A stretch of DNA of 64,000 nucleotides, taken from positions 49,849-113,848 of the forward strand of contig JBFLZZ010000004.1 in the NCBI GenBank assembly GCA_040755255.1, written 5' to 3'. Position 1 is the first letter of the stretch; each line of letters starts with the position of its first letter. Of the stretch, positions 1 through 64,000 are shown one piece after another. The DNA is from Thermodesulfobacteriota bacterium. Its GTDB lineage: Bacteria; Desulfobacterota; Desulfobulbia; Desulfobulbales; S012-135. The position numbers were made by a program, and so were the translations under genes. The notes under the pieces are model-generated. The model did no database searches. It saw only the letters and a program-made list of their open reading frames with translations, and was not told where the DNA came from.

Positions 1-183
1 CGCGAGATCCTCCTCGACGCGCTGCAGAAATTCAGCGGTACCGTGGTGCTGGTCAGCCACGACCGCCATTTTTTACGCTCGCTGGTCAACCGGGTCTTTG
101 AAATCGATCACGGCGAGATGCGGACCTACGAAGGCAACTACCAGTACTATCAGGAGAAAACCGCGGCAGCCGGCCTGTCCTGA
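1..183 (+). CDS. ABC-F family ATPase, C-terminal fragment (gene begins upstream of the window)
   Basis: Frame 1 reads REILLDALQKFSGTVVLVSHDRHFLRSLVNRVFEIDHGEMRTYEGNYQYYQEK... to TGA at 181-183. The VSHDRxFL H-loop region and G.Y..Y tail are typical of the second cassette of ABC-F proteins. Confidence 0.6.
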   Translation, partial: REILLDALQKFSGTVVLVSHDRHFLRSLVNRVFEIDHGEMRTYEGNYQYYQEKTAAAGLS

Positions 184-583
184 GGCCATGGCCATCGCAG
201 GGGAGAACAGGGGTAGCCTATGGAAAAAACAAGGTCAGGGAGAAAACCTGCCGGCCCTTGACGGACACTCTTTTTCCCGGCTCGCCCCTGACCGTAGCCC
301 GAATCCGGCAAGGGAAAAGTCCGGGGCCGCGGGCAGGAGCTCCGGAAATCCTCCGGTGCCGGCGGCACACTTGTCGCTCAGTGGCTGAACCGCAGCGGGT
401 AACGGAGATGCCCTGGGCAGCCGATTCCTTGTACTCCCCGAGCAGCTGGGTTACCCGCTCGTCTTTGGGGACGAAGCAGGGGCAATCGCATCGCATCTCC
501 CTGTCGGGGAGCTGGCAATCTCCTTCATTGATGCGGTTGTTTTCCCGATACAACGCCGTCGCAACGCACCTGAAGCACTGCCT

Positions 584-850
584 TCAGCAGTAATGCCGCC
601 CCTTGAGCGGGCAGGCGGCATACTCCGCGCAGGCCTCGCAGGTCGCATAGCGAACCGCATCCTCCGCCCCCCACAGACCCTTCGCGGTCAGGGCGCATTT
701 CATCGTGCACTCGTTGCAGCTGACCGGTTCCCCGTCCCTGATTTTCTGCCAGCCCGCCTTGAGAAGCGAGGCGGCAGACCGCTCGCTGCACGGTTGGCAC
801 AGGTGAAAAAAAAGGCTTTCTCCCTCGGCTTTCAGTTTCCAGGTCGGCAT
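584..850 (-). CDS. Cys-rich small protein (several CxxC pairs). The frame stays open through the TGA at 584-586 down to 218.
   Basis: ATG at 848-850 is preceded by a strong RBS (GAAGGAGAGGAG). The 88-aa product carries CQPC, CNECTMKC and CEACAEYAAC and ends ...HYC-TGA. The same frame continues RQCFRC...CDCPC. Family not recognised with certainty (DUF3795-like or another Zn/FeS Cys-rich protein). Confidence 0.55.
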   Translation of the reverse strand: MPTWKLKAEGESLFFHLCQPCSERSAASLLKAGWQKIRDGEPVSCNECTMKCALTAKGLWGAEDAVRYATCEACAEYAACPLKGRHYC

Positions 851-1014
851 ATCGTTCGCTCCTCTCCTTCATGGCCTCGAAGGTTTCCCAGGGTTGATCT
901 GCTGCCCCGCCGACGACCCGGCGGGTGACACCACGCCTCCGCCAAGCGGCAACCCCATCGCAAGCCACCCCCTTCCCCTGGCAAAAACGCTTGGGACACA
1001 AGGCATTCAGCAGC

Positions 1015-1632
1015 TTACCGAGACGTCGCGGCCTCGCTCTTCCAGGCGTCAAGGGTCTTGCCGCATTTTTCCCGCACCAGGGTGGCGATGGAATCCCGCG
1101 AAAAGTCGCGGCTCTTCATCATCTCCCGCGAGGCGTTGATGAGGCCGGTCCGTATCTTGCGGTCCCTCGCCTCGGAAGCCGCCAGAGAGAGCTTGCCGCG
1201 CAGATCGTCCGCGGCAAGCCCCTCCGTTGCCCCCAGGGGACCGAGTTCGGCCACCCGCCTGGTGAAGGCAGTGATGATCTTGACGAAGTTCGGTCCTTCG
1301 GCGGCCGAGGCCCAGTCGATCAGGAAACGCCCGTTACTGACCCCGAAGCGGGTCAGCACCTCGTGTACCAGGGCCGCCGATACCAGGGCATGGTAGTTGC
1401 CGTCCTGGTAGTGGCATTCGCCGGGGTGGCAGCCACCGACAAAAATGCCGTCCGCGCCTTGCGCCAGGCCCTCAAGAGGGAAGGAGGGATCGAGTCGGCC
1501 GGTGCACATGATGCGGATGACCCGCAGGTTGGCCGGGTACTGGTAGCGGCCGACCCCTGCCGAGTCGGCGGCGGTGTAACAGCACCAGTTGCAGAGAAAA
1601 CCGAGGATTTTAGGGGAGTAGGATGCACTCAT
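1015..1632 (-). CDS. mvhD: MvhD-domain iron-sulfur protein (methyl-viologen-reducing hydrogenase delta subunit family) with a C-terminal extension
   Basis: The internal ATG at 1630-1632 (GGAG RBS) gives MSASYSPKILGFLCNWCCYTAADSAGV...RIMCTGRLDP...GADGIFVGGCHPGECHY, the classic MvhD signature. The longer track ORF (to 1794) would overlap the upstream gene. Confidence 0.75.
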   Translation of the reverse strand: MSASYSPKILGFLCNWCCYTAADSAGVGRYQYPANLRVIRIMCTGRLDPSFPLEGLAQGADGIFVGGCHPGECHYQDGNYHALVSAALVHEVLTRFGVSNGRFLIDWASAAEGPNFVKIITAFTRRVAELGPLGATEGLAADDLRGKLSLAASEARDRKIRTGLINASREMMKSRDFSRDSIATLVREKCGKTLDAWKSEAATSR

Positions 1633-1658
1633 GGTGGTGTTCTCCAGACGGGTATCGT

Positions 1659-2072
1659 TTACTTGCCGTTGACCAGTTCCTTGAACGGCCAACCGTCCAT
1701 GCCGTTGGCAAGGATGTATAGCCTTTCCTCCGCAACACCGGCCGCTTTCAGATAGTCGTAGGTCCGTTTGGCCCCGCCCTTGCCGCGCGGACATACGACC
1801 ACCACATCCTTGGTGTTGTCCTTGGCCGCCGCGACGGCGACATCAAGCCGCTGTTGTTCTTCCGGGGTTTCGACAGGAAAGGCGTTGGTCTCGATGGCGC
1901 CGGCAAAATGCTGGCGGCTGAAATCCTTGGCCGGCTGAATGTCGACAAGCACGAACTCCTTGCCGCTTTCCAGCCAGGATTTCATCTCCTGCGGCTCGAC
2001 ATAACGGTACTCGCCGGCCTGGGCGGTAACGGCAGACAGCAACAACGACAATGCGATCAGTACGTTCTTCAT
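1659..2072 (-). CDS. Secreted single-domain rhodanese-like sulfurtransferase
   Basis: ATG at 2070-2072 after an AAGGAG RBS. Signal peptide MKNVLIALSLLLSAVTAQA. Rhodanese core FVLVDIQP...HFAGAI...VVVCPRGKGGAKR with active-site loop CPRGKGG. Confidence 0.75.
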   Translation of the reverse strand: MKNVLIALSLLLSAVTAQAGEYRYVEPQEMKSWLESGKEFVLVDIQPAKDFSRQHFAGAIETNAFPVETPEEQQRLDVAVAAAKDNTKDVVVVCPRGKGGAKRTYDYLKAAGVAEERLYILANGMDGWPFKELVNGK

Positions 2073-2118
2073 GGTGGTTCTCTCCTTGTGTTGGTTACAC
2101 ATCGTGACGCACCTGGCC

Positions 2119-5100
2119 TTATGCCTGGGCGACGGTTTCCTTTTCCCCGGCAAAGGCCCCGATCTGGGCCATGATGCTGCCCAGGGTAAAACGGCCCATG
2201 TCGATGGCCATGGTCGGGCAACGGGCCGAGCATACCCCGCAACCCTTGCAGGAGGCGGTGATGGTGCGGGCCTTCTTCCGGTTATCGACCTTGTAGATCT
2301 CGATGGCCTTGTAGGGGCAGAAGCTCTGGCAGGCACCGCAGCCGATGCACTTCTCCTCATCCACCGAGCTGACGATGGGCTCCGGGGCGATGAAGCCTTT
2401 GGCCAAAGGCTGGCAGGCACGACCGGCCGCGGCCTGCGCCTGGGCGATGCTCTCGGCCATGGCTTGCGGCGAATGGGCCAGGCCGCAGGTGAAGACGCCG
2501 TCCACCGGCAGATCTACCGGACGCAGCTTGACGTGGGCCTCAAGGAAAAAATTGTCCGCCGTCACCGGCACCTTGAGCATCAGGGCCAGATCCCTGGTGT
2601 TCTCCGGCACGATGCCCACCGCCAGGGCGACCAGGTCGGCGCTGATGCTGATCTCCTCGTTCAAGAGCGGATCAAAGGCGGTGACCAGAAGCGGGCTCGA
2701 CTTGCCGTGTCCCGGCGCCACCTGGGGTGGCCGCTCGGGCGTGTAGCGGATAAAGAGCACACCCAGCTTGCGGGCGGCGAGGTAGTCGTCCTCCAGAAAG
2801 CCGTGTGCCCGCATGTCGCGATAAAAGACGGTGACGCCGAGATCCGGCTGCAACCGCTTCAGCCGCAGGGCGTTCTTCAACGCCTGGCCGCAGCAGACCC
2901 GGCTGCAGTAGGTGAGATCCTCGCCGCGGGAGCCGACGCACTGGATCATCACCACCTGCCGGCCCCTGGCGGGCAGGTGGCGTTTTGTTGCAAGTCGTGC
3001 CTCAAGTTCCAGCTGGGTGAGCACCCGGTCCGATTGGCCATAGAGGTATTGACTTGGCGTGTAAGGCCTGCCGCCGGTGGCCAGCACCGCTACCCCGTGG
3101 TTGATGACCCGGGTGCTCTCGCCAACGTTCACCGTGGTGGTGAAGTTGCCGACATAGCCCGAGACCGAGGCCACCGTCGCCTGCTTCAGCACAGTAATCT
3201 TGGGGTGCTTTTCCACTTGGCGGATTAAGCCCTTGATCTGCTGTGCCGGGGAGCCGCCGAAACGATCCTGATCGAGTTTCAGGGTTTGGCCGCCCAGGTG
3301 GCCGTTTCTCTCAATGAGGGTTGTCTCGTATCCTTGACCGGCGATGGTGAGCGCCGCGGTCAGGCCCGCCAGCCCCCCGCCCACCACCAAAGCGCTTGGT
3401 GTCACCGGCAGTTTGTGTTCTTCCAGCGGTTTCAACAGGGCGGCCTTGGCCACAGCCATCCGCACCAGATCGCGGGACTTGTCGGTGGCCTGTTGCGGCT
3501 CGTGCATGTGCACCCAGGAACACTGGTCGCGGATATTGGCCATCTCGAAGAGCGCCCGGTTCAAGCCGGCCTCGCGCATGGTGGCCTGGAACAGCGGCTC
3601 ATGGGTGCGCGGGGTGCAGGCCGCCACCACAATCCGGTTCAGGCGGTGCTCGCGGATGGTCTCGATCAGCTGCGACTGAGTATCCTGGGAACAGGAGTAG
3701 AGGTTGTTGGTGGCGTAGGCCACGTACGGCAGGGTGCGGGCATAGGCTGCTACGTCCGGCACACTGACCACGCCGCCGATATTGGTGCCGCAATGGCAGA
3801 CGAAGACGCCGATACGCGGCTTTTCGCCGCTGATGTCCCGTTCGGCCGGGAATTCCACCTGCACCGTGTTCTGGCCCCTGGCCTCGACAAGCAACTCCGA
3901 ACAGAGACCGGCGACGCCGCCCGCCTGCACCACGGAGTCCGGAATATCCTTGGGCCCCTGGAAGGCGCCGATGGTGAACACGCCGGGCCGGTCGGTGGCC
4001 AGGGGCGTATAGGGGGAGGTTGCGGCAAACTGGTACCTGTTCAAGGAGATGCCGCAGGCTTCGGCGAGCTGGTCGGCCCCATCCGGGGACTCAAGCCCTT
4101 GCGAGAGCACCACCAGGTCGAATTTTTCGCAGTGGTGCTTGCCGTCTTCGGTGGACCAGGTGAGAAGCATGCGTCCGTCAAAGACATCCTCCACCTTGGG
4201 AGGGCGGGCGTAGATCACCCGGAAATCGTTCTCGCGGATGGCCCTTTCGCGGGCGGCGTCGAAGCCCTTGCCGTGGGTGCGGATGTCCATGTAGAACAGG
4301 GTGATCTCGGCCTCCGGATCGTGCTCGCGGGCCAGCGTCGCCTGCTTGATGGCGTACATGCAGCAGACGGAGGAGCAGTAGTTGTTGCCACAGCTGTCGT
4401 CGCGGGAGCCGATGCACTGCAGGAAGGCGATTTTCTTCGGGTGCTTGCGGTCGGAAGGACGGACAATTTCGCCGCCGGTTGGGCCGGATGCGCACATCAA
4501 ACGTTCGTGCTCGAAGGCGGTGAGCACGTCAGGAAATCTGCCCCAGCCGTAGCGAGCCAGGACATCCTGACCCACCCGACCGAACCCGGGGGCGAGGACC
4601 ACGGCGCCGACGTTCAGTTCAAGGGTTTGAGGTTGCTCCTCGAAGTTGATCGACCGCTTCTGGCAGACTACCGCGCAGAGGCCGCAGGTACCGTACTTCA
4701 GGCGCAGGCATTTGGAGGGGTCGATGGCGTAGGTGGCAGGCACAGCCTGGGCGTAATCGATGTGGATGGCGCTGGTATTGGCCAGTTTCTCGTTATAGTC
4801 GTCATCGATGAGTTTCAGGCAGTATTGGGCGCACTGGCCGCAGCCGGTGCAGGTCGTTTCATCAATGTAGCGCGGCTCTTTGCGGATCGTGGCCGTGAAG
4901 TTGCCGGGTTCGCCGGCAAGCCCTACGATCTCCGAACGGGTGAGGATGTCGATGTTGGCGTCACGACCCGCCTCCACCAGCTTGGGGGCCAGGATGCAGA
5001 GTGAACAGTCGTTGGTGGGAAAGGTCTTGTCGATCCGGGCCATGACACCGCCGATGGCGGCGCCTTTTTCGACCAGATGGACCTTGAGGCCAAGCTGGGC

Positions 5101-5199
5101 CATGTCGAGGGCGGCTTGGACACCAGCGACCCCGCCACCGACGACCAGTACGGAGCCGGCAATGGAACAGGGGGATGGACTTGGGGATGGGGCATTCAT
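2119..5199 (-). CDS. hdrA: HdrA-like heterodisulfide reductase subunit A family flavo-iron-sulfur oxidoreductase (1026 aa, two FAD/NAD modules, C-terminal 2x[4Fe-4S])
   Basis: N-terminal GxGxxG (VLVVGGGVAGVQAAL) and a second one (ALVVGGGLAGLTAAL). HdrA motifs include FPTNDCSLCILAPK, CTGCGQC, CGLCAVVC, YCSSVCCMY and YCSRVCC. C-terminal CIGCGACQSFCP and CKGCGVCSARCP. Confidence 0.9.
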   Translation of the reverse strand: MNAPSPSPSPCSIAGSVLVVGGGVAGVQAALDMAQLGLKVHLVEKGAAIGGVMARIDKTFPTNDCSLCILAPKLVEAGRDANIDILTRSEIVGLAGEPGNFTATIRKEPRYIDETTCTGCGQCAQYCLKLIDDDYNEKLANTSAIHIDYAQAVPATYAIDPSKCLRLKYGTCGLCAVVCQKRSINFEEQPQTLELNVGAVVLAPGFGRVGQDVLARYGWGRFPDVLTAFEHERLMCASGPTGGEIVRPSDRKHPKKIAFLQCIGSRDDSCGNNYCSSVCCMYAIKQATLAREHDPEAEITLFYMDIRTHGKGFDAARERAIRENDFRVIYARPPKVEDVFDGRMLLTWSTEDGKHHCEKFDLVVLSQGLESPDGADQLAEACGISLNRYQFAATSPYTPLATDRPGVFTIGAFQGPKDIPDSVVQAGGVAGLCSELLVEARGQNTVQVEFPAERDISGEKPRIGVFVCHCGTNIGGVVSVPDVAAYARTLPYVAYATNNLYSCSQDTQSQLIETIREHRLNRIVVAACTPRTHEPLFQATMREAGLNRALFEMANIRDQCSWVHMHEPQQATDKSRDLVRMAVAKAALLKPLEEHKLPVTPSALVVGGGLAGLTAALTIAGQGYETTLIERNGHLGGQTLKLDQDRFGGSPAQQIKGLIRQVEKHPKITVLKQATVASVSGYVGNFTTTVNVGESTRVINHGVAVLATGGRPYTPSQYLYGQSDRVLTQLELEARLATKRHLPARGRQVVMIQCVGSRGEDLTYCSRVCCGQALKNALRLKRLQPDLGVTVFYRDMRAHGFLEDDYLAARKLGVLFIRYTPERPPQVAPGHGKSSPLLVTAFDPLLNEEISISADLVALAVGIVPENTRDLALMLKVPVTADNFFLEAHVKLRPVDLPVDGVFTCGLAHSPQAMAESIAQAQAAAGRACQPLAKGFIAPEPIVSSVDEEKCIGCGACQSFCPYKAIEIYKVDNRKKARTITASCKGCGVCSARCPTMAIDMGRFTLGSIMAQIGAFAGEKETVAQA

Positions 5200-5528
5200 G
5201 AGAGCTTCCTCCTTCAGAAATCAGAGCTTGATAAGACGCCTGGCATGGCAGGCGTCTTCCCTGATCCCTGAAGAAACGAAGCCCTCACATGAGGAGTGAG
5301 CGCGCTCCGTTGCGCGGGAAAGGCGATGCGCCTGGCATGAGCGCTACCCGGACCGGGCAGCTCGTCAGACGCAGTGTTCAGTATAAGGGGTGATTGAGCG
5401 TTTTCATTTTTCTGTCAAATCGTGTCGGGTGAAGAGGTCACTGCCGGCCATATAAAATGAAAACAGCGGTGGTGTCAAATTAAAACTCACTGGCCGCAGG
5501 GCAACCCCAGGCGGGGCCAGCGATTTCC

Positions 5529-8500
5529 ATGCGCATATTTTGGTTGCAATATGGTCTCAATCTACTATTTTTCGGGATGGGATCTGAAAAAAAAGAGCGG
5601 CGCCAAGCTGAACAAGGAGAAAAATACGTGAAAAATCAAAAAGTAACCATCTCTTTCTGTTGTTTATTCTTTTTGATCTCATGTTCTTTTTCTTCATCCT
5701 TCGCATATCATAATGAAAACCGCCAACATCCTGAACCATCTTCCCCAGGATCAGCCAACAACATCTCCAACTCAAACTGGTCTCCAACTACCGACCTGTT
5801 GCAGTTTCCTCTCGATGAACATGTTGTCGCCTTTGCTCGACAAACAATGTACGTCGCCAGTGGCGATCACCTCCTCTCCGTTGCCTTTGTCGGCACGGAA
5901 GGAGCAACGCCCTCATCCGTCCCTTCCCCTGCGCAGGGCAATGCCGCCCCCACCCCCACCAGGGTTTCCTACACCAACCTCTGGCCCGGCATCGACCTGG
6001 GTTATGCCGCCTCTGCCGACGGCATTCTCGAGAGCACCTGGACGGTTGCCCCCGGAGCGGACCCGGCCCGGATCCAGCTGCGCTACAATGCGCCGGTGAC
6101 CCTGGACACGGACGGTGGACTGCGCGTCGCCTACCCCACCGGCTGGATGCGGGAATCGGCACCGATCGCCTGGCAGGAGATCGACGGCGTCCGCAGGCCG
6201 GTGCAGGTCGCCTTCGTCCAGCGAGGGGCAACGGAGATCGGCTTCGAGCTTGGCCGATACAACCCCGAACACCCCCTCCTGATCGATCCGACCATGCAGT
6301 GGCACACCTTCACCGGCGGCAGCCTGTGGACCATCGGCTACGCCATCGCCACCGACCGGGCGGGCAACGTCTACGTCGCCGGCCGCAGCAGCAATACCTG
6401 GGGAACCCCCAAGAACGCCCACACCGGCTACAACACCATTGACGGCTTCGTCGCCAAGTTCAACGGCGCCGGCGAGCTGCAGTGGCACACCTTCATGGGC
6501 GCGTACAGCACCACCGCCCACGACATGGCACTGCTCGTCGCCGTCGACCGGGGCGGCAACGTCTACGCGGGCGGCTACGGCCAGCTGAGCTGGGGCAGCC
6601 CGGTCAACGCCCCCGCCGGGGCCAATGACGTTTTCATCGTCAAGCTCGACCCCGCCGGCAACCGGCTGTGGAACACCTTTCTCGGCTCGCCGGACAACGA
6701 TTATCCGTACAGCGCCGTGATCGGCGACGGCGGCGATCTTCTCGTCGCCGGCCGCAGCGACGCCTCCTGGGGCTCGCCGCTGAACGCCTACAGCGGCGCC
6801 GGCGGCGCCATTGCCCACGAGGCCTTTGTCGCGCGACTCAACGGCGCCGACGGCACCCTGCGCTGGAACACCTTTCTGGGCGGTGACGGCACAGACGTGA
6901 TCATCGACATAATCGGCGACGACGTCGGCGGCTATGTGCTCGCCGGTTACAGCAACGCCGGCTGGGGGGCGCCGGTCAACGCCCACGCCGGCGGCGCCCA
7001 GGACGCCTTCGTCGCCAAACTGGACAGCGCCGGCGCTCTGCAGTGGCACACCTTTCTCGGAGGTTCCGGTGCCGATCACGGCCAGGGCGTCGCGGTCGAC
7101 GGCAACGGCAGCATCTTCGTGGGCGGGTACGGCAACGCAACCTGGGGCGCCCCGCTGAACCCCTTCGCGGGAGGCGATGATATTTTCGTCGCCAAACTGG
7201 ACGGGACGGGCGTCCTGCTGTGGAACACCTTCCTGGGATCGGCCACCTCCGACATCGGCGGCCGCATCACCCTCGACAACGCCGGCAACGTGGCGGTCGC
7301 CGGCACCAGCGACGCGAGCTGGGGCAGCGCCCCGATTCGCGCCTACTCGGGCAACAAGGACGGCTTCGCCGCGCTCTTGGACACCGACGGCACCCTGCTC
7401 TGGAACGGTTTCCTGGGCGGTGCCAACGCCAATCCCGCCTACCACGACGGCGCCACCGACATCGCCGCCGACTGCGCCGGCAACCTCTACATATCGGGGG
7501 TCAGCGAATCCCCTGGCTGGGGCACGCCGGTGAGTTCCTTCACCGGCACCGCCACCAACACCTTTGTCGCCCGCATCGGCGAACCCGGCCACACGGTGTG
7601 CACCTCGGCACCGGCCGACCAGGGCAGTTTCACCCCGGCCTGGCAACTGGTTCAGAACGGCGGGACCACCACCTTCGACCTCACCCCCCAACCCGGGTTC
7701 GCGGTCAATACGGTCACCGGCTGCGGCGGCGCCTGGTCCGGCGGCAATCCCTACACCACCGGCGCAATCACCTCCAACTGCCTGGTGGAGGCGACCTTTG
7801 CACCGCTGACCACCTTCACGGTGGACGCCACCGTCGATGCCAACGGCGCGGTGGACACCCCTTCCCAGTCCGTCTACGAGGGTACCGGGGCCAGTTTCAC
7901 GGTGACCTCCGATGCCGGCTACGCCCCGGACACCACAGTAGGCGGCACCTGCCCCGCCGGCTCCTGGAGTGGCGCCACCTACACCACCGGCCCGGTTATC
8001 GCGGACTGCACGGTCCAGTTCACCCATTCCCCTGCCCACGAGGTAAGCGCAGGGGTCGATAACCATGGCTCGCTGGATCGGGTGTCGGCGACGGTTGCCG
8101 ATAATTCCACGGCCAGCTTCACCGTCACCTCCGACCCGGGCTACCTGCCCGACACCACCGTCGGCGGCGACTGCCCGACCGGTTCCTGGAACGGCGCCAC
8201 CTACACCACCGGCCCGATCACCGCCGCCTGCACCGTATCCTTCACCCACAGTCCGATGAGTTACACGGTGGCTGCCACGGTCGACGCCAACGGCACCCTG
8301 GACGCCGGTTCAAAGACCATCGCCCACGGCACCACGGCGAGCTTCACCGTGACCCCGGCCACCAGTTACCTGCCGGCCCCGGCGGTGGGCGGCGACTGCC
8401 CGGCCGGATCGTGGACCGGCGCAACCTACACCACCGGCACGATCACCGCGGCCTGTTCGGTCAGTTTCACCACCATCTTCACCACCTATGCGGTGACCCC

Positions 8501-11500
8501 TTCGCCCGGGCCGCCCGCTGCCGCCATCGACTCAGGAAGCTACCATTCCGTGGCCCTGACCAGCGGCGGCACGGTGGCTGCCTGGGGCCATTCCTTCAAT
8601 GCCGGCCAGACGCCGCTGCCCGCCGGCCTGGCGGGCGTCAAAGCGGTGGCGGCAGGTTTCTTTTTCAACCTCGCGGTCAACGGCGACGGCACGGTGGTCG
8701 CCTGGGGACACCCCTTACTGAACACCTTCGGCGAAACCTCGGTTCCCCAGGGTTTGAACAACGTCAAGGGGGTGGCGGGAGGCTGGCATCATGCGCTGGC
8801 CGTGAAAAACGACGGCTCGGTGGTCGCCTGGGGCGCCGGCACCACCAATACCGGCACCCACCCAGAATACGGTCAGGCGATCATCCCGACCGACATAGGC
8901 CTTGTTGCCGAGGTTGCGGCTGGGGCCTATCATTCGCTGGCACTGAAGACCAACAGGACCGTCACCGCCTGGGGTGGCTTCAACCAATACGGAGAAACCA
9001 CCGTGCCGCAAGGGCTTTCCAGCGTACGCGCCATTTCGGCCGGTTACTCCCATAATCTCGCCCTGAAGCTGGACGGCACAGTGGTCGCGTGGGGCGCCGG
9101 CGACAAGCCTTATATATCCCAGCCTCATTTCGGCCAATCAAACGTGCCGGCCGGCCTTACCGATGTCTTCGCCATCGCCGCCGGCCACTACCATTCCCTC
9201 GCCCTGAAGGCGGACGGCACGGTGGTGGCCTGGGGCGCCGGCACCACCAGCCTCACCAGCGGGGGCAGCAATGGCGTTGAATGGGGCCAGTCGATGGTGC
9301 CGGCAGGACTCACCAACGTCGTCGCCATCGCCGCCGGAGAACGCCACTCCCTGGCCCTGAAGGATGACGGCAGCATCGTCGTCTGGGGCGAGAACACCCC
9401 CAACAACCAGGGAACGGTTCCCGCCGCCCTGCAGATCCTGGCCAACGGCACCATTTCCCCCAATGTTGCCCAGCAGGTGCCCCTCGGCACCACCACCCAG
9501 TTCACCGTTACCCCGAAGACGGGTTACACGGCCTCGGTCGGCGGCACCTGCGGCGGCACTCTGTCCGGCACTCTCTTTACCACCGATGTCGTGACCGGTC
9601 CCTGCACGGTGGAGGCGGTCTTCTTTTCGGGAGGCCACACCGTATCCGCCACGGTCGATCCCCACGGCACCCTGGATGCCGCCTCGACGGTGGTGGCCGA
9701 TGGCGCAACCGCCAGCTTTACGGTGACGCCGAGCACCGGCTACAGCACCGACCAAGCGGTTGGCGGCGACTGCCCGGCCGGCTCCTGGAACGGCGCCACC
9801 TATACCACCGGCGCCATCACTTCCCCGTGCAGCGTCAGTTTCAGCCACACCATCCTTTCCCACACCGTCAGTGCGGGAGTCGATGCAAACGGCACCCTGG
9901 ACAAGGAAACAGTTGCAGTCCCCCACAACGCCAGCGCCAGTTTCACGGTGACGCCGAGCACCGGCTACAGCACCGACCAGGTGGTGGGCGGCGATTGCCC
10001 GGCCGGCTCGTGGAACGGCTCGGTCTATACCACCGGCGCCATTACCGGCGCGTGTTCGATCAGCTTCAGCCATACGCTCCTCAACCATACGGTCAACGCA
10101 ACTGTCGATGGGCAAGGATCTCTTGACCAGTCCTCCTCGACGGTAGGACATGGCGCAACCGCCAGTTTCACGGTAACGCCGGGTGCCGGGCAAACCATCG
10201 ACCCCATTGTTGGCGGCAGCTGTCCGACCGGTTCCTGGAACGGTTCTGTTTACACCACCGGCCCCATAACCGTTGACTGCAGTGTCGTTTTCTCCCACGC
10301 CGTCAACCGTTATCTGGTTTCGCCCAGCCCGGGCCCCCTTTCCTCATTGGTCGCAGCGGGCTATTTCCATTCCATGGTTCTGAACGCCGACGGGACAGTG
10401 ACCCCGTGGGGATATAACCAATATGGCCAAACAACCCAACCATCCGGTTTGACCGGCGTGGTTGCGGTTGCAGCGGGAACTCTCCATTCCCTTGCCCTCA
10501 AAAATGACGGAACAGTGGTGGCCTGGGGGGCGGGTTTGACGGATACCGGGTCCTACCCGGAATTCGGCCAATCGATTGTCCCGGCCGGCTTGACCGACGT
10601 GATCGCCATTACGGCCGGAGACGAACATTCCCTCGCCTTGAAAAAGGACGGTACGGTTGTCGCCTGGGGATTCAACAAGGACGGCCAGGCATCGGTGCCA
10701 GCCGGTCTCAAAGACGTTGTAGCGATAGCGGCAGGTTCCATCCATTCTCTGGCTCTGAAAGGAGATGGTACCGTTGTCGCCTGGGGAGGGAATAAACAGG
10801 GTCAGACGAGTGTTCCGACCGATTTACGCGGTGTGGTGGCGATTGCCGCGGGCGATCAGCACTCCCTTGCCCTGAAGGATGACGGTACGGTTGTCGCCTG
10901 GGGATGGAACGTTTCCGGGGAGAGTACCGTACCCGTTGGCCTGACCGGCGTGGTTGCGATAGCAGCCGGCGGCAATGGCGGCGGAACGTCCCTGGCATTG
11001 AAAGGTGATGGCAGGGTTGTCGCCTGGGGCGATAACAGGGATGGAAAAACCACCGTGCCGGTCGATGTAACCGGGGTGATGGCAGTGGCTGCCGGTGGAA
11101 GCCATTCCCTCGCCCTGAAAAGCGACGGGACCGTCGTTGGCTGGGGGAATAACAACCTGGGTCAGGCGACGGCGCCGGCTGCAGTTACCCTGCTGCCGTT
11201 CCATGGCGTCCACGGCACCCTGTCGCCCCAGGTCCCGCAGAGCATCGCCCCGGGAGCAACGGCGAGCTTCACGGTAACGCCGGAACCAGGGTATTCCGCC
11301 TCCGTGGGCGGCACCTGCGGCGGCACCCTGGTCGGCAACGTTTATACAACCGATGCGATCACCGCCGATTGCACAGTGGTTGCAACCTTTTCGGGAGCGG
11401 GCGATTTCAACGGCGACGGCACCCTTGACCTTGCGGATGCCATCCTCGGCCTGGGGGTGGTCACCGACACCGCACCGCCAGGGACCGTCAACGCCGACGC

Positions 11501-11564
11501 TAACGGCGACGGCGTCACCGGCACGGCGGATGTCATCTACCTGCTGCAGCAGATCGGCAAGTAA
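5529..11564 (+). CDS. Giant secreted modular protein. N-terminal SBBP beta-propeller repeats are followed by two copies of an about 75-aa tandem domain array plus a 7-blade RCC1 propeller, then a C-terminal type-I dockerin.
   Basis: Single 2011-codon ORF. A likelier start is GTG 5628 (AAGGAG 8 nt upstream), giving signal peptide VKNQKVTISFCCLFFLISCSFSSSFA. SBBP-type repeats (DxFVAKLdxxGxLqWhTFLGG) lie at about 6290-7560. RCC1 repeats (HSLALKxDGTVVAWG) lie at about 8520-9430 and 10340-11190. The dockerin is GDFNGDGTLDLAD...DANGDGVTGTAD at 11395-11561. Confidence 0.85.
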   Translation: MRIFWLQYGLNLLFFGMGSEKKERRQAEQGEKYVKNQKVTISFCCLFFLISCSFSSSFAYHNENRQHPEPSSPGSANNISNSNWSPTTDLLQFPLDEHVVAFARQTMYVASGDHLLSVAFVGTEGATPSSVPSPAQGNAAPTPTRVSYTNLWPGIDLGYAASADGILESTWTVAPGADPARIQLRYNAPVTLDTDGGLRVAYPTGWMRESAPIAWQEIDGVRRPVQVAFVQRGATEIGFELGRYNPEHPLLIDPTMQWHTFTGGSLWTIGYAIATDRAGNVYVAGRSSNTWGTPKNAHTGYNTIDGFVAKFNGAGELQWHTFMGAYSTTAHDMALLVAVDRGGNVYAGGYGQLSWGSPVNAPAGANDVFIVKLDPAGNRLWNTFLGSPDNDYPYSAVIGDGGDLLVAGRSDASWGSPLNAYSGAGGAIAHEAFVARLNGADGTLRWNTFLGGDGTDVIIDIIGDDVGGYVLAGYSNAGWGAPVNAHAGGAQDAFVAKLDSAGALQWHTFLGGSGADHGQGVAVDGNGSIFVGGYGNATWGAPLNPFAGGDDIFVAKLDGTGVLLWNTFLGSATSDIGGRITLDNAGNVAVAGTSDASWGSAPIRAYSGNKDGFAALLDTDGTLLWNGFLGGANANPAYHDGATDIAADCAGNLYISGVSESPGWGTPVSSFTGTATNTFVARIGEPGHTVCTSAPADQGSFTPAWQLVQNGGTTTFDLTPQPGFAVNTVTGCGGAWSGGNPYTTGAITSNCLVEATFAPLTTFTVDATVDANGAVDTPSQSVYEGTGASFTVTSDAGYAPDTTVGGTCPAGSWSGATYTTGPVIADCTVQFTHSPAHEVSAGVDNHGSLDRVSATVADNSTASFTVTSDPGYLPDTTVGGDCPTGSWNGATYTTGPITAACTVSFTHSPMSYTVAATVDANGTLDAGSKTIAHGTTASFTVTPATSYLPAPAVGGDCPAGSWTGATYTTGTITAACSVSFTTIFTTYAVTPSPGPPAAAIDSGSYHSVALTSGGTVAAWGHSFNAGQTPLPAGLAGVKAVAAGFFFNLAVNGDGTVVAWGHPLLNTFGETSVPQGLNNVKGVAGGWHHALAVKNDGSVVAWGAGTTNTGTHPEYGQAIIPTDIGLVAEVAAGAYHSLALKTNRTVTAWGGFNQYGETTVPQGLSSVRAISAGYSHNLALKLDGTVVAWGAGDKPYISQPHFGQSNVPAGLTDVFAIAAGHYHSLALKADGTVVAWGAGTTSLTSGGSNGVEWGQSMVPAGLTNVVAIAAGERHSLALKDDGSIVVWGENTPNNQGTVPAALQILANGTISPNVAQQVPLGTTTQFTVTPKTGYTASVGGTCGGTLSGTLFTTDVVTGPCTVEAVFFSGGHTVSATVDPHGTLDAASTVVADGATASFTVTPSTGYSTDQAVGGDCPAGSWNGATYTTGAITSPCSVSFSHTILSHTVSAGVDANGTLDKETVAVPHNASASFTVTPSTGYSTDQVVGGDCPAGSWNGSVYTTGAITGACSISFSHTLLNHTVNATVDGQGSLDQSSSTVGHGATASFTVTPGAGQTIDPIVGGSCPTGSWNGSVYTTGPITVDCSVVFSHAVNRYLVSPSPGPLSSLVAAGYFHSMVLNADGTVTPWGYNQYGQTTQPSGLTGVVAVAAGTLHSLALKNDGTVVAWGAGLTDTGSYPEFGQSIVPAGLTDVIAITAGDEHSLALKKDGTVVAWGFNKDGQASVPAGLKDVVAIAAGSIHSLALKGDGTVVAWGGNKQGQTSVPTDLRGVVAIAAGDQHSLALKDDGTVVAWGWNVSGESTVPVGLTGVVAIAAGGNGGGTSLALKGDGRVVAWGDNRDGKTTVPVDVTGVMAVAAGGSHSLALKSDGTVVGWGNNNLGQATAPAAVTLLPFHGVHGTLSPQVPQSIAPGATASFTVTPEPGYSASVGGTCGGTLVGNVYTTDAITADCTVVATFSGAGDFNGDGTLDLADAILGLGVVTDTAPPGTVNADANGDGVTGTADVIYLLQQIGK
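7590..8490 (+). repeat. Coding tandem repeats, period about 222-225 nt (about 75-aa domain, InlB-B-repeat/Ig-like), first array
   Basis: Units start near 7595, 7815, 8037 and 8262. Each reads ..TV.A.VD.(N/H)G.LD....TV..G.TASFTVT...GY.PD..VGG.CP.GSW.GATYTTG.I...C.V.F. Confidence 0.7.
9636..10310 (+). repeat. Coding tandem repeats, exact 225-nt period (3 copies), second array
   Basis: HTVSATVD at 9636, HTVSAGVD at 9861 and HTVNATVD at 10086. Copies 1 and 2 share near-identical stretches of about 100 nt (e.g. gtgacgccgagcaccggctacagcaccgacca at about 9722 and 9951). Confidence 0.8.
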
Positions 11565-11700
11565 GCAACATCAGCCCGGCAGAGAAACGGCCCGACAGGG
11601 AAGGATCGGCAAGGCTGCGTGGTCCCCCCCGTTCGGGCCTGTATCGCAACAGGCATCCGCCATTTCGCCGGGGAGGGGCGCGCGGTCCCTGCGCCATCCA

Positions 11701-12270
11701 TCAGCGGGGAAAAAGCAGCCGGCCGGGATCGTAGCCGAAGCCACGGATATCCTCCACCAACCCCTTGAGGGTCGCATCGTCCAGTTGCGGGGTGCGGGCA
11801 AGAATCCAGACATAGTTCCGCGATGGCTCACCGACGATGACCCAGCGGTAGTCGGGATCGAGCTTCAAAATCCAGTAGTCGCCGTAGAACGGCCAGAAAA
11901 AGCTGACCTTGAGTTTGGCGTTGGTGGTTGCGTCGACCACCTTGGCCTTTCCCTTGGCCTGCTTGACTCGGCCGCCCTCGCCGTCGAGCCGGCAGGAGTT
12001 GATCACCGCAATGGTACCGTCCGGGTTCAGGGCGTAATCGGCGGTCACGCCGCTGCAGCCCTCCTCGAAGCGGTGCGGATAGCGGGCGATCTCGTGCCAG
12101 CGTCCGAGATAACGGCCGAGATCAACGTCTGCCACCGTCGCCAACGGCGGGTAGGCATTGCCTGCGCAGGCCGCCAGACCGAACAGGCCGCAGACGGCGG
12201 CCAGCAGTTTTCTCGTCAGGTGCAGCGCCACGGCCCGGTTCGATTTTCGATCATCGTTGTCGTCGTTCAT
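11701..12270 (-). CDS. blc: Outer-membrane lipoprotein Blc (bacterial lipocalin)
   Basis: ATG at 12268-12270 overlaps the kinase stop (ATGA). Lipobox LAAC. Lipocalin motifs DLGRYLGRWHEIARYP, ADYALNPDGTIAVINSC, YWILKLDPDYRWVIVGEPSRNYVWILAR. Confidence 0.85.
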   Translation of the reverse strand: MNDDNDDRKSNRAVALHLTRKLLAAVCGLFGLAACAGNAYPPLATVADVDLGRYLGRWHEIARYPHRFEEGCSGVTADYALNPDGTIAVINSCRLDGEGGRVKQAKGKAKVVDATTNAKLKVSFFWPFYGDYWILKLDPDYRWVIVGEPSRNYVWILARTPQLDDATLKGLVEDIRGFGYDPGRLLFPR

Positions 12271-14363
12271 TTCTCCCCCTGAAGATAGTTCCGCACCATG
12301 CGCCTGATCTCCGCCGTGGCGATGGGTTTTGCCAGATAATCGTCCATGCCGCTGGCAAGGCAGCGTTCCCGGTCTCCCTGCATGGCATGGGCGGTGAGGG
12401 CAATGATCGGCAGCCGGTTTCGCCCCTCCCTGCCCGCTTCGAGTCCACGGATCGCCCGCGTCGCCTCGAAGCCGTCCATCTCCGGCATCTGCACATCCAT
12501 GAGAACCAGATCGAAACGGTCGCCTGCGATCTTCTCCAGGGCGTCGTGGCCGTTTACCGCCTGGACCACCTCCAGTCCCAGTTTTTCGAGAAGGGCGGTG
12601 GCGAGCATCCGGTTGACGAAATCGTCCTCGGCGAGCAGAACCCGGCCGTGGAGTGGCTCCTCCGCCACCTCCTCGGACAAGGGCAGCATTGCCGATTCCT
12701 CTCCCGCCGCCCCCTGCAACCGCAGCCGGACGGTGAAAAAAAAGGCGGAACCGCGGGCGGTTGATTGTTCCGTCGCCTCGTCGGCGGGCGGGCTCTGCAG
12801 CCACATGCTCCCCCCCATCATCGCCGCCAGCTGCGAGGAGATGGCCAGCCCCAAACCGGTTCCGCCATGGCGGCGGGAATGGGAGCCATCCACCTGGGTG
12901 AATGCGGAAAAAATATCGGCCTGATTTGCCGGCGGGACGCCGATGCCGGTGTCCCGAACGCAGAAAAGCAGTTCCACTTCCCCGTCTCCGGTCTTCCCCA
13001 GATCGATCGAAAGCCGGATTTCTCCCTGTTCGGTGAATTTGATGGCGTTGTCGAGAAGGTTCAGCAGGATCTGCGACAAACGGCCGGGATCGCCGCAGAC
13101 GATCCCCGGCAACCCTTCTCCCAGGTTGCAACGGAGGAGCAGCCCTTTTGTTTCGGCACGAGGCAGGAAAATCGCCACGGTTTCCTCCACCGTCCGGCGC
13201 AATGGGAAGCAGCGTTCTTCCATATCCAGTTTTTTTGCCTCGATCTTGGCAAAATCGAGCACATCGTTGATCACCTGCAGCAGCCGTTCGCCGGAAACCT
13301 TTGCCAGATCGAGATACCTTTTCCTTTCGGTATCGAGGGGGCCGTGTTCCAGCATGGCGAGCAGCCCGAGCAGGCCGCCCAGGGGGGTGCGGATTTCGTG
13401 GCTCATGTTGGCGACGAACTGGCTCTTGGCGACATTGGCCGTCTCGGCCGCTTCCTTGGCGGCGCGCAGTTCCTCCTCGACCCGGGTGCGATCGGTGATG
13501 TCACGGACGATATCGCGGGAGCCCGCCCAGATCCCGTTTTCGAAAATGGCGGTGGAACTGACCTCGATATCCAGCCAGCGGTCGTCCTTGGTGCGCATCT
13601 TGCCGACGAAATGGTCGTATTCCCCCTGCTCCGGCAGCTTACGGAACTCCTCGCCGGAACGGGCGACCTGCTGCGGCGGGATGACATCGTAGACGGTCAT
13701 GCCGAGGAACTCTTCCCGGGAGAAGCCGAAAATCTCAACCGCCTTGCGGTTCACCTCCCGGTAGCGGCAAAACTTGTCGAGAATGAAAATGGCGTCGCTG
13801 GCATTCTCGAACAGATCCCGGTAGCGACGCTCCGACTCCCGCAACGACTCCTCGGCCTTGCGGCGGTCGCTGATATCCCTCGCCAGGGCGAGGATGGCGT
13901 CCGTGTCCTTGAAGCGGATGCGCCGGGCGCTGATCTCGGCAGGGATTCTGCGCCCGTCCCTGGCAACATGCACGGTTTCGAAAAACATCGACCCCTGCAG
14001 GAAGACCTCTCCCATCCGGCCCGCGACCCCGGCGGCGTGTTCCCCGTCGTTGATGGCCTGCGGCCGCATCGCGAGGAACTCCTGACGGCTGTAGCCGAGA
14101 CGGTCCACCGCCGCCTGGTTGACATCGAGAAAATCGCCTTCCCGCCCGATGATGAACGCGGCGTCGTTGAGGTTGTCGAAAAGGTAGCTGTAGAGGGAGG
14201 CCTTTTCCTCCAGGTCCGCGACCGCCCGGCGGAGCCGGGAGATCTCGACCTCGGGATGCTCGCCTTCCGACGTCCTGGCGGCGCCTCCCACCTTCCCCAC
14301 TCCCGGGCGGCACTCCCCCGTCATGGATTTTCCCGAACCGTTCCTGGCGCCGTCACGTTTCAT
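12267..14363 (-). CDS. Hybrid sensor histidine kinase (2x PAS, HisKA, HATPase_c, C-terminal receiver)
   Basis: H-box FVANMSHEIRTPL, N-box LLNLLDNAIKFT, G-boxes DTGIGV and GGTGLGLAIS. Receiver RVLLAEDDFVNR...DLVLMDVQMPEMDG...ALTAHA...YLAKP. Confidence 0.9.
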   Translation of the reverse strand: MKRDGARNGSGKSMTGECRPGVGKVGGAARTSEGEHPEVEISRLRRAVADLEEKASLYSYLFDNLNDAAFIIGREGDFLDVNQAAVDRLGYSRQEFLAMRPQAINDGEHAAGVAGRMGEVFLQGSMFFETVHVARDGRRIPAEISARRIRFKDTDAILALARDISDRRKAEESLRESERRYRDLFENASDAIFILDKFCRYREVNRKAVEIFGFSREEFLGMTVYDVIPPQQVARSGEEFRKLPEQGEYDHFVGKMRTKDDRWLDIEVSSTAIFENGIWAGSRDIVRDITDRTRVEEELRAAKEAAETANVAKSQFVANMSHEIRTPLGGLLGLLAMLEHGPLDTERKRYLDLAKVSGERLLQVINDVLDFAKIEAKKLDMEERCFPLRRTVEETVAIFLPRAETKGLLLRCNLGEGLPGIVCGDPGRLSQILLNLLDNAIKFTEQGEIRLSIDLGKTGDGEVELLFCVRDTGIGVPPANQADIFSAFTQVDGSHSRRHGGTGLGLAISSQLAAMMGGSMWLQSPPADEATEQSTARGSAFFFTVRLRLQGAAGEESAMLPLSEEVAEEPLHGRVLLAEDDFVNRMLATALLEKLGLEVVQAVNGHDALEKIAGDRFDLVLMDVQMPEMDGFEATRAIRGLEAGREGRNRLPIIALTAHAMQGDRERCLASGMDDYLAKPIATAEIRRMVRNYLQGEK

Positions 14364-14532
14364 TCAATTTCGCAACCGGTGGCGACGGTAGTCCTGACGC
14401 CCGGCCAGTGGCCTCCCTTCGGTATTCTCTTTATCGGGCCGAGGAGGGATAAGACACCCACGGCGACGTCGCTGAGCAGCGGTCACCCGTGCCGCGCCGC
14501 AGCCCAACTTCAACCCATCCAACCATAATCGT

Positions 14533-15150
14533 TCACAAAAGATGCAGCAAGCGCAGACCGTCGAAGATCAGCAGCCCCGCAAGGACGAGCAGCAGCCCGC
14601 CTATGATGCGGAGGCTGTACAGATAGGCCCTTCCCTGCAGGAATCTTCTCGATTTCCCGGCCGCCATCGCCAGCGTGACCTTGGAGCCGACCAGAAAAAA
14701 ATAGAAACTGAGCACAAAGGCGCAGGGGGCGACCAGCCCTTCCCCCATCGCCCGCACCACGGTGGGCGCGCCGACGCTCAACCAGAACAAAAAAGGATGG
14801 GGACTGAGAACGTTGGCCAGAATCCCCTTCAGCAGGGGATGTGGCCCGTGGTCCGGGGAGGGGGTTACGGCTCCGGCGCCGGCAATGATCTGGCAACCGT
14901 TGAAAATCAGAAAACAGCCGCCCGCAAGCGAGATCATCCCCAGCACCTGGTGAAACCCCGACAATCTCGACAGGACCAGCAGGGTGAGCAGCACCACGGG
15001 CAGATCGGTGACGAGGGGGGCGAAGGCAACCCTGACTCCCGCCGGCACGCCCCGCCGCAGGGTTTCGGAAAGCACCAGCGCCAGCAGCGGGCCTGGTGCC
15101 AGGCCTGCCGACAGGCCGAGCAGGGTGCCGATGGCCAGATAGTGGATCAC
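14533..15150 (-). CDS. LysE/RhtB family amino-acid exporter
   Basis: Proposed GTG start at 15148-15150 gives 205 aa: (M)IHYLAIGTLLGLSAGLAPGPLLALV..., the typical LysE N-terminus (..G.sPGP). The longer track ORF would overlap the upstream gene. The start is uncertain (no clear SD). Confidence 0.7.
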   Translation of the reverse strand: MIHYLAIGTLLGLSAGLAPGPLLALVLSETLRRGVPAGVRVAFAPLVTDLPVVLLTLLVLSRLSGFHQVLGMISLAGGCFLIFNGCQIIAGAGAVTPSPDHGPHPLLKGILANVLSPHPFLFWLSVGAPTVVRAMGEGLVAPCAFVLSFYFFLVGSKVTLAMAAGKSRRFLQGRAYLYSLRIIGGLLLVLAGLLIFDGLRLLHLL

Positions 15151-15167
15151 GGTAACGGCAGCCCGGA

Positions 15168-16541
15168 TCAGGTTGAAGGCGGCTTCGCCGGCCCCACCGG
15201 GCAGGGGCGCAAAAAGGCCTCCTCCTCGGCGCGGTCGCCGCAGCAGGCGGCCAGGAAACGGCGGTGATCGAGATCGGCTTCCCGCTGCGCCTCCTGCCGG
15301 ATTGCCTCCACCGCCGCCATGTCCTCGTGGATCAGGTCGGTGAGGTCGGGATCGAGTTTGCCGTGGGCGGCCATGGTGCGCATGATATCGTCGGTGGAGC
15401 GGCCGCTCACCCCGCATCGGTAGGGACGGTCTTCGGTGAGGGCGGTGAAGGTGTCGGCCACCGCCAGCAGCCGGGCGGGGAAAGGGATCTCATCCTGGCG
15501 CAGCCGGTAGGGGTAGCCGGAACCGTCGAGCCGCTCGTGGTGCAGCGCCGTCCATCGGCCGATATCCCGGAAGCCTTCGGTGGCGCGCAGGATTCTTTCC
15601 GAGAAATAGGGGTGCTTGCGGATCACCGCGAAATCCTCGACGTCCAGCGCCTGACTTTTTTCCAGGATTTCCGCGGGCACCACCAGTTTGCCGATGTCGT
15701 GCAGCAGGCCGGCCATGAACATCCGGGCAACCTGCCGCTCATTCTGGCCGCTCTTCCAGGCCAGCCGCGAAACAACGGCGGCGACTCCCCGGGAATGGGT
15801 GGCGGTGAACCTGCTGCGAAAATCGATGAGCCGGCAGAAAAGGGTGGCCAGGGTCAGCAGATCGTCCTCGCTCAACTCCACCGTTCCCAGGGGAAGCCGA
15901 TCCCGGAGAAAGTCATCCACGGCCGGCGGGGTGAGATCCAACCAGAACGCCTCCCGCCGGGAGAGGGCAGCGAAGGCTGCCACCTGGTCCGGCACGAACA
16001 TGGCACCCCGGTCCGCCTCGATGCGCTGGCGGATCTCCTCCTTCTGGACCAGGATTTCCCGCCCGGTGCGGATCTGCACCGCCACCCGGTCGGCAAGGTG
16101 GATGACGTGGCTGAGTTCCGGCACCTCCATTTGCCGATATTCACGGCCATCGCCCTGCTGCCAGTCGACATGGTGAAAACGCACGAGACGGGCCGCTTCC
16201 CGTAACGGCGGGAAAAGGGCGAGGAGCAGGTACCCGGGCTTGGCATGCCGATCCGGTTCATTCTGTTCGAAATCGAAACTCTCCAACCGGTCTCTCAGCG
16301 ACAACCCGCCGATGTCGTGCACGGCACCGGCAAGGGCGAGCAGGCGGCAGTCCTCGTCGGCAAGGCCGAGTTCCCTGCCGATGGCGGCGGCGAGGAAGGA
16401 AACCCGCCGGTGGTGACTGACCAGCAGGGGGCTGGCCAGGTCGGTGGCCTCGCTGATGCTCAGCAGCAGATCGACCAGATCGACACGATACCGCTCCCGG
16501 CTTCCAGTATCCGGTTCGGCCGCGGGGGTGATGGCCTGCAC
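15168..16541 (-). CDS. Tandem HD-domain protein: degenerate N-terminal HD plus canonical C-terminal HD-GYP c-di-GMP phosphodiesterase
   Basis: GTG start abuts the upstream stop. Second module: THSRGVA...LLHDIGKLVVP...HHERLDGSGYPYRL (HD-GYP signature). First module retains HHRRV...VHDIGG but lacks GYP. Confidence 0.85.
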   Translation of the reverse strand: MQAITPAAEPDTGSRERYRVDLVDLLLSISEATDLASPLLVSHHRRVSFLAAAIGRELGLADEDCRLLALAGAVHDIGGLSLRDRLESFDFEQNEPDRHAKPGYLLLALFPPLREAARLVRFHHVDWQQGDGREYRQMEVPELSHVIHLADRVAVQIRTGREILVQKEEIRQRIEADRGAMFVPDQVAAFAALSRREAFWLDLTPPAVDDFLRDRLPLGTVELSEDDLLTLATLFCRLIDFRSRFTATHSRGVAAVVSRLAWKSGQNERQVARMFMAGLLHDIGKLVVPAEILEKSQALDVEDFAVIRKHPYFSERILRATEGFRDIGRWTALHHERLDGSGYPYRLRQDEIPFPARLLAVADTFTALTEDRPYRCGVSGRSTDDIMRTMAAHGKLDPDLTDLIHEDMAAVEAIRQEAQREADLDHRRFLAACCGDRAEEEAFLRPCPVGPAKPPST

Positions 16542-17015
16542 TCAGCCCCCCGCTTCCATCACCGAGGCGATGGCGAAGGCTTCGGCCAGGGCGATCAGGC
16601 CCCAGAAGGACAATTCCAGAACGATGAGCGGCAGGGGTTCGCCGAATTGGTTGAAGGGGGTGAAGAATTCCCAGAACAGAAAGCTCAGGAAAAACAGCAG
16701 CCCGGCCAGCCGCAGGGCGCGCGGCGCGATTCCCTGCGGCCAGGCCGGGGCGAGCCAGCGGTAGATGAAGGCATGGCCGATGGCGAACAGCAGCAGCCCG
16801 GCGATGATCGGAGCGGGCCTGGCCACGACCAGGGGCAGCGGCTCAAGTTCGGTCCAGACCGCGATGAGTTTCCGGCTCTGCATGGCGGAACTGAGCAGGA
16901 CGCCGCCGCCGTTCCAGCCGAAGCCGACCGCCCGGAAGGTCAGCAGCATGGCGAGATTCATCGCCATGCCGCCGGCCAGCCCGGCACCCAGGGTTCTCGT
17001 GATATTGCTGTTCAT
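16542..17015 (-). CDS. Hypothetical polytopic membrane protein (4 predicted TM segments)
   Basis: 157-aa ORF with an ATG start and hydrophobic segments. Its stop abuts the HD-GYP start, so an operon is likely. No family recognised. Confidence 0.6.
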   Translation of the reverse strand: MNSNITRTLGAGLAGGMAMNLAMLLTFRAVGFGWNGGGVLLSSAMQSRKLIAVWTELEPLPLVVARPAPIIAGLLLFAIGHAFIYRWLAPAWPQGIAPRALRLAGLLFFLSFLFWEFFTPFNQFGEPLPLIVLELSFWGLIALAEAFAIASVMEAGG

Positions 17016-17154
17016 GTGTCGCTGCTATGGCCGGAGCCGGAGGTTGGTTTCACGGTGATGTCGCCTTTCCGCGGGCTTCGCTTCCCGCGCCCGCCTCGGT
17101 GAATGCTGCCCGGACAAGTTCCTTCGAAGGCATCGCCGATGCCCCGTACCTTCT

Positions 17155-17478
17155 TCAGGTAATGCCAAACTGCACGACATCCCTGGCCTCAGGGTCAATG
17201 TCGAGGCCGTTGATCTGCACCGTCGGGCTGCCTATATGGCGGTACTCTGCGGCTTCTTCCGGGCTGCGGACAATCACGTGAGTGAAATCGATAGCGATGC
17301 CCAGCTCCGCCGCCGTTTCTTTGACCAGGGCGATGGTGGACGGGGTGGCGGCGCATCGTTCCAAGGACACCACTCGCACCTGCATCATGGCTCCCTCCTG
17401 ACCGCGACGCTCCTGACCGCAGGCGGCAGCAATGCCCGCGACAAAGAATAACGCCACCATGAACAAATGCAATTTCAT
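17155..17478 (-). CDS. Small lipoprotein with a thioredoxin-fold/DUF2703-like core
   Basis: GAGG RBS. Signal and lipobox MKLHLFMVALFFVAGIAAAC. The motif ...SPEEAAEYRHIGSPTVQINGLDID resembles DUF2703/Thioredoxin_3 proteins. The family call is tentative. Confidence 0.5.
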   Translation of the reverse strand: MKLHLFMVALFFVAGIAAACGQERRGQEGAMMQVRVVSLERCAATPSTIALVKETAAELGIAIDFTHVIVRSPEEAAEYRHIGSPTVQINGLDIDPEARDVVQFGIT

Positions 17479-17552
17479 ATCTGATTACCTCGAATCTTCA
17501 GCCTATTTCCGGCGAGGAGGATATTCCCAAGCTGGACGCCTGCCGGCGGGCG

Positions 17553-17935
17553 TTCCTTTCTTTGCCGGCCAAAGAAGATGGATTCGTAAAAACTGGCAAC
17601 CCGCGTCATTGCGAGGAGCGGAGCGACGAAGCAATCCAGTATTTTCAATGAGTTACAAACTCATGGATTGCTTCGCTACGCTCGCAATGACCCTGGTTTT
17701 GGGTTATTACGACTCCATCAAAGAAAGGAACCAAAGAAAGGCCGGCCTTCACTTGCCCCCGCTGCGCGGGGGTTCCCCCCGTTCCTTGTCGCGGCCGGGC
17801 GCTGCGGAACTCGGCCCTGCGCGCCTCAGACAGCGGAGTCTCCGCCGCTGTCGCGGCTCCGCTTACCTGCTCGCGCTTTTTCCGGCGACTCCTGCGTCTC
17901 TCCGGCTGCGTGAAAATGGCATCCGAAAATGCATA
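17553..17935. repeat. Cluster of REP/BIME-like extragenic palindromes, including an about 157-nt imperfect long hairpin (17571-17727)
   Basis: Arms gtcattgcgaggagcggagcgacgaagcaatcc (17606-17638) and ggattgcttcgctacgctcgcaatgac (17665-17691) are inverted copies with an apex palindrome atgagttacaaactcat. Flanking arms gatggattcgtaaaaac and gattattacgactccatc also pair. GC-rich hairpins lie further on (cccccgctgcgcggggg; gacagcgg...ccgctgtc). Confidence 0.6.
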
Positions 17936-18092
17936 CTGAAGGAATCCAGGCTACCGAAATAGCAGCCTTGCAATTGGCTGAACTTCGACGGTAATCAGAA
18001 TTTCATAAGCGTGGGGTCACGGTTTGCCCTTTGCTGTCGTCACAGAAATTTTTTCCAGTTTCATCCTTCCATGCGCGCCAGATGCAAAGGGT

Positions 18093-19049
18093 TCAGGCTT
18101 CCCGGCTGACAAGACTTTCCAGTTCGGCCTTGACTCTCCTCACCTGCTCTGCCAGTTCCGGCCTCTCCCGCATCCGGTCCGACAACCGGCGGGCAGCCGA
18201 GCTGACGCTCGCAACGTCCCGGTTGACATGCCTGGCGACGTCGGAAAGGGTCGCGCAACCCAACTCCCGGGCAAGCCAGCCCACCACCGCACGCGCCTCG
18301 CAGGCGACCCTTTGCTGGGACACCGCCTTCAACCTCGCCTCGTCCACATGATAGGCGCGGCAGACCGCATCGGCGATCTCCTTGGCCGTCAAGCGAAGAG
18401 GTCTTCTGACATCGAAGTCCAATAGGCACTTTTGGGCAAAGTCGTCGTCACCGAGAATCCGCGGATCTTCTTCACCGCCGTGAAACTCGGGACGGTGCGC
18501 TTCCCCCAGCCTGTCGAGCACGAAGGCCCTGTACCCCGCCCGGGCCTTGCCCACCGATTTTCCGAACTGCCCGAGGACCCAGTCGGTGGTCAGCCAGGGG
18601 AGCGATTCCTTGCCAAGGTAGGCCGTGTGACCACTCCAGGGATATTCCCCGGGATCGTTGACCATTCCGGCCCGTACCGGATTGAGGTGAATATAGCGGA
18701 CCAATTCGAGCAGATAGCGATCACCATCCACCAGAACGGCTTTATAACGCCCCTGAAAGAGGTGGCCGGTTCTCTTTTCCCTCTGGTTGATCCAGCGGGT
18801 AAACCGAAAGGACAGATTCTGCATGCCCTGTGACAGGGGAATGTCGCCGGCCTGCAGGGCAAGATGGATATGGTTGGTCATCAGACAGAAGGCGTGAACC
18901 CGGTACCCGAACCGACTGGTTCCCTCCTGCAGCAGAAGGAAAAAACGGTGCCGATCGTCGTCTGCGAGAAAAACGGGTTGGCCGCCATTGCCGCGAAGGA
19001 TGACGTGGTAGAGACCGCCTGGAAGATGAATGCGTGGCTTGCGCGCCAT
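18093..19049 (-). CDS. REP-associated tyrosine (Y1, IS200/IS605-like) transposase with a C-terminal DnaA-domain-IV-like HTH
   Basis: MARKPRIHLPGGLYHVILRGNGGQPVF...HAFCLMTNHIHLALQ (HUH motif) ...GHLFQGRYKAVLV (catalytic Y region). The C-terminus ...ARAVVGWLARELGCATLSDVARHVNRDVASVSSAARRL resembles Bac_DnaA_C. An alternative upstream start at 19085 would overlap the RT gene. Confidence 0.85.
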   Translation of the reverse strand: MARKPRIHLPGGLYHVILRGNGGQPVFLADDDRHRFFLLLQEGTSRFGYRVHAFCLMTNHIHLALQAGDIPLSQGMQNLSFRFTRWINQREKRTGHLFQGRYKAVLVDGDRYLLELVRYIHLNPVRAGMVNDPGEYPWSGHTAYLGKESLPWLTTDWVLGQFGKSVGKARAGYRAFVLDRLGEAHRPEFHGGEEDPRILGDDDFAQKCLLDFDVRRPLRLTAKEIADAVCRAYHVDEARLKAVSQQRVACEARAVVGWLARELGCATLSDVARHVNRDVASVSSAARRLSDRMRERPELAEQVRRVKAELESLVSREA

Positions 19050-19065
19050 GGAGGGAATATACCTT

Positions 19066-20520
19066 TCACCCCGTCGACTTGTCAACTTGCAAGCCTGACC
19101 CTAACCGCACCACTTCGATTGAATCAAGAATAACCCTCCCAATATATGCACCGGCATTTCGCTTTAGCCCCCTGAACAGATCAAGAAGAGTTTTTTTGTC
19201 CTGATAGTCCTCGCAGCCAAGCAACTGCACGATTGCGATAGTCAAATATTCAGGCAAATATTCGCTAGTGATAATTTTTCGAGAAAAAACCTCCTGAATC
19301 TTTTTCTTTTCAGATGATTCAATTTTATCTTTGTATTTAATCAGGACGTCAACGATATATGGTGTAAATTGCGGGAAAAGATCTGCTAGTTCAGGAAGGA
19401 GTGAGAAATATATGTATTTTTCTGAACCTAAAACAGATTTGATAAACGATTTGATGTCGTCTGGTTCAGTTATTTTCTTTTCCTTGATGGAGTTAAATAG
19501 TTCTCTAGGGTCACTCTCTTTAAGTTTTGACAACTCAGCCAGATTGGGAGCGCGGAACCGAGTAGGAATCGTACCGCCATAACCTGCCATTAGACGAAAT
19601 TGTGGCTCTGGCTCTTCGGAAGATGTTTTTTCTTTTTTCTTATTTTCTGGAGGTGCACTTGTTTCTTTTGCTTCTTCTCCGGAGATAGGTTTGAGGCTGG
19701 AAACATCTTCAATTTTTGTCTTCCGCTGATTTATCGTTAAACCTTCAAGCCAGAGACGCTCAATCAGTTGAGTGAGCCAATAATGAGCGGTATGAGCATT
19801 AGGAGCGAACAACCTGTAGTCATCGACAAAGCGACAAAATTGCACCCCGATTGACAATAAATAATTGTCTACTTCCAAGAGTGCTGCTTCAGCCAGAATT
19901 CGGCTAGCATTTGAGCCGACTGGTAACGAATAAGAGTCGCGATTTGCCCAAAACAGAAGCAATTCGTTGAGCTGTTTTACTCTCGTTTTTTCAAACCCAT
20001 TCGACAGCAAAATGGATTCAAGTCTATGAATATTTAGCCGGTCATAAAAATTTGCAATGTCGCAAGTAACGAGGACCTTGGTGCTTTTCTGTCGAACTTT
20101 CTGTGAGACATGCTTTTTAAATGAAGTGATATTGTATTTAGTGTCGAAAATATACCCGTTTTGCGATTTGAACCGATATGAGAAAACAACCTTTGTGATT
20201 TTCTTAGGCCGAAGACTTTCCAGTTGATCTGCAAAAGTAAGAGATAGGGCAAGAAATTTGATTGTGTCTAAAGGATGGATAAGTGCACATCGCCTGAAGT
20301 CAAAAGGGCCTCCTTTAGGTAGCAAAACATGATCAATTTGAGCTATTTCTAGGGATTCTAGGGAGTTGCCCTTGATGCACTTGGTAACATTTTCTATTAC
20401 CTTCTTTTGAAATAGTTTGTTTCTGAGCAAACGAAGTTCGGTAGGGGCAGTGAAGATATCCGTTAGCCCTTCTTTCAACACATTTTGAACCGATAATCTT
20501 GTTGCTTTGTCTATTTCCAT
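19066..20520 (-). CDS. Free-standing reverse transcriptase (Abi/UG-like, 484 aa) with a helical C-terminal domain
   Basis: RT motifs occur in order: LPKGGPFDFRRCALIHPLD, CDIANFYDRL, SLPVGSNASRILAEAALLEVD, RFVDDYRLF (FVDD at 19819-19830), GLTINQRKTKI. A K/E/S/P linker follows, then about 170 aa of helical sequence. The gene is strikingly AT-rich relative to its flanks. Confidence 0.85.
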   Translation of the reverse strand: MEIDKATRLSVQNVLKEGLTDIFTAPTELRLLRNKLFQKKVIENVTKCIKGNSLESLEIAQIDHVLLPKGGPFDFRRCALIHPLDTIKFLALSLTFADQLESLRPKKITKVVFSYRFKSQNGYIFDTKYNITSFKKHVSQKVRQKSTKVLVTCDIANFYDRLNIHRLESILLSNGFEKTRVKQLNELLLFWANRDSYSLPVGSNASRILAEAALLEVDNYLLSIGVQFCRFVDDYRLFAPNAHTAHYWLTQLIERLWLEGLTINQRKTKIEDVSSLKPISGEEAKETSAPPENKKKEKTSSEEPEPQFRLMAGYGGTIPTRFRAPNLAELSKLKESDPRELFNSIKEKKITEPDDIKSFIKSVLGSEKYIYFSLLPELADLFPQFTPYIVDVLIKYKDKIESSEKKKIQEVFSRKIITSEYLPEYLTIAIVQLLGCEDYQDKKTLLDLFRGLKRNAGAYIGRVILDSIEVVRLGSGLQVDKSTG

Positions 20521-20545
20521 AATTTTCCAGGCGAACGACTAAAAT

Positions 20546-20581
20546 AAGCGGAAAATTGGCCGCAGGCCAAGTTTTCCGCTT
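20546..20581 (-). promoter_or_regulatory. Strong hairpin in the RT 5-prime leader (16 bp with 1 bulge)
   Basis: Minus strand reads AAGCGGAAAACTTGGCC-TGC-GGCCAATTTTCCGCTT and ends 25 nt upstream of the RT ATG. A weaker hairpin plus T-run (AGCCGtatcaGCGGTTTTATT) sits right after the upstream gene stop at 20657. Confidence 0.5.
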
Positions 20582-20656
20582 GATTGAATTGTTAGCGCTT
20601 TAATTATTAGTCTGTAGGTTTTCACTCTTCCTATTCAATAAAACCGCTGATACGGC

Positions 20657-21109
20657 TTAGTGACATGGGTACGCTTCTTCGAGCGCACGAATTACGGAAT
20701 ACTTCGCGTCAATATTTTCAACGCGAGAACGATTCCGAACGATGTATGACAACACGATATTTTTCAGATCAGTCTGAGAAAATATTTTTCCTGCTAAGCA
20801 AAAACCAGTTGGCCTACTGGGAGCATTTGACCTGTCGGGAGAATGTTCATTACTAGTGGCAACACCTACAATGTAGCCATTACAAAAACCTTGGTCATAC
20901 AGATTTTCCGACTGACATACACGCCCCAATAATTTTCCATCTGGTGGCATGTCTCCTTCCCCTGCGTGAGCAGCCTCGGTATAGAAAATACAGAGCAGAA
21001 AAACGCAGATTACCTGTAAAATGGGCGTAGACTTTATAGAAAGATGATGCTTTTTAGAAAAAAGTGGCACCGCAACAGCAAGCACAATGGCGGAAAGAAA
21101 GCTGCGCAT
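20657..21109 (-). CDS. Exported Rap1a/Tai4-family-like protein (T6SS amidase-immunity-like fold), orphan
   Basis: GGAGG RBS. Hydrophobic N-terminus ending AAHA. Core ...VCQSENLYDQGFCNGYIVGVA...TGFCLAGKIFSQTDLKNIVLSYIVRN...IRALEEAYPC matches my recollection of the Rap1a pattern (C..G.C.GYi.Gv...fCiP..vt..ql..vv..yl......a..al...fPC). Confidence 0.5.
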   Translation of the reverse strand: MRSFLSAIVLAVAVPLFSKKHHLSIKSTPILQVICVFLLCIFYTEAAHAGEGDMPPDGKLLGRVCQSENLYDQGFCNGYIVGVATSNEHSPDRSNAPSRPTGFCLAGKIFSQTDLKNIVLSYIVRNRSRVENIDAKYSVIRALEEAYPCH

Positions 21110-21114
21110 AACAT

Positions 21115-21330
21115 TTACCTCCGCATGTGGGAGGGACGAAACCCGATTGATGCAGCTGTATCACTTCGAACCATGGCAACCTGCCCACGGCAGTGGCTGC
21201 AAACAATGTATACTTCATTCCCGTCTCTAAGGAGAACCGGAGGCCTCTCGGTGGTGGACTGGCTACCGTCCGGTGTAATTACGTGTGTCGCGTAAAGAAC
21301 ACTGCCACAACCTGGACATTTGACATTCAT
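21115..21330 (-). CDS. Small zinc-ribbon protein (71 aa)
   Basis: AAGGAG RBS 8 nt upstream of the ATG. Paired CxxC motifs (CPGC ... CSHC). It lies 5 nt upstream of the next gene, and the start codon is about 15 nt after the predicted 3-prime end of the intron-like RNA. Confidence 0.5.
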   Translation of the reverse strand: MNVKCPGCGSVLYATHVITPDGSQSTTERPPVLLRDGNEVYIVCSHCRGQVAMVRSDTAASIGFRPSHMRR

Positions 21331-21344
21331 TAATTTGCTCCTTT

Positions 21345-22041
21345 GATCGACCGGGTAGGTCAGGAGCCTTGCGGCTCCCTTCCCCCCTCAGAACCGTACG
21401 TGACAGTTTCCCGTCATACGGCTCAAGCGCCTGCTAAGGTTCCCCTTGTTGGGGTTCCCGCAATTAATAATTGCTTCACGATAATGACAGACTGTCAGTA
21501 TAGCCGAAACTTAAGGGCGCACCAGCACAATGGCCGTCGTTTGCTTTCCCTTATGCTACTGATTCACTCCGTTTTCTCGTGAATAGGCACCTGCCAGAAG
21601 TCTGCCTCCTTGCGGAGCCGAGAATGTTGCACTCGGTATCCATGCCATTACAGCATGACATTCGCTTCTTAAGGCATCTCGACCCAGACCTCCAACAGCT
21701 TGCCTTGCGGTTAGCCTGCCCATTGGGCGAAGGACCTGGGGTACCACGTTCCACGTTTTTACCTTTACGGGCAACTTAGGCGGATCTTGAACGCCGGTGG
21801 AAATTGGGTCCCGTGCAGGCACGTTAGCGACCTGCAACCTCTCCGACACGCGTAAACACACGGAAACACGTCTTCGACCTGTTAATCCCCGTAGGTCTGG
21901 CCACAACTGACGGCGCGTGAAGATCTTTGCCTACTCTCGCCATATTGCCCCATCCTAGCCCTTAACCGGGTGGGATTCCCGGACGGGTTTCCGCCTCACG
22001 GCTTCCTCCCAATTCGGTACATTGTCAGGAGGGTTTCGCAC
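21345..22041 (-). ncRNA. ORF-less group II intron-like ribozyme (about 700 nt); both boundaries approximate
   Basis: Minus strand 21424->21391 reads GAGCCGTATGACGGGAAACTGTCACGTACGGTTC. This is a near-consensus domain V with the AGC triad, GAAA tetraloop and 2-nt bulge geometry. A domain VI-like GCAA-capped helix follows (21345-21388) with a bulged A. GTGCG occurs at 22041->22037 (alternative GTGCT at 22066). No RT or other ORF lies between. Confidence 0.65.
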
Positions 22042-22135
22042 CCCGTCATCAGCGCAACGGCAGCACGCCTCCCTAGGATACCGGCGGGGACACGCCGGGT
22101 GATCAGCCAGCACTTAACATGCTGTTATCACATAT

Positions 22136-22157
22136 AAAAACGCGACTTCGTGTCGCG
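22136..22157 (-). terminator. Intrinsic terminator-like hairpin (minus strand)
   Basis: Minus strand reads GTCGCG-ACGAA-CGCGAC... i.e. cgcgac/gtcgcg 6-bp GC stem (22141-22157) followed by TTTTT (22136-22140). Confidence 0.45.
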
Positions 22158-22505
22158 ACTAACGCTAGTGGTGAGGGGCCGGCCTAAAACAGGGGTCATG
22201 TGGGGGTCAGGCTTCCAAGTTGTCAAGTTTCTCAAGCTCAGCTTTGTGTGTTCTCACCGTGTCTACCCGTTTTGGCGCGGTCCTCGCCGTACTGCGTGTA
22301 CTGTCTCGTCGCAGCCCGCTTGCCTTCGCGTTCTACTGTTGATTCGGAATGGAAAAGGCCCCCTTCGCCCCGGCCGACGTCGCAGCGCAGTCACTCTCCT
22401 GAGCCTGCGGACACAAGATCTTCTCCTATTTGACCGGCGAGGACATCCTCGCCGTCATCATCACGCCCGAGGCCTGAATGTACTGAAAGAACTGTTCTTC
22501 ATCGC

Positions 22506-22557
22506 AAAAAAAGAGGGGTTTCCCTGTCTATCTTGCGAAAAACATGGGCAACCCCTC
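22506..22557 (-). terminator. Rho-independent terminator downstream of glnA
   Basis: Minus strand reads GAGGGGTTGCCC...GGGAAACCCCTC followed by TTTTTTT (22506-22512). Confidence 0.7.
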
Positions 22558-22696
22558 CTGATGGTTTCCGGTGGTGCGGCCATTTGACCGCGATCATCAA
22601 CTGATTTGTTCTTTATCCCGCCTCCATGAATCTGTCAATACCGATTGGCCCATACCTGCTCTAAGCACCTTGCCGCAGCAGACGCCTGATTCCTCC

Positions 22697-24025
22697 TCAG
22701 TACACCCCCAGATAGTTCTCCAGCTCCCATTCGGTGACCGCAGTCCGATACGAGTTCCACTCCGCCTCCTTGCCGGCGAGATAACGAGTGAAGATATGGT
22801 CCCCCAGGGCGGCGCGGCCGATGGGGTTCTTCTGGAACTCGTCCAGGGCCTCGTCCAGGGAGGTCGGCATGTTCTTGATCTTGCTGGTGCGCTTCTGCCG
22901 GTCGGTCATCCGGTAGATGTTGACGTCGGTGGGCGGCGGCGGCTCCAGCCGGCTGTCGATGCCGTCGAGGCCCGCCTTGAGCATGACGGCAAAGGCGAGG
23001 TAGGGGTTGCAGGCGGGATCCGGACAGCGGACTTCCACCCTGGTCCCCAGCCCGCGCGACGCCGGGATGCGCATCAGCGCGCTGCGGTTGGAGGCGGACC
23101 AGGCAACGTATACCGGCGCCTCGTAGCCGGGCACCAGCCGTTTGTAGGAGTTCACCAGCGGGTTGGTCACCGCCGCGAAGGCGCGGGCGTTCCTGGCGAT
23201 GCCGGCGATGTACTGGTAGGCGGTCTTCGACAGCTGCAGCCGATCTCTGATGTCGAAAAAGGCGTTGGTGCCGTCCAGGTTGAACAGCGACTGGTTGGTG
23301 TGCATGCCCGAACCGTTGATGCCGAACACCGGTTTGGGCATGAAGGTGGCGTGCAGGCCGTACTTCTTGGCGACCGTCTTCACCACCCACTTGAAGGTGA
23401 TGGTGTTGTCGGCGCACCTGAGGGCGTCGGCGTACTTGAAGTTGATCTCGTGCTGGCCGGCGGCGACCTCGTGGTGCGAGGCCTCGATTTCGTAGCCCAT
23501 CCGCTCCAGGGTCTCGATGATCTCGCGGCGGCAGTCGATGCCGTAGTCGTCCGGATCGACGCTGAAATAGCCGGCCTTGTCCTGGGTGCGGGTGGTGGGC
23601 GCGCCGCGTTCGTCGCGCTGGAAGAGGAAGAACTCGCACTCGGTGCCGACGTTCATGGTGAACCCCGCCTTCCGCGCCTCGGCCAGTACCCGTTGCAGGT
23701 TGACCCGCGGGCAGCCGGCAAAGGGGCTGCCGTCCACCTTGTAGACGTCGCAGATGATCCGGGCGGCGGCGCTGCCCTCCTTGTTGCGCCAGGGCAGGAT
23801 GGTGAAGGTGCCGTAATCGGGCTTCAGGTACATGTCCGACTCGTTGATCCGCACGAACCCCTCGATGGAGGAACCGTCGAACATGATCAGCCCGTCCAGC
23901 GCCTTTTCCAGCTGGCTGCGCGGGATGGCGACGTTCTTCATGTGGCCGAAGATGTCGACGAACTGCAGGCGGATGAAGTGGATCCTCTCCCGGTCGACGG
24001 TCTTGACGATCTCGTTTCTGGTCAT
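22697..24025 (-). CDS. glnA: Glutamine synthetase, type I
   Basis: 442 aa. Motifs [58 protein letters not shown], and [11 protein letters not shown] in place of an adenylylation loop. Confidence 0.95.
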
Positions 24026-24215
24026 GGCGTGTTTTCCTCCCTCCGTTCACATCGTAACCGCGCACGGGCATGTCCCCACGCGGGATCCTTGAACAGGCTG
24101 CTGGCAGCAGCGGTTACAGGGTGCGGCAGATCCGCGAAAGAGGTCTGACCGCTATACATCAGGTATGCGGACAGGCCGATGACAAAGGAGGTGCCGTGCC
24201 CTGTAACCGCCCGCA

Positions 24216-26882
24216 TCACATCTGCCGGTCGCGGCTCTCGTGCGTGGCAACGTGCAGGAGCGCCCGGCGGATCTCCTCCTGGTACTCGGGGTCGTCGATT
24301 TTGGCGCCGTTGCCGTCCTGGACATAGAAGACGTCCACCACCTGATCGCCGCGGCTGCCGATGCGTGCCCGCAGGATATTGATGGCGAAATCGGCCAGGG
24401 TGCGGGTCACCTCGTACAGCAGGCCGATGCGGTCGTCGGCGTACACCTCGACGATAGTGCACAGATCCGAACCGGCGTTGTCGAAATCAACCCGCGCCTC
24501 GCGGCGGGGGGCGCTGCGGCGGCGGCGAAACCCCAGTGGCGCCAGTTTCTTGTGGATGCGGTAGTCGAGCCCGAGGCGGTTGTTGACCGCCAGGCGGAAA
24601 TGCCCGTTCAGCGCCTGCCAGTCCTGCTCCGCGAAGGCGGCCTCCACCGCGGATTCCACCTCGATGACGTCCACCACCGTGCCGTCCTGCCAGGTGAAGA
24701 TCTGGGCGGCGAGGATGCGCAGGTTGTGGAGCGCCAGCACCCCGCAGATCTTGGAGAGCAGGCCGGGACGGTCCATGGTCATCAGCAGCAGCGACCAATG
24801 GCCGTTCTTCTCCACCGGCTCGATGACGAAATCGCCGCCGGCCAGGGTCTCGCGCAGGGCGAGGTGGTGGGCCACCTCCTGCGGCGAAAAACTCACCAGG
24901 TAGTCCGGCGACAGCCTTGCGAAGTCATCGCTGCTGGCGCCGGGGATCTGCCGCTGCACCTGATTCTCCATCCACTGGACCGCCGCCTCCTGGTCGTCCT
25001 GGCGCAGGCGCAGGTCGCTGCGGTCGAGCAGATGGGCGATCTTCAGGTAGAGATCGAGCACCAGCGCCGCCTTCCAGTCGTTCCATACCGTGGGGCCGGT
25101 GGCGCGGGCGTCGGCGATGGTGAGCAGGTACAGCATGGCGAGCCGGTCCGGGTCCATCACCTTGCGGGCGCAGCGGATGATCAGCCGCTCGTCCTCCAGG
25201 TCGCGGCGCAGGGCGGTGTGGATCAGAAAGAGATGGTGCTCGACGAGAAAGGCGAGACAATCCCGCTCCTTTTCCGGCAGGCCGAGCCGCGCGCCCAGGG
25301 CGCGGACCAGAACGGCGCCGCGCTCGGCATGGCCGTGGCCGGTTCCCTTGCCGATGTCGTGCAGCAGCGCGGCAAGAAACAGGATATGCGGCGAGGTGAG
25401 GAGGTCGAACACCCTCGCCTCTTCCCGGGCCAGCGCGTGCATCTCGGCCACCGACTGGATGAGATGGCGGTCCACGGTGTTGATGTGGTAGACGTCGTGC
25501 TGGGCCAGGGAACCGATGGGCGCGAACTCCGGCAACCAGGCGGCGAGAAAGCCGGTTTCCAGCATCACCTCCAGCACCTCGGCCGCGGCCGGCTGCTGGA
25601 GAATGTCGATGAAGGCCCGGCTCATCCGCTTCGACCTGCGCAGCCGCTCGTCCACCAGCGCCGCATTTTCCTGGATGTGCTTGCGGGTGCGGTGGTGGAT
25701 CGGCAGGCCCCGCTCGGCCGCATGGTGGAAAACCCGCATCATCAGCTGCGGCTTGTCCCGGAGCAGGTTGGGGTTGGGCAGATGGACGCGGCCGTGGCGA
25801 ATGGTGATGCCTGCCTCCAGGCGGACATCGGCGGCCGCTCCCTCGCTCCCCTCCAGGCCGGCCACCTCGTCGGCGTGCTCGAAGAAGAGATCGGCGGCCA
25901 CGGCAATGGTCTGCATGGCGTCGTGGACATCGCGCATGAACTGCTCCACCGCCAGCAGCCCTTCCTTTTTCCGGTAGCCGAACACCCCGGCCATCTCCTC
26001 CTGATGCTCGAAGTAGAGCTGATCGTTCTTCCTGCCGCTGGCGTAGTGCAGCCGGTTGCGGATGCGGATGAGCTTTTCCCAGGCCTGGTCGATGGCCTGG
26101 CCTTCATGGGGGGCGAGCAGACCGGCATCCTCCATGGCCGCGAGACCGCTGAGACCGAACACCACCCTGGCGGTCCACAGCATCGCCTGCAGATCCCGGA
26201 GCCCGCCGCGGCTTTCCTTGATGTGCGGCTCCAGCAGGTAGGTGTGCATGCCGAAGCGGCCCAGCCGCCGCAGCCGGTGATCCTCCATGGTCGAGAGGAA
26301 ATTGCGGCGGTTGCCCTCGATGAAGCCGGTACTGAACCGCTGCCACAGATCGGCGTACAGGGTTGGCTCGCCGGCGAGCAGCCGGCTGTCGAGCAGGGCG
26401 ACCTGAAAGAAGAAATCAAGGGCGGCATCGGCAAGGCAGGCATCCAGGTTGCGCACCCCGTGCCCCACCTCCAGGCCCGCATCCCAGAGCGGGTAGAAGA
26501 GGTACTGGGCCGCGGTGTCCAGCTTTTCCTTCGCCTGCTCGTCGTAGAGCAGCAGCAGATCGATGTCGGAAAAGGGGAACAGCTCCCGCCGCCCATAACC
26601 GCCAAGGGCGACAAGGGCAAGACCGCCGGTGTCGGTCATCTTGCCGAACTGCTCCTGGAGAAAGACGTCGATGGTCTCGGTCTGGCGCTCCAGGAGCTTG
26701 CGGCCGGACGTGCCCTGCCGCCAGAGATCTTCCAGCGCTTCCCGTTTCACCTTCAGTATGTGCTTCTGACTGGCCACAGGCCCGCTCCCGTGTCTGAACT
26801 CCTCCTGCCGCCGGTGAAGGATTTCAGTTGATCCGGCGGGCGGTGGCGGGACAAGGAGAGTCCCCTCCGCAGACGCCAGCAT
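24216..26882 (-). CDS. glnD: [Protein-PII] uridylyltransferase / uridylyl-removing enzyme
   Basis: 888 aa. Nucleotidyltransferase motif GGYGRRELFPFSDIDLLLLY, HD domain LLHDIGKGTGHGHAERG, and two C-terminal ACT-like repeats. Adjacent to glnA. Confidence 0.9.
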   Translation of the reverse strand: MLASAEGTLLVPPPPAGSTEILHRRQEEFRHGSGPVASQKHILKVKREALEDLWRQGTSGRKLLERQTETIDVFLQEQFGKMTDTGGLALVALGGYGRRELFPFSDIDLLLLYDEQAKEKLDTAAQYLFYPLWDAGLEVGHGVRNLDACLADAALDFFFQVALLDSRLLAGEPTLYADLWQRFSTGFIEGNRRNFLSTMEDHRLRRLGRFGMHTYLLEPHIKESRGGLRDLQAMLWTARVVFGLSGLAAMEDAGLLAPHEGQAIDQAWEKLIRIRNRLHYASGRKNDQLYFEHQEEMAGVFGYRKKEGLLAVEQFMRDVHDAMQTIAVAADLFFEHADEVAGLEGSEGAAADVRLEAGITIRHGRVHLPNPNLLRDKPQLMMRVFHHAAERGLPIHHRTRKHIQENAALVDERLRRSKRMSRAFIDILQQPAAAEVLEVMLETGFLAAWLPEFAPIGSLAQHDVYHINTVDRHLIQSVAEMHALAREEARVFDLLTSPHILFLAALLHDIGKGTGHGHAERGAVLVRALGARLGLPEKERDCLAFLVEHHLFLIHTALRRDLEDERLIIRCARKVMDPDRLAMLYLLTIADARATGPTVWNDWKAALVLDLYLKIAHLLDRSDLRLRQDDQEAAVQWMENQVQRQIPGASSDDFARLSPDYLVSFSPQEVAHHLALRETLAGGDFVIEPVEKNGHWSLLLMTMDRPGLLSKICGVLALHNLRILAAQIFTWQDGTVVDVIEVESAVEAAFAEQDWQALNGHFRLAVNNRLGLDYRIHKKLAPLGFRRRRSAPRREARVDFDNAGSDLCTIVEVYADDRIGLLYEVTRTLADFAINILRARIGSRGDQVVDVFYVQDGNGAKIDDPEYQEEIRRALLHVATHESRDRQM

Positions 26883-27148
26883 AACAGGATGGATTTATTA
26901 CGGAAAGAAAATTCGTGACCGGCAGGGATTACACAAATCTGTAATCCTGCCCCCTGCCCGACGGGATAGGCGCCGCAAGGGCCTTGGCCCAAGGCCGGTT
27001 CTTGCCATGGATCAGGGATGAGCGTCATTCCCTTTCCCGGGCGGCATTGCGCGGCGCCTTGCCGTGGCGAATGGGACGGCCCTCGTACGGCTGATATACC
27101 ACCGGCGATGCCTTCAACCCCGGCTTGAGGGGCGGGTCTGGCTTGGCT

Positions 27149-28048
27149 TCAGAGGATCTGGTAGCGGTGGAAAAGAATCGACTGCACCCTGCCCGCCGGC
27201 CACTGCTTGTCCAGCCAGGCCAGCAGCCGTTCCTTCATCTCGCCGCGGGCCAGGGCGAAACGCTTGAGTTCGAAAAAGGGGCGGTTGGCGTAAAACTGAT
27301 AGATGAAATCGCGGATGGCGTACTGGTGCTCGATGGGCAGTTCACCGTCGCCGGCGGGCAGCAGGAGGCTGAGATCGACGACCACATAGCTTATCGCGCC
27401 GCTGCCGTCCTCGGATTCGGCGGAGATCATGAAGGAGGGAAAGCGCCATTTGCGGTACTGGCCGACATCCCTGTCCAGGGAACCGGCCGCGCCTGGCGGC
27501 GGCAGGATGATCTGCTTCTCGGCGATTGCCGGCACCGCCGGCGCATCCGGGTTATCCTCGGCCTCGCCGGCAAGCGGTGCCAGGCCGGCCGGCGATGCCG
27601 CCGGCGCGGCCGGTTCGGCGGGTGGCGCAACCGGTTCTTCGGCGATGGGCGGGACGGAGGGAGGGTCACTGCCGGGGATGACCGCCAGCGCGGCGACAAT
27701 CAGCAGCGAGAGCGTCGCCAGAAGCGCCGCGCCGCGCTGCACCGCCGACAGGCGGCCGCACAGACCGGCGGGCAGCAGCCGCCAGGGATAGACCGCATTG
27801 CCGAGCCCGGCAAGCAGTCCTTGGAGGGGACGATGTCGGCCCCCGCCCGGCACGGCGGCGTCGGCCGAGCCATCGATGGCCGGCCCGGGGTCGGATCTGC
27901 TATCGGTCTTGCCGGCCTGGGGCGGCCGAGATGTCTGGTCGTCGGGGGCTTGCAGGTATTCGGCGGCGCTGAATGCGGATTCCCAGTCGGCGTCGTTTCC
28001 CGCCGCGCGGTCGGAAGGAGGGGAAGGGTCTTTCGGTGCATCCGGCAT
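27149..28048 (-). CDS. FliL-domain membrane protein with a long Pro/Ala-rich N-terminal and linker region
   Basis: One TM segment (LLATLSLLIVAALAVI). The C-terminal about 110 aa (ISYVVVDLSLLLP...IRDFIYQFY...MKERLLAWLDKQW..GRVQSILFHRYQIL) follows the FliL pattern, including the terminal v..v.F..f.i motif. Sits directly downstream of cheY. Confidence 0.6.
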   Translation of the reverse strand: MPDAPKDPSPPSDRAAGNDADWESAFSAAEYLQAPDDQTSRPPQAGKTDSRSDPGPAIDGSADAAVPGGGRHRPLQGLLAGLGNAVYPWRLLPAGLCGRLSAVQRGAALLATLSLLIVAALAVIPGSDPPSVPPIAEEPVAPPAEPAAPAASPAGLAPLAGEAEDNPDAPAVPAIAEKQIILPPPGAAGSLDRDVGQYRKWRFPSFMISAESEDGSGAISYVVVDLSLLLPAGDGELPIEHQYAIRDFIYQFYANRPFFELKRFALARGEMKERLLAWLDKQWPAGRVQSILFHRYQIL

Positions 28049-28062
28049 CGCGGAAGACCGGC

Positions 28063-28443
28063 TCAGGCAAAGACCTTGTTGATCTTCTCGCCGAGGGTGT
28101 CGGCGGTGAAAGGCTTGACGATGTACTGGCTGACCCGCGCCTTGACCGCCAGGATGATGTTGTCCTGCTGCGCCTCGGCGGTCACCATGATGAAGGGGAT
28201 CTTGGTCCAGGCCGCTTCGGCCCGCACCCTTTTCAGCAGTTCCAGGCCGGTCATCTTCGGCATGTTCCAGTCGGAGATGATCAGGTCGATCTTGCTCTCC
28301 TGCAGGACCTTCAGGGCGGTGGTGCCGTCGTCGGCCTCGATGATGTTCTTGAAGCCGAGCTGGGTCAGGATGTTCTTCACAATCCTGCGCATGGTGGCGA
28401 AATCGTCAACAACGAGAATCCTCATGTCCTTATCGGCTGCCAT
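28063..28443 (-). CDS. cheY: Chemotaxis response regulator CheY
   Basis: 126 aa. MRILVVDDFATMRRIVKN...DLIISDWNMPKMTG...IMVTAEA...YIVKPF, i.e. canonical CheY residues. Confidence 0.9.
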   Translation of the reverse strand: MAADKDMRILVVDDFATMRRIVKNILTQLGFKNIIEADDGTTALKVLQESKIDLIISDWNMPKMTGLELLKRVRAEAAWTKIPFIMVTAEAQQDNIILAVKARVSQYIVKPFTADTLGEKINKVFA

Positions 28444-28549
28444 CGTTCCCCTCGAGAGCTGTCGGCATCTTGGCTGTGACCGGCGGGCGGGCGGCGCCCC
28501 GCGGCGCGCGGGTGACGGGAAACATTGCCGTCACCCCGGCGATACAGAT

Positions 28550-28578
28550 ATTGTAATGAAAATAAACGTCATTTGCAA
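28550..28578 (-). promoter_or_regulatory. Candidate sigma-70 promoter upstream of cheY
   Basis: Minus strand reads TTGCAA-17 nt-TACAAT (-35 at 28573-28578, -10 at 28550-28555). A 9-bp hairpin GGGTGACGG/CCGTCACCC follows in the leader. Confidence 0.4.
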
Positions 28579-28583
28579 AGCGG

Positions 28584-29360
28584 CTAGGCGGCCAGGGCCT
28601 TTTTCATTTTGGCGCGCAGCCGCAGCATCGCCTTGCTGTGCATCTGGGAGATGCGGGATTCGGTATAGCCGAGCACCTCGCCGATCTCCTTCATCGTCAA
28701 TTCCTCGAAGTAGTAGAGGGCCACGGTCAGCTTCTCCTTCTCCGGCAGCCCGTCGATGGCCCGCGCCACCACCTCCCTCAGTTCCGCCCGGTTGATCGCC
28801 GCAAAGGGGTCGGTCTCGTCGGCCATGCAGCCGAGAAAACCGTCCTCGTTGTCGGAGACGTTCTGACGGAGCATCTCGATGTCGATGAAGGTCACCGCCT
28901 TGGTCTCGTCCACCAGCCGGTAGTAGGCATCCATGCTCAGCCCCATGGCGCCGGCCACCTCCTCGTCGGTAGCCGGCCGGCCAAGCTTCGATTCCAGCTC
29001 GGCGTAGGAGGTCTCCAGGTCGGTGAGCTTGCGCCGCACCGAGCGCGGCACCCAGTCCAGCGAACGCAGTTCGTCCAGCATCGCTCCCTTGATGCGGAAC
29101 TCGGCGTAGGTCTTGAACTGGACGTTCTTGGTGAAGTCGAACTTTTCGATGGCGTCGATCAGGCCGATGATGCCGCAACTGATCAGGTCCTCCATCGAGA
29201 CGTGCGCCGGCAGCCGCGCCGCGAGCCGCTGGGCGATGTACTTGATGAGCGGCGTGTAGGTGAGGACGAGTTCGTTGCGCCGGTCGGCGTCAAGGGGCCC
29301 CTTGCCGTTGAAATAGGCCTTGGTGACGTCCTTGAATTTGGTTGGGGAATGCTTTGTCAT
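28584..29360 (-). CDS. fliA: Flagellar sigma factor FliA (sigma-28)
   Basis: The internal ATG at 29358-29360 gives MTKHSPTKF...LVLTYTPLIKYIAQRL..RLP..V..EDLISCGIIGLIDAIEKFD (region 2). Region 4 reads LTMKEIGEVLGYTESRISQMH. Confidence 0.9.
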   Translation of the reverse strand: MTKHSPTKFKDVTKAYFNGKGPLDADRRNELVLTYTPLIKYIAQRLAARLPAHVSMEDLISCGIIGLIDAIEKFDFTKNVQFKTYAEFRIKGAMLDELRSLDWVPRSVRRKLTDLETSYAELESKLGRPATDEEVAGAMGLSMDAYYRLVDETKAVTFIDIEMLRQNVSDNEDGFLGCMADETDPFAAINRAELREVVARAIDGLPEKEKLTVALYYFEELTMKEIGEVLGYTESRISQMHSKAMLRLRAKMKKALAA

Positions 29361-29532
29361 CGGCACGCGGTGGCGGCTGTGCCGGAGGCGGTTTCGGCCT
29401 CCGGTCTCGGATGGAACGATGCCCCCAATTATGGAGGGCTCGGAATTACTCATAATCGGTGGCATCCGGCAACGCAATCTCAACGGATACAGGGTAAGCC
29501 GGCGCCGGAATCGCAGTCATTGCGGTTCCGAC

Positions 29533-29541
29533 AATTATACC
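29533..29541 (-). promoter_or_regulatory. Candidate extended -10 promoter element upstream of fliA
   Basis: Minus strand reads TGgTATAAT. No convincing -35. An 8-bp hairpin CCGGAGGC/GCCTCCGG lies in the leader (about 29387-29411). Confidence 0.3.
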
Positions 29542-29633
29542 AGAGTCACCGGAGCTGCATCCTTCTTTTTTTTGGTCCGGCGCCGGTGGCGGCAAGGCGG
29601 AAAAGGGCGCCGGCAGCGGGAGGGACGCCGGGG

Positions 29634-30512
29634 TCAGAGGGTCATCATCCCCCGCCAGAAGAACTGGATGCTGCCGGCGGCGGAGGTTTCCGGCCGTTCG
29701 CCGGCGAGCTGTTCGGCAACCCCGGCAAGAGCGGCGGAAAAGGGTGCCGAGGGGAAGCCTTCCACCACCAGCTGCTGTTTGCGCACCGAGCGGGGAAGAT
29801 GATCGTCCAGGGGAAGGTGACCGAGATAGTCGAGGGAAATGGTGTCGAGAAAACGGTCGGCGACCTCGCTCAGCTTGCGGAACACCGTCTTGCCCTCCCT
29901 GTCGGAACGGGCGAGATTGACCAGGATCCGGAAACGCTTGACGTCGTAGCGACTGGAAAGCACCTTGATGAGGGCATAGGCATCGGTCATCGAGGTGGGC
30001 TCCGGGGTGAGCAGGACGATGCGTTCCTGGGCTGCGAGGTTGAAGTACACCACATTGCCGTTGATGCCGGCGGCGGTGTCGACGAGGAGAAAATCGAGAT
30101 CCCGGCCCAGCCCCTCCATCTCCTCCAGGAAGAACAGCTTCTGGCTCTCGTCCAGATCGGCCAGTTCGAGAATACCGGAGCTGCCGGGCAGGATGGAAAA
30201 CCCCGACGCGGCGGTGATCAGCACCTCGGCCAGCGACCGTTCGCCGGAAAACACGTGCTGGAGATTGTAGCGGGGGGTCAGCCCGAGCAGCACGTCGATG
30301 TTGGCCAGGTTGAGATCGGCGTCGAGGATCAGCACCTTCTTGCCGAGGCGCTGGAGGGCGGCGGCGAGATTGGCGGTGACGTTGGTCTTGCCGACCCCGC
30401 CCTTGCCGCTGGTGATGGAGATCACCCGCACCATGGGACCGGCCGCGGGCGCCAGGGAATGGCGCGCCTTCCTGCCGGCCATGATCGACTGTAGTGTTTC
30501 CGCCTGATGCAT
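29634..30512 (-). CDS. flhG: Flagellar number regulator FlhG (MinD/ParA-type ATPase)
   Basis: Start chosen at ATG 30510-30512: MHQAETLQSIM.. matches the N-terminal DQAxxLR-type FlhF-activating helix. Deviant Walker A is SGKGGVGKT. The track ORF extends to 30551 (10-nt overlap with flhF). Confidence 0.85.
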   Translation of the reverse strand: MHQAETLQSIMAGRKARHSLAPAAGPMVRVISITSGKGGVGKTNVTANLAAALQRLGKKVLILDADLNLANIDVLLGLTPRYNLQHVFSGERSLAEVLITAASGFSILPGSSGILELADLDESQKLFFLEEMEGLGRDLDFLLVDTAAGINGNVVYFNLAAQERIVLLTPEPTSMTDAYALIKVLSSRYDVKRFRILVNLARSDREGKTVFRKLSEVADRFLDTISLDYLGHLPLDDHLPRSVRKQQLVVEGFPSAPFSAALAGVAEQLAGERPETSAAGSIQFFWRGMMTL

Positions 30513-30541
30513 CGAATTCCCCTTCGGCAGCATGCCGACGT

Positions 30542-31633
30542 TCACTGCCACGCCGCGTCGCGGCCAATTTTCTCAAGCCAGGAAACGAACGCCGGCCAGC
30601 CGTTGCGGAACAGTGTACCAGCTGTTTCCTCCGACGCCAGCAAAAAATCCTCGGGAACCTTCTGGCCGCATCCGAGCCCCGCCACCGGCACCCCGGCGGC
30701 GGCAAGCTGCTGGCACAGCGCGGCATAGGCCCTGGTTTCGTCGAGCTTGGTGAGGACCAGGCCGCGGATGCCGAGAGGTTCGTAGGCGTTGAGCACGGCG
30801 GCGATGTCCTCCTTCTTGGTGGTGGCGCTGAGGGTCAGATACGGCTCCACCGCCGTCTCCGGTCCGAACCACTGCAACAGTTCCTGCACGTGGCTTTCGT
30901 CGTAGGGGTTCTTGCCGGTGGTGTCGACGATCACCATGTCCTTGCCGGAAAAGCGGGCCAGGGAACGGGCAAGGTCGCGGGGCTGCATCGCCACGTCACA
31001 CTGCAGGTTCATGATCCGGGCATAGGTCCGCAGCTGGTCGGTGGCGCCGATCCGGTAACAGTCCATGGAGACGAGGGCGACGCTGCCGCCCTGGCGCAGG
31101 CTCGCCCAGGCGGCGAGCTTGGCGGCGGTGGTGGTCTTGCCGACGCCGGTGGCGCCGACAAGGGCGATGACCCGGCGGCGGCGGCTGTCGATACGGAAAG
31201 GTTCGTAACGGATGCGGGCGAGGATCTCCTCCCGCCAGCGGGCCACGTCGCCGCTTTCCCTGCCGGCGGGTGCGACGGCCGGGCGCGGCGGCCGGACGGC
31301 CGCAACCGGCGGCGACAGATGCGGCGGATGCTGGTCGTCGCTGACCCCCCTGGCGTGCAGCTGGGCACGCAGGGAACCGGCAAAGCGTTCCGGCGGCGGT
31401 TCGGGCCGGGACGAGGAGACGGATCCGGCCTCGGCCGCGTTTCTCGTCACCGGTTCCTCGCCGGCGAGACGGAAGACGTCCTGGTCCATGGCAGCCACCA
31501 CCTCGACGGAGGAGCGGCCGCTGGCCGAACGGATGGTCCGGTTGGCGAGGATCACCGCGTCCTCGCCCAGTTCGCCCTTCACCATGGCCAGGGCCGATTT
31601 CTGATCTGGTGCCTCGAATCTTCGGATACGCAT
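30542..31633 (-). CDS. flhF: Flagellar biosynthesis SRP-type GTPase FlhF
   Basis: N-terminal B-domain MRIRRFEAPDQKSALAMVKGELGEDAVIL. G-motifs GATGVGKTTT, DTTG, TKLDE. Confidence 0.9.
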   Translation of the reverse strand: MRIRRFEAPDQKSALAMVKGELGEDAVILANRTIRSASGRSSVEVVAAMDQDVFRLAGEEPVTRNAAEAGSVSSSRPEPPPERFAGSLRAQLHARGVSDDQHPPHLSPPVAAVRPPRPAVAPAGRESGDVARWREEILARIRYEPFRIDSRRRRVIALVGATGVGKTTTAAKLAAWASLRQGGSVALVSMDCYRIGATDQLRTYARIMNLQCDVAMQPRDLARSLARFSGKDMVIVDTTGKNPYDESHVQELLQWFGPETAVEPYLTLSATTKKEDIAAVLNAYEPLGIRGLVLTKLDETRAYAALCQQLAAAGVPVAGLGCGQKVPEDFLLASEETAGTLFRNGWPAFVSWLEKIGRDAAWQ

Positions 31634-31779
31634 CTTCTCCCTCTCTCGGTGGTATCAAAGTCGACGGCTTTCAGTCGGCAGCCGACAGCCAGGGAATCAT
31701 CCTCGGCCACCGGCTGAACCCTGCCGACTGCACACTGAAAACCGCATGCTGAAAACCGTATTCTGCCAACGTCTCCATC

Positions 31780-33885
31780 CTATCGCCGCGGATTGAGTTC
31801 GATAGTGCCCAGGGATTTGATCATCACCCGCGAGGTCAACTCGGTGTTGGACAGCACGACGATCTGCGAGATGAACCGGGACAACAGCTGCCACAGGTGG
31901 CGACGCACCGCCGGCGAACAGAGGATGATCGGCTGGTAGCCCTCGCCGCTCACCCGTTCCGCCTCCTCCTGCACCGATTTGATCAGCCGCTGGGCCAGGT
32001 TGGGTTCCAGGTTGAGGAAGTAGCCCTGGTCGCTCTTCTGCAGCGATTCGCGGAGCAGATCCTCGATCCGGGTTTCGATGGTCAGGGCATGGAGGCTGTT
32101 CTCCTCGTCCACCAGCGAACTGACGATGTGGCGGGCGAGCTTGCGGCGGACGTACTCGGTGAGGATGTCGGGATCCTTGGTCATCGGCGCGTAATCGGCG
32201 AGGGTTTCGCAGATGGTCAGCATGTCGCGGATGGAAACCCGTTCCCGCAGCAGGTTCTGCAGCACCTTCTGCACCCCGCCCAGCGGCAGCAGACCGGGAA
32301 CCAGCTCCTCCACCACCTTGGGATAGCTCTGGGCGAGGTTGTCGAGCAGCTTCTGGGTGTCCTGGCGGCCGAGCAGTTCGTCGGCATGGCCGCGCAGGAT
32401 CTCGGTGAGATGGGTGGCGATCACCGTCGACGGGTCGACCACGGTGTAGCCGGCGAGCTGGGCCTCGTCCTTCTTGTCCGTCGAGATCCACACCGCCGAA
32501 AGCCCGAAGGCCGGCTCCTTGGTGGGGATGCCCTCGATCTGCCGGCGAGCGGCGCCGGAATCCATGGCCAGGAGGCTGCCTACCATGATCTCGCCGCGGG
32601 CGATCTCCACCCCCTTGAGCAGCAGCGCATACTCGTCGGGGCGGAGCTGCAGGTTGTCGCGCACGTGCATCGGCGGGACGATGAGGCCGGTGTCGGTGGC
32701 GAACTGGCGTCGGATGCCGCGGATGCGTTCGAGCAGATCACCTTCCTGCTTTTCGTCCACCAGGGGGATGAGGCCGTAGCCCACTTCGAGCTGAAGGATG
32801 TCCAGCGGCAGGAGCGAGGCCACCGCCTCGGGCGAACCGGGCGACGGCTCCTCGGCCTTGCGCTTCTCCTCCTCCCTGCCCTCTTCCTCCCTGATCTTCT
32901 CCTGCTGCTGGAAGGCGAGCCAGGCAAGCCCGCCGGTCGCCGAACCGAGGATGACGAAGGGCACGTGCGGCAGGCCGGGTACCAGGGAGAACAGCAGGAT
33001 GATGCCGGATGCCACCGCCAGCGCCTGCGGCTGCTGGGTGAACTGCCGGGAGAACTCCTTGCCCATGCTGGCGTCGGAGGCGGCGCGGCTGACGATGATG
33101 CCGGCGGAGGTGGAGATGATCAGCGACGGGATCTGCGAAACGAGGCCGTCGCCGATGGTGAGCAGGGTGTAGGTTTCCAGGGCGCTGACCAGGTCCATGC
33201 CCTGCATGAAGGCGCCGATGGCAAGGCCGCCCAGGATGTTGATCGCCATGATGACCAGGCTGGCCACCGCCTCGCCGCGCACGAATTTGCTGGCACCGTC
33301 CATGGCGCCGTAGAATTCCGACTGGCGCGCCACCTCCCGCCGCCGCCGCTTGGCCTCCCCTTCGTCGATGAGGCCGGCGTTGAGGTCGGCGTCGATGGCC
33401 ATCTGCTTGCCGGGCATGGCATCGAGGGTGAAGCGGGCGGCGACCTCGGCGATGCGGCCGGAGCCCTTGGTGATGACGATGAAGTTGATCAGCACCATGA
33501 TCAGGAAGATGATGAGGCCGACGCCGAAATTGCCGCCCACCACGAAGTTGCCGAAAGACTGAATCACCTGGCCGACGGCGCCGGTTCCTTCGTGACCGTG
33601 CAGCAGGATGAGGCGGGTGGAGGCGATGTTGAGCGACAGCCGGTAGAGGGTGGTGACCAGGAGCAGCGAGGGAAAGGAGGAGAAATCCAGGGGGTTGGTG
33701 TTGTACATGGCCATCAGCAGGATGACCAGACCCATGGTGATGCCCAGCGACAGCAACAGGTCGAGGGCCATCGTCGGCAGCGGGATGATCATCACCATCA
33801 GGGTGCCCACCACCCCCAGCGCCACCGCCAGGCTGGACGGCTCCATCACCATCGGCCGCATCTCCGTGGCTGCCTTCTCCGCCAT
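31780..33885 (-). CDS. flhA: Flagellar type III export gate protein FlhA
   Basis: 701 aa. N-terminal TM domain with the FHIPEP region (GDGLVSQIPSLIISTSAGIIVSR) plus a cytoplasmic domain. Confidence 0.95.
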   Translation of the reverse strand: MAEKAATEMRPMVMEPSSLAVALGVVGTLMVMIIPLPTMALDLLLSLGITMGLVILLMAMYNTNPLDFSSFPSLLLVTTLYRLSLNIASTRLILLHGHEGTGAVGQVIQSFGNFVVGGNFGVGLIIFLIMVLINFIVITKGSGRIAEVAARFTLDAMPGKQMAIDADLNAGLIDEGEAKRRRREVARQSEFYGAMDGASKFVRGEAVASLVIMAINILGGLAIGAFMQGMDLVSALETYTLLTIGDGLVSQIPSLIISTSAGIIVSRAASDASMGKEFSRQFTQQPQALAVASGIILLFSLVPGLPHVPFVILGSATGGLAWLAFQQQEKIREEEGREEEKRKAEEPSPGSPEAVASLLPLDILQLEVGYGLIPLVDEKQEGDLLERIRGIRRQFATDTGLIVPPMHVRDNLQLRPDEYALLLKGVEIARGEIMVGSLLAMDSGAARRQIEGIPTKEPAFGLSAVWISTDKKDEAQLAGYTVVDPSTVIATHLTEILRGHADELLGRQDTQKLLDNLAQSYPKVVEELVPGLLPLGGVQKVLQNLLRERVSIRDMLTICETLADYAPMTKDPDILTEYVRRKLARHIVSSLVDEENSLHALTIETRIEDLLRESLQKSDQGYFLNLEPNLAQRLIKSVQEEAERVSGEGYQPIILCSPAVRRHLWQLLSRFISQIVVLSNTELTSRVMIKSLGTIELNPRR

Positions 33886-33922
33886 TATCCCTTATCCCCC
33901 TGTTTCATGACACCACCCGGTT

Positions 33923-34993
33923 TCATGCCGATTTGCGCTTGAGGCCGTAGACGTAGGCGAGCACTTCCGCCACCGCCTGGAAGAGGTTCTCCGGCACATA
34001 GTCGTCGATCTTCACCTGCTTGAACAGGGCCTGGGCGAGCGGCTTGTTCTCCACCAGCGGCACCCCGTGCTCACGGGCGACCTCCCTGATCCGTTGCGCG
34101 ATGGCGCCGGCGCCCTTGGCCACCACCTTGGGGGCATGCATGCTCATGGAGTCGTAACGCAGCGCGATGGCCAGCCGGGTGGGGTTGGTGATCACCACGT
34201 CCGCCTTGGGCACCTCCTCCATCATCCGCCGCCGCGCCATCTCCATCTGGATGGCGCGGATGCGGCCCTTGACATGGGGGTCGCCCTCGGTCTGCTTGGC
34301 CTCTTCCTTCATCTCCTGCTTGGTCATCCGCATCTTCTTCATGAACTCCCAGCGCTGGAAGGCGTAGTCGAACATGGCGAGGACGATGAGGATCAGCGCC
34401 GCCTTCAGGAAGATACGGAAGGATACCTGGCCGATGAAGCCGGCGATCTGCAGCACCTCCTGATCCATAAGCGGGTTGAGGCCGGGCAGCGCCCGCATGA
34501 TCTCCCGGTAGGCCACGTAGCCGATGATCACCACCTTCATGATGGACTTCACCGAGTTGGCCAGCATCTGCAGGGAAAACATCCGGGCAAAGCCCTGGAT
34601 CGGATCGATCTTGGAGAGCTTGGGCGTCAGTTTTTCGGTGGTGAACAGGAAACCGAACTGGCCGACGTTGGCAAGCAATCCCACGACGAGCACGACCAGC
34701 ATCACCGGACCGGCGGTAACCAGGGAGAAACGCATCCCTTCCAGCGTCAGCGCGCTCATGTCGCCCAGGCCCAGTGGCACGGCGTGAAGGTTGGTGAGAT
34801 AGTGTTTGAGCATCCGGTAGAACTGTTCCATGAAAAAGGTGCTGAAGCCGTACAGGGTGAGGATGGAGGAAAGCAGCACCAGGGCGGAGGGGATCTCCAT
34901 GCTCTTGGCGATGTCGCCCTTGTCGCGGGCATCCTTGAGCCGGCGCGCGGTCGGCTCCTCGGTTTTTTCCTGACCGCTGTTTTCTTCCGCCAT
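33923..34993 (-). CDS. flhB: Flagellar export protein FlhB
   Basis: MAEENSGQEKTEEPTARRLKDARDKGDIAKS... and the NPTH-type autocleavage site (VVITNPTRLAIAL). Confidence 0.95.
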   Translation of the reverse strand: MAEENSGQEKTEEPTARRLKDARDKGDIAKSMEIPSALVLLSSILTLYGFSTFFMEQFYRMLKHYLTNLHAVPLGLGDMSALTLEGMRFSLVTAGPVMLVVLVVGLLANVGQFGFLFTTEKLTPKLSKIDPIQGFARMFSLQMLANSVKSIMKVVIIGYVAYREIMRALPGLNPLMDQEVLQIAGFIGQVSFRIFLKAALILIVLAMFDYAFQRWEFMKKMRMTKQEMKEEAKQTEGDPHVKGRIRAIQMEMARRRMMEEVPKADVVITNPTRLAIALRYDSMSMHAPKVVAKGAGAIAQRIREVAREHGVPLVENKPLAQALFKQVKIDDYVPENLFQAVAEVLAYVYGLKRKSA

Positions 34994-34999
34994 CTTTCG

Positions 35000-35791
35000 C
35001 TATCCTCCGAGCCCGGCGGCGAGCCGGGGCAGCATGCGGGCGAGCATCTCGAAGTTATTGAGCATCACCGGCAGAAAGAAGGCGAGCGACAGGCCGACGA
35101 ACAACATGCCGATGGCGATGTTCATCGGCATCGCCACCAGCATCACCGGAATCTGGGGCACCGTCTTGGCCAGGATGCCGGCGGCGACATGGGAAAAGAG
35201 CAGCACCGCGCCCGCCGGCGCCATCACCTTGATGGCGAGGACGAACATGTTGACCACCCCCTCCATCATGCCGACGTAGGTCGCCCGGCCGAGATGCAGG
35301 GAGCCGGGGGCGACCCAGCGAAAGCTCTCGGCCAGGGTGGTGATGTACATGTGGTGGCCGTCGACGGCGAGAAAGAGCAGGATCGCCACCAGGTTCCAGA
35401 AGATGCCGATCAAGGAGGTCTGGGTACCGAACTGGGGGTCCATCGCCGCCGCCATCCCCATGCCCATGGAGATGGAAACGTACTGGCCGGCCAGCTGCAC
35501 CGCGGCGAACACCAGCCGGACGAAAAGCGACAGGATCGCGGCGAACACCACCTCGGCGAGGACGAACAGGGCGAAACCCACCGCTTTCTGCGGCAGCTGC
35601 TCCGGCCGGATCTCCACCACCGAAGCCAGGACCAGGGAAAGGACCAGGGCGAACAGCACCTTGATCTGGGTCGGCACCCCTTCCGAGCCGGTCACCGGCA
35701 TGAAGAAGACCAGCGGCCCCACCCGGGTGAGGATGACCACCACCGCCAGCAGGTGGGACAGGGTCCAGTTGAGCAGCTGGGCGTCGGGCAC
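35000..35791 (-). CDS. fliR: Flagellar export protein FliR
   Basis: 263-aa polytopic protein between fliQ and flhB. GTG start. Confidence 0.9.
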   Translation of the reverse strand: MPDAQLLNWTLSHLLAVVVILTRVGPLVFFMPVTGSEGVPTQIKVLFALVLSLVLASVVEIRPEQLPQKAVGFALFVLAEVVFAAILSLFVRLVFAAVQLAGQYVSISMGMGMAAAMDPQFGTQTSLIGIFWNLVAILLFLAVDGHHMYITTLAESFRWVAPGSLHLGRATYVGMMEGVVNMFVLAIKVMAPAGAVLLFSHVAAGILAKTVPQIPVMLVAMPMNIAIGMLFVGLSLAFFLPVMLNNFEMLARMLPRLAAGLGG

Positions 35792-35795
35792 GGGC

Positions 35796-36065
35796 TCACC
35801 TGATCAGGTCGGGGATGCTGGTGATCAGATCGCTGGTGAAGTCGGTGATCTTCACCATCATCCAGGACGCGAAGAAGATCATCGACAGCATCACCGCGAC
35901 GATCTTGGGCACGAAGGTGAGGGTCATCTCCTGGATCTGGGTGGTGGCCTGGAACAGGGCGATGAGCAGACCGACCACCATGCCGACGATGAGCGGCGGC
36001 GCCGACAGCATCAGGGAGAGGGTGATCGCCTGTTCACCGAGGGTGAGGACTTCCGCGCTGGTCAT
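35796..36065 (-). CDS. fliQ: Flagellar export protein FliQ
   Basis: 89 aa, two TM segments. ...LIALFQATTQIQEMTLTFVPKI is the FliQ signature. Confidence 0.9.
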   Translation of the reverse strand: MTSAEVLTLGEQAITLSLMLSAPPLIVGMVVGLLIALFQATTQIQEMTLTFVPKIVAVMLSMIFFASWMMVKITDFTSDLITSIPDLIR

Positions 36066-36068
36066 CGT

Positions 36069-36821
36069 TCAGCCTCCGAAGCTCCGCATCAGGGAACCGA
36101 CCACCAGATTCCAGCCGTCCACCAGGACGAAGAGCAGCAGCTTGAACGGCAGGGAGATCATGATGGGCGGCAGCATCATCATGCCCATGGCCAGGAGCAC
36201 CGAGGCGACCACCATGTCGATGATGAGAAAGGGCAGAAAGAGGACGAAGCCGATCTGGAAGGCGGTCTTGAGTTCGCTGATCATGAAGGCGGGCACCAGC
36301 ACCGAGGACGGCACCTCGTCACGGTTCTGCGGCTTGTTCAGCTTGGCCACCGACAGGAACAGGGCGAGATCCTTCTCGCGGGTCTGGCGGAACATGAAGT
36401 CCCTGAGCGGCGCCATGCCGTTGCGGAAGGCGGTCTCCAGGGGAATCTGTTCGGCGAGATAGGGCTGCACCGCCACCGTGTTCATCTCGTTGAGCACCGG
36501 GGTCATGACGAACAGCGACAGGAAGAGGGCGAGACCGATCAGCACCTGGTTGGGCGGCATCTGCTGGGTGCCGAGGGCGTTCTTCAGAAAGGCGAAGGTG
36601 ACGATGATCCTGGTGAAGCAGGTCATCATCAGGAGAATGGCCGGCGCCATGGACAGGACGGTGAAGATCAGCAGGATCTCGATCAGGGTGGACACCTTCT
36701 CGGGCGAATCCGCCTGGTCGAGGCCGATCTGCAGGGTGGGCAGGGTCACGGCGCCGGCCGCCGCCGGCAACAGCACGCCGATGACCACCGCCACCAGCCC
36801 CCATTGCCGCCTGGCGTTCAT
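36069..36821 (-). CDS. fliP: Flagellar export protein FliP
   Basis: 250 aa. Signal peptide plus conserved FTRIIVTFAFLKNALGTQQMPPNQVLIGLALFLSLFVM and LPFLIIDMVVASVLLAMGMMMLPP. Confidence 0.95.
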   Translation of the reverse strand: MNARRQWGLVAVVIGVLLPAAAGAVTLPTLQIGLDQADSPEKVSTLIEILLIFTVLSMAPAILLMMTCFTRIIVTFAFLKNALGTQQMPPNQVLIGLALFLSLFVMTPVLNEMNTVAVQPYLAEQIPLETAFRNGMAPLRDFMFRQTREKDLALFLSVAKLNKPQNRDEVPSSVLVPAFMISELKTAFQIGFVLFLPFLIIDMVVASVLLAMGMMMLPPIMISLPFKLLLFVLVDGWNLVVGSLMRSFGG

Positions 36822-37279
36822 GCGCTCCCCTCCCCCTTGCGCTCCGGGGCGATGCCATCGGCCGCCCTGCGCAGCACGGCGGCGAAGGGCGACTGCCGTT
36901 CGGACGAAACCGGGACGGACCGCTCGACGGCGGGCAAGGCGGCGAGCCGGGTGATCTGCTGGTCGGTGATGCCCAGCGCCAGGGTCTCGCCGCCGATCTC
37001 CACCACGGCGACGTATTTCTTCGGGGCGATCATCCGGGTTTCGAGGACGTTGATCAGCCGGCCCGCCTTCACCACCCCCTGCCCGACGCCGCTTTTGCGC
37101 AACAGCGCAACCACGGCCACCAGCAGCGCGATGACCACCGCCAGCGACACCGCCACCTTGACGATGGCCGCCGCCAGCGACACCGGTTCGCCGCCGGCAA
37201 GCGTCTCCGCGGCGCCGGCTGTGGCAAGCGGCAGCAGCAGGGCGACGGCGAGCGTTATGGTCAACGGCAGGCTCCGCAC
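36818..37279 (-). CDS. fliO: Flagellar protein FliO/FliZ
   Basis: GTG at 37277-37279, 4 nt after the fliN stop. Single TM segment (VAVSLAVVIALLVAVVALL) and ...LNVLETRMIAPKKYVAVVEIGGETLALGITDQQI. The stop overlaps the fliP start. The track ORF start (37360) would overlap fliN. Confidence 0.65.
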   Translation of the reverse strand: MRSLPLTITLAVALLLPLATAGAAETLAGGEPVSLAAAIVKVAVSLAVVIALLVAVVALLRKSGVGQGVVKAGRLINVLETRMIAPKKYVAVVEIGGETLALGITDQQITRLAALPAVERSVPVSSERQSPFAAVLRRAADGIAPERKGEGSA

Positions 37280-37283
37280 CGGT

Positions 37284-37679
37284 CTACCCCATGTTCTTGA
37301 TGCGGTCGGCCTGGCTGATGATTTCGGTGATGCGCACGCCGAAACGGTCATTGACGACAATGACCTCGCCCTTGCCGAGCAGTTTGTTGTTGACGTAGAT
37401 CTCCACCAGCTCGCCGGCCGCCTTGGTCAGCTCCACCACCGACCCCTGCGTGAGCTGCAGCAGGTTGTTGATGATCATTTTGGTACGGCCGAGCTCGACG
37501 GTGACCTCCAGCGGGATGTCGAGAAGAAAGTCGAGATTCTGCGAATCACCGGCCACCGCGCCGTCGCCGAGATCGGCGAACTTGGCGGTCTGGCCGGCAC
37601 CGTTGCCGGTGTGCTCGCCCAACGCGGCGGCCCAGTCGTCGTCGCCGATGCCGTTGCTTGCCTTGGGATCGTCAGCCAT
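37284..37679 (-). CDS. fliN: Flagellar motor switch protein FliN
   Basis: AGGAGG RBS. SpoA domain LDFLLDIPLEVTVELGRTKMIINNLLQLTQGSVVELTKAAGELVEIYVNNKLLGKGEVIVVNDRFGVRITEI. Confidence 0.9.
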   Translation of the reverse strand: MADDPKASNGIGDDDWAAALGEHTGNGAGQTAKFADLGDGAVAGDSQNLDFLLDIPLEVTVELGRTKMIINNLLQLTQGSVVELTKAAGELVEIYVNNKLLGKGEVIVVNDRFGVRITEIISQADRIKNMG

Positions 37680-37737
37680 GTAATCCTCCTGGATCCGTTG
37701 TCCGAATCGTTTACGCCGCGCTCAGACGACGGCAACT

Positions 37738-38727
37738 TCAGTCCCTTTCCTGGTCGAGGACCTTTTTCTTGATGAGAAACGCCTTGCTGCCCCGGTGCAC
37801 CCCCGGCGTGCCCATGTACTTGCGGACGCCGGCGATGAAGGCGGGCAGCAGTTCGTCGTGGCGGCGATCGAGCTTGATGATGTCGCCCGGGTTCAGTTCG
37901 AGGATGTCGCCGGCGGGGATCAAGGCCTTGCCCAGTTCCACCTTGAACTCCAGCGGCACGTTCTTGATGTTCTCCTCCAGCAGCCGCTGCTGGACGATGT
38001 CCTCCTCGTTCTTTTCCCGCTGGAAGGTGGTCATCAGCTTCTTCTTCACCGAGTCGAGGTTCGACAGCGGGATACAGGTGGTGATCGCGCCCACCGCCCG
38101 GTCCATATCCACTTCGTAGCGGTTGATCAGCACCACGTCCTCGGGCTGGCAGATCTTGGCGAACTGGGGGTTGATCTCGCTCCTGACGTACTGGACCTTG
38201 ATGGGCTGCAGGCTGTACCAGGCCTTCTCCATGTCGCTGAGCAGCTGGTTGACCAGCCGGCGGATGAGGCGCTGTTCGATGGCGGTGAAGTCGCGGCCCT
38301 CGATACGGGTGGAGCGGGTGCCGGTGCCGCCGAGGAAGGTCTCGACAAAGGCGAAGACCAGCCGCGGTTCGAGAACGATGAGGGCATGGCCGCGGAAGGG
38401 GTCCATCCGGAAGATCTGCAGGCTGCTGGGCACCGGCAGGGTACGGACGAAGGCGCCGAAGCGGTCGAACTCCATGGGGGTGGCGGTGATGTCGAGGATG
38501 CGGCGCAGAAGGTTGGTGAGCGAGGTCCGGATCGAGCGCAGGAAGGTGTCGTTGATCACCTCCATCGCCGGCATCTTGATCTGCAGGATGCCGTCCTGCT
38601 TGGCGAAGTCATAGTGGGAAAAGCCGGAGACCTCCCCCTCCGCAACCTCTTCCGGTTCCTCGATGTCGCCGCCGGCAATACCCTTTAATAGGGCATCGAC
38701 CTCGTCCTGACTGAGTATCTGTTCCAT
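37738..38727 (-). CDS. fliM: Flagellar motor switch protein FliM
   Basis: The internal ATG at 38725-38727 gives MEQILSQDEVDALLKG (the CheY-P-binding LSQxEIDALL motif), then the FliM middle and SpoA-like C-terminal domains. Confidence 0.9.
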   Translation of the reverse strand: MEQILSQDEVDALLKGIAGGDIEEPEEVAEGEVSGFSHYDFAKQDGILQIKMPAMEVINDTFLRSIRTSLTNLLRRILDITATPMEFDRFGAFVRTLPVPSSLQIFRMDPFRGHALIVLEPRLVFAFVETFLGGTGTRSTRIEGRDFTAIEQRLIRRLVNQLLSDMEKAWYSLQPIKVQYVRSEINPQFAKICQPEDVVLINRYEVDMDRAVGAITTCIPLSNLDSVKKKLMTTFQREKNEEDIVQQRLLEENIKNVPLEFKVELGKALIPAGDILELNPGDIIKLDRRHDELLPAFIAGVRKYMGTPGVHRGSKAFLIKKKVLDQERD

Positions 38728-38749
38728 AGGTTCCCTGCCCGGCGGCCTG

Positions 38750-39253
38750 CTACTGGACGACGAAATCGGTGAAATAGATGTTGCTGACCCGGTCGGGCCG
38801 CATGATTCCGTTGAACCGCTCCAGCAGTTCATCGCGGATCTGCATCTTGCCTTCCGGGGTCATCACCTCCTCGAAGGTGAGGCTGGTCAGCATGATGATC
38901 ACCATGTCGCGGAGCTTGGGGGTCAGTTTGGTGGCCTTTTCCACCGCCAGCGCATTGGCAAGTTCCAGGCTGATGGTCACCTTGAGGTAGCGCTTGCCCT
39001 TGGGATCGGACAGGTTGACCACAAAGGGGTCCATCTGGAACATCTCGCCGACCTTCTCGCCCAGTTCGGCGGGTTTCACCCCCTGCGCCTCGGCGGGCGC
39101 TTCCGGCGGCGGCGCGAGAAAGGTGGTGTAGATGAAGAAACCGCCGCCGGCCAGGGCGACGACCACCACGCCGATGATGATGAACAGCATCAGCTTCGAC
39201 TTCTTCTTTTCGCCGCCTTCCTCAGGCGCCTTGGCATCCTTTTCCTTCGCCAT
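38750..39253 (-). CDS. fliL: Flagellar basal-body-associated protein FliL
   Basis: ATG at 39251-39253 with GGAG 8 nt upstream (the track ORF starts at GTG 39262). One TM segment, then DPFVVNLSDPKGKRYLKVTISLE...IYFTDFVVQ. Confidence 0.9.
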   Translation of the reverse strand: MAKEKDAKAPEEGGEKKKSKLMLFIIIGVVVVALAGGGFFIYTTFLAPPPEAPAEAQGVKPAELGEKVGEMFQMDPFVVNLSDPKGKRYLKVTISLELANALAVEKATKLTPKLRDMVIIMLTSLTFEEVMTPEGKMQIRDELLERFNGIMRPDRVSNIYFTDFVVQ

Positions 39254-39311
39254 CGCTATCACTCCTGTTTGGATCGCAGGCCTCCCGCCGGAGGATCACA
39301 GTTCCCCATTT

Positions 39312-39327
39312 GGCAAGGACCATGCCA
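39312..39327 (-). promoter_or_regulatory. Sigma-54 (RpoN) promoter of the fliL operon
   Basis: Minus strand reads TGGCAT-GGTCC-TTGCC, a perfect match to the -24 GG / -12 TTGC spacing. It lies about 60 nt upstream of the fliL ATG. Confidence 0.65.
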
Positions 39328-40122
39328 CGGGAAACCAGCCGTACCGCTATTTTATAACACCCCGTTTCCACAACACAACGATGAACCCGGCCCGCCTTTC
39401 ACCGGGCTTGCCGGTGGGAGTGGTGCCGGCGCGAAGTCACTTTTTTGACTCCGTCCCGCCGCGCCCGTCAAAACTCCCCCACGGGGTTCCCCCTGTTCCC
39501 GCCGGCCGGAGATACCCAATTCCGGTGGAGTGTGGTACTCTTGCCCTCCGCCCGCCGGGGATGATCAGAGCCCATCCAAAATCCATGGAAAATCCCCGAC
39601 CATCGGGGGATGGTCCGCAGCCCCTCGGATGGGAGAAAGGCTGCTTGCTTCGTCACCTTGTTCCCCGCGAAGACGGAGAATTGCCCGCGGCGTCATCGTA
39701 CCCGCGGCGTCATCGCGCGCGCAGCGTGGCGATCCAGACCGGAGGGATTCACCTCCCGGTCCCCTCCATGAGGGACGGAGGCACACGGGATGACCAGGAC
39801 ATGCCGGAAGTGTACCATGGAACCGGCCCCGGGCCGCGACGGGATTCGCCCCGGTATAATTATTTGTACCCTCGGCCGGCGCCCCTCGTCCGCCGGCCGT
39901 TTCCCTGGCCCGGCACGGCCTTTTTCCGGGCTGGTGCAAGGTACAAAATTTACGACGCCCCTTACATGACGATTTTATTACATTTTTTCACAAACCCCGA
40001 AAAGCGGCCCACCGCGGCCCGCCCACGGGGTATCAATTTTTGTACCGAGCCCCTGCCGAAGACTTTCGCGCCAACACATGTATCTATTTGAAATTGAAGG
40101 CAAAAAAAGACTAGACCGATCA

Positions 40123-40138
40123 TGGCACGCATCCTGCT
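40123..40138 (+). promoter_or_regulatory. Sigma-54 (RpoN) promoter facing the DUF362-maf genes
   Basis: TGGCACG-CATC-CTGCT on the plus strand with correct GG-N10-GC spacing, about 130 nt upstream of ATG 40270. Three TTTGTACC/GGTACAAA copies lie upstream at 39863, 39940 and 40039. Confidence 0.55.
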
Positions 40139-40269
40139 AAAACGAAAGACCAAGAGAATTACTCTTATCTCCTTTCTTCTTTCTCTTTCTCTGAAAAGGT
40201 CAGCTCCCCCCCAAGGCTGGCCTTTTTGCTTTTCCGCCTCCCCTTCCTTCCCCGGATAACGCCTTCGTC

Positions 40270-41190
40270 ATGCGTGTCGACGACTGCCGCCTCGCCCTGC
40301 TCCCCTGCCCGGAATACTCCGCCTGCCGGCTTGCGGTGGCCGCCCTCTTCACCGCCCTGAAACCTGCGGGCTGGCGGGGCCGGACCGTGCTGGTCAAGCC
40401 GAATCTGGTCCTGGCCCGCAACAGGAACGATCCCGCCTGCACCCACCCCGCCGTCGTCCGCGCCGTCTGCGAACATCTCCTCGACCTGGGCGCCTGCGTC
40501 CTGGTCGGCGACTCGCCCGCCTTCGGTTCGGCACGGCAGGCGATGGAGAAAAACGGCACGGCCGGGGAACTGTCCGGGCTGCCGGTACGGCTCGTCGACT
40601 TCGACACCCCGGCCACCGTCACCACCGCCTCCGGCTGTTCCGTCGGCGTCGCCAGGGCGGCGCTGGAATGCGATCTGCTCGTCAATCTGCCGAAACTGAA
40701 AGCCCACAGTCAGCTGCTGGTCACCCTGGCGGTGAAGAACCTCTTCGGTGTCGTGGTCGGCTGGCGCAAGCAATGGCTGCACATGCGCATGGGCGACCGC
40801 GACAACCGGTTCGCCCGCCTGATCGTCGACCTCCTCCCCCTGCTGCCCGAGGGTCTCAGCCTCATCGACGGCATCGTTGCCATGCACCGCACCGGGCCGA
40901 TGGAAGGCGAACAACTGCGCCTGGGCATCCTGGCCGGCGCGCTCAATCCGGTGGCGGCAGACACCGGTCTGCTCTCCCTGCTGCGCATCGACCACGCCAC
41001 CAGCCCGGTCTGGCGGGAATGCGCCGCTCGAGGACTTGCGGGCAGCAAGAACGAAGATATCATCTACCCCCTGACAAGCCCGGAAGACCTCCATCTTCCC
41101 CCTTTCGAGGTTCCGGAACGGTTGCAGCCCATCCGTTTCAACCCGCGGCACATCGCCGCCAGCATCGGCAAACGACTGATGCGCCAGTGA
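40270..41190 (+). CDS. DUF362 domain-containing protein
   Basis: 306 aa. ...VLVKPNLV......THP.VV.AV...L...G..V.VGDSP... and LPKLKAHSQ... are typical of DUF362. Confidence 0.75.
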   Translation: MRVDDCRLALLPCPEYSACRLAVAALFTALKPAGWRGRTVLVKPNLVLARNRNDPACTHPAVVRAVCEHLLDLGACVLVGDSPAFGSARQAMEKNGTAGELSGLPVRLVDFDTPATVTTASGCSVGVARAALECDLLVNLPKLKAHSQLLVTLAVKNLFGVVVGWRKQWLHMRMGDRDNRFARLIVDLLPLLPEGLSLIDGIVAMHRTGPMEGEQLRLGILAGALNPVAADTGLLSLLRIDHATSPVWRECAARGLAGSKNEDIIYPLTSPEDLHLPPFEVPERLQPIRFNPRHIAASIGKRLMRQ

Positions 41191-41213
41191 CATTCTTACA
41201 CAGGACGGCCTCC

Positions 41214-41825
41214 ATGCTGCTGACCACCATCCGCCCCCTTCTCCTCGCCTCCGCCTCTCCCCGCCGGCGGCAGATGCTGGAACATCTCGGCCTGACCTTC
41301 ACCGCCGACACCGCCGACATCGACGAAAGCCTCACCCGCGGCGAAAACCCGCGGGATTTCGTGCTGCGACTGGCGGGCGACAAGGCGGTCACCGTCGCCG
41401 GCCGTCACCCCGATTCCTGGGTACTGGCCGCCGACACGGTGGTGGTGATTGGCAACACCATCATGGGCAAACCGGCGGATGACGCCGACGCCGCCCGCAT
41501 GCTCGGGCAGCTCTCCGGCAGAACCCATCAGGTCTGGACCGGCTATTGCCTCTTCTGCTGCCAGGGGGAACGGCTGCGCAGGCGGGCGGTGATGACCGAG
41601 GTGGAATTCCGCCCCCTGTCCGAGGCGCTCATCCGTGCCTATGTCGCCTCCGGCGAACCGCTGGACAAGGCGGGCGGCTACGGCATCCAGGGGCTGGCGG
41701 CCGCCATGGTCGGCGCCATCCGCGGTTCCTACACCAACGTCGTCGGGTTGCCGCTGGCCGAGGTCATCGAGGATCTGCTCGATCTCGGCGTCGTCACCCC
41801 CCGTTCCCCGCAAGGAAAATGGTAG
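41214..41825 (+). CDS. maf: Maf-like nucleoside triphosphate pyrophosphatase
   Basis: Internal ATG 41214. LLLASASPRRRQMLEHLGL.F......IDE..., ...DTVVV..G.I.GKP, YV.SGEPLDKAGGYGIQG. Confidence 0.9.
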   Translation: MLLTTIRPLLLASASPRRRQMLEHLGLTFTADTADIDESLTRGENPRDFVLRLAGDKAVTVAGRHPDSWVLAADTVVVIGNTIMGKPADDADAARMLGQLSGRTHQVWTGYCLFCCQGERLRRRAVMTEVEFRPLSEALIRAYVASGEPLDKAGGYGIQGLAAAMVGAIRGSYTNVVGLPLAEVIEDLLDLGVVTPRSPQGKW

Positions 41826-41871
41826 CCAGCGACAAGGACCATGGTGTAGCCTCCTTGCCAGGAGGTCTTCC

Positions 41872-43017
41872 ATGAAATTCCTGAAAACCCTCGTCGTCCT
41901 TCTCCTGGTCGCCGCTCTCGCCGCTGCCGGCTACCACCATCTCACCCGCGAGCAGCCGGTGGCGGTGATCGTCCGCGCGGCGGACCGCGGACCGGTGGAG
42001 GTGACCGTGGTCAACACCCGCGCCGGCACGGTGGAGCCCTGCCGGCGGGCGCAGATGTCGCCGGCCGCCGCCGGCCAGATCGCCCAATGGCCGGTGAAGG
42101 AAGGCATGACGGTGAAGAAGGGCGATCTCCTGCTCAGTCTGTGGAACGACGACCTCGCCGCCCAGCTCACCTCGGCGGAAAGCGATCACCGGGCCGCACT
42201 GGCCCAGGCCGAGGCCAGCTGCCTGCAGGCGGAAATAGCGGCGAAAACCGCGACCCGCTACCTCGCCCTCGGCAAAAGCGGCGCCGCCGCCCAGGAACAG
42301 ATCGACCAGGCGGTCAGCGAGGCCGGCAGCAGCGCCGCCCGGTGCGCCGCCGCCCGCGCCGCCGCCGACGCCGGCCGCGACCGGGTCGCGGTCATCCGCG
42401 CCAATCTCGACCGCACCATCCTCCGCGCCCCCTTCGCCGGCATCGTCGCCGACCTGCACGGCGAACTGGGCGAATACGTCACCCCGTCGCCGCCCGGCAT
42501 CCTCACCCTGCCCGCCGTCGACCTCATCGACCCGACCTGCTACTACCTCACCGCCCCCATCGACGAGGTGGACGTGCCGGCCATCCGCGCCGGCATGGAG
42601 GTGCGCATCACCCTGGACAGCTACCGGGACCGCACCTTCCCCGGCAGGGTGCGCCGGATCGCCGACTACGTCCTCGATCGGGAGAAACAGGCCCGCACCG
42701 TCGACGTCGAGGCCGATTTCAGCAACCGCGACGATCTGGCTCTGATGCTGGCCGGCTACAGCGCCGACGCGGAGGTGGTGGTCGACGTCAAGGAGGAGGC
42801 GCTGCGCATCCCCACCGAAGCGCTGGTGGGCGGCGTCAGGGTGTTCGTTCTCACCGGCGGCGGCCGCCTCGAAGAACGGCGGGTGGCCACCGGCCTCGCC
42901 AACTGGCAGTTCACCGAGATCACCGAAGGCATCGACGCCGGCGACCGGGTAGTGGTTTCCGTCGACCGCAAGGGGGTGGCCGACGGCGCCCTGGCGACCG
43001 TGGAAGAAGAGCAATGA
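41872..43017 (+). CDS. Efflux periplasmic adaptor (HlyD/MacA family)
   Basis: GGAGG RBS. Membrane anchor MKFLKTLVVLLLVAALAAAGY. Lipoyl-like V.EG..VKKGDLLL.L, an Ala-rich coiled coil, and a beta-barrel/MPD C-terminus. Confidence 0.85.
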   Translation: MKFLKTLVVLLLVAALAAAGYHHLTREQPVAVIVRAADRGPVEVTVVNTRAGTVEPCRRAQMSPAAAGQIAQWPVKEGMTVKKGDLLLSLWNDDLAAQLTSAESDHRAALAQAEASCLQAEIAAKTATRYLALGKSGAAAQEQIDQAVSEAGSSAARCAAARAAADAGRDRVAVIRANLDRTILRAPFAGIVADLHGELGEYVTPSPPGILTLPAVDLIDPTCYYLTAPIDEVDVPAIRAGMEVRITLDSYRDRTFPGRVRRIADYVLDREKQARTVDVEADFSNRDDLALMLAGYSADAEVVVDVKEEALRIPTEALVGGVRVFVLTGGGRLEERRVATGLANWQFTEITEGIDAGDRVVVSVDRKGVADGALATVEEEQ

Positions 43018-43694
43018 GCGAACTGATCCTTCTTTCTTCCGTCTGTCGCGACTTTCCGGTGGGCGGGGTGGTGGTGCACGGCCTCCGGGATGTATCGCTC
43101 GCCATCGGCCGGGGCGAATACCTGTCGATCATGGGGCCGTCCGGTTCGGGCAAATCGTCGCTGCTGCACACCATCGGCCTGCTCGATCGGCCCGACCGCG
43201 GCGACTACCTCTTCGACGGCCGCAACGTCGTCCATCTTTCCGACGAGGAACGGGCCAGGCTTCGCCGGCAGCGGATCGGCTTCGTCTTCCAGTTCTTCCA
43301 CCTGGTGCCGCGCCTCACCGCCGCCGAAAACGTCGAACTGCCGTTGATGCTGGCCGAAATGCCGGCCAGGGAGCGGCACCGGCGGGTGGATGCCATCCTT
43401 GCCCGGCTGGGGCTCGCCGACCGGCGCCATCACCGGCCGGACCAGCTTTCCGGCGGTCAGCGCCAGAGGGTGGCCATTGCCAGGGCGGCGGTGACCGATC
43501 CGGACGTGCTGCTCGCCGACGAACCCACCGGCAACCTGGACCGCGCCGCCGGCCATGAGGTCATCGCCATCCTCGAGGAATTGAACGCGGGCGGCATCAC
43601 CCTGATCATGGTCACCCACGATCCGGCCATCGGCGACCGGGCCCGACGGCGGATCAGGATGGAGGACGGGGCGGTGCTGCCGGAGGAAAAGTGA
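43014..43694 (+). CDS. ABC transporter ATP-binding protein (MacB/LolD-type)
   Basis: ATGA overlap with the adaptor stop. Walker A GPSGSGKSS, Q-loop, signature LSGGQRQRVAIARA, Walker B LLADEPTGNLD, H-loop VTHD. Confidence 0.9.
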   Translation: MSELILLSSVCRDFPVGGVVVHGLRDVSLAIGRGEYLSIMGPSGSGKSSLLHTIGLLDRPDRGDYLFDGRNVVHLSDEERARLRRQRIGFVFQFFHLVPRLTAAENVELPLMLAEMPARERHRRVDAILARLGLADRRHHRPDQLSGGQRQRVAIARAAVTDPDVLLADEPTGNLDRAAGHEVIAILEELNAGGITLIMVTHDPAIGDRARRRIRMEDGAVLPEEK

Positions 43695-44899
43695 TGCGCC
43701 TCATCGATCTCTGCCGGTTCACCGCCCGTTCGCTCACCAGCGTCCGGTTGCGCACCGCGCTGATGCTGGTGGCGATGAGCATCGGCGTCGCCTCGGTGGT
43801 GGTGCTCACCTCCCTCGGCGAGGGCGCCCGCCAGTACGTCACCGGCAAGTTCAGCGCGCTTGGCACCAATCTGCTCATCGTGCTGCCGGGGAGATCGGAG
43901 ACCACCGGCGCCGCCCCGCCGCTTCTGGGCGAAACCCCGCGCGACCTCACCCTGGAGGACGCCCGGGCCCTGTTGCGTTCGCCCACCCTGCGCGACATGG
44001 CGCCGCTGGTGGTGGGCAATGCGCCGGTGTCCTGGCGGGAACGGCAGCGGGAGGTGTCGGTGCTGGGCACCACCGCCTCGTTTCTCGCCATCCGCCGCAT
44101 CACGGTGCAGAGCGGCCGCTTTCTCACCGGCGGCGCTCCGGATCTCGCCCGGCCGGAATGCGTGCTCGGCGTCAAACTGGCAAGGGAACTCTTCGGCACC
44201 GGTTCGCCGCTGGGAGAGCTGATCCGGATCGGCGACCGCCGCTTCCGGGTGATCGGCATCACCGCGCCCGCCGGCGTCTCCATCGGGGTTGACCTGGACG
44301 ACATCGCCATCGTGCCGGTGGTCTCCGCCCAGCAGCTGTTCAACACCAATTCCCTTTTCCGCATCCTCGCCGAAGGCAGGGACCGGCAGGCTATCGGCGC
44401 CGCACGGCAGGCGATCGTCGACATCATCCGCGACCGGCACGACGGCGAAAACGACGTCACCATCATCACCCAGGACGCGGTGCTCGCCACCTTCGACCGC
44501 ATCTTCACCGCCCTGACCCTCACCGTCGGCGGCATCGCCGCCATCAGTCTGCTGGTGGCCGGCATCCTGGTGATGAACGTCATGCTCATCGCCGTCAGCC
44601 AGCGCACCGGGGAAATCGGCCTGCTGAAGGCCCTGGGCGCACCGGCGCGCGAAATCCTCGTCCTCTTCCTCGGCGAGGCGCTGCTGCTCTCGGTGCTCGG
44701 CAGCGCGCTGGGCTCCCTGGCGGCAGCGGTTTCCCTCGCCCTGCTGCAACGACTGTTTCCCGATTTTCCCCTGCAGGTCGCGCCGTGGGCCCTGGCCGCC
44801 GCCACCGCGGTGGCACTGGCGACCGGCGCCGTCTTCGCCATCCTGCCCGCCCGCCGGGCGGCGCGCCTGGAACCGGTCGCCGCCCTGGCGAGGAGATGA
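43691..44899 (+). CDS. ABC transporter permease (MacB_PCD + FtsX family)
   Basis: 402 aa, 4 TM segments with a large periplasmic domain. ...EIGLLKALGA... is the FtsX-domain motif. GTG 43691 or ATG 43694 overlaps the ATPase stop. Confidence 0.85.
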   Translation: MMRLIDLCRFTARSLTSVRLRTALMLVAMSIGVASVVVLTSLGEGARQYVTGKFSALGTNLLIVLPGRSETTGAAPPLLGETPRDLTLEDARALLRSPTLRDMAPLVVGNAPVSWRERQREVSVLGTTASFLAIRRITVQSGRFLTGGAPDLARPECVLGVKLARELFGTGSPLGELIRIGDRRFRVIGITAPAGVSIGVDLDDIAIVPVVSAQQLFNTNSLFRILAEGRDRQAIGAARQAIVDIIRDRHDGENDVTIITQDAVLATFDRIFTALTLTVGGIAAISLLVAGILVMNVMLIAVSQRTGEIGLLKALGAPAREILVLFLGEALLLSVLGSALGSLAAAVSLALLQRLFPDFPLQVAPWALAAATAVALATGAVFAILPARRAARLEPVAALARR

Positions 44900-46101
44900 A
44901 CATGCTGGTCCGGGACGCCTTCCGCTTTTCCGCCCACGCCATCGCCAGCCATCGGCTGCGCAGCTTTCTCACCACCCTGGGCATCGCCATCGGCATCGCC
45001 TCGGTGATCCTGCTCACCTCCATCGGCAAGGGGGTGCAGGGTTACATCCTCGGCGAATTCACCCAGTTCGGCACCAATCTGCTCGCCATCGCCCCGGGCA
45101 GGACCACCACCATGGGAATGTCCGGGGCGGTGATCAGCAATGTCCGCCCCCTGTCCATCGACGACGGCGAATCGCTGCGGCGTCTGCCCCATGTCCTCGC
45201 CACCGTGCCGGTGGTGCAGGGCAACGCGCCGGTGGAAACCGGCAGCCGCCAGCGGCGGGCGACCATCCTCGGCACCGGCGCCGCCGCGCCCCGGGTCTGG
45301 CAGTTTCCGGTGGCGCTCGGCTCCTTCCTGCCGGCGGACGATCCCCGCGCCGCCCGCGCCTTCGCGGTGCTCGGCAGCAAGGTGCGGCGGGAACTCTACG
45401 GCACGGCCAATCCGCTCGGCAGCGTCATCCGGGTGGGGGGCAGCCGTTTCCGGGTGATCGGCGTCATGGAATCCAAGGGACAGATACTGGGTTTCGACCT
45501 GGACGACACGGTCTATATCCCCACCGCCCGCGCCCTGGAGCTCTTCAATCGCGAGAGCCTGATGGAGATCGACATCCTTTTCGAGGAAGCGGCGGAGCCG
45601 GCGGCGGTCGCCGCCTCGGTCCGCAGGGCGCTCATCGCCCGCCACGGCAGCGAGGATTTCACCATCACCACCCAGGATCAGATGCTCGACATCCTCGGCG
45701 ACGTCCTCGGCAAACTCACCCTGGCGGTGGCCGCTCTGGGCGCCATCTCCCTGCTGGTCGGCGGCGTCGGCATCCTTACCATCATGACCATCGCCGTGCT
45801 CGACCGCACCGCCGAGATCGGCCTGCTCCGTTCCCTGGGCGCCGGCCGCGCCACGATCCTGCGGCTGTTTCTCCAGGAGGCGCTGCTGCTGTCCCTGCTC
45901 GGCGGCACGGCCGGCCTCGGTCTCGGCCTCGGCGGCGCCGGTCTGCTGCACCTGCTGCTGCCCGCCCTGCCCACCCAGTTCAACCTTTTCTTCATCCTCC
46001 TCGCCCTGGCGGTGGCGGCGTTCATCGGCCTGGCCGCCGGCGTCCTGCCCGCCCGCCGCGCCGCGACCCTGGATCCGGTGGAAGCGCTGCGCGCCGAGTG
46101 A
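44896..46101 (+). CDS. ABC transporter permease (second MacB_PCD + FtsX paralogue)
   Basis: ATG 44896 overlaps the preceding TGA (ATGA). Same architecture as the first permease. EIGLLRSLGAGR motif. Confidence 0.85.
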   Translation: MNMLVRDAFRFSAHAIASHRLRSFLTTLGIAIGIASVILLTSIGKGVQGYILGEFTQFGTNLLAIAPGRTTTMGMSGAVISNVRPLSIDDGESLRRLPHVLATVPVVQGNAPVETGSRQRRATILGTGAAAPRVWQFPVALGSFLPADDPRAARAFAVLGSKVRRELYGTANPLGSVIRVGGSRFRVIGVMESKGQILGFDLDDTVYIPTARALELFNRESLMEIDILFEEAAEPAAVAASVRRALIARHGSEDFTITTQDQMLDILGDVLGKLTLAVAALGAISLLVGGVGILTIMTIAVLDRTAEIGLLRSLGAGRATILRLFLQEALLLSLLGGTAGLGLGLGGAGLLHLLLPALPTQFNLFFILLALAVAAFIGLAAGVLPARRAATLDPVEALRAE

Positions 46102-46259
46102 GGCGTGGGCGAAATGGTACCCGGCCCTTCCTCTCCACCACGTCGCCGCCCCCTCCCCAGACAAATATTAACCCCGCATCCTCTCGAACTTTCTTCCGGA
46201 ATCGGCTATCGTAGTATCTGTATGCCGGAACAGAACCCTGCTTCCGGAGGAGACTAGGC

Positions 46260-48785
46260 ATGGCGGCACCGGCTCACGATCTGGCCCACCCCCCCATCCC
46301 GGGCGATCCGCTGCGGGAGGTCGTGCCGTTCAACGCCCTCCCCGAGGCGGCGCTGGCCGATCTCGCCGCCGCCTGCCGAATCGAGCACTTCCGCCAGGGC
46401 GAGACCATCTTCGCCCAGGCCGAGGGCTGCGCCAGCGTCTACGTCGTGCTCGCCGGCCTGGTGCAACTGTCGCACCGCGCCGTATCGGGCAAGGAAATCC
46501 CCATCATCACCGCCCGCGAGGGCGAACTCTTCGGCGACGTCAGCCTGCTCACCACCGGCAGCCGTTTCGCCTCCGCCCGCGCCGCCCAGGCAACCACCCT
46601 CTGTTTCATCCCCGCCGACCGCTTCCATCTTCTCCTCGATCAATACCCGCGGTTCGGCAAGGCGCTCCTGCAGACCTGGGGAAAAACCTTCCTCCACGGC
46701 ATCCTCCACGATCTCGCCGGCCGCGAGTACCAGCGGCAACTCTTCACCCAGAAGGAAACCCTGCCCTGCCTGCCCCTGATCGGCGATTCCCTGCGGGCGA
46801 AAAAACTCCGCAACCTCGTCGAACCACTCGCTGCAGGCCTGGCGCCGCTTCTCATCATCGGCGAAAAAGGCAGCATGAAAAAGCGGCTGGCCGGGTTTCT
46901 CCACGAAACCGGCAACCGCCGCGACAGCCCTTTCCTGCTCTACGATTCCGCCAACCCGCCGGCATTTTTCGATGCCGGCGAGGACCAGGGGGTCGACCCC
47001 CACGCCCTCGCCCTTTTCGGCCTGGCAGGGCCGCACGCCGGCTGGAGGGGGCTGCTGACCATGGCGGAAAACGGCACCCTGGTGGTAGCGAGGGCGGATC
47101 TGCTCGACGCCGCGGTTCAGGACCGACTGGCAGCCAGCCTGCAGGAGTCCGGCCCGCATGCCCCCCGCGTCATCCTCACCGCCCGCGCCGCCGATATGCT
47201 CATACCGAAGCTGCTGCGCTGCTTTCCCGAGAAGGCTTCCGTCAGCCTGCCCCCTCTCCGGGAAAGGAAGAAGGACCTCAAGCTGATGGCGGACGCGGTG
47301 ATCGCGGCCATCGCCGGCGAAAGCGGCGCCCCTCCCATCGGCCAGGAGGCGGTCAACCGGATGCTGGCCTACCAGTGGCCGGGCAACTACCGGGAGCTGG
47401 AGGAGGTGGTCAAACGGGCCCTCTATCTCGCCGGCCGCGAAACCCTGGAAGCCGAGGACATCTACATCGGCACCGTGCGGATCACCGGCAAAAACGCCTT
47501 CAACCTCCTGAACGTCCCCTCGATCCGCGGTTTTTTCCAGAATCCTTCCTATCCGGTGGTGCCGCAGTCGATCATCGCCGGCCTCTTCCTGGTGATCATC
47601 GCCCTCGGCCTCTGGGGCAATCCGGCGGCCGATTCCAATGTCGCCCTGCTGCTGGTCTGGGCCAACTGGGAACCGCTGCTCATCCTCAGCTGCTTCTTCG
47701 CCGCCCGCATCTGGTGCAGTTTCTGCCCGGTGGGCTTTCTCGCCGAACGGGTGAATACCCTGCCGCTCCGGCAGCGGCCGGCGCCCGCCCTGCTGCAGAA
47801 CCTCGGTTTCTTGCTCAGCGGCTTCGGCCTGCTGGTCATCTTCTGGGCCCAGGCCGCCTTCGACATGTGGCGACAACCGGCCAACACCGCCGCGCTCCTG
47901 CTCGCCATCCTTTTTTTCGCGGTGGCGGTCTCCGCCCTGTTCCGGGAAAAGATCTGGTGCCGCGTCCTCTGCCCCCTCGGCCAGATGGTGGCCACCTTCG
48001 CGCGGCTGTCGCTGGTCGAACTGCGCACCAACGCCAACTACTGCAGCAACGAATGCACCACCTACGACTGCAGCGTCGGCAGGGAGAACGTCCCCGGCTG
48101 CCGGATGCTCAAGGGGCCCTTCCTGCTGGAGTCCAACGCCGGCTGCACCCTGTGCGGCAACTGCATCAAGTCCTGCCGCAACAACGCGGTGCGGCTCAAT
48201 CTCCGCTTCCCCGGCTGGGAGTTGTGGAACAGCCAGGCGGCGGACAAGGTGGCGCTGTTCTTCGTGCCGCTGCTCTGGGGAACGCAGCTGTTCCGCGGCG
48301 TCGAACATTCCGGCGTCGCGGAAAGACTGGCTGCCTTTCTCGGCGGCAATTCCCTCGCTCTGGGGCTGCTGCTCGCCGCCTGCGTCGTCTTCGCCTTTCA
48401 CGTCGCGGTGGCGGGCATCGCCTTCACCGGCATGATCGATACCGACGCCGGCATGGGTTTCGGCACCACCTTCGCCCTCGCCATGCTGCCCCTGGTCTAT
48501 GCCAACGAGATCGCCATCCGCATGGTATCCCTGCTGAACCATGCCGCCAATTTCTTCAAGGTGCTCGGCAACCAGCTCGGCCGGCAACTGCCGGACATCG
48601 CCTTCCGCCTCGATCTGCAGTCCATCCGTTTCCTGCAGGTGATCTGCCTGCTCCTCGGTCTCGTCGCCTCACTGGCCGTGGCCACCCGGCTTACCAAACA
48701 ACTGCCCGAGGAGCAGACCGCACCTGCCTTTTTCCGCCATCTGCCCCTGTTCGCCATGACCCTGATTTCGGTGCTGCTGCTCTGA
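46260..48785 (+). CDS. Fusion protein: cNMP-binding domain, degenerate sigma-54-activator AAA+ domain, and a polytopic NapH/NosR-like membrane domain with 4Fe-4S motifs
   Basis: GGAGG RBS. CAP_ED-like region (FRQGETIF...GELFGDVSLL). The AAA+ region keeps PLRERKKDL and WPGNYRELE, but Walker A is GEKGSMKK, Walker B is LVVARA, and no GAFTGA is visible. From about 47547 there are TM helices with CSFCPVG, CRVLCPLG and CTLCGNCIKSC. No C-terminal HTH. Confidence 0.8.
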   Translation: MAAPAHDLAHPPIPGDPLREVVPFNALPEAALADLAAACRIEHFRQGETIFAQAEGCASVYVVLAGLVQLSHRAVSGKEIPIITAREGELFGDVSLLTTGSRFASARAAQATTLCFIPADRFHLLLDQYPRFGKALLQTWGKTFLHGILHDLAGREYQRQLFTQKETLPCLPLIGDSLRAKKLRNLVEPLAAGLAPLLIIGEKGSMKKRLAGFLHETGNRRDSPFLLYDSANPPAFFDAGEDQGVDPHALALFGLAGPHAGWRGLLTMAENGTLVVARADLLDAAVQDRLAASLQESGPHAPRVILTARAADMLIPKLLRCFPEKASVSLPPLRERKKDLKLMADAVIAAIAGESGAPPIGQEAVNRMLAYQWPGNYRELEEVVKRALYLAGRETLEAEDIYIGTVRITGKNAFNLLNVPSIRGFFQNPSYPVVPQSIIAGLFLVIIALGLWGNPAADSNVALLLVWANWEPLLILSCFFAARIWCSFCPVGFLAERVNTLPLRQRPAPALLQNLGFLLSGFGLLVIFWAQAAFDMWRQPANTAALLLAILFFAVAVSALFREKIWCRVLCPLGQMVATFARLSLVELRTNANYCSNECTTYDCSVGRENVPGCRMLKGPFLLESNAGCTLCGNCIKSCRNNAVRLNLRFPGWELWNSQAADKVALFFVPLLWGTQLFRGVEHSGVAERLAAFLGGNSLALGLLLAACVVFAFHVAVAGIAFTGMIDTDAGMGFGTTFALAMLPLVYANEIAIRMVSLLNHAANFFKVLGNQLGRQLPDIAFRLDLQSIRFLQVICLLLGLVASLAVATRLTKQLPEEQTAPAFFRHLPLFAMTLISVLLL

Positions 48786-48856
48786 CCGGCCCGGATGCGG
48801 GTGGCGGCACCCTGGCGGCCAATCGGAAAACGGTTACAAAAATTTTATGGAATCTA

Positions 48857-48885
48857 CTGACAAATCGTCCTTTTTCGTGTATTAA
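48857..48885 (+). promoter_or_regulatory. Candidate sigma-70 promoter upstream of prfC
   Basis: cTGACA-17 nt-TATTAA in an AT-rich patch about 135 nt upstream of the prfC start. Confidence 0.35.
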
Positions 48886-49021
48886 CCTACCTTCCTGCGA
48901 CCAGGCATCCCCTTTCCCCTACTCCAAGCACGACAATGACGACCCCACGGGTCACCCCGACCGATCACATCGCGCCGGCGCCTGATCGTATCGGCCGCGC
49001 CCCCTTCGAGGCTATCGCACA

Positions 49022-50605
<1,584 letters not shown>

Positions 50606-50629
50606 TCCCATTGACAAAGGAGGCACAGC

Positions 50630-50827
50630 ATGGAATTCGAATCCTTTGAACAGGCGTTCAAGATCTGCCTGGAGTCCGAGGACGGCAGCGAACGGCAGCT
50701 GGAGGCGATGGTCTACTGCCTGGAACACGCGCCGCAGGAACTGCGCGACCTGCTGCGGCAGCGCCACCAGGAACACCTGGCCGCCCGCCACCAGCATCAC
50801 GAGGGCTGCGGCTGCGGCAAACACTGA
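50630..50827 (+). CDS. Small hypothetical protein (65 aa) with a His/Cys-rich tail
   Basis: AAGGAGG RBS 7 nt upstream. Ends ...HQEHLAARHQHHEGCGCGKH. No family recognised. Confidence 0.5.
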   Translation: MEFESFEQAFKICLESEDGSERQLEAMVYCLEHAPQELRDLLRQRHQEHLAARHQHHEGCGCGKH

Positions 50828-50854
50828 GTTTTCCCCATCATCACGGAGCACGCC

Positions 50855-51250
50855 ATGACACTGCAGGAACGCATCAGGGCCGATCTGAAGGAATCGATGA
50901 AGGCGAAGACCGAGGATCGCACCTCGGCCATCCGCGTCATCATGGGCGAGTTCGCCCGCCAGCCGAAAAAGGAACTGGACGACGCCGAGGTAGTCGCCGT
51001 CATCCGCAAGCTGATCAAATCGGAAAGCGAAACCCTCGCCCGGCTCGGCCAGACGTCGTCGCCGTACCTGGCCATCCTCGAGGCCTATCTGCCGGCGCTG
51101 GCCAGCGAGGAGCAGATCCGCGGGTGGATCGCCGCCAACATCGATTTCGCCGGGTTCAAGAACAAGATGCAGGCGATGAAGCCGATCATGGCCCATTTCG
51201 GCAGCAGCGCGGATGGCAACACGGTCAAAAGGATCCTCGAATCCCTCTGA
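50855..51250 (+). CDS. GatB/YqeY domain-containing protein
   Basis: MTLQERIRADLKESMKAK...R.SAIR.I...., the typical YqeY N-terminus; 131 aa. Confidence 0.8.
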   Translation: MTLQERIRADLKESMKAKTEDRTSAIRVIMGEFARQPKKELDDAEVVAVIRKLIKSESETLARLGQTSSPYLAILEAYLPALASEEQIRGWIAANIDFAGFKNKMQAMKPIMAHFGSSADGNTVKRILESL

Positions 51251-51974
51251 GCCGGCGCTGGCCGTCATCACCGACCGGCTTGCCGACCGGCTCGACGGCC
51301 TCGCCTTCGCGCCGCCGGTGGCCTATGTCTACAACCCGCTGCGCTACGCCCGCGCCGGCTGGTCGGCCTACTGCCGGCTGTACGGCGAGGCCCGCCGGGA
51401 GATCCTCCTGGTCGGCATGAACCCCGGGCCATGGGGGATGGCGCAGACCGGCGTTCCCTTCGGCGAGATCTCGCTGGTGCGCGACTGGCTGGCCATCGAA
51501 ACCGCCATCGGCCAACCGGCGCGGACCCACCCCAAAAAACCGGTGCACGGCTTTGCCTGCCGCCGCAGCGAGGTCTCCGGCAAACGGCTGTGGGGCTGGG
51601 CCAGGGAGCGGTTCACCACCCCGGACCGGTTCTTCGCCCGCTTCTTTGTCGCCAATTACTGCCCGCTGCTCTTTCTCGACGGCGACGGCCGCAACCTCAC
51701 CCCCAACGTCCTGGCCGCCACCGAACGGCGCCGGCTGCAGGAGCACTGCGACGAGGCGCTGCGGCACACCGCGGCCCATTTCCGGCCGCGCCTGGTGGTC
51801 GGCGTCGGCCGCTTTGCCGCCGACCGGGTGACCGAAGCGCTCGCCGGCATGGAGATCGCGACCGGCATGATCACCCACCCCAGCCCCGCCAATCCCAAGG
51901 CCAACCGGGGATGGGAAAAGCTGATCGAAAGCGAGTTCACCGCCCTGGGCGTCGCCATCGACGCCGGCGGCTGA
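51213..51974 (+). CDS. Family-3 (SMUG1-type) uracil-DNA glycosylase
   Basis: The GMNPGPWGMAQTGVPFG motif and the HPSPANP C-terminal motif are SMUG signatures. The start is uncertain: ATG 51213 overlaps the upstream gene by 38 nt. Confidence 0.8.
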   Translation: MATRSKGSSNPSEPALAVITDRLADRLDGLAFAPPVAYVYNPLRYARAGWSAYCRLYGEARREILLVGMNPGPWGMAQTGVPFGEISLVRDWLAIETAIGQPARTHPKKPVHGFACRRSEVSGKRLWGWARERFTTPDRFFARFFVANYCPLLFLDGDGRNLTPNVLAATERRRLQEHCDEALRHTAAHFRPRLVVGVGRFAADRVTEALAGMEIATGMITHPSPANPKANRGWEKLIESEFTALGVAIDAGG

Positions 51975-52051
51975 ACACCACCTTTTCCCTTGCCACAACG
52001 GTGCCGGACTGCTATTTCTGAGAGTCCACCGGCAACGCAACGAGGAAAACC

Positions 52052-52483
52052 ATGGCCGCCACCTCCCCCTACGACGAAGCGCACCTGTTTGTCGCCGCCG
52101 TCCGTCTGCTTCTGCACCGCAAGCCGGCTCCGCCGTCGGTGGAGGACATCGCCGAACTCACCGGCCGCTCCCGGGAATGGGCGCTGTACACCGCCCGCAG
52201 GCTCCGGGATCTCGGTATCGTCACCATGGTCGAAGACCCCTTCACCATCAAGGTCGACATCGCCGACCACACCCTCATCGAATCGATCCCGAAAGAGCAG
52301 CCCGCCGACGCCGGGCTCGGCGCCGAGATAGAAAAATTCCGGAAAAGCCGGGAAGACAGCACGAAAAAGGTGGAAGGAATCAAGGCGGAGCTGGAGAAGA
52401 AGAAACAGGATCTGTTCGCCAGCCTCAGCCAGCAGCTCAAAACGCAGAAAGGCAACGATCAGGGAGGGTCCGGCGGCTCATGA
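52052..52483 (+). CDS. Hypothetical protein (possible winged-helix N-terminus, charged coiled C-terminus)
   Basis: GAGGA RBS, 143 aa. SVEDIAELTGRSREWALYTARRLRDLGIV looks HTH-like. The stop overlaps the next start (ATGA). Confidence 0.6.
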   Translation: MAATSPYDEAHLFVAAVRLLLHRKPAPPSVEDIAELTGRSREWALYTARRLRDLGIVTMVEDPFTIKVDIADHTLIESIPKEQPADAGLGAEIEKFRKSREDSTKKVEGIKAELEKKKQDLFASLSQQLKTQKGNDQGGSGGS

Positions 52484-53283
52484 AGATCATCCGCTTTCAG
52501 GACGACACCGGCGCCGTCCGTCTCGGCCACCGGTTCGAAAACGGCAGCGCCGACCTGCTGCAGGGCGACATCCTCGGCACGCTCACCGACACCGGCCGGC
52601 GGCTGAAGGTGGCCAAACTGCTCAGCCCGCTGGCGCCGGCCGCCATCCTCTGCATCGGCCTCAATTACCGGCTGCACGCCGGCGAGTTCGGCGTCGACCT
52701 GCCCGAGTATCCCATCCTGTTCATGAAGAACCCGGCGGCGGCGACCAACCCCGGCGACCCCATCGTCATCCCCGCCTGCTGCCGCAACGCCCCCCAGGTG
52801 GACTACGAGGCGGAGCTGGCGGTGGTCATCGGCAGGAGCGCGAAAAACGTCACCGCCGCATCGGCGCTGGAGTATGTCCTCGGCTATACCTGCGGCAACG
52901 ACGTCACCGCCCGCCGCTGGCAGAAGCTCGCCGGCGGCGGCCAGTGGGCGCGGGGCAAGAGCTTCGACACCTTCTGCCCGCTGGGGCCGGCGCTGGTCAC
53001 CGCCGACGAGATACCCGACCCGCAACATCTCAGGATCAGCTGCCGGCTCAACGGCGAACTGATGCAGGACGCCTCCACCGCCGACATGCTCTTTCCGGTG
53101 GCGCACCTGATCGAATACCTCTCCCAGGACACCACCCTCATGCCCGGCACGGTGATCCTCACCGGCACGCCGCCCGGCGTCGGCTTCGCGCGCACGCCGC
53201 CGGTCTGGCTCGATGCCGGCGACCGGGTGGCCATCGAGATCGAGGGGATCGGCACCCTGGAAAATCCGGTCACCGCCGCCTGA
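52480..53283 (+). CDS. Fumarylacetoacetate hydrolase family protein
   Basis: Internal ATG 52480. ...ILCIGLNYRLHA.E......P.P.LF.K......PGDPIVIP......DYEAELAVVIG...GNDV.AR..Q...GGQW.RGKSFDTFCPLGP. Confidence 0.9.
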   Translation: MKIIRFQDDTGAVRLGHRFENGSADLLQGDILGTLTDTGRRLKVAKLLSPLAPAAILCIGLNYRLHAGEFGVDLPEYPILFMKNPAAATNPGDPIVIPACCRNAPQVDYEAELAVVIGRSAKNVTAASALEYVLGYTCGNDVTARRWQKLAGGGQWARGKSFDTFCPLGPALVTADEIPDPQHLRISCRLNGELMQDASTADMLFPVAHLIEYLSQDTTLMPGTVILTGTPPGVGFARTPPVWLDAGDRVAIEIEGIGTLENPVTAA

Positions 53284-53396
53284 TTCTCTCCGCCTTCGCG
53301 ACGAACACCGCGACGAAGCGATCCAGAACCGTCCTCAGCCCCGCATTCCTCCCGGATGGTTTCTTTCCAGTTGGAATGGCATGAACCGGTCCCCCA

Positions 53397-53816
53397 TCAG
53401 AAGAAGCTGATCTTCTTGTCGGCGCCGAAATGGCCGCGCAGCGCGGCCGTGACCTCGCTCTTCTCTCCCTCCCCCGCGGGGTTTCGCACCCGGTAGACCT
53501 CGGCCACCACGGTCTGGTCGGCGAGTTCCCGATCCCTGGCGGCGCCGTCGCCGGCGAGGAAAAAGGCGCGGAGCGCCGAATCCCGCCAGGGGATCACCCC
53601 CTCCAGGTACATCCCCCAGATGGTGGGTTGCGGCCCGCAGCCGCAGCTGAAGGTCTGGAAGACGAAGGTCCTGCCGCCATGTTCCACGAGACCGGTGGCG
53701 ACCATGATGAAATTCTGGTAATTGAAGTTCACCGGCACGACCTCGCTGCCCCTGCCGCTTTTCAGCAGATCGATCTCCCGCAGGTACAGCCGGTGCTGGA
53801 GTGAAACGTCCATCAT
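53397..53816 (-). CDS. Hypothetical protein (139 aa)
   Basis: ATGATG at 53811-53816 after an AGGA-type RBS. The composition is ordinary for a protein. Contains FSCGCGPQP. No family recognised. Confidence 0.5.
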   Translation of the reverse strand: MMDVSLQHRLYLREIDLLKSGRGSEVVPVNFNYQNFIMVATGLVEHGGRTFVFQTFSCGCGPQPTIWGMYLEGVIPWRDSALRAFFLAGDGAARDRELADQTVVAEVYRVRNPAGEGEKSEVTAALRGHFGADKKISFF

Positions 53817-53941
53817 AATCCTGTTCCTTTTCCCGCGAGCGCGGAGAGGCCGGGCAACCAAACCCGCGGACGGGCACCGCCGGCTTGGGCAGCGGGCAAC
53901 AATTCCGCTGCCAGACCCAAACCGCCACCTGGTGAAACTAC

Positions 53942-55108
53942 ATGCTCTACCGACGGTTCGGCAAGACCAACCTGAACATGCCGGTGTTCAGCGCCGGCTT
54001 CATGCGCGCCAAGCACAGCTGGTCGGACCTGCCGCTGGCAGCGGTCCCCGCCGACAATCAATCCAAGCTGGAGGAGGTGATCCGCCGGGCCCTGGCCCTG
54101 GGTATCAACCATTTCGAAACCGCCCGCGCCTACGGCACCTCGGAGCGCCAGCTCGGCCTCGCCCTCCGGGACATCCCCCGGGCGGACTACCTGCTGCAGA
54201 CCAAGGTGCAGCCCACCCCGGACCCGCAGGTCTTTACCGCCGACTGCCGCGACTCCCTGGCCCGACTCGGGGTCGACCGCGTCGACCTGCTCGCCATCCA
54301 CGGCATCAACGACCACCGCTCCTTCTGGCACGCCTGCCGCCCCGGTGGTTGCCTGGCCGCGGCCCGCCGGCTGCAGGCGGAGGGCAGGGTCGGTCACGTC
54401 GGTTTTTCCGGCCACGGCGACACCGACATCATCCTGGAGGCGGTGCGCCACCAGCAAGACGGCGGTTTCGACTACATGAACATCCACTGGTACTACATCT
54501 TCCAGCAGCACCGCCAGGCGATCCGCGAAGCGCACGAGCGCGACATGGGGATCTTCGTCATCAGCCCCACCGACAAGGGCGGCAGGCTGCAGGCGCCGCC
54601 GCCCCTGCTGCAACGGCTCTGCGCGCCTCTCGCTCCCCTGCAGTTCAACGATCTCTTCTGCCTCACCCGGCCCGGCATCACCACCCTCAGCATCGGCGCC
54701 GCGACCCCGGCGGATTTCGACGCCCATCTGGCGGCGCTGGCCCACCTGGGAGACCGCGATCTGCTGGCCGCCGTCGACCGCCGCCTGGGCCAGGCCATGG
54801 AGACGGCCACCGGCAACGCGCGGCCGGATGCCCTCTGGGAGAAGCTTCCCCCCTGGGACGCGACCCCCGGCTACTTCAACCTGCGGATGATCACCTGGCT
54901 CGGCAACCTGGACCGGGGCTGGCATCTCCGTGAATACGCCCGCGACCGCTATGCCATGCTCGGCCGGGAACTCCCCTGGGTGCCGGGCAGGGACGGGGCC
55001 GACATCGACCGCTTCGATCTGGCAAGAGGCTTCCGCTCCTCGGATCTGGACATGGGAGCGGTCCTCGACCTGGTCCGCGCTACCCACCGGCGGCTGGCAT
55101 CCACCTGA
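53942..55108 (+). CDS. Aldo/keto reductase family oxidoreductase
   Basis: MLYRRFGKT.L..PV.S.G.MR......A.....I..A...GINHFETARAYG.SE..LG.AL, plus DLL.IHG, the typical AKR N-terminal pattern; 388 aa. Confidence 0.85.
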   Translation: MLYRRFGKTNLNMPVFSAGFMRAKHSWSDLPLAAVPADNQSKLEEVIRRALALGINHFETARAYGTSERQLGLALRDIPRADYLLQTKVQPTPDPQVFTADCRDSLARLGVDRVDLLAIHGINDHRSFWHACRPGGCLAAARRLQAEGRVGHVGFSGHGDTDIILEAVRHQQDGGFDYMNIHWYYIFQQHRQAIREAHERDMGIFVISPTDKGGRLQAPPPLLQRLCAPLAPLQFNDLFCLTRPGITTLSIGAATPADFDAHLAALAHLGDRDLLAAVDRRLGQAMETATGNARPDALWEKLPPWDATPGYFNLRMITWLGNLDRGWHLREYARDRYAMLGRELPWVPGRDGADIDRFDLARGFRSSDLDMGAVLDLVRATHRRLAST

Positions 55109-55394
55109 CCGCAAGCGGCGGCGGGCACGAACCGGCCGGCGGCACCCCCCAAGGTGGCCGTTTCCCCCACATCGAACCTCCGCCCGGCTGCGGCCTGTCG
55201 GCCGTCCTGGATCGCTTCGTCACGCTGTTCCTCGCGAAGACGGAGAGTGCCCGCACCGTCATCGCGGGCGCAGTGCGGTAATCCAGTCTGCATCGCGGCA
55301 ACCGTCCCGGTTGCGCACCGCGCGTGGGCAACCCGGCACGAACGGAATTGCCCTGCACCCTCGTCGACCGCCGGCTGACCTCTGCCGACTGCAA

Positions 55395-56693
55395 CTAAAA
55401 AAACAGATGCGCCGCCGCCACCGAGGCGAGGATGCCGGCTGCGTCGGCGCAGAGCGCGGCGGGCAGGGCATGGCGGGTGCGGCGGATGCCGACGCTGCCG
55501 AAGTAGACGGCCAGCACGTAGAAGGTGGTTTCGGTCGAGCCCTGCATGATGGAGACGAGGAAGGAGAGAAAGCTGTCCGGCGCCCGGCTGACCATCTCCG
55601 ACATGAGACCGAAGGCGCCCGAACCGGACAGGGGCCGCATGAGCGCCATGGCCAGGGCCTCGGCCGGCATGCCGATCAGGCTGGTGGCCGGCGACAGCAG
55701 CCGGATGAGGATATCCATGGCGCCGCTTGCGCGGACCATGCCGATGGCGACGAAGATCGCCACCATGTAGGGGATGATCCGCACCGCGGTGGTGAATCCC
55801 TCCCGGGCGCCGTCGGTAACCGCCTCGTACACCTTGACCCCGCGCAGAAAACCGAACAGCAGAAATCCCGACAGCAGGACCGGAATCAGCCAGGCGGAAA
55901 CGGCGTTGACCGCCGCCATCGACAGCAAGGAACCGGCCGGCGCCTGCAGGGAACGGTAAACGGCGGCGCCGGCAAAGGCGAGCAGCACCGCGAACACCAA
56001 CAGGCGGCCCAGGCGGCCGGGCGGCGCCAGTTCGACGGTGGCGACGCCATCCTCTTCTGCCGCATCTGCCGCCGCAGCCGCCGGGGAAGCCGCCGGGACG
56101 ATGCCGCGACCGGAAAGGAGCTTGGCCGCGACCACCGCCACCAGGGTCGAACAGCAGGTGGCGATGAGCGACGGCAGGAAAATGGCGGCAGGCGCGGCGG
56201 CATCGGCGGCGGCGCGCACGGTGATCACCCCCAGCGGCAGCAGGGTGACGCTGGAGGTGTTGATCGCCAGGAACAGGCACATGGCATCGGTGGCGGTGCC
56301 TTTTTCCGGCGCCAGTTTCTCCAGTTGCTGCATGGCGCGGATGCCCATGGGCGTCGCGGCGTTGCCCAGCCCGAGGGCGTTGGCCGCCATGTTCATCAGC
56401 ATGGCGCTCATCGCCGGGTGTTCCGGCGGCACATCGGGGAACAGCCTCACCATCAGCGGTCGCATGGCGCGGGCAACCAGCCGCAGCATGCCGCCGTCCT
56501 CGGCGACCTTCATGATGCCGAGCCACAGGGCCATGGGTCCGATGAGGCCGATGGCCAGGGTGACCGCATCCTTGGCCCCATCGAACGACGCCCTGGTCAC
56601 CTCGTCCATTCTGCCGGTCCAAGCCGCCACCAGGGTAGCGGCCAGGACCATGCCGAGCCAGATGGCGTTGATCGCCGCCGTCTTCTGCTTCAT
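55395..56693 (-). CDS. Nucleoside-recognition (Gate) domain membrane protein, fused SpmA/SpmB-like
   Basis: Internal ATG 56691-56693 after GGGGGAGGA. MKQKTAAINAIWLGMV...GAKDAV.LAIGLIG.MALWLG.MKVAE..G and a second Gate domain. Confidence 0.8.
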   Translation of the reverse strand: MKQKTAAINAIWLGMVLAATLVAAWTGRMDEVTRASFDGAKDAVTLAIGLIGPMALWLGIMKVAEDGGMLRLVARAMRPLMVRLFPDVPPEHPAMSAMLMNMAANALGLGNAATPMGIRAMQQLEKLAPEKGTATDAMCLFLAINTSSVTLLPLGVITVRAAADAAAPAAIFLPSLIATCCSTLVAVVAAKLLSGRGIVPAASPAAAAADAAEEDGVATVELAPPGRLGRLLVFAVLLAFAGAAVYRSLQAPAGSLLSMAAVNAVSAWLIPVLLSGFLLFGFLRGVKVYEAVTDGAREGFTTAVRIIPYMVAIFVAIGMVRASGAMDILIRLLSPATSLIGMPAEALAMALMRPLSGSGAFGLMSEMVSRAPDSFLSFLVSIMQGSTETTFYVLAVYFGSVGIRRTRHALPAALCADAAGILASVAAAHLFF

Positions 56694-56960
56694 TCCTCCC
56701 CCGTCGGTTGTCTTACTCCACTTCCAACTCGCAGAGCGCACGCCCCGTACGCCGAGGAGCGGCGGAGCGCGGCCGACCGCAACGAAACGGTGAAGGTGTG
56801 CGAATGAGTTGGAATTGGATTTCCGGATCGATGCCAGGCGTCACCCTACCACGGCCGGAAAAAAATTCTCTTCTTTTGTCTTTTTTCCGAGACCAGGACA
56901 GCATTTGTCCTCCTGCCCCCGGTACTCTGGACCCAAGAGTAAACCGCAAGGAGGTTTCCC

Positions 56961-57179
56961 ATGATCCGACAGGTAACCGTGTATCTCGACGACAACGAAC
57001 TGGAAACGATGGACGGTGCCTTCCGCTGCGGCCCGGTGGTCTGTGAAAACCTGGGCGGCGGCGAGGAGGTGCACAACGACCTGCTGGACAACCGGGGGTA
57101 CTGGAATCTCGGCGAACTGCGCGCCGAGGTGGCCGCCCTCTTCCGGGTGCCGGCCGAAATGGTGCTGCTCTCCGCCTGA
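56961..57179 (+). CDS. Small hypothetical protein (72 aa)
   Basis: AAGGAGG RBS 7 nt upstream of the ATG. Acidic. No family recognised. Confidence 0.5.
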   Translation: MIRQVTVYLDDNELETMDGAFRCGPVVCENLGGGEEVHNDLLDNRGYWNLGELRAEVAALFRVPAEMVLLSA

Positions 57180-57193
57180 AAATCCGGCGGCGA

Positions 57194-58411
57194 TCAGCAG
57201 AAGCGGGGGGCAGCGGCGGGTTCCGCCGCTGCCTGGCAGGTCTGCCGGAGAATGAGGCTGGAGAGGGCCAGGCTGCCGCGGCGATCCGGTTCGAAAAAGG
57301 ACATGGCGGTGGAATAGCCGCCACCGGTTTCGGGGCGGCAGTGGACCACCCTGCCGGTGAGCGGCAGATAGGCATCGGGACCGATGATCAGCCTGGTTTC
57401 CAGCAGCGCCCCCGGCTCGAAGGAGCGGTCGCTTTCGAACAGGGCACCGCCGCCGCTCAGGTTGCGACAGCGGGCAATGCTGTCATCGCAGCCCCGGCCT
57501 CGCCCCGGCAGCAGCAACAGCATCTCGAAATCGCAGTCCACCCGGGTGTGGCGCCGTTTGCAGGGGGAAAAAAGGCAGATGCGGTTCTTGCCGGCCGCCT
57601 TGGCCCGGTACATGGCCTGATCGGCGTCGCGGAGCAGGGTTTCCGGCCCAGCGCAGTCGAAAGGGTAGGAGGCGAGGCCGCCGCTGATCGATACCCGGAT
57701 GGAGAAGCCATTGTACGCCACCGCCAGCTTTTCCACCTGACCGCGGATGCGTTCGCCCAGCGCCAGCCCCTGCTGTTTGCCGGTATGGGGAAGAAGCACG
57801 ACGATCTCTTCGCCGCCGTAGCGGGAAACGATGTCCTCCTGGCGCCTGGACGAGAGAAAAACCCCGGCGATCGCCCGCAGGACGGCGTCGCCGCCGGCAT
57901 GGCCGTAACGTTCGTTGACGTGGCGAAAATCGTCGATATCGAAGAACAGCAGAGACAGATCGGTTCCATGGCGGGTGGTCATCGACACTTCCCGCTCGAA
58001 CAGTTCGGCGAAAACCCGCCGGTTGTACAGCCCGGTGAGGTAATCGGTCCGGGACAGGGCGATGGTCCGCTCGTACCGCGACTGATCCACCAGTTTCATG
58101 TTGCGACTGGAGCCGGACACCACCGAAAAATAATCGCAGATGACCGTCTGCAGACTGACCGAGCGGCCGAGCCGCGAGCACATGAAACGGTGGTGATGGG
58201 ATATGAGGGTCCAGACGTTCTTCGCGTCCTGGGCGGGGATGGTCTGATCGCAGACGAGGCCGAGCAGCACGGCGTACACGCCGCTGCCGTGCTGTGCCGC
58301 CAGCTTCTCCAGCTTTGCCTCGAGCCCGTCGAAATCATCGAGCGACTGCGACAAAGTGGCAGCGACACCATTGAAGGAACCAACGGCTAACTGATCATTG
58401 TTGTTGGGCAT
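57194..58411 (-). CDS. Diguanylate cyclase (GGDEF) with a C-terminal PilZ domain
   Basis: The first ATG is at 58409-58411 (the track ORF starts at TTG 58417). GGDEF core DYLTGLYNRR...FFDIDDFRHVNERYGHAGGD...RYGGEEIVVLL...AMYRAKAAGKNR. PilZ-like RRHTRV...GGGALF. Confidence 0.85.
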   Translation of the reverse strand: MPNNNDQLAVGSFNGVAATLSQSLDDFDGLEAKLEKLAAQHGSGVYAVLLGLVCDQTIPAQDAKNVWTLISHHHRFMCSRLGRSVSLQTVICDYFSVVSGSSRNMKLVDQSRYERTIALSRTDYLTGLYNRRVFAELFEREVSMTTRHGTDLSLLFFDIDDFRHVNERYGHAGGDAVLRAIAGVFLSSRRQEDIVSRYGGEEIVVLLPHTGKQQGLALGERIRGQVEKLAVAYNGFSIRVSISGGLASYPFDCAGPETLLRDADQAMYRAKAAGKNRICLFSPCKRRHTRVDCDFEMLLLLPGRGRGCDDSIARCRNLSGGGALFESDRSFEPGALLETRLIIGPDAYLPLTGRVVHCRPETGGGYSTAMSFFEPDRRGSLALSSLILRQTCQAAAEPAAAPRFC

Positions 58412-58794
58412 ATACAACTGCCGTGCATCTTTTCCGGCAACGGATTTATCGTGAGCGACAGGGGCAGATGACCTGTCGTTGGGGGTTTTCCCCCTTTTTC
58501 GGCGAACTATGCCCCATCAGAGAAAGAATATCAAGTGCAGGAACAACAAAATGGCCGATCGCCCGCCGGCTTCACGCAAGCGCAAGCCAGGAGAGGTTCC
58601 CCTTTCCTTTTCCGGCAAAATCTGGCAAACAGGTAAGCGTTCCGCAGCGTCACATCTTCGGACGATGAGTACGCGCAAACGGTGGAACGGTCGGACGCCG
58701 CCTCCGGGTCCGTGCGCTCCCCGACCTGCACCAGCGCCGCCGCGGCTCCGTCCACCCTTGCGGCTCCCGGTCACCAGCGAGGCGATCCTGCCCT

Positions 58795-59814
58795 ATGTAT
58801 CTGTCCTACATCCACTATTTCCGTGCCGTCGCCATCACCCTCATCGTGCTCGGCCACGCCATCTACGTCGGCCACTGGCGGATCGACAACTGGGGGGCGA
58901 AGCTGGTGATGAACGCGGTGAGCAACGCCACCGTGTATTTCGTCTTCATCTCCGGATTTCTCTTCCACCACATCTACGCCCACAAGTTCGGCTTCGGGAA
59001 GTTCCTGACCACCCGCATCAAGAACGTCCTCTCCCCCTATCTCGCCCTGTCGGCTCTCCCGCTCGCGCTGATCATCCTCACCGGCGACCGGCTGCCCCTC
59101 GTGCCGGAACGGTTCTACGCAACCCCCTGGCACACCCTGATCTACTTCCTGCTCACCGGCTGCACCTTCCAGCCCTTCTGGTACATCCCGATGGCGATGC
59201 TCCTCTACCTGCTGGCGGTTCCCATCCTGAATCTCAGCCGGAGCGTCTGGTTCCCCATGGTCATCGGTGCCCTGCTCACCCTGGCCTGCGTCGTCCACCG
59301 GCCGATGTTCAACCTCAACCCCCTGCACGCCTTCGTCTATTTCCTGCCGGTCTACCTGCTCGGCATCTGGGCCTCGATCCACAAGGAATGGCTGCTGCCC
59401 TGGCTGGAGAAGCACGTCCTGTACCTGCTGGCCGGAGGCCTGCTGTTTTCCGCCCTGCAGACCGGCTTCTCCCCGGTGGTGGGTAACTATCACAAGTACC
59501 TGTTCCAGACGGCGCCGCTCGACCTCAACCTGCCGGGAAAGATCTGCTTCATCGGGGTGATCATGGTCGGGCTGCGCCGGCTGGAACATCGGAACATTCC
59601 GCTGCTGAACGCAATCGCCGACTACAGTTTCCCCATCTACTTCCTGCACAGCATGGTGCTCGACCTCATCGACCGCCGCTCCCTGTGGCCCTTTTCCGAC
59701 AACTTCCCGCAGGTGCTCCTGCTCACCGTCTTCCTGATGGGAGCGTCGGTGGCGTTGGCCGCGCTGATCAAATTCCTGTTCGGCAAGACGAGCCGGTATA
59801 TCATCGGGTATTGA
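58795..59814 (+). CDS. Acyltransferase family 3 membrane protein
   Basis: IHYFRAVAITLIVLGH...VYFVFISGFLF..., 10 or so TM segments; 339 aa. Confidence 0.85.
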   Translation: MYLSYIHYFRAVAITLIVLGHAIYVGHWRIDNWGAKLVMNAVSNATVYFVFISGFLFHHIYAHKFGFGKFLTTRIKNVLSPYLALSALPLALIILTGDRLPLVPERFYATPWHTLIYFLLTGCTFQPFWYIPMAMLLYLLAVPILNLSRSVWFPMVIGALLTLACVVHRPMFNLNPLHAFVYFLPVYLLGIWASIHKEWLLPWLEKHVLYLLAGGLLFSALQTGFSPVVGNYHKYLFQTAPLDLNLPGKICFIGVIMVGLRRLEHRNIPLLNAIADYSFPIYFLHSMVLDLIDRRSLWPFSDNFPQVLLLTVFLMGASVALAALIKFLFGKTSRYIIGY

Positions 59815-59910
59815 GGCGGGGCGGGCAAGGCTTCCTGGGAAGCTTGGAAAATTTTCTTAGACAACCCATAGCCAAGGAAGTCAACCATACCTTCCTCGGT
59901 GGAATGATAG

Positions 59911-60087
59911 GTGTCAAAGCTTATTTTAACCGGAAACTTAAAGTTGAACATCGATGCTGGCCAAGGTAAAATCATTCTCTACGAGGCCGAAGGTTCATAA
60001 ACCACACTAGATAAGCATCTTCCGAATGAAACGGTCTCGTTGACCCAAGCGCATATGGTCGAATTATTCAGAGAAACTTGTGAGTAA
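59911..60087 (+). pseudogene. Remnant of a RhuM-family gene (N-terminal about 55 codons, internal TAA, then truncated)
   Basis: One frame reads ...GKIILYEAEGS*TTLDKHLPNETVSLTQAHMVELFRETCE*. RhuM proteins begin ..IV.YQ.EDG...I.V.L..ETVWLTQ.QMAELF.. as I recall. Confidence 0.5.
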
Positions 60088-60179
60088 AGGCCAGATCCCC
60101 GCCAAGCCAACGAGGAGCAAACAGAGATACCAGATGAAGGTGAACGCGAGAGCGAAAATCCCCCTTCTCAATTGGCTTC

Positions 60180-62324
60180 ATGAGATCTCACAGGGATGAA
60201 TCAGTGAATTTGCTGTCAGATCTCCCTCTTCGCCTATCCTATCGCTCGGGCCGGGATTACTTGGTAAGGGATTTTTTTATTCCCTGCCTAGAAGCATCCA
60301 TCCTTTATCGACGGGCGGCGGGCTACTTCACCAGTGCCGGTTTGGCTTTGGCGGCACGCGGTGTGGCAAGTCTGGCGTCACGTGGTGGCAAGATGCGTTT
60401 GGTGGTCTCGCCATTTTTGGATCCAGATGATGTAAAAGCCTTAGAATCAGCGACAAAGAACCCTGACAAGGCATTGAGGGCTATTGTAGCAAAAGGCTTG
60501 GCTGACCTTGAGGATGCTTTGGTCAAAGACCGGCTCAACGCCTTGGCTTGGTTGGCGGCAGCTGGCCTGTTGGAAATCAAACTGGCCCTTCGTCTCGATC
60601 AACGGGGTGGTTTTTCAAAGGGAATTTTTCACGAGAAGACGGGAATCTTCACTGATGGCGCAGAAAATCATGTAACGTTCTCGGGTTCATCAAATGAGAC
60701 CGCTGGTGGATTGCTGGAAAACTTCGAGAGCATAAAGGTTTTTTGTTCTTGGAAAGATAGAGAAAGACGGGTAGAAGAAGAGATCGAAAATTTTGAAGCG
60801 CTGTGGAGTGATTCAACACCAGGTCTGAAGGTTATCGAATTTACTGCTGCTGGGCGGGAGTTGTTGGAACGTTTTCGGGATGTAAATAAACCACCTGCTG
60901 GTTTGTCAATTCATAAAATTACGGATTATGCTTCGTCAGCGGAGTTTCGACCGCCCCACAGTTTCGAGCTTCGCCCTTACCAGGCAGATGCCATTCGAGC
61001 CTGGAGCAAAGCCGGCGGAAAAGGTGTCTTTGCCATGGCCACGGGGTCGGGTAAAACATTGACCGCCCTGGCATTGGCCAGCAAGGTGGCAGAAAAAAAC
61101 AAGCCGTTGGTTGTCATTGTCGTCTGCCCCTTCATTAATCTTTGCCGTCAATGGATCAGAGAAATGGCGACCTTCGGTCTTCGGCCTGTTGCCTGCTTTG
61201 AAGGTAGAGAACGATGGCAAGACGAGCTTGAAGAAGGCTACCAGCGGGTTGCGGTTGGGCTCTCGCAGGTTCATGCCCTTGTCGCCACCAACGCTACCTT
61301 CCAAAGCGATAGTTTTCAGTCTCGTATTCGGTCGCGAGTTTCTTCGGGGGCGCTTCACCACCTGTTGATTGCCGACGAGGTTCACAACCTTGGGGCGGAA
61401 CGTAGCAAGGAGGCACTTCCTGAGGGAATCGTCATGCGCCTGGGGTTGTCAGCGACACCCGAGCGCCACTTCGATCCTGTCGGCACTCAAGCTGTTTTGG
61501 ATTATTTTGGCGGGGCTGTTTTTGAATATCCCCTATCAAGGGCCATAGCCGATGGGCGTCTCTGCCGTTACCGGTACTATCCTGTCCCAGTGGAATTGAC
61601 CGATGATGAGACCGCCGAATACGAAGAAATCACATTGAAACTTGCCCGCTTTTTTCGTGGGGGAGATACCGATGAAGAGATTGAAAATGCGGCCATGCGT
61701 CTGCTTATCAAGCGGGCGCGTTTGCTCGCTGGGGCCAAGAATAAGCTTGATGCTCTCGACCAGGTGATTGGCACCTTGCCCGAACCACCAAAGGGGGCCA
61801 TTTATTATTGCGGAGACGGGCGGACTACGGATACGATTGCCGAGGAGGAGGTCCGCCAAATTCAGGCGGTTGCCCGATTGCTTGGCGAAAAGCATGGGTT
61901 GCGGGTGAGAAATTTTACTTACCGCGAGACGACTCAGGATCGGGAAGAAATCCTGCGGGATCTCAGCAGTGGCTTTTTGGATGGTGTGGTTGCCATCCGT
62001 TGTCTGGACGAGGGGATTGATTTGCCTGACTTGAGAATGGGCTTTCTGTTAGCCAGTTCCACAAATCCCCGGCAATTTGTCCAGCGTCGTGGTCGGCTTC
62101 TCAGAAACGCCCCCGGGAAAAGTCGTGCGATTATTTATGATTTCATCATCCATCCACCAGATCTCGGAGGCAGGATCGATGACGATGGCTTCAACATGGA
62201 GCGGTCGTTTTTTCAAAAGGAATTGAGCCGGATCGTTGAGTTTTGCCGCATGGCAGAGAACGGGCCGGAAGCGCTGCATTCCCTGCATGAATTGCGTTTG
62301 AAATACAATCTTCTTTCGGAGTAA
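60180..62324 (+). CDS. PLD-family (HxK) nuclease domain fused to an SF2 DEAH-type helicase (type III restriction Res-like)
   Basis: N-terminus: RRAAGYFTSAGL and HEKTGIFTD...FSGSSNET (H151 at 60630). Helicase motifs: I AMATGSGKT (61038-61058), II LIADEVHN (61374-61385), III LGLSATP, VI QRRGRLLR. The exact start is uncertain (no SD at 60180). Confidence 0.85.
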   Translation: MRSHRDESVNLLSDLPLRLSYRSGRDYLVRDFFIPCLEASILYRRAAGYFTSAGLALAARGVASLASRGGKMRLVVSPFLDPDDVKALESATKNPDKALRAIVAKGLADLEDALVKDRLNALAWLAAAGLLEIKLALRLDQRGGFSKGIFHEKTGIFTDGAENHVTFSGSSNETAGGLLENFESIKVFCSWKDRERRVEEEIENFEALWSDSTPGLKVIEFTAAGRELLERFRDVNKPPAGLSIHKITDYASSAEFRPPHSFELRPYQADAIRAWSKAGGKGVFAMATGSGKTLTALALASKVAEKNKPLVVIVVCPFINLCRQWIREMATFGLRPVACFEGRERWQDELEEGYQRVAVGLSQVHALVATNATFQSDSFQSRIRSRVSSGALHHLLIADEVHNLGAERSKEALPEGIVMRLGLSATPERHFDPVGTQAVLDYFGGAVFEYPLSRAIADGRLCRYRYYPVPVELTDDETAEYEEITLKLARFFRGGDTDEEIENAAMRLLIKRARLLAGAKNKLDALDQVIGTLPEPPKGAIYYCGDGRTTDTIAEEEVRQIQAVARLLGEKHGLRVRNFTYRETTQDREEILRDLSSGFLDGVVAIRCLDEGIDLPDLRMGFLLASSTNPRQFVQRRGRLLRNAPGKSRAIIYDFIIHPPDLGGRIDDDGFNMERSFFQKELSRIVEFCRMAENGPEALHSLHELRLKYNLLSE

Positions 62325-62327
62325 GAG

Positions 62328-62522
62328 ATGGATTCAATGCCACCACCAGAAGAACAAACAAAAGTCCTCACCCACGCCCAGGAGATTTTTAAGGGTGCGA
62401 AGCCGGAGTATCAAACTCTGATTCGGGATATCCTCAAGGAAGAGCGTGACGTCATGCACCTCAAGCGGCGTCATGAGATTCATCAGCGTCTTTATGACCA
62501 TATTCGCCGGGTGATCAAATGA
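62328..62522 (+). CDS. Small helical protein (64 aa), function unknown
   Basis: GGAG RBS. Starts 3 nt after the helicase stop, and its TGA overlaps the ATG of the next gene (ATGA). Charged and basic (…KRRHEIHQRLYDHIRRVIK). Confidence 0.55.
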   Translation: MDSMPPPEEQTKVLTHAQEIFKGAKPEYQTLIRDILKEERDVMHLKRRHEIHQRLYDHIRRVIK

Positions 62523-64000
62523 TTCTAGAACGTCTCGTCCTTGAAAATTTTCGCCAGTTTAAGGGTCGGCAGGAGCTTGTGTTTTCAGATCTCCGGGAAC
62601 GAAATGTCAACATTGTTCATGCCGAGAATGGTTTTGGTAAAACCACCCTGCTCAAGGCCCTGCTCTGGGGACTTTACGGGAGAGATGGTTTGCTGGGCAC
62701 CGATGGCAAGTCCGACGACTTTGAGAAACCTGACCGCATCGTCCACGAAGGGATGGCGCATCGGGCCAAGGACCCGAATGCCATTGCCGCAATGGTGCAG
62801 ATTACTTTTAAGCACGACACGGATCGCTACATCCTCACTCGCCAACTTACGTTGGCCCAACAGAATCTGAATTCAAAGCAGGCCACACTGTCGCTTGAGG
62901 TCATGCGCGATGGGCAAACCTTTGTCCAGGATCGGCCGCAGCAACGCATTGAAGCCATCATTCCAGACGGTATTCGTCGTTTTTTGTTCTTCAATGGTGA
63001 ACGAATTAATTATCTGGCCATGGAGGAGAACAGCTCTCAAGTAACCGATGCCATCCAGCAGATGCTTGGTTTGAAACTCCTTCGGACGACCATCGATGAT
63101 CTCAAGCATCAAAATGTCCGGGGCAAGCTTCGCAATGAACAGAAGGATGCAACCAGCGAAGAAAAACGAGAACTCATTGAACGGCTTTCCAATCTTGAGG
63201 AAGAGATCCAGGAGTTGGAGGAGAGCCGTCGCCAGGCGCTCGTCAATTTGAAAGCAATTGGCGCCGAGCTTGTATCGGTGGACAACAAACTTGCGGCCAA
63301 TCGTGAGGCTCAAGAGCTTCAAGCGAAGCGCATTCGACTGACGAATGAGAAAGAGGAATTGGCAGCCCGTCGTGACGAAGCCGTGCTTCGATTGCAGAAG
63401 CTTATCTCTGAAGACGGTTACACCCTTTTTACCTCTGGTCTCCTTTGCCGTGGCCGGGAGATTGTCGGACGGTTGCGCAGTGAAGGGAAGATTCCCGCCC
63501 GTGTATTGAATACCTTCCTACAAGAGCTCCTTGATAGCGGCAATTGCATTTGCAAACGTTGTTTAGCCGAAGGAACAGAGGAACGTGCTGCGGTTGAGAG
63601 CCTTCTCACCATCGCAGGTGATCAGGACTTCAATAACGCTGTGGGTGCACTTGATCATGCCATGGGGGTAATCGAAGGAGTAGCAAGGCAAACTGAGGAG
63701 CAACTGCGACAGCTCTATATTGAACGGCTGGAATTTATACGAGAAATTCGTAATCTTGACGAGGAACTAGAAGAAATTCACCAAGTCCTTGGAGGCAAAA
63801 AGGACGAAGAGGTTCAGCACCTGGAAGAAAAACGCAAGGAGCTTCAGCTCAGTCGTGACGCCCAGCATGCCGAATCCGGCCGTATCGGTGGGAAAATCGA
63901 GAACGCGGAAGAGGAAAAGAGCGTACTCGAAGAACAGATTCGTCACATTAAAGACAAGGAGGATGCGGCTGCCCGTGCTCAGCGCCGGGTTGATGCCGTG
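62519..64000 (+). CDS. DndD/Rad50-like SMC-family coiled-coil ATPase, N-terminal 494 codons (runs off the window; not in the supplied ORF track)
   Basis: My own translation from ATG 62519 has no stop to 64000: MILERLVLENFRQFKGRQELVF...NIVHAENGFGKTTLLKALLWGLYG (Walker A) ...RRFLFFNGERINYLA (DndD-like), then heptad-rich E/K/R/L sequence with CICKRC at 63545-63562. Confidence 0.85.
   Translation, partial: MILERLVLENFRQFKGRQELVFSDLRERNVNIVHAENGFGKTTLLKALLWGLYGRDGLLGTDGKSDDFEKPDRIVHEGMAHRAKDPNAIAAMVQITFKHDTDRYILTRQLTLAQQNLNSKQATLSLEVMRDGQTFVQDRPQQRIEAIIPDGIRRFLFFNGERINYLAMEENSSQVTDAIQQMLGLKLLRTTIDDLKHQNVRGKLRNEQKDATSEEKRELIERLSNLEEEIQELEESRRQALVNLKAIGAELVSVDNKLAANREAQELQAKRIRLTNEKEELAARRDEAVLRLQKLISEDGYTLFTSGLLCRGREIVGRLRSEGKIPARVLNTFLQELLDSGNCICKRCLAEGTEERAAVESLLTIAGDQDFNNAVGALDHAMGVIEGVARQTEEQLRQLYIERLEFIREIRNLDEELEEIHQVLGGKKDEEVQHLEEKRKELQLSRDAQHAESGRIGGKIENAEEEKSVLEEQIRHIKDKEDAAARAQRRVDAV

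What the first reader, a model, noticed from the sequence alone, without database searches (positions are those of the whole stretch)
19066..20520. Free-standing, strongly AT-rich reverse transcriptase with a helical C-terminal domain (Abi/UG/DRT-like)
Seen:
- All RT motifs are present in order, with FVDD as the catalytic box.
- A K/E/S/P low-complexity linker follows, then about 170 aa of helix-prone repeats.
- I see no maturase X/En region and no obvious retron-style flanking repeats.
- G+C looks like about 35-40% by eye against more than 60% in the flanks (not computed).

Established: bacterial RTs that are not in introns, retrons, DGRs or CRISPR loci and carry alpha-helical C-terminal domains mostly belong to the Abi/UG groups. 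Several of those are defence RTs (DRTs), some using a neighbouring ncRNA.

Inference: this is a horizontally acquired defence-type RT. I cannot assign the subtype by eye, so it could be an uncharacterised UG group.
Basis: partly seen in the sequence, partly recalled or inferred. Interest (0 to 1): 0.7.

Follow-up and report, generated by a model that had tools for sequence, protein, structure and literature searches.

The report
Truncated DRT8 (UG7) defence reverse transcriptase
This is a horizontally acquired copy of a known anti-phage reverse transcriptase family (UG7/DRT8) that has lost the last ~72 residues where a transposase unit abuts it, so it is most likely a dead remnant, not a new system.

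Summary
The ORF is real: 19066-20520 on the minus strand, 484 aa, FVDD box, K/E/S/P linker, helical C-terminus. Its G+C is 40% against 63-65% in the flanks.

It is not an uncharacterised group. It matches the PADLOC Drt8 (UG7) model at 2e-108 (362 bits); the next group scores 111 bits. A model of a 90%-identical relative folds like DRT6, DRT4, AbiK, AbiA and Abi-P2, the Class 1 UG/Abi enzymes.

- All full-length relatives are 524-584 aa.
- Homology stops at window 19113/19114.
- The last 15 codons and the stop come from the promoter region of the adjacent RAYT-like Y1 transposase unit.
- The missing ~72 aa form four confidently modelled helices with invariant residues, and they are nowhere in the window.
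- A 93%-identical metagenomic relative reads through the breakpoint intact.

In the related UG15, deleting 38 C-terminal residues abolishes immunity, so this copy is probably inactive.

An ORF-less group II intron lies 830 nt upstream, but the RT is not its intron-encoded protein. No conserved partner gene or ncRNA was found. Ordinary; low interest.

The parts
19066..20520 (-). RT ORF as it stands (484 aa). It is a chimeric reading frame: 469 DRT8 codons, then 15 foreign codons and the stop.
   Evidence: ORF; Drt8 2e-108; divergence after ...DSIE
19114..20520 (-). The part that is truly homologous to UG7/DRT8 genes (residues 1-469).
   Evidence: blastn to L001 covers 20526->19115 at 83% and to L003 covers 20537->19114 at 80%. 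tblastn with P0002 residues 1-469 covers 20520->19114. The X14 contig covers 19113-20538 at 93%.
19819..19830 (-). FVDD catalytic box (residues 231-234). V232, D233 and D234 are invariant in 73 relatives; F231 is nearly invariant.
19603..19701 (-). K/E/S/P-rich disordered linker (about residues 274-306).
   Evidence: composition; pLDDT below 50 over 280-318 in the model of P0002
19114..19602 (-). What remains of the C-terminal alpha-repeat domain (residues about 307-469). It keeps 9 of the 13 modelled helices.
   Evidence: 13 helices between residues 327 and 529; helices 474-482, 489-502, 505-518 and 523-529 lie beyond the breakpoint
19066..19113 (-). Foreign tail VVRLGSGLQVDKSTG plus the stop codon, read out of the upstream region of the RAYT unit.
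19056..19112 (-). Left end of the RAYT-like unit. It holds the conserved motif GGGTCAGGCTTgCAAGTTGACAAGT (19077-19101) and a promoter-like site, TTGACA-18-TATATT.
   Evidence: promoter-like site, 11/12; the motif is conserved about 50 nt upstream of RAYT homologues in 13 loci. X1 and X5 contigs are 99-100% identical over 19014-19112 and diverge at 19112.
18093..19049 (-). RAYT-like Y1 transposase gene with a DnaA-C-type HTH (318 aa counted from MARKPRIH).
   Evidence: Y1_Tnp 4.4e-12, Bac_DnaA_C 3.7e-09; REP_Tyr_transpos 76 bits against a cut-off of 80; 77% identical in Geobacteraceae MAGs
22191..22228 (+). Inverted second copy of the RAYT-upstream motif. Together with 19077-19114 it brackets the 3076-nt low-GC segment.
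   Evidence: I2: 38 nt, 79% complementary; 2 copies in the window, 0 expected by chance
20531..20596 (-). Strong hairpin followed by a T-rich tail, just upstream of the RT ATG. Homology to relatives' RT loci begins only 6-17 nt before the ATG.
   Evidence: I4; (the hairpin sits in several unrelated contigs of run X2)
20657..21109 (-). Rap1a-like exported protein (150 aa). It is the upstream neighbour on the same strand and is not a recurrent DRT8 partner.
   Evidence: PF18602 8e-12; no homologue other than itself; relatives have other neighbours
21115..21330 (-). Small ORF (71 aa), possibly a zinc ribbon (only sub-threshold Zn-ribbon matches).
21350..22099 (-). Group II intron RNA with no intron-encoded protein: D1 at 21958-22099 and D5-D6 at 21350-21426.
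   Evidence: RF02012 87 bits, RF00029 68.5 bits; no RT remnant in the ORFs between them

Best explanation
The ORF is a 3'-truncated copy of a UG7 (DRT type 8) reverse transcriptase, a Class 1 UG/Abi enzyme built as RT core, disordered linker and alpha-repeat domain. It arrived by horizontal transfer inside a ~3.1-kb low-GC mosaic lodged between glnA and a RAYT-like Y1 transposase unit in a Geobacteraceae-like genome.

Shown here: the family assignment; the breakpoint at 19113/19114, which coincides with the left end of the RAYT unit; the loss of about 72 C-terminal residues (four helices carrying invariant residues); and the absence of native upstream sequence, of a conserved partner gene and of a conserved ncRNA.

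Inferred: the truncation arose by a transposase-end-associated adjacent deletion or rearrangement, because the missing piece is not on the far side of the unit.

Inferred from kin: an intact DRT8 most likely works like its structural relatives DRT4, DRT6, AbiK, AbiA and Abi-P2. Those are oligomers that make tyrosine-primed, template-independent ssDNA and cause abortive infection. For DRT8 itself only the phenotype is published. Invariant Y115 and Y314 would be candidate priming residues.

Inferred: this copy is inactive, because the alpha-repeat domain forms the oligomer interface in DRT4 and a 38-aa C-terminal deletion kills UG15.
For: Family:
- PADLOC Drt8 scores 2e-108 (361.8 bits); the next model, RT_UG20, scores 110.9 bits.
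- Full-length relatives score 405-439 bits and reach profile positions 480-490 of 493. The window copy stops at position 432.
- The AF2 model of the 90%-identical P0002 has pLDDT 83.4 and pTM 0.82.
- Its best PDB folds are DRT6, DRT4/UG15, AbiK, AbiA and Abi-P2. The profile search of PDB sequences agrees.

Truncation:
- 738 homologues were found. Nearly all of the 120 listed are 524-584 aa (the few shorter ones appear to be fragments), and the full-length ones cover about 97-99% of the query.
- The alignment diverges after ...DSIE, and relatives continue with invariant R474, W490, E491, I495, E507 and F524.
- DNA homology ends at 19114/19115.
- A 93%-identical X14 contig continues across 19113 and encodes ...EELVSRNDVLE.
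- Contigs matching the RAYT side diverge at 19112.
- The C-terminal 72 aa are absent from the whole window.
- A 151-nt X2 unitig spans the junction with 0 differences.

Context:
- G+C is 0.402 against 0.63-0.65 in the flanks.
- No flanking sequence is conserved among relatives' loci, and dN/dS is 0.043.
- Neighbours vary: Old nuclease, an unknown 182/246-aa protein, IS91, or none.

Literature:
- UG7 is DRT8, protects against T5 and needs its RT catalytic residues. One variant has a PD-(D/E)XK partner and the other stands alone. A 38-aa deletion of UG15 abolishes immunity (PMC9226505).
- DRT4 and DRT6 are oligomeric (DRT4 a hexamer) and Tyr-primed, and they synthesise DNA without a template. 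Alpha-repeat helices form the trimer interface (PMC12783706).
- The mechanism of DRT8 is not established (PMC13213688).
Against: - The 469 retained codons have no internal stop or frameshift and keep every invariant residue up to the breakpoint, so the truncation may be recent. A shortened protein could keep some polymerase activity.
- Loss of function is inferred from another group (UG15) and was not tested for DRT8.
- The whole genome could not be searched because the genome search was shut. An intact second copy or a separately encoded C-terminal piece elsewhere is therefore not excluded.
- The X2 unitig that spans the junction has depth 2 and may come from the sample the window was assembled from.
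- How the deletion happened is inference; no empty site was found.
Confidence: 0.8

Rival explanations
1. This is an intact, working stand-alone defence RT, possibly of an uncharacterised UG group.
For: The frame is open for 484 aa with all RT motifs and FVDD. The gene is foreign by composition. The UG7 variant 2 is known to stand alone (PMC9226505).
Against: The group is not new: Drt8 scores 362 bits against 111 for the next model. The gene is not intact: it stops at profile position 432 of 493, whereas relatives reach 480-490. The last 15 residues come from the RAYT upstream region. Four confidently modelled helices with invariant residues are lost. No native upstream sequence and no promoter-like site were found, and a terminator-like hairpin abuts the ATG.
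Confidence: 0.1
2. The truncation is an assembly chimera, and the real genome carries a full-length RT.
For: The window appears to be a metagenome-assembled contig. There is a sharp G+C step at the junction. The junction lies at a repeated motif where assemblers can mis-join.
Against: An independently built Logan unitig in run X2 covers 19069-19219 with 0 differences. Both partners' homologies end within 1-2 nt of each other, as expected of a true recombination joint. No RT 3' end exists anywhere in the 64-kb window.
Confidence: 0.06
3. The RT belongs to the neighbouring group II intron, as a displaced intron-encoded protein, or to a retron or DGR.
For: Group II intron D1 and D5-D6 lie on the same strand 830-1580 nt upstream. 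A relative's locus, L006, also has an intron D1 about 210 nt from its RT.
Against: The RT lies outside the intron, beyond D6 and two other ORFs. TIGR04416 scores 44 bits against a cut-off of 300, and retron St85 RT scores 36 against 235. No maturase domain was found. Group II and retron RTs match the model only over the RT core. No retron or DGR RNA was found in Rfam. Three of the four distinct relatives' loci have no intron.
Confidence: 0.01

Closest known systems
UG7 / DRT type 8 (Mestre et al. 2022, NAR, PMC9226505)
   Same: It is the best HMM match by a wide margin. The architecture is the same: RT core with a hydrophobic-xDD box, a linker and a C-terminal alpha-repeat domain. Like the stand-alone variant 2, it has no PD-(D/E)XK neighbour. 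Close relatives sit in defence or mobile-element contexts, for example next to an Old nuclease and toxin-antitoxin pairs.
   Different: It lacks about 72 C-terminal residues and ends in 15 foreign residues. Native upstream sequence is absent. The host is a 63% G+C Geobacteraceae-like genome and the gene is 40% G+C.
DRT4 (UG15) and DRT6 (UG12), Class 1 UG/Abi RTs with solved structures (9vdo, 9vdv, 9l9s, 9wy8; PMC12783706)
   Same: These are the best structural matches to the model of the full-length relative (Foldseek E 1.7e-10 to 1.3e-09, TM-score on the query up to 0.58). They are single-gene systems with an RT plus an alpha-repeat domain.
   Different: Sequence identity is only 12-15%. They are different UG groups (Drt4 77 bits and Drt6 65 bits against Drt8 362 bits). 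Neither the priming tyrosine nor the product of DRT8 is known.
AbiK, AbiA and Abi-P2 abortive-infection polymerases (7r06, 8oz7, 7r08)
   Same: The overall Class 1 fold is the same, and they serve as the mechanistic template: protein-primed, template-independent ssDNA synthesis by oligomers.
   Different: They are distant in sequence (AbiP2 model 52.6 bits). They belong to other hosts and mobile elements.
Group II intron-encoded RT/maturases
   Same: They share the RT palm and fingers core, and an intron RNA happens to lie nearby.
   Different: There is no X/maturase or En domain, the gene is outside domain IV, and it scores 44 bits against a cut-off of 300 for the family model.

Membership tests
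UG7 / DRT8 | The best match, clearly separated from other groups, is the group's own HMM. | tested here: met
   PADLOC Drt8 scores 2e-108 (361.8 bits) and the next model, RT_UG20, scores 110.9 bits. Relatives score 405-439 bits.
UG7 / DRT8 | RT domain with an intact catalytic xxDD box. | tested here: met
   RVT_1 matches at 2.9e-11. FVDD is at 231-234; V232, D233 and D234 are invariant in 73 relatives and F231 nearly so.
UG7 / DRT8 | A complete C-terminal alpha-repeat domain, the Class 1 hallmark that is required for immunity in UG15. | tested here: not met
   The profile is covered only to position 432 of 493, against 480-490 in relatives. Four of 13 helices and the invariant R474, W490, E491, I495, E507 and F524 are missing. 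The copy is therefore a truncated member by descent, not a complete one.
UG7 / DRT8 | A PD-(D/E)XK nuclease partner (variant 1 only). | tested here: not met
   No such neighbour is present. The upstream genes are Rap1a-like and a possible zinc ribbon. The closest relatives also lack it. This fits the stand-alone variant 2.
UG7 / DRT8 | An anti-phage phenotype that depends on the RT active site. | not testable with these tools
   This is known only for another member of the family (PMC9226505).
Class 1 UG/Abi RTs (AbiK, AbiA, Abi-P2, DRT4, DRT6) | The fold is an RT core followed by a helical HEAT-like repeat domain. | tested here: met
   The model of the 90%-identical full-length relative has DRT6, DRT4/UG15, AbiK, AbiA and Abi-P2 as its top PDB folds, all at probability 1.00.
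Class 1 UG/Abi RTs (AbiK, AbiA, Abi-P2, DRT4, DRT6) | Protein-primed, template-independent DNA synthesis by an oligomer. | not testable with these tools
   This is inferred from kin (PMC12783706). The invariant Y115 and Y314 are only candidate priming residues.
Class 2 UG/Abi (DRT2, DRT9) and DRT3-type ncRNA-dependent systems | A conserved structured ncRNA next to the RT. | tested here: not met
   No sequence is conserved in the 500 nt upstream or the 400 nt downstream among 4-5 loci. No Rfam family lies beside the RT. Drt3a scores only 50 bits.
Group II intron-encoded protein | An RT with a maturase (X) domain, encoded in intron domain IV. | tested here: not met
   TIGR04416 scores 44 bits against a cut-off of 300. 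The gene starts 830 nt beyond D6, and two ORFs lie in between.
Retron RT | A retron-type RT with an adjacent msr/msd RNA. | tested here: not met
   retron_St85_RT scores 36 bits against a cut-off of 235. No retron RNA family was found in Rfam.

The most novel reading that the evidence does not exclude
The 3076-nt low-GC segment may be a cargo unit moved or captured by the RAYT-type Y1 transposase. It is bracketed by inverted copies of the RAYT-upstream motif (19077-19114 and 22191-22228) and carries the intron, two small genes and the RT. That would make it a REPIN-like element with passenger genes. Alternatively, the shortened DRT8 with its new 15-residue tail may still be an active polymerase.
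Probability: 0.07. Interest if true: 0.5.

Novelty: new member of a known kind. Interest (0 to 1): 0.2.

Why it matters
It matters little in itself. The locus is a decayed copy of a family whose defence role is already published.

Its modest value is threefold:
- It extends UG7/DRT8 to Geobacteraceae-like genomes. The close full-length relatives found here (P0002, P0003 and an X14 contig) could serve as study material for DRT8, whose mechanism is still unknown.
- It is a clean example of a defence gene cut exactly at the end of a RAYT-type transposase unit.
- The alignment gives invariant residues (Y115, Y314 and the C-terminal R474, W490, E491) that can be tested when someone works out how DRT8 functions.

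Tried and rejected
- **Empty-site search.** I fetched 79 loci that encode relatives of the RAYT protein. None is syntenic with glnA, the HD-GYP gene or the other flank genes, so the ancestral arrangement stays unknown.
- **Relatives' metagenomic contigs.** X1 and X5 contigs leave the RAYT end at 19112 into unrelated DNA, not into the glnA side.
- **Recurrent partner.** The Rap1a-like protein has no word-sharing homologue except itself. The upstream proteins of L003-L005 give no PADLOC or significant Pfam hit, only a weak HepT-like match at 0.024.
- **Own contig look-up.** The window's own RT is not on record in the contig index.
- **Conserved ncRNA.** No flank is conserved among relatives' loci.
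- **Expression.** No run listed as RNA holds the gene.
- **Whole genome.** A search for a second copy or the lost 3' end was not possible because the genome search and the fetch from genomes were shut (notice).
- **Priming tyrosine.** Mapping it from DRT4 or Abi-P2 failed, because the profile alignments do not reach those residues.
- **Intron-encoded protein.** Rejected on model scores and on position.
- **Intron RT remnant.** None is present in the ORFs between D1 and D5.

Full report
**1.

The minus strand carries an ORF at 19066-20520 that encodes 484 aa. Pfam RVT_1 matches above its cut-off at 2.9e-11. Residues 274-310 are rich in K, E, S and P. An all-helical region follows. G+C of the ORF is 0.402, against 0.632 and 0.650 in the flanks. 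No maturase or endonuclease domain is detectable.

**2. The family is known**

- Against PADLOC the protein matches Drt8 at 2e-108 (361.8 bits). The next model, RT_UG20, scores 110.9 bits, and Drt4, Drt5, Drt6 and AbiP2 score 50-80 bits.
- Drt8 is UG7. Mestre et al. 2022 (PMC9226505) showed that a UG7 system protects E. coli against T5 and needs the RT catalytic residues.
- That paper describes two variants. One has a PD-(D/E)XK nuclease partner that is also required. The other stands alone.
- UG7 is treated there among the Class 1 UG/Abi systems, which have an RT fused to an alpha-repeat domain.
- A 2026 overview still lists the mechanism of DRT8 as not established (PMC13213688).
- NCBIfam has no DRT8 model, and none of its DRT equivalogs reaches its cut-off.

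**3. Structure**

I modelled the closest full-length relative, P0002 (541 aa, 90% identical), from a 73-sequence alignment. The model has pLDDT 83.4 and pTM 0.82. It shows three parts:
- an RT core up to about residue 272;
- a disordered linker at 280-318;
- thirteen helices between residues 327 and 529.

Foldseek against the PDB ranks these first, all at probability 1.00: DRT6 (9wy8, TM-score on the query 0.58), DRT4/UG15 (9vdv, 9vdo, 9l9s), AbiK (7r06), AbiA (8oz7) and Abi-P2 (7r08). Group II and retron RTs match only the RT core. A profile search of PDB sequences agrees.

**4. The gene is truncated**

- 738 homologues were found. Nearly all of the 120 listed are 524-584 aa (the few shorter ones appear to be fragments), and the full-length ones cover about 97-99% of the query.
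- In the alignment the window protein follows its relatives up to ...GRVILDSIE, about residue 469. It then reads VVRLGSGLQVDKSTG-stop.
- The relatives continue for about 72 residues that contain the invariant R474, W490, E491, I495, E507 and F524.
- As a control, full-length relatives reach positions 480-490 of the 493-position Drt8 profile. The window copy stops at 432.
- At the DNA level, homology to the loci of P0002 (83%) and P0003 (80%) runs from 6-17 nt upstream of the ATG to 19115/19114 and stops dead.
- A 3.8-kb contig from an activated-sludge metagenome (X14, 93% identical over 19113-20538) continues past the breakpoint. Read in the RT frame, the continuation gives ...EELVSRNDVLE, as in intact genes.
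- The missing C-terminus is nowhere else in the 64-kb window.
- The lost part corresponds to the last four modelled helices (474-482, 489-502, 505-518, 523-529), all with pLDDT around 90-95.

**5. What sits at the breakpoint**

- Directly after 19113 comes the upstream region of a RAYT-like gene (18093-19049, Y1_Tnp plus a DnaA-C HTH).
- The region holds a 25-nt motif, GGGTCAGGCTTGCAAGTTGACAAGT. The motif contains the -35 box of the only promoter-like site in 17300-22800, TTGACA-18-TATATT.
- The same motif lies about 50 nt upstream of RAYT homologues in 13 Geobacteraceae and Desulfuromonadales loci. Conservation among those loci begins at the motif.
- Metagenomic contigs that are 99-100% identical to 19014-19112 leave the window sequence at 19112 and run into unrelated DNA (X1 and X5).
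- The RT homology and the RAYT-unit homology therefore end within 1-2 nt of each other. That is a true recombination joint at the end of a mobile unit.
- Because the remaining RT piece is not on the far side of the unit, a simple insertion is excluded. I infer an end-associated adjacent deletion or rearrangement.
- A Logan unitig in groundwater run X2 spans 19069-19219 with no difference. This argues against an assembly chimera, although X2 may be the source sample.

**6. Surroundings**

- An inverted copy of the RAYT-upstream motif lies at 22191-22228. The low-GC segment of 3076 nt (G+C 0.455) is therefore bracketed by inverted motif copies.
- Read on the minus strand, the segment holds these features in order:
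  - a small terminator-like hairpin (22141-22157);
  - a group II intron RNA with no intron-encoded protein (RF02012 D1 at 21958-22099, 87 bits; RF00029 D5-D6 at 21350-21426, 68.5 bits);
  - a 71-aa ORF, possibly a zinc ribbon;
  - a 150-aa Rap1a-like exported protein (PF18602 8e-12);
  - a strong hairpin with a T-rich tail;
  - the RT.
- None of these accompanies the RT in its relatives. P0002 follows an Old-family nuclease (310 bits to the PADLOC Old model). P0003 follows an unknown 182/246-aa protein. P0011 follows an IS91 transposase. The Syntrophobacter fumaroxidans copy has no adjacent partner gene.
- The 500 nt upstream and 400 nt downstream of the RT share no sequence among these loci. 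There is thus no sign of a conserved ncRNA, and the gene travels alone. This fits the stand-alone UG7 variant.
- The Rap1a-like protein has no detectable close homologue.

**7. The intron does not rescue the refutation clause**

Intron RNA domains are nearby, but the following points rule that out:
- The RT lies outside the intron, 830 nt beyond D6, with two ORFs in between.
- It scores 44 bits against a cut-off of 300 for the group II RT/maturase model, and 36 against 235 for a retron RT model.
- It belongs to UG7 by a wide margin.
- One relative's locus (L006) also has an intron D1 about 210 nt from its RT. The other three distinct loci have none. I read this as introns and defence genes sharing mobile, terminator-rich DNA.

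**8. How it most likely works**

For intact family members the mechanism is inferred from structural kin. DRT4 is a hexamer and DRT6 is also oligomeric. Both make tyrosine-primed, template-independent ssDNA. That DNA becomes toxic when a phage DNA-binding protein shields its 3' end. AbiK, AbiA and Abi-P2 make similar products. In DRT4, alpha-repeat helices form the trimer interface (PMC12783706). In the DRT8 alignment Y115 (in SYRF) and Y314 (in GYGG, just after the linker) are invariant. They are candidate priming residues, but this is speculation.

For this copy the following points suggest an inactive remnant:
- four alpha-repeat helices are lost;
- a 38-aa C-terminal deletion abolishes immunity in UG15;
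- the native upstream sequence is missing;
- a terminator-like hairpin abuts the ATG.

The low dN/dS of 0.043 against P0002 reflects selection before the break. The frame has no other lesion, so the event may be recent.

**9. Verdict**

This is a known kind, UG7/DRT8. The window holds a new but truncated member in a Geobacteraceae-like host. Its hope of an uncharacterised group is not supported, and the gene is probably non-functional. Interest is low.

Noticed in passing
window 21350-22157 (-): A group II intron RNA with no intron-encoded protein. Rfam finds D1 at 87 bits and D5-D6 at 68.5 bits, with only about 530 nt between them and no RT remnant. It starts just after a small terminator-like hairpin (22141-22157), as class C introns do. 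Related intron pieces next to the same hairpin occur in runs X1 and X5.
   Followed up: partly
window 19077-19114 and 22191-22228: A 38-nt inverted repeat whose core is the conserved motif upstream of the RAYT gene. It brackets exactly the 3076-nt low-GC segment. In other loci the motif is often preceded by short tandem repeats ending in GGGGTCA. In L014 an inverted copy sits at the 3' end of the RAYT gene.
   Followed up: partly
window 17577-17719: A REPIN-like inverted doublet (gtcattgcgagcg...gcgaagcaatcc) lies downstream of the RAYT gene. Its 36-nt core (17604-17639) is extremely abundant and sits in many different contexts in the metagenome runs, with summed depth up to about 3000 in X1.
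   Followed up: no
window 20545-20594: The strong hairpin in front of the RT ATG occurs in at least five unrelated contigs of groundwater run X2. It appears to be a dispersed palindromic element, not an RT-specific leader.
   Followed up: no
window 20657-21330 (-): A possible zinc-ribbon ORF (71 aa) and an exported Rap1a-like protein (150 aa, PF18602 8e-12) sit here with no T6SS gene nearby. The Rap1a-like protein has no word-sharing homologue among 5.8 billion proteins except itself.
   Followed up: partly
L006 7835-8087 and 13300-13374: In the 72%-identical relative's genome a group II intron D1 lies about 210 nt downstream of the DRT8 stop codon. The D5-D6 match is 5.2 kb further on, with acetyltransferase and DDE transposase genes in between. 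This may be a disrupted intron or two separate fragments.
   Followed up: no
L003 2566-3114, L004 6642-7382, L005 1307-2047: The 88%-identical RT relative is preceded by a conserved unknown protein of 182/246 aa that carries an R-x4-H motif (FRDRAVH) and a weak HepT-like hit (0.024). It may be a HEPN-type partner. Larger proteins further upstream have weak Ntox43 hits.
   Followed up: partly
L007 5021-6001 (Syntrophobacter fumaroxidans CP000478): About 980 nt with no called gene lie upstream of the 58%-identical DRT8 homologue. This stretch was not examined for RNA structure.
   Followed up: no
L001 8186-9919: The closest full-length relative of the RT sits 82 nt downstream of an Old-family ATPase-TOPRIM nuclease (PADLOC Old 8.5e-93) and near a VapBC pair. 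This is a defence-island context.
   Followed up: partly

Follow-up and report, generated by a model that had tools for sequence, protein, structure and literature searches.

An ORF-less, probably non-autonomous group II intron of the chloroplast-like/IIB1 type and its dispersed lineage in environmental bacteria

The TeI3 introns of Thermosynechococcus elongatus are a group of 17 ORF-less group II introns that carry a single deletion of subdomain IVb and are mobilised by IEPs acting in trans (Mohr, Ghanem and Lambowitz 2010, PMC2882425), and the TeI4 introns have been assigned to the CL/IIB1 class (PMC2882425). A different kind of ORF-less intron is represented by the HYERs, which were defined as members of class IIC (PMC11754743, PMC12990946). 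We analysed an RNA encoded on the minus strand of a Thermodesulfobacteriota contig, in what is called here the window, i.e., the whole stretch of 64 kb under study. We conclude that it is a well-preserved ORF-less group II intron of a known kind, probably non-autonomous and TeI3-like, and that it is neither a IIC/HYER RNA nor the partner of the reverse transcriptase (RT) encoded nearby.

Limits, predicted fold and class of the intron

An Rfam search of the whole 64-kb window at gathering thresholds gave two matches on the minus strand: RF02012 (group-II-D1D4-7) at 22099->21958, with 87 bits, and a full-length match to the domain V/VI model RF00029 at 21426->21350, with 68.5 bits and an E value of 2e-11. 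No further Rfam match, and no second intron, was found in the window. The initial annotation, made from the letters alone, had suggested running the group II models and had reasoned that a match confined to domains V/VI would indicate a 3' fragment; the RF02012 match supplies the 5' half as well. The near-consensus domain V that it described at 21424->21391 and the GCAA-capped domain VI with a bulged A, which is A 21356, were both borne out by the RF00029 match.

The limits of the intron follow from about 165 related loci with which it was compared. When one genome per species was scanned with a domain I motif pattern, 120 loci were obtained; viral contigs gave no match. A further 45 contigs came from metagenomes, scanned with a 23-base motif of the domain IV 3' hairpin. 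By BLAST against the scanned loci, L050 was alignable with the region over 834 nt at 82% identity, and the full-length introns L101, L028, L048, and L097 were about 81% identical over the first ~500 nt (81% nucleotide identity over the 5' 500 nt for L101) and aligned again over domains V/VI. Homology to these five loci starts 1 nt before the supposed terminator hairpin, and the flanks are unrelated; on the 3' side, all family copies end in ...CCUACCCG(A/G)Y. Sharp homology breaks in many independent copies, the IBS1–EBS1 pairing across the 5' boundary, and an RNA contig that joins 21350 to 22158 thus place the limits at 22158->21350, where a complete ORF-less group II intron of 809 nt lies, with 5' UCGCGAC... 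and 3' ...CCUACCCGGU as its termini. The limits first given, 21345-22066, have therefore to be extended by 92 nt on the 5' side. When 540 nt upstream and 850 nt downstream were compared with all fetched loci, only the target motif and the RT start were common to them, which rules out a larger composite element. The predicted parts are as follows (all on the minus strand).

21350–22158, minus strand: complete ORF-less group II intron, CL/IIB1 type (Rfam matches at both ends, homology stop at both ends, head-to-tail RNA contig)
22159–22164, minus strand: IBS1 (CGUUAG) in the 5' flank (pairs 6/6 with EBS1; CGUUA/NGUUN in the same place in other copies at unrelated sites)
22133–22158, minus strand: intron 5' end with UCGCG, local hairpin CGCGAC-ACGAA-GUCGCG and U-run; 5' strand of helix I(i)/(ii), which closes domain I (family-wide motif; pairs with 21763-21745, compensatory changes)
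22099–22131, minus strand: stem-loop IA, GUGAU...AUCAC with a variable tip (covariation)
22081–22098, minus strand: stem-loop IB, CCGGCG-UGUCCC-CGCCGG (RF02012 alignment, compensatory pairs)
21952–22079, minus strand: stem IC with IC1/IC2, holding an internal GTGCG (22041-22037), the junction GACAAUGUA (22026-22018) and CCGUGAGG (RF02012 alignment, RNAalifold)
21769–21950, minus strand: stem ID, with two tetraloop-receptor halves, UAUGG at 21944-21940 and CCUAAG at 21780-21775, the EBS1 hairpin, and a loop GGGGAUUAA (21890-21882) tentatively taken as EBS2 (RNAalifold)
21822–21827, minus strand: EBS1 (CUAACG), loop of the hairpin 21836-21814 (pairing with IBS1)
21683–21739, minus strand: domain II (RNAalifold, compensatory pairs)
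21595–21665, minus strand: J2/3 and domain III, three-way with one GCAA-capped arm (RNAalifold, compensatory pairs)
21426–21591, minus strand: domain IV stub (alignment with full-length L101/L093; junction common to 12 copies; compensatory changes in the IVa stems)
21391–21424, minus strand: domain V with AGC triad and GAAA loop (RF00029; compensatory pairs within the lineage)
21353–21387, minus strand: domain VI, GCAA-capped, with bulged branch-point A 21356 (RF00029; both consensus folds)

The initial annotation had pointed to GTGCG at 22041, about 650 nt upstream of domain V. The sequence is indeed present at 22041-22037, where it belongs to stem IC1 as its 3' strand; being paired in RF02012 and just 16 nt away from the IC1/IC2 junction, it was rejected as a 5' splice site. 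Two hairpins that had been placed outside, on the 5' side, proved to be parts of the intron. The terminator-like one (22157-22141), with its U-run, makes up the first 23 nt and corresponds to a motif found across ~100 family members, in which the canonical 5' end of group II introns leads into a small hairpin, GUGCGAC-NNGAN-GUCGCA; within this motif, the first two bases are UC in the window copy and its own subclade. The other, described as a second GC hairpin, is stem IB (22098-22081). Behind the 5' hairpin, the U-run forms the closing helix I(i)/(ii) together with a covarying A-run from the 3' end of domain I, and its conservation in the lineage is due to this pairing.

In the consensus fold computed with RNAalifold from seven ORF-less relatives of three subfamilies, all six domains are present in the standard arrangement, and 92 of 230 predicted pairs are compensatory. 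Domain I, of ~415 nt, comprises IA, IB, IC, and ID. Domain V has the AGC triad, 2-nt bulge, and GNRA loop expected of a group II ribozyme, and the branch-point A 21356 lies 7 nt from the 3' end and is unpaired in both consensus folds. In group II introns, an 11-nt tetraloop receptor of domain I interacts with the GAAA loop of domain V; both halves of such a receptor (UAUGG and CCUAAG) were found here in the sequence of domain I. The EBS2 candidate, loop GGGGAUUAA, can form 9 bp with positions -16 to -8 of the flank in L132/L144 only, and 4/9 at the window site.

The class was deduced from the nearest full-length relatives, L101, L028, and L093, which encode an IEP. That of L101 is a 460-535-aa open frame with RVT_N, RVT_1, and GIIM domains, in which a domain search found no HNH domain. 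Compared with all PDB chains, its best match was the TeI4h maturase/RT (6ME0), with an E value of 3.9e-154 over 446 aa, versus 5e-36 for the GsI-IIC RT and 2e-40 for LtrA (IIA). Because the IEP of the relatives is far nearer to TeI4h than to the IIC RT, and because domain I reaches ~415 nt, the intron is assigned to the chloroplast-like (CL)/IIB1 class, Rfam type D1D4-7, rather than to IIC; as the window copy carries no IEP, this IEP-based class is that of its relatives. These data do not agree with the class C suggested initially, nor with an insertion behind a terminator hairpin, as is the habit of that class, since the hairpin belongs to the mobile unit and homology to copies elsewhere starts 1 nt before it. 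The suggested likeness to HYERs holds insofar as domain IV contains no ORF, but strict membership fails, HYERs being IIC and this intron IIB1/CL.

Loss of the ORF and dispersal of the lineage

As first noted from the sequence, the intron contains no RT or other convincing ORF: when the internal ORFs were compared with protein families, none matched a credible one. Alignment with L101 and L093 showed that the ORF-less forms keep the Shine-Dalgarno/start region and ~45 IEP codons, and then jump to the post-stop stem of domain IV; the position of the IEP start codon reads ACG in the window copy (21540-21538). The retained part (21583-21475) folds as a closed subdomain whose 3' strand, AUCGUGAAG (21483-21475), ends at the deletion junction, indicating that IVa was kept and IVb deleted. 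Subdomain IVa is the usual high-affinity binding site of the intron protein. Beyond the junction lies the 3' hairpin of domain IV, CGGGAACCCC..GGGGAACCUU, at 21460-21436, and the junction itself, AUCGUGAAG-filler-CGGGAACCCC, is common to 12 complete copies. As judged by these alignments, an ancestor is shown to have lost subdomain IVb and nearly the whole RT/maturase gene in one deletion, and to have kept the six-domain ribozyme and IVa. Descent from an ORF-containing intron by loss of its IEP, one of the two possibilities initially raised, is thus supported by the alignment and the common junction.

The term "degenerate" that had accompanied this proposal is less fitting, since stems have covaried after the deletion and the lineage has reached many different sites. 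Among the 12 copies with the common ORF deletion, 50 of 238 pairs are compensatory, including pairs in domains III, IVa, and V, and the domain IV stub is conserved at 0.87-0.92, versus 0.88-0.96 for the core. Since the stub is conserved like the core and pairs have been compensated in copies already devoid of the ORF, the fold was kept under selection after the ORF was lost.

ORF loss has been repeated in the wider family, in which L033 is sister to the full-length L093 and short copies of the Desulfobacter type are nested among full-length ones. A single origin for all ORF-less forms of the family was considered and rejected, because L033, L032, the Desulfobacter-type copies, and the window lineage group with different full-length introns, and their breakpoints mostly differ.

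All of the 45 metagenome contigs with enough sequence are colinear with the 809-nt element and ORF-less. The 12 complete copies, which include the window copy and L050, are 81-93% identical among themselves, and 11 copies with readable 5' flanks have 11 different flanks, each with a CGUUA-like IBS1. EBS1 (CUAACG) pairs with IBS1 (CGUUAG) at 6/6 positions in the window copy, and at 4-6 of 6 in the others. The shortened RNA is thereby shown to have spread as a separate lineage to many sites in many environmental bacteria. This protein-less lineage most likely borrows its protein from relatives; in one case (L138), an ORF-less copy and an IEP fragment with 67% identity to the IEP of L101 were found on a single metagenome contig.

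Several arrangements were noted in passing. On each of two contigs (L135 and L159), parts of two copies, 3' in one case and 5' in the other, lie ~2 kb apart in the same orientation, and several metagenome contigs end inside the element; both features are signs of multi-copy status in those genomes. On L138, L141, and L151, copies of the lineage are nested with, or adjoin, another group II type (RF02005, D1D4-6) and its RT, an arrangement that looks like twintrons or intron graveyards. Distant family members at L008, L018, L076, and L085 are present as head-to-tail tandem DNA copies, with ...CCCGAY followed directly by GUGYGAC, and L015 has a second, 5'-truncated copy. Homing beside a resident copy and integration of a circle-derived cDNA are candidates for the origin of the tandems.

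Intron termini and RNA of close relatives

The consensus group II termini, 5' GUGYG and 3' AY, are replaced in the window copy by UCGCG...GGU. According to PMC4238363, in which Chanfreau and Jacquier (1993) are cited on this point, the first and penultimate intron nucleotides are known to interact. In 52 distinct complete elements, these two nucleotides were G...A in 35 cases, U/C...G in 17, and mixed in none; the U/C...G copies are concentrated in few subclades, so that few independent changes underlie this covariation, which is suggestive but not proof. Because the two positions covary without any mixed pair, UCGCG...GGU looks like a compensated, working variant rather than damage.

None of the sequencing runs searched contained the source organism; the best holders had ≤0.21 of its words, and all of these were relatives. 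Four root metatranscriptomes of a single study contain an ORF-less relative with ~93% identity, covered over its full length at an assembler depth of 150-1200. This cover ends with the intron, none of the contigs continuing into exons at 22158 or 21350. In one root metatranscriptome run only, a head-to-tail contig joins 21350 to 22158 exactly. This joint fits a full-length intron circle; it could instead stem from tandem DNA copies, which are known in distant family members but were not found among the 45 contigs of the window lineage. Relatives were also covered at lower depth in salt-marsh and sediment metatranscriptomes. With regard to the window copy, no sigma-70-like promoter was found near the intron, and the 5' hairpin (22157-22141) with its U-run to 22136 was scored as a terminator in an intrinsic-terminator scan. 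Both observations suggest that this copy may be poorly transcribed.

Neighbouring genes, competing explanations and known systems

The intron sits in the spacer downstream of glnA, and a small zinc-ribbon gene follows at a distance of 19 nt. The order downstream, all on one strand with the intron, is this 71-aa zinc-ribbon ORF, a Rap1a-like 150-aa ORF, an RT of the DRT8/UG7 type (PADLOC Drt8, E 2e-108), and a RAYT-like transposase. The RT gene (window 19066-20520, minus strand), within about 830 nt of the intron, aligns with a 541-aa homologue at 90% identity up to residue 469 only; there follow 15 unrelated residues and a stop, at the junction with the high-GC RAYT gene. The RT has thus lost about 72 C-terminal residues and is probably the remnant of a defence gene. 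The intron adjoins a low-GC island (32-48% GC versus 60-65% for the host).

Two further observations concern this neighbourhood. At one locus (L006:7835-8087), an unrelated group II intron of the D1D4-6 type lies 210 nt after the stop of a 72%-identical DRT8 homologue, so that a group II intron is found near DRT8 in two of four distinct neighbourhoods examined, the window counted, with differing types and sides; shared residence in mobile-element hot spots is the likely reason. Within the spacer downstream of glnA, 22258-22403 (minus strand) is ORF-free and recurs, ~92-98% identical, in unrelated DNA metagenomes, from groundwater among others, with high summed contig depth (X1, X2). It had no match in Rfam or among the fetched loci, and may be a conserved RNA of the glnA 3' region or a repeat.

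The explanation that we favour, and hold to be probable, is a structurally intact, non-autonomous, TeI3-like CL/IIB1 intron. Its transcript would fold, EBS1 would pair with the CGUUAG immediately upstream, and the intron would be excised in the two steps usual for group II introns, with splicing aid and reverse transcription supplied in trans by the CL-type IEP of a full-length relative, bound at IVa. The excised RNA would then reverse-splice into new DNA sites containing CGUUA. The window copy itself may have arrived by retrotransposition at a site with a good IBS1 and a poor IBS2, and it is this poor IBS2 pairing that points to an ectopic site. Lying between genes, it would be neutral for the host and without functional tie to the neighbouring truncated DRT8 gene. 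Several DRT families use structured ncRNAs, and an RNA that shares its strand with the DRT8/UG7 RT and lies no more than about 830 nt away could be conceived as the ncRNA partner of this enzyme, encoded 0.8 kb upstream as its template or scaffold; the initial annotation had likewise singled out the position upstream of an RT as unusual. This position is not conserved. At six loci with 72-90% identical RTs, the upstream genes are unrelated (OLD-family, IS91, or unknown), no group II RNA was found there, and homology begins only ~20-40 nt before the RT start codon. Moreover, two unrelated genes separate intron and RT, the RT is itself truncated, the intron copies adjoin unrelated sequence elsewhere, and none of the 45 contigs of the lineage had a match to DRT8, the zinc-ribbon gene, or Rap1a. 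The absence of a conserved neighbourhood contradicts the proposed partnership, which we regard as scarcely credible, and since the intron is missing upstream of DRT8 homologues and these three genes from the lineage contigs, the adjacency is coincidental.

Two other explanations retain the intron but dispense with a helper. An inert relic, brought in with foreign DNA or by an old retrotransposition, neither spliced nor mobile and intact-looking because young, would agree with the adjoining low-GC island and its shortened DRT8 gene, the lack of a promoter-like site nearby, the absence of any other intron in the 64-kb window, and the poor IBS2 pairing. We nevertheless consider it unlikely, because the IBS1–EBS1 match is perfect and domain V, the branch site, EBS1, and the receptor motifs show no disabling change. 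A slightly smaller chance is given to a stand-alone ribozyme, i.e., a IIB1 counterpart of HYERs or an RNA-only mobile element, kept for an activity of its own and not as a helper's passenger; this activity could consist in hydrolytic cleavage of CGUUAG-like DNA/RNA or in protein-free reverse splicing. Such a ribozyme would explain why a lineage old enough for 81% identity has kept every domain with compensatory changes, why all sufficiently long sequences among the 45 contigs are ORF-less, and why relatives are abundant as RNA; moreover, a protein-free IIB1 intron hydrolyses and reverse-splices into DNA in vitro (PMC11754743), and endonuclease activity has been described for ORF-less IIC introns (Liu et al. 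2024, cited after PMC12990946). However, IVa with its covarying stems is better suited to protein binding than to RNA-only life, the different sites with an IBS1 match each are those expected of retromobility, which requires an RT, next to one copy there is a fragment of an IEP from the same family, and the class is not IIC. As for the lineage as a whole, we think it unlikely that it lives without a cognate protein, as a IIB-class analogue of HYERs or as an RNA-only mobile element accumulating as circles; in that case, its unusual termini, U1...G(n-1), might be an adaptation to hydrolysis or to the formation of circles, and not to lariat splicing of the ordinary kind.

The annotation of this region should be corrected accordingly: the "terminator" after the glnA spacer is the 5' end of the intron, and no relation exists between the RNA and the DRT8 remnant. 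With dozens of metagenome contigs, a fold under selection, and abundant RNA, this protein-less IIB1 lineage is a convenient natural set in which to ask how parasites of parasites spread between genomes, whether IIB1 RNAs can act alone as the IIC HYERs do, and how the contact between the first and penultimate nucleotides tolerates a U/C...G pair.

Compared with known systems, the intron resembles C.te.I1 of Clostridium tetani in that both are group II introns of bacteria, lack an ORF, and may function in the absence of a cognate IEP (PMC3919590, PMC4424553), but C.te.I1 is single-copy, gene-embedded, and alternatively splicing, whereas the window intron is intergenic and belongs to a dispersed repeat lineage. 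The joint found in the RNA of a close relative, where the 5' end follows exactly upon the 3' end, recalls the circles of RmInt1 (PMC4238363), although it was seen here in one assembled metatranscriptome contig only, for which a tandem DNA origin is possible. With HYERs, as far as they are described in PMC11754743 and PMC12990946, it has in common that the RNA is an ORF-less group II intron of 0.6-0.8 kb whose catalytic core is intact and whose exon/target-binding site measures 6 nt, but HYERs are of class IIC, whereas the window RNA, known here from its sequence, is IIB1/CL, has a large domain I, and has kept IVa. TeI3 differs in being one family in one genome with proven driver IEPs and G...A termini, whereas the window lineage, with U/C...G termini, is found in many environmental genomes at 81-93% identity and its helper is inferred. 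The two have in common the CL/IIB1 class, as indicated here by relatives whose IEP has TeI4h as its best PDB match, a single IVb deletion that left N- and C-terminal ORF remnants and spared IVa, and an ORF-less form that has multiplied to many sites with good EBS/IBS1 pairing.

Follow-up and report, generated by a model that had tools for sequence, protein, structure and literature searches.

A probable PbeABC cassette, partner of DNA phosphorothioate modification, on a low-GC island of a Thermodesulfobacteriota bacterium

Introduction

PbeABCD was described as an anti-virus system of Haloterrigena jeotgali A29 (Xiong et al. 2019, Nat Commun, PMC6459918). In this organism, DndCDEA writes phosphorothioate (PT) marks on the host DNA, while PbeABCD keeps viral DNA that lacks the marks from replicating; each of the four pbe genes is required, PT-modified virus escapes and cleavage of viral DNA was not seen (PMC6459918). 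PT-dependent protection against viruses has been demonstrated for this one system only. PbeA of this prototype contains PLD, ResIII and Helicase_C domains, PbeB has 66 amino acids, PbeC is an AAA_23 protein and PbeD has 152 amino acids (PMC6459918). The same system has been re-analysed by the Aravind group as one centred on a CxC ABC ATPase (NAR 2024, PMC10853773), with PbeA annotated as an HKD nuclease joined to an SF2 helicase, PbeB as a small protein, PbeC as the CxC ABC ATPase and PbeD as a DndE cognate. The PbeB family is described there as disordered and rapidly evolving across clades, and the HKD domain is taken to imply cleavage or suicide (PMC10853773); the mechanism is disputed.

Several other systems share parts with PbeABCD. 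DndFGH, the classical PT-dependent restriction module, has the same role of restriction alongside Dnd PT modification, but it consists of another gene set without sequence relationship to Pbe, and it nicks DNA and translocates on it. HKD nuclease chemistry is common to PbeA, DISARM DrmC, Nuc and BfiI, and SF2 translocases are also combined with nucleases in the Res subunits of Type I and III restriction enzymes and in PLD_Helicase defence proteins. DndD and PbeC are sister clades that share the ABC head and a coiled coil of around 400 residues. Lamassu (LmuA-LmuC-LmuB) likewise consists of a nuclease effector, a small protein in the middle and an SMC/Rad50-like coiled-coil ATPase.

The DNA analysed here is a stretch of 64,000 nucleotides (the window) from a Thermodesulfobacteriota bacterium (GCA_040755255.1, JBFLZZ010000004.1:49849-113848). 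An earlier note, made from the sequence alone, had marked a candidate defence cassette at its end that it could not place in a named system. We are highly confident that positions 60180–64000 contain the start of a PbeABCD cassette, the partner of PT modification: pbeA, pbeB and 494 codons from the 5' end of pbeC. The trio is an already described anti-virus system, and the finding is real but ordinary.

Organisation of the locus

The features are listed in Table 1. In a composition scan, the GC content is 0.62–0.71 at positions 50000–59750 and 0.48–0.56 (around 0.50) from 59750 onward, so the drop in composition that the earlier note had placed after the acyltransferase stop is present. The island, of about 50% GC in a host of 62–70% GC, is horizontally acquired and is placed directly after the acyltransferase gene. 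A contig from a related strain (L010 in the Logan collection, 98.5% identity) stops at position 59827, 13 nt past the acyltransferase stop, and DNA homology to a second contig, L019, begins only at position 60163. Pairs of sigma-70-like hexamers, consensus matches only, are located at 59944–59972 and 60040–60067.

Table 1. Coordinates of the features at the end of the window
Feature	Position	Strand	Description
Low-GC island, left edge	59815..60162	.	non-coding; not common to the 95%-identical relative L019
RhuM-family gene, decayed N-terminal remnant	59965..60084	+	TAA in frame at 59998-60000; stop at 60085-60087
pbeA (gene 1)	60180..62324	+	714 aa; N-terminal HKD (PLD-superfamily) nuclease and XPB-like SF2 helicase
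pbeB (gene 2)	62328..62522	+	64 aa; small helical protein, between pbeA and pbeC
pbeC (gene 3)	62519..>64000	+	5' 494 of 699 codons; gene cut by the window end

The RhuM remnant translates as 'GKIILYEAEGS*TTLDKHLPNETVSLTQAHMVELFRETCE*' and matched 48 plasmid records in a tblastn search. The matches listed have 46–53% identity over 33–37 amino acids, with E-values of 5e-3 to 9e-2, and rhuM is annotated in 13 of the 15 listed records; of the other two, one has no feature at that place and one is an unannotated record. The identification as a decayed RhuM fragment is weakly supported: the plasmid matches point to it, and a search of Pfam gave no match. The three genes that follow are tightly packed on the plus strand, as had been noticed before, with a 3-nt gap (GAG) between the first two and an ATGA overlap between the second and the third.

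The three proteins

The product of gene 1 matches the PADLOC PbeA profile with an E-value of 1.6e-233 (residues 12–698 on profile positions 2–668 of 672) and scores 615.4 bits against NCBIfam TIGR04095, 'DNA phosphorothioation system restriction enzyme', for which the curated cut-off is 600 bits. The Pfam domains ResIII and Helicase_C are present, and PLDc_2 scores 23.9 bits, under its cut-off of 27; together with AAA_23 of gene 3, these are the Pfam families of the prototype. The HKD motif is intact (H151-E-K153...GSSN172), as are helicase motifs I (GSGKT, with K292), II (DEVH, 399–402), III (SAT, 424) and VI (QRRGR, 635), so that the fusion of a PLD nuclease with an SF2 helicase proposed in the earlier note is confirmed residue by residue. 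The nearest relatives of solved structure are XPB/Rad25 (E 5e-30); for PbeA and PbeC themselves, a structure search found none. Three start candidates are present (ATG 60180; GTG 60204, preceded by AGGGA at a distance of 7 nt; TTG 60210) and the homology of the relatives sets in at residues 6–12, which makes the start of the gene uncertain; GTG 60204 or TTG 60210 may be the true start instead of ATG 60180.

Identification of gene 1 with DISARM, Azaca or a generic PLD-helicase was considered and rejected. Its matches to PLD_Helicase (2.3e-13), ZacB (4.2e-5) and REase_I (1e-4) are local and weak, Drm models are absent from the best 25 PADLOC matches, and NCBIfam NF042964 (phospholipD_antiphage), for which the cut-off is 1100 bits, scores 79. 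Unlike Type I and III restriction systems, the locus has no methyltransferase or specificity subunit, the partners being PbeB, PbeC and PbeD.

For the short gene 2, orthologs of equal position and size are present in each of the 12 related loci long enough to include it. The carboxy-terminal 50 amino acids are conserved among the relatives and comparison with one of them (L011) gives a pN of 0.04 and a pS of 0.72; pbeB is under strong purifying selection, in contrast to the fast evolution described for the family. The window PbeB matches no profile of PADLOC, Pfam or NCBIfam, the PADLOC PbeB profile not even at E<=1, while the ortholog in L002 matches that profile weakly (E 0.0083). A single-sequence AlphaFold2 model contains two helices, residues 7–23 and 26–63 (pLDDT 75.5). 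This strongly conserved two-helix subunit of the clade has been counted toward the extended system discussed below.

The full-length product of gene 3 is available as P0001 (699 amino acids, 100% identical across the visible part). The head contains GFGKTT, with K41, and FLFFNGERI at residues 155–163, which bears out the SMC/DndD-type head recognised earlier, and the LSTGE signature is located at 564 of P0001. Near the midpoint of the chain, a CxC motif (C343-I-C345) is found in the loop between two predicted long helices, residues 215–340 and 354–527; confidence in the model is low (pLDDT 61.5) and it was used for secondary structure only, but the helices agree with the long coiled coil of the earlier note. 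The motif is invariant in eight of eight PbeC sequences and present in none of the seven DndD paralogs from the same loci. Gene 3 thus encodes PbeC, the coiled-coil ABC ATPase of the clade that the CxC motif defines, and it matches the PADLOC PbeC profile with an E-value of 1.5e-86.

Related loci and the sequence beyond the window

The order PbeA-PbeB-PbeC-PbeD is found in 12 of 12 related loci with enough DNA, with pbeD (dnd_assoc_4) directly 3' of pbeC in each. PbeD of L011 scores 132 bits against TIGR04062 (NCBIfam cut-off 74), and the protein occurs in a long form of 238–241 amino acids with an N-terminal HARE-HTH and a short form of about 146. In nine of the nine relatives that extend further, a convergent dndE-D-C cluster is located 0–5 kb past pbeD, usually with dndB and dndA, and a separate, bona fide DndD is encoded beside DndC and DndE. 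The L019 contig, with 95.3% DNA identity to positions 60163–64000 and a PbeA 95% identical to that of the window, carries a complete pbe and dnd set; the closest relatives at 79% PbeA identity are in Desulfuromonas and Geobacter. Between pbeD and dndE, three kinds of variable accessory genes are found: a GIY-YIG-like protein of about 200 amino acids with a 740-aa DndB/ParB-like protein (DGQHR), conserved in the closest relatives; HATPase_c_3, with GIY-YIG in L016 and L018; and GmrSD.

No dnd genes were found in window positions 1–64000. As pbeC runs past the end of the window, the presence of pbeD and of dnd genes in this genome is inferred from the relatives: beyond position 64000, the last 205 codons of pbeC would be followed by pbeD, encoding a DndE-like DNA binder, then by one or two accessory genes and a convergent dndE-D-C-B cluster with dndA. 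The expectation of further genes past the window end thus agrees with what the relatives contain.

The locus resembles the prototype in the order of an HKD nuclease with SF2 helicase, a protein of 62–66 amino acids and a CxC coiled-coil ABC ATPase, and its relatives resemble it in the DndE-like dnd_assoc_4 protein after the ATPase and in the linkage to dndCDE. The prototype is archaeal and lacks dndB, whereas the locus is a bacterial instance from a clade in which dndB is present. Assignment by annotation tools, lack of co-occurrence and membership of a dnd/ssp operon had been named beforehand as refuting an undescribed system. PADLOC and NCBIfam assign the trio to a described system, and dnd modification genes lie immediately downstream in the orthologous loci; the reading as an undescribed system therefore fails, although the three families do co-occur outside this genome, in every related locus examined. 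The proposal of an anti-phage cassette on an AT-richer island is upheld.

Alternative explanations

Several sources label close homologues of gene 3 'DNA sulfur modification protein DndD', and the PADLOC DndD profile matches it with an E-value of 5e-36, so the cassette might be part of a PT-writing operon rather than of a restriction or defence module. This is very improbable: gene 3 reaches 147.9 of the 245.85 bits that NCBIfam sets as the cut-off for DndD (TIGR03185), the CxC hook is missing from true DndD, and the relatives encode a second DndD, which partners DndC and DndE for modification, whereas the partner of PbeC is an HKD-helicase. An undescribed or variant Lamassu-like system, made up of effector, small adaptor and SMC-like ATPase, as the earlier note had considered, has a probability close to negligible. 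The three-gene layout is superficially similar and a gene 3 ortholog matches LmuB with an E-value of 3.1e-24, but the same ortholog matches PbeC at 8.3e-135, 110 orders of magnitude better, and for the gene 3 fragment of the window LmuB is absent from the best 25 of 75 PADLOC matches. Gene 1 is a full-length PbeA, named by NCBIfam as a PT-system restriction enzyme, and does not match LmuA in PADLOC. Lamassu has no SF2 helicase, DndE-like partner or PT linkage, while in the relatives the link of the trio to pbeD and dnd is constant, and the likeness comes down to a distant resemblance of coiled-coil ABC ATPases.

Two further explanations accept the PbeABCD assignment and differ in its setting or its action. 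According to Xiong et al., dndCD lies within 10 kb of only 42% of PbeAC pairs (320 of 553 lack it, 155 of these 320 being near methyltransferases; PMC6459918), which makes a solitary cassette possible in principle, either inactive or paired with, for example, cytosine methylation. The absence of dnd genes from the 64 kb and an upstream context unlike that of L019 agree with a genuine but solitary PbeABCD; it is nevertheless quite unlikely, as all nine far-reaching relatives of the clade, including the 95%-identical L019, have the convergent dndE-D-C, in every case on the side beyond position 64000. In the abortive-infection model, put forward as an alternative in PMC10853773, a viral trigger removes PbeB, acting as negative regulator, and the HKD domain of PbeA cuts the host DNA and kills the cell. 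The intact HKD motif, the small protein encoded between effector and ATPase and the lack of viral DNA cleavage in the experiments of Xiong et al. (PMC6459918) are in line with this model, but we regard it as unlikely. The escape of PT-modified virus indicates self/non-self discrimination on the DNA of the invader, deletion of pbeB abolished protection with no unleashed toxicity reported (PMC6459918), and PbeB of this clade is strongly conserved rather than fast-evolving.

Proposed mechanism

In the mechanism proposed for this locus, a PbeC dimer, joined via the CxC zinc hook, would load on DNA together with PbeD, scan it and read its PT status. PbeA would be the effector, translocating by means of its XPB-like SF2 motor, and its intact HKD site would probably nick or cleave unmodified DNA. 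PbeB, small and helical, may regulate the complex or serve as its adaptor. It is possible, if doubtful, that the clade runs an extended Pbe system with more components than the four-gene prototype; the GIY-YIG-like and DndB/ParB-like proteins could then be integral parts, for instance an additional nuclease arm that has a DNA-sensing regulator of its own. These proteins and the conserved PbeB concern sequence that lies beyond the window or only in part within it, and they have been covered in part by published surveys of the accessory nucleases found around dnd genes.

Significance

As a discovery, the locus carries little weight: the experimental description of the system dates from 2019 and its re-analysis from 2024, models are included in both PADLOC and NCBIfam, and gene 1 would be labelled "DNA phosphorothioation system restriction enzyme" by standard annotation. 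It does mark an insertion hot spot beside the acyltransferase gene. The genome is predicted to bear phosphorothioate-modified DNA, which would have consequences for transformation barriers and also for DNA handling, because such DNA degrades in Tris-based electrophoresis. With its HKD, helicase, Walker and CxC motifs intact, the cassette is a clean bacterial example that bears on the question of whether PbeA cleaves DNA.

Identity of the cassette

The three genes at the distal end of the window almost certainly belong to a PbeABC(D) system, the described defence system that is partnered with DNA phosphorothioate (PT) modification. The ORF map and the junction sequences bear out the tight packing reported in the earlier note, with a 3-nt gap between genes 1 and 2 and an ATGA overlap between genes 2 and 3. 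Gene 1 matches the PADLOC PbeA model with an E-value of 1.6e-233, residues 12-698 aligning to profile positions 2-668 of 672, while the next unrelated PADLOC model, PLD_Helicase, is at 2e-13. It also scores 615.4 bits against NCBIfam TIGR04095, "DNA phosphorothioation system restriction enzyme", which has a curated cut-off of 600. The motifs previously cited for genes 1 and 3 are all found at their residues, namely H151-x-K153...GSSN172, GSGKT (K292), DEVH (399-402), SAT (424) and QRRGR (635) in gene 1, and GFGKTT (K41) and FLFFNGERI in gene 3. A sequence search of the PDB with PbeA returned helicase-core relatives only, the nearest solved structures being those of archaeal XPB/Rad25 (E 5e-30). 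The start codon of pbeA is uncertain: similarity to relatives starts at residues 6-12, and GTG 60204 has an AGGGA 7 nt upstream, while ATG 60180 has no such site.

Features of the cassette and of its surroundings in the window
Feature	Position	Strand	Remarks
Group II intron matches	21350-21426 and 21958-22099	-	Rfam
GGDEF-PilZ fusion	57194-58417	-	just upstream of the acyltransferase gene
Acyltransferase gene	58795..59814		Pfam Acyl_transf_3; GC drop directly 3' of its stop
RhuM remnant (putative)	59965..60084	+	internal TAA and terminal TAA
Gene 1 / pbeA	60180..62324	+	714 aa; ORF map
Gene 2 / pbeB	62328..62522	+	64 aa; ORF map
Gene 3 / pbeC	62519..>64000	+	494 codons visible before the window end; open-ended frame translated

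The PbeC ATPase

Gene 3 matches the PADLOC PbeC model with an E-value of 1.5e-86, against 5e-36 for the DndD models. A protein search retrieved its full-length product, P0001, which has 699 residues and is 100% identical to the visible part; the LSTGE signature is at 564 in this full-length protein. Near the midpoint of P0001 lies C343-I-C345, followed by C348. The CxC motif is invariant in eight of eight PbeC orthologues and is found in none of the seven genuine DndD paralogues that accompany them in their loci. The AlphaFold model of PbeC is poor (pLDDT 61.5, pTM 0.28), and secondary structure alone was taken from it. In this low-confidence model, the CxC motif falls in a short loop between two long helices (215-340 and 354-527), where a zinc hook at the apex of a coiled-coil would be predicted to lie. 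A PDB sequence search with PbeC gave no match.

Several other identities were weighed. A Lamassu variant, as the earlier note had proposed, does not fit: an orthologue of gene 3 matches LmuB at 3e-24, far more weakly than PbeC at 8e-135. A true DndD was rejected for gene 3, since P0001 reaches only 147.9 bits against NCBIfam DndD, under the curated cut-off of 245.85, and contains the CxC motif. DISARM, Azaca and generic PLD-helicase proteins gave local weak matches only, and type I/III Res gave local helicase matches only. The earlier description of a defence cassette on an island thus holds, but its status as unplaced does not, given the PADLOC PbeA and PbeC matches and that to TIGR04095; two outcomes that the earlier note had itself named as speaking against an undescribed system were found.

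The small PbeB protein

Gene 2 of the window has no HMM match of its own in PADLOC, Pfam or NCBIfam, although its Geobacter orthologue matches PADLOC PbeB weakly (E 0.0083). It is a real gene all the same. All 12 related loci that extend this far carry an orthologue placed between pbeA and pbeC, and its last 50 residues hardly vary within the clade. Compared with its counterpart in the related locus L011, pS is 0.72 and pN 0.04, and across the clade pN is 0.04-0.07; synonymous sites are saturated in both comparisons. The single-sequence model of PbeB predicts two helices, 7-23 and 26-63 (pLDDT 75.5). PbeB is unexpectedly well conserved in this clade, in contrast with the "rapidly evolving, mostly disordered" protein of the literature.

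Related loci and the dnd neighbourhood

Look-ups of the exact products of pbeA, pbeB and full-length pbeC (P0001) gave no match, nor did a scan of metagenome contigs for an exact 42-nt stretch of DNA. In a scan of genome contigs, no PbeA relative exceeded 79% identity: Desulfuromonas sp. CSMB_57 (L001) and Geobacter argillaceus (L002) reach this value, and an Opitutales MAG (L003) reaches 69%. Further loci (L011-L019) were found through PbeC homologues. In a single tblastn table, PbeA, PbeB, PbeC and PbeD are present in all 12 related loci with enough DNA. Convergent dndE-dndD-dndC genes follow in each of the nine loci whose DNA continues beyond this point, and most of these also have dndB and a dndA in divergent orientation. 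The PbeD of these relatives belongs to NCBIfam TIGR04062 / Pfam DNA_S_mod_dnd_assoc_4 (132 bits for L011, cut-off 74). The nearest locus, L019 (ENA ERZ27236853), was reached through a member of the 90% cluster of P0001, and its DNA is 95.3% identical to window 60163..64000. It contains, in order, pbeA, pbeB, pbeC, pbeD (146 aa), a GIY-YIG-like gene (about 200 aa) and a 740-aa DndB-like gene, beyond which dndE, dndD, dndC and dndB are located on the other strand, followed by dndA. No dnd genes are present in window 1-64000, which fits the relatives, where they always occupy the far side, unseen here; it is very likely that dnd genes are adjacent to the cassette in this genome as well.

The region between pbeD and the convergent dndE contains two conserved extra genes in L019 (12672-15522), L011 (5619-8446) and L014 (5209-8036). 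The first encodes 194-208 residues that include the GIY-YIG-like motif 'CPGIYVWY...LYIGKAESSLKNRLYKH'; the second encodes 740 residues with sub-threshold DndB/DGQHR similarity. In L016 and L017 an HATPase_c_3 gene is found in this place (L016 also has a GIY-YIG gene), and in L001 a GmrSD gene. PbeD itself occurs in a long form of 238-241 residues (L011 4866-5582, L002 14403-15128, L016 12097-12822) and a short form of 146-167 residues, like the 152-aa archaeal prototype (L019 12214-12654, L017 12171-12611, L014 4669-5172). The amino-terminal HARE-HTH domain of the long form scores 24.5-26 bits in Pfam, around the cut-off of 25.9, which only L011 passes; in L019, the 113 nt upstream of pbeD contain stop codons in the pbeD frame. 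HATPase_c_3, GIY-YIG and DDE transposase genes are inserted between pbeA and pbeB/pbeC in L018 (4162-10001), and in L003 (3121-5764) they are separated by about 2.6 kb of sequence weakly similar to DndB, so the A-B-C adjacency is not absolute. In Geobacter argillaceus, a WYL-domain protein (L002 9315-9977; PADLOC WYL, E 3.6e-11) is encoded upstream, its gene stopping 2 nt short of the listed pbeA ORF, and may regulate transcription of the cassette in that species; no counterpart is present in the window.

The edge of the island

The composition drop after the acyltransferase stop, also reported earlier, was confirmed: GC is 0.62-0.71 across 50000-59750 and 0.48-0.56 across 59750-64000. No tRNA gene that could mark an integration site is present in 50000-64000, and no terminator-like site was found between the acyltransferase gene and pbeA. 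The decayed RhuM fragment of the earlier note is a putative one. Pfam scans of the remnant and of an antisense 112-aa ORF at 59637-59975 gave no match, while tblastn of 39 remnant residues against 72,556 plasmids matched 48 records. Of the 15 records listed, 13 carry a rhuM annotation at the matched site, another lacks any feature there and the last is unannotated; their identities are 46-53% and their E-values 5e-3 to 9e-2. These tblastn matches are weak but consistent with a RhuM remnant. Homology to L019 begins only at 60163, so the stretch 59815-60162, including the remnant, is particular to this insertion. The L019 cassette is preceded by ArdC, ParA, AbiEii and Fic-like genes instead. The pbe module has evidently moved from one context to another.

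The acyltransferase gene was found on one public contig only, the 3.6-kb L010 (Logan run ERR14827887, 98.5% identical), which stops 13 nt past its stop codon (window 59815-59827; L010 3574-3586), exactly at the GC drop. The junction may be polymorphic among strains, or the assembly may break at it. The GGDEF-PilZ fusion, which joins a diguanylate cyclase to a c-di-GMP-binding domain, is ordinary host signalling with no relation to the island. About 38 kb upstream of the cassette, a group II intron, a mobile element, is recognised by Rfam above the gathering score (RF00029, 68.5 bits; RF02012, D1-D4-7, 87.2 bits).

Comparison with known PbeABCD systems and mode of action

The pbeABCD genes were defined in H. 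jeotgali by Xiong et al. 2019 (PMC6459918). There, PbeA contains PLD (pfam13091), ResIII (pfam04851) and Helicase_C domains, PbeB has 66 residues, PbeC an amino-terminal AAA_23 domain and a resemblance to SMC proteins, and PbeD 152 residues (PMC6459918). The four genes are co-transcribed and, with dndCDEA, protect about 10^4-fold against virus SNJ1, for which pbeB, pbeC and pbeD are indispensable and pbeA largely so (PMC6459918). The same authors counted 553 PbeAC pairs in Bacteria and Archaea and found dndCD within 10 kb of 42% of the pairs (PMC6459918). The Aravind group (PMC10853773) identified PbeABCD with the "CxC ABC-ATPase" system that they had described before, with PbeA as an HKD endoDNase with an SF2 helicase, PbeB as a small protein, PbeC as a CxC-hook ABC ATPase whose sister is DndD and which is no SMC protein, and PbeD as a clade-2 DndE cognate. 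The genes of the window agree with this account feature by feature.

PT-dependent discrimination and a block of replication have been shown for the H. jeotgali system: PT-modified virus escapes, adsorption is normal and replication is blocked, and no DNA cleavage was seen in Southern blots (PMC6459918). The HKD domain has been argued to imply DNA cleavage, whether the target is the invader's DNA or the host's own (PMC10853773). For the present cassette, discrimination on invader DNA is favoured with some reservation, and abortive infection, the alternative, is thought unlikely. In a mechanism by discrimination, PbeC would dimerise via its CxC hook and scan DNA together with the DndE-like PbeD, PbeA, with its HKD site intact, would be the effector on DNA without PT, and the helical PbeB may serve as a regulatory or adaptor subunit.

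The PbeABCD system is already known, and all that is mildly new here lies in the clade and not in the window: the accessory genes kept between pbeD and dndE in the closest relatives, the long and short forms of PbeD, and the conservation of PbeB.
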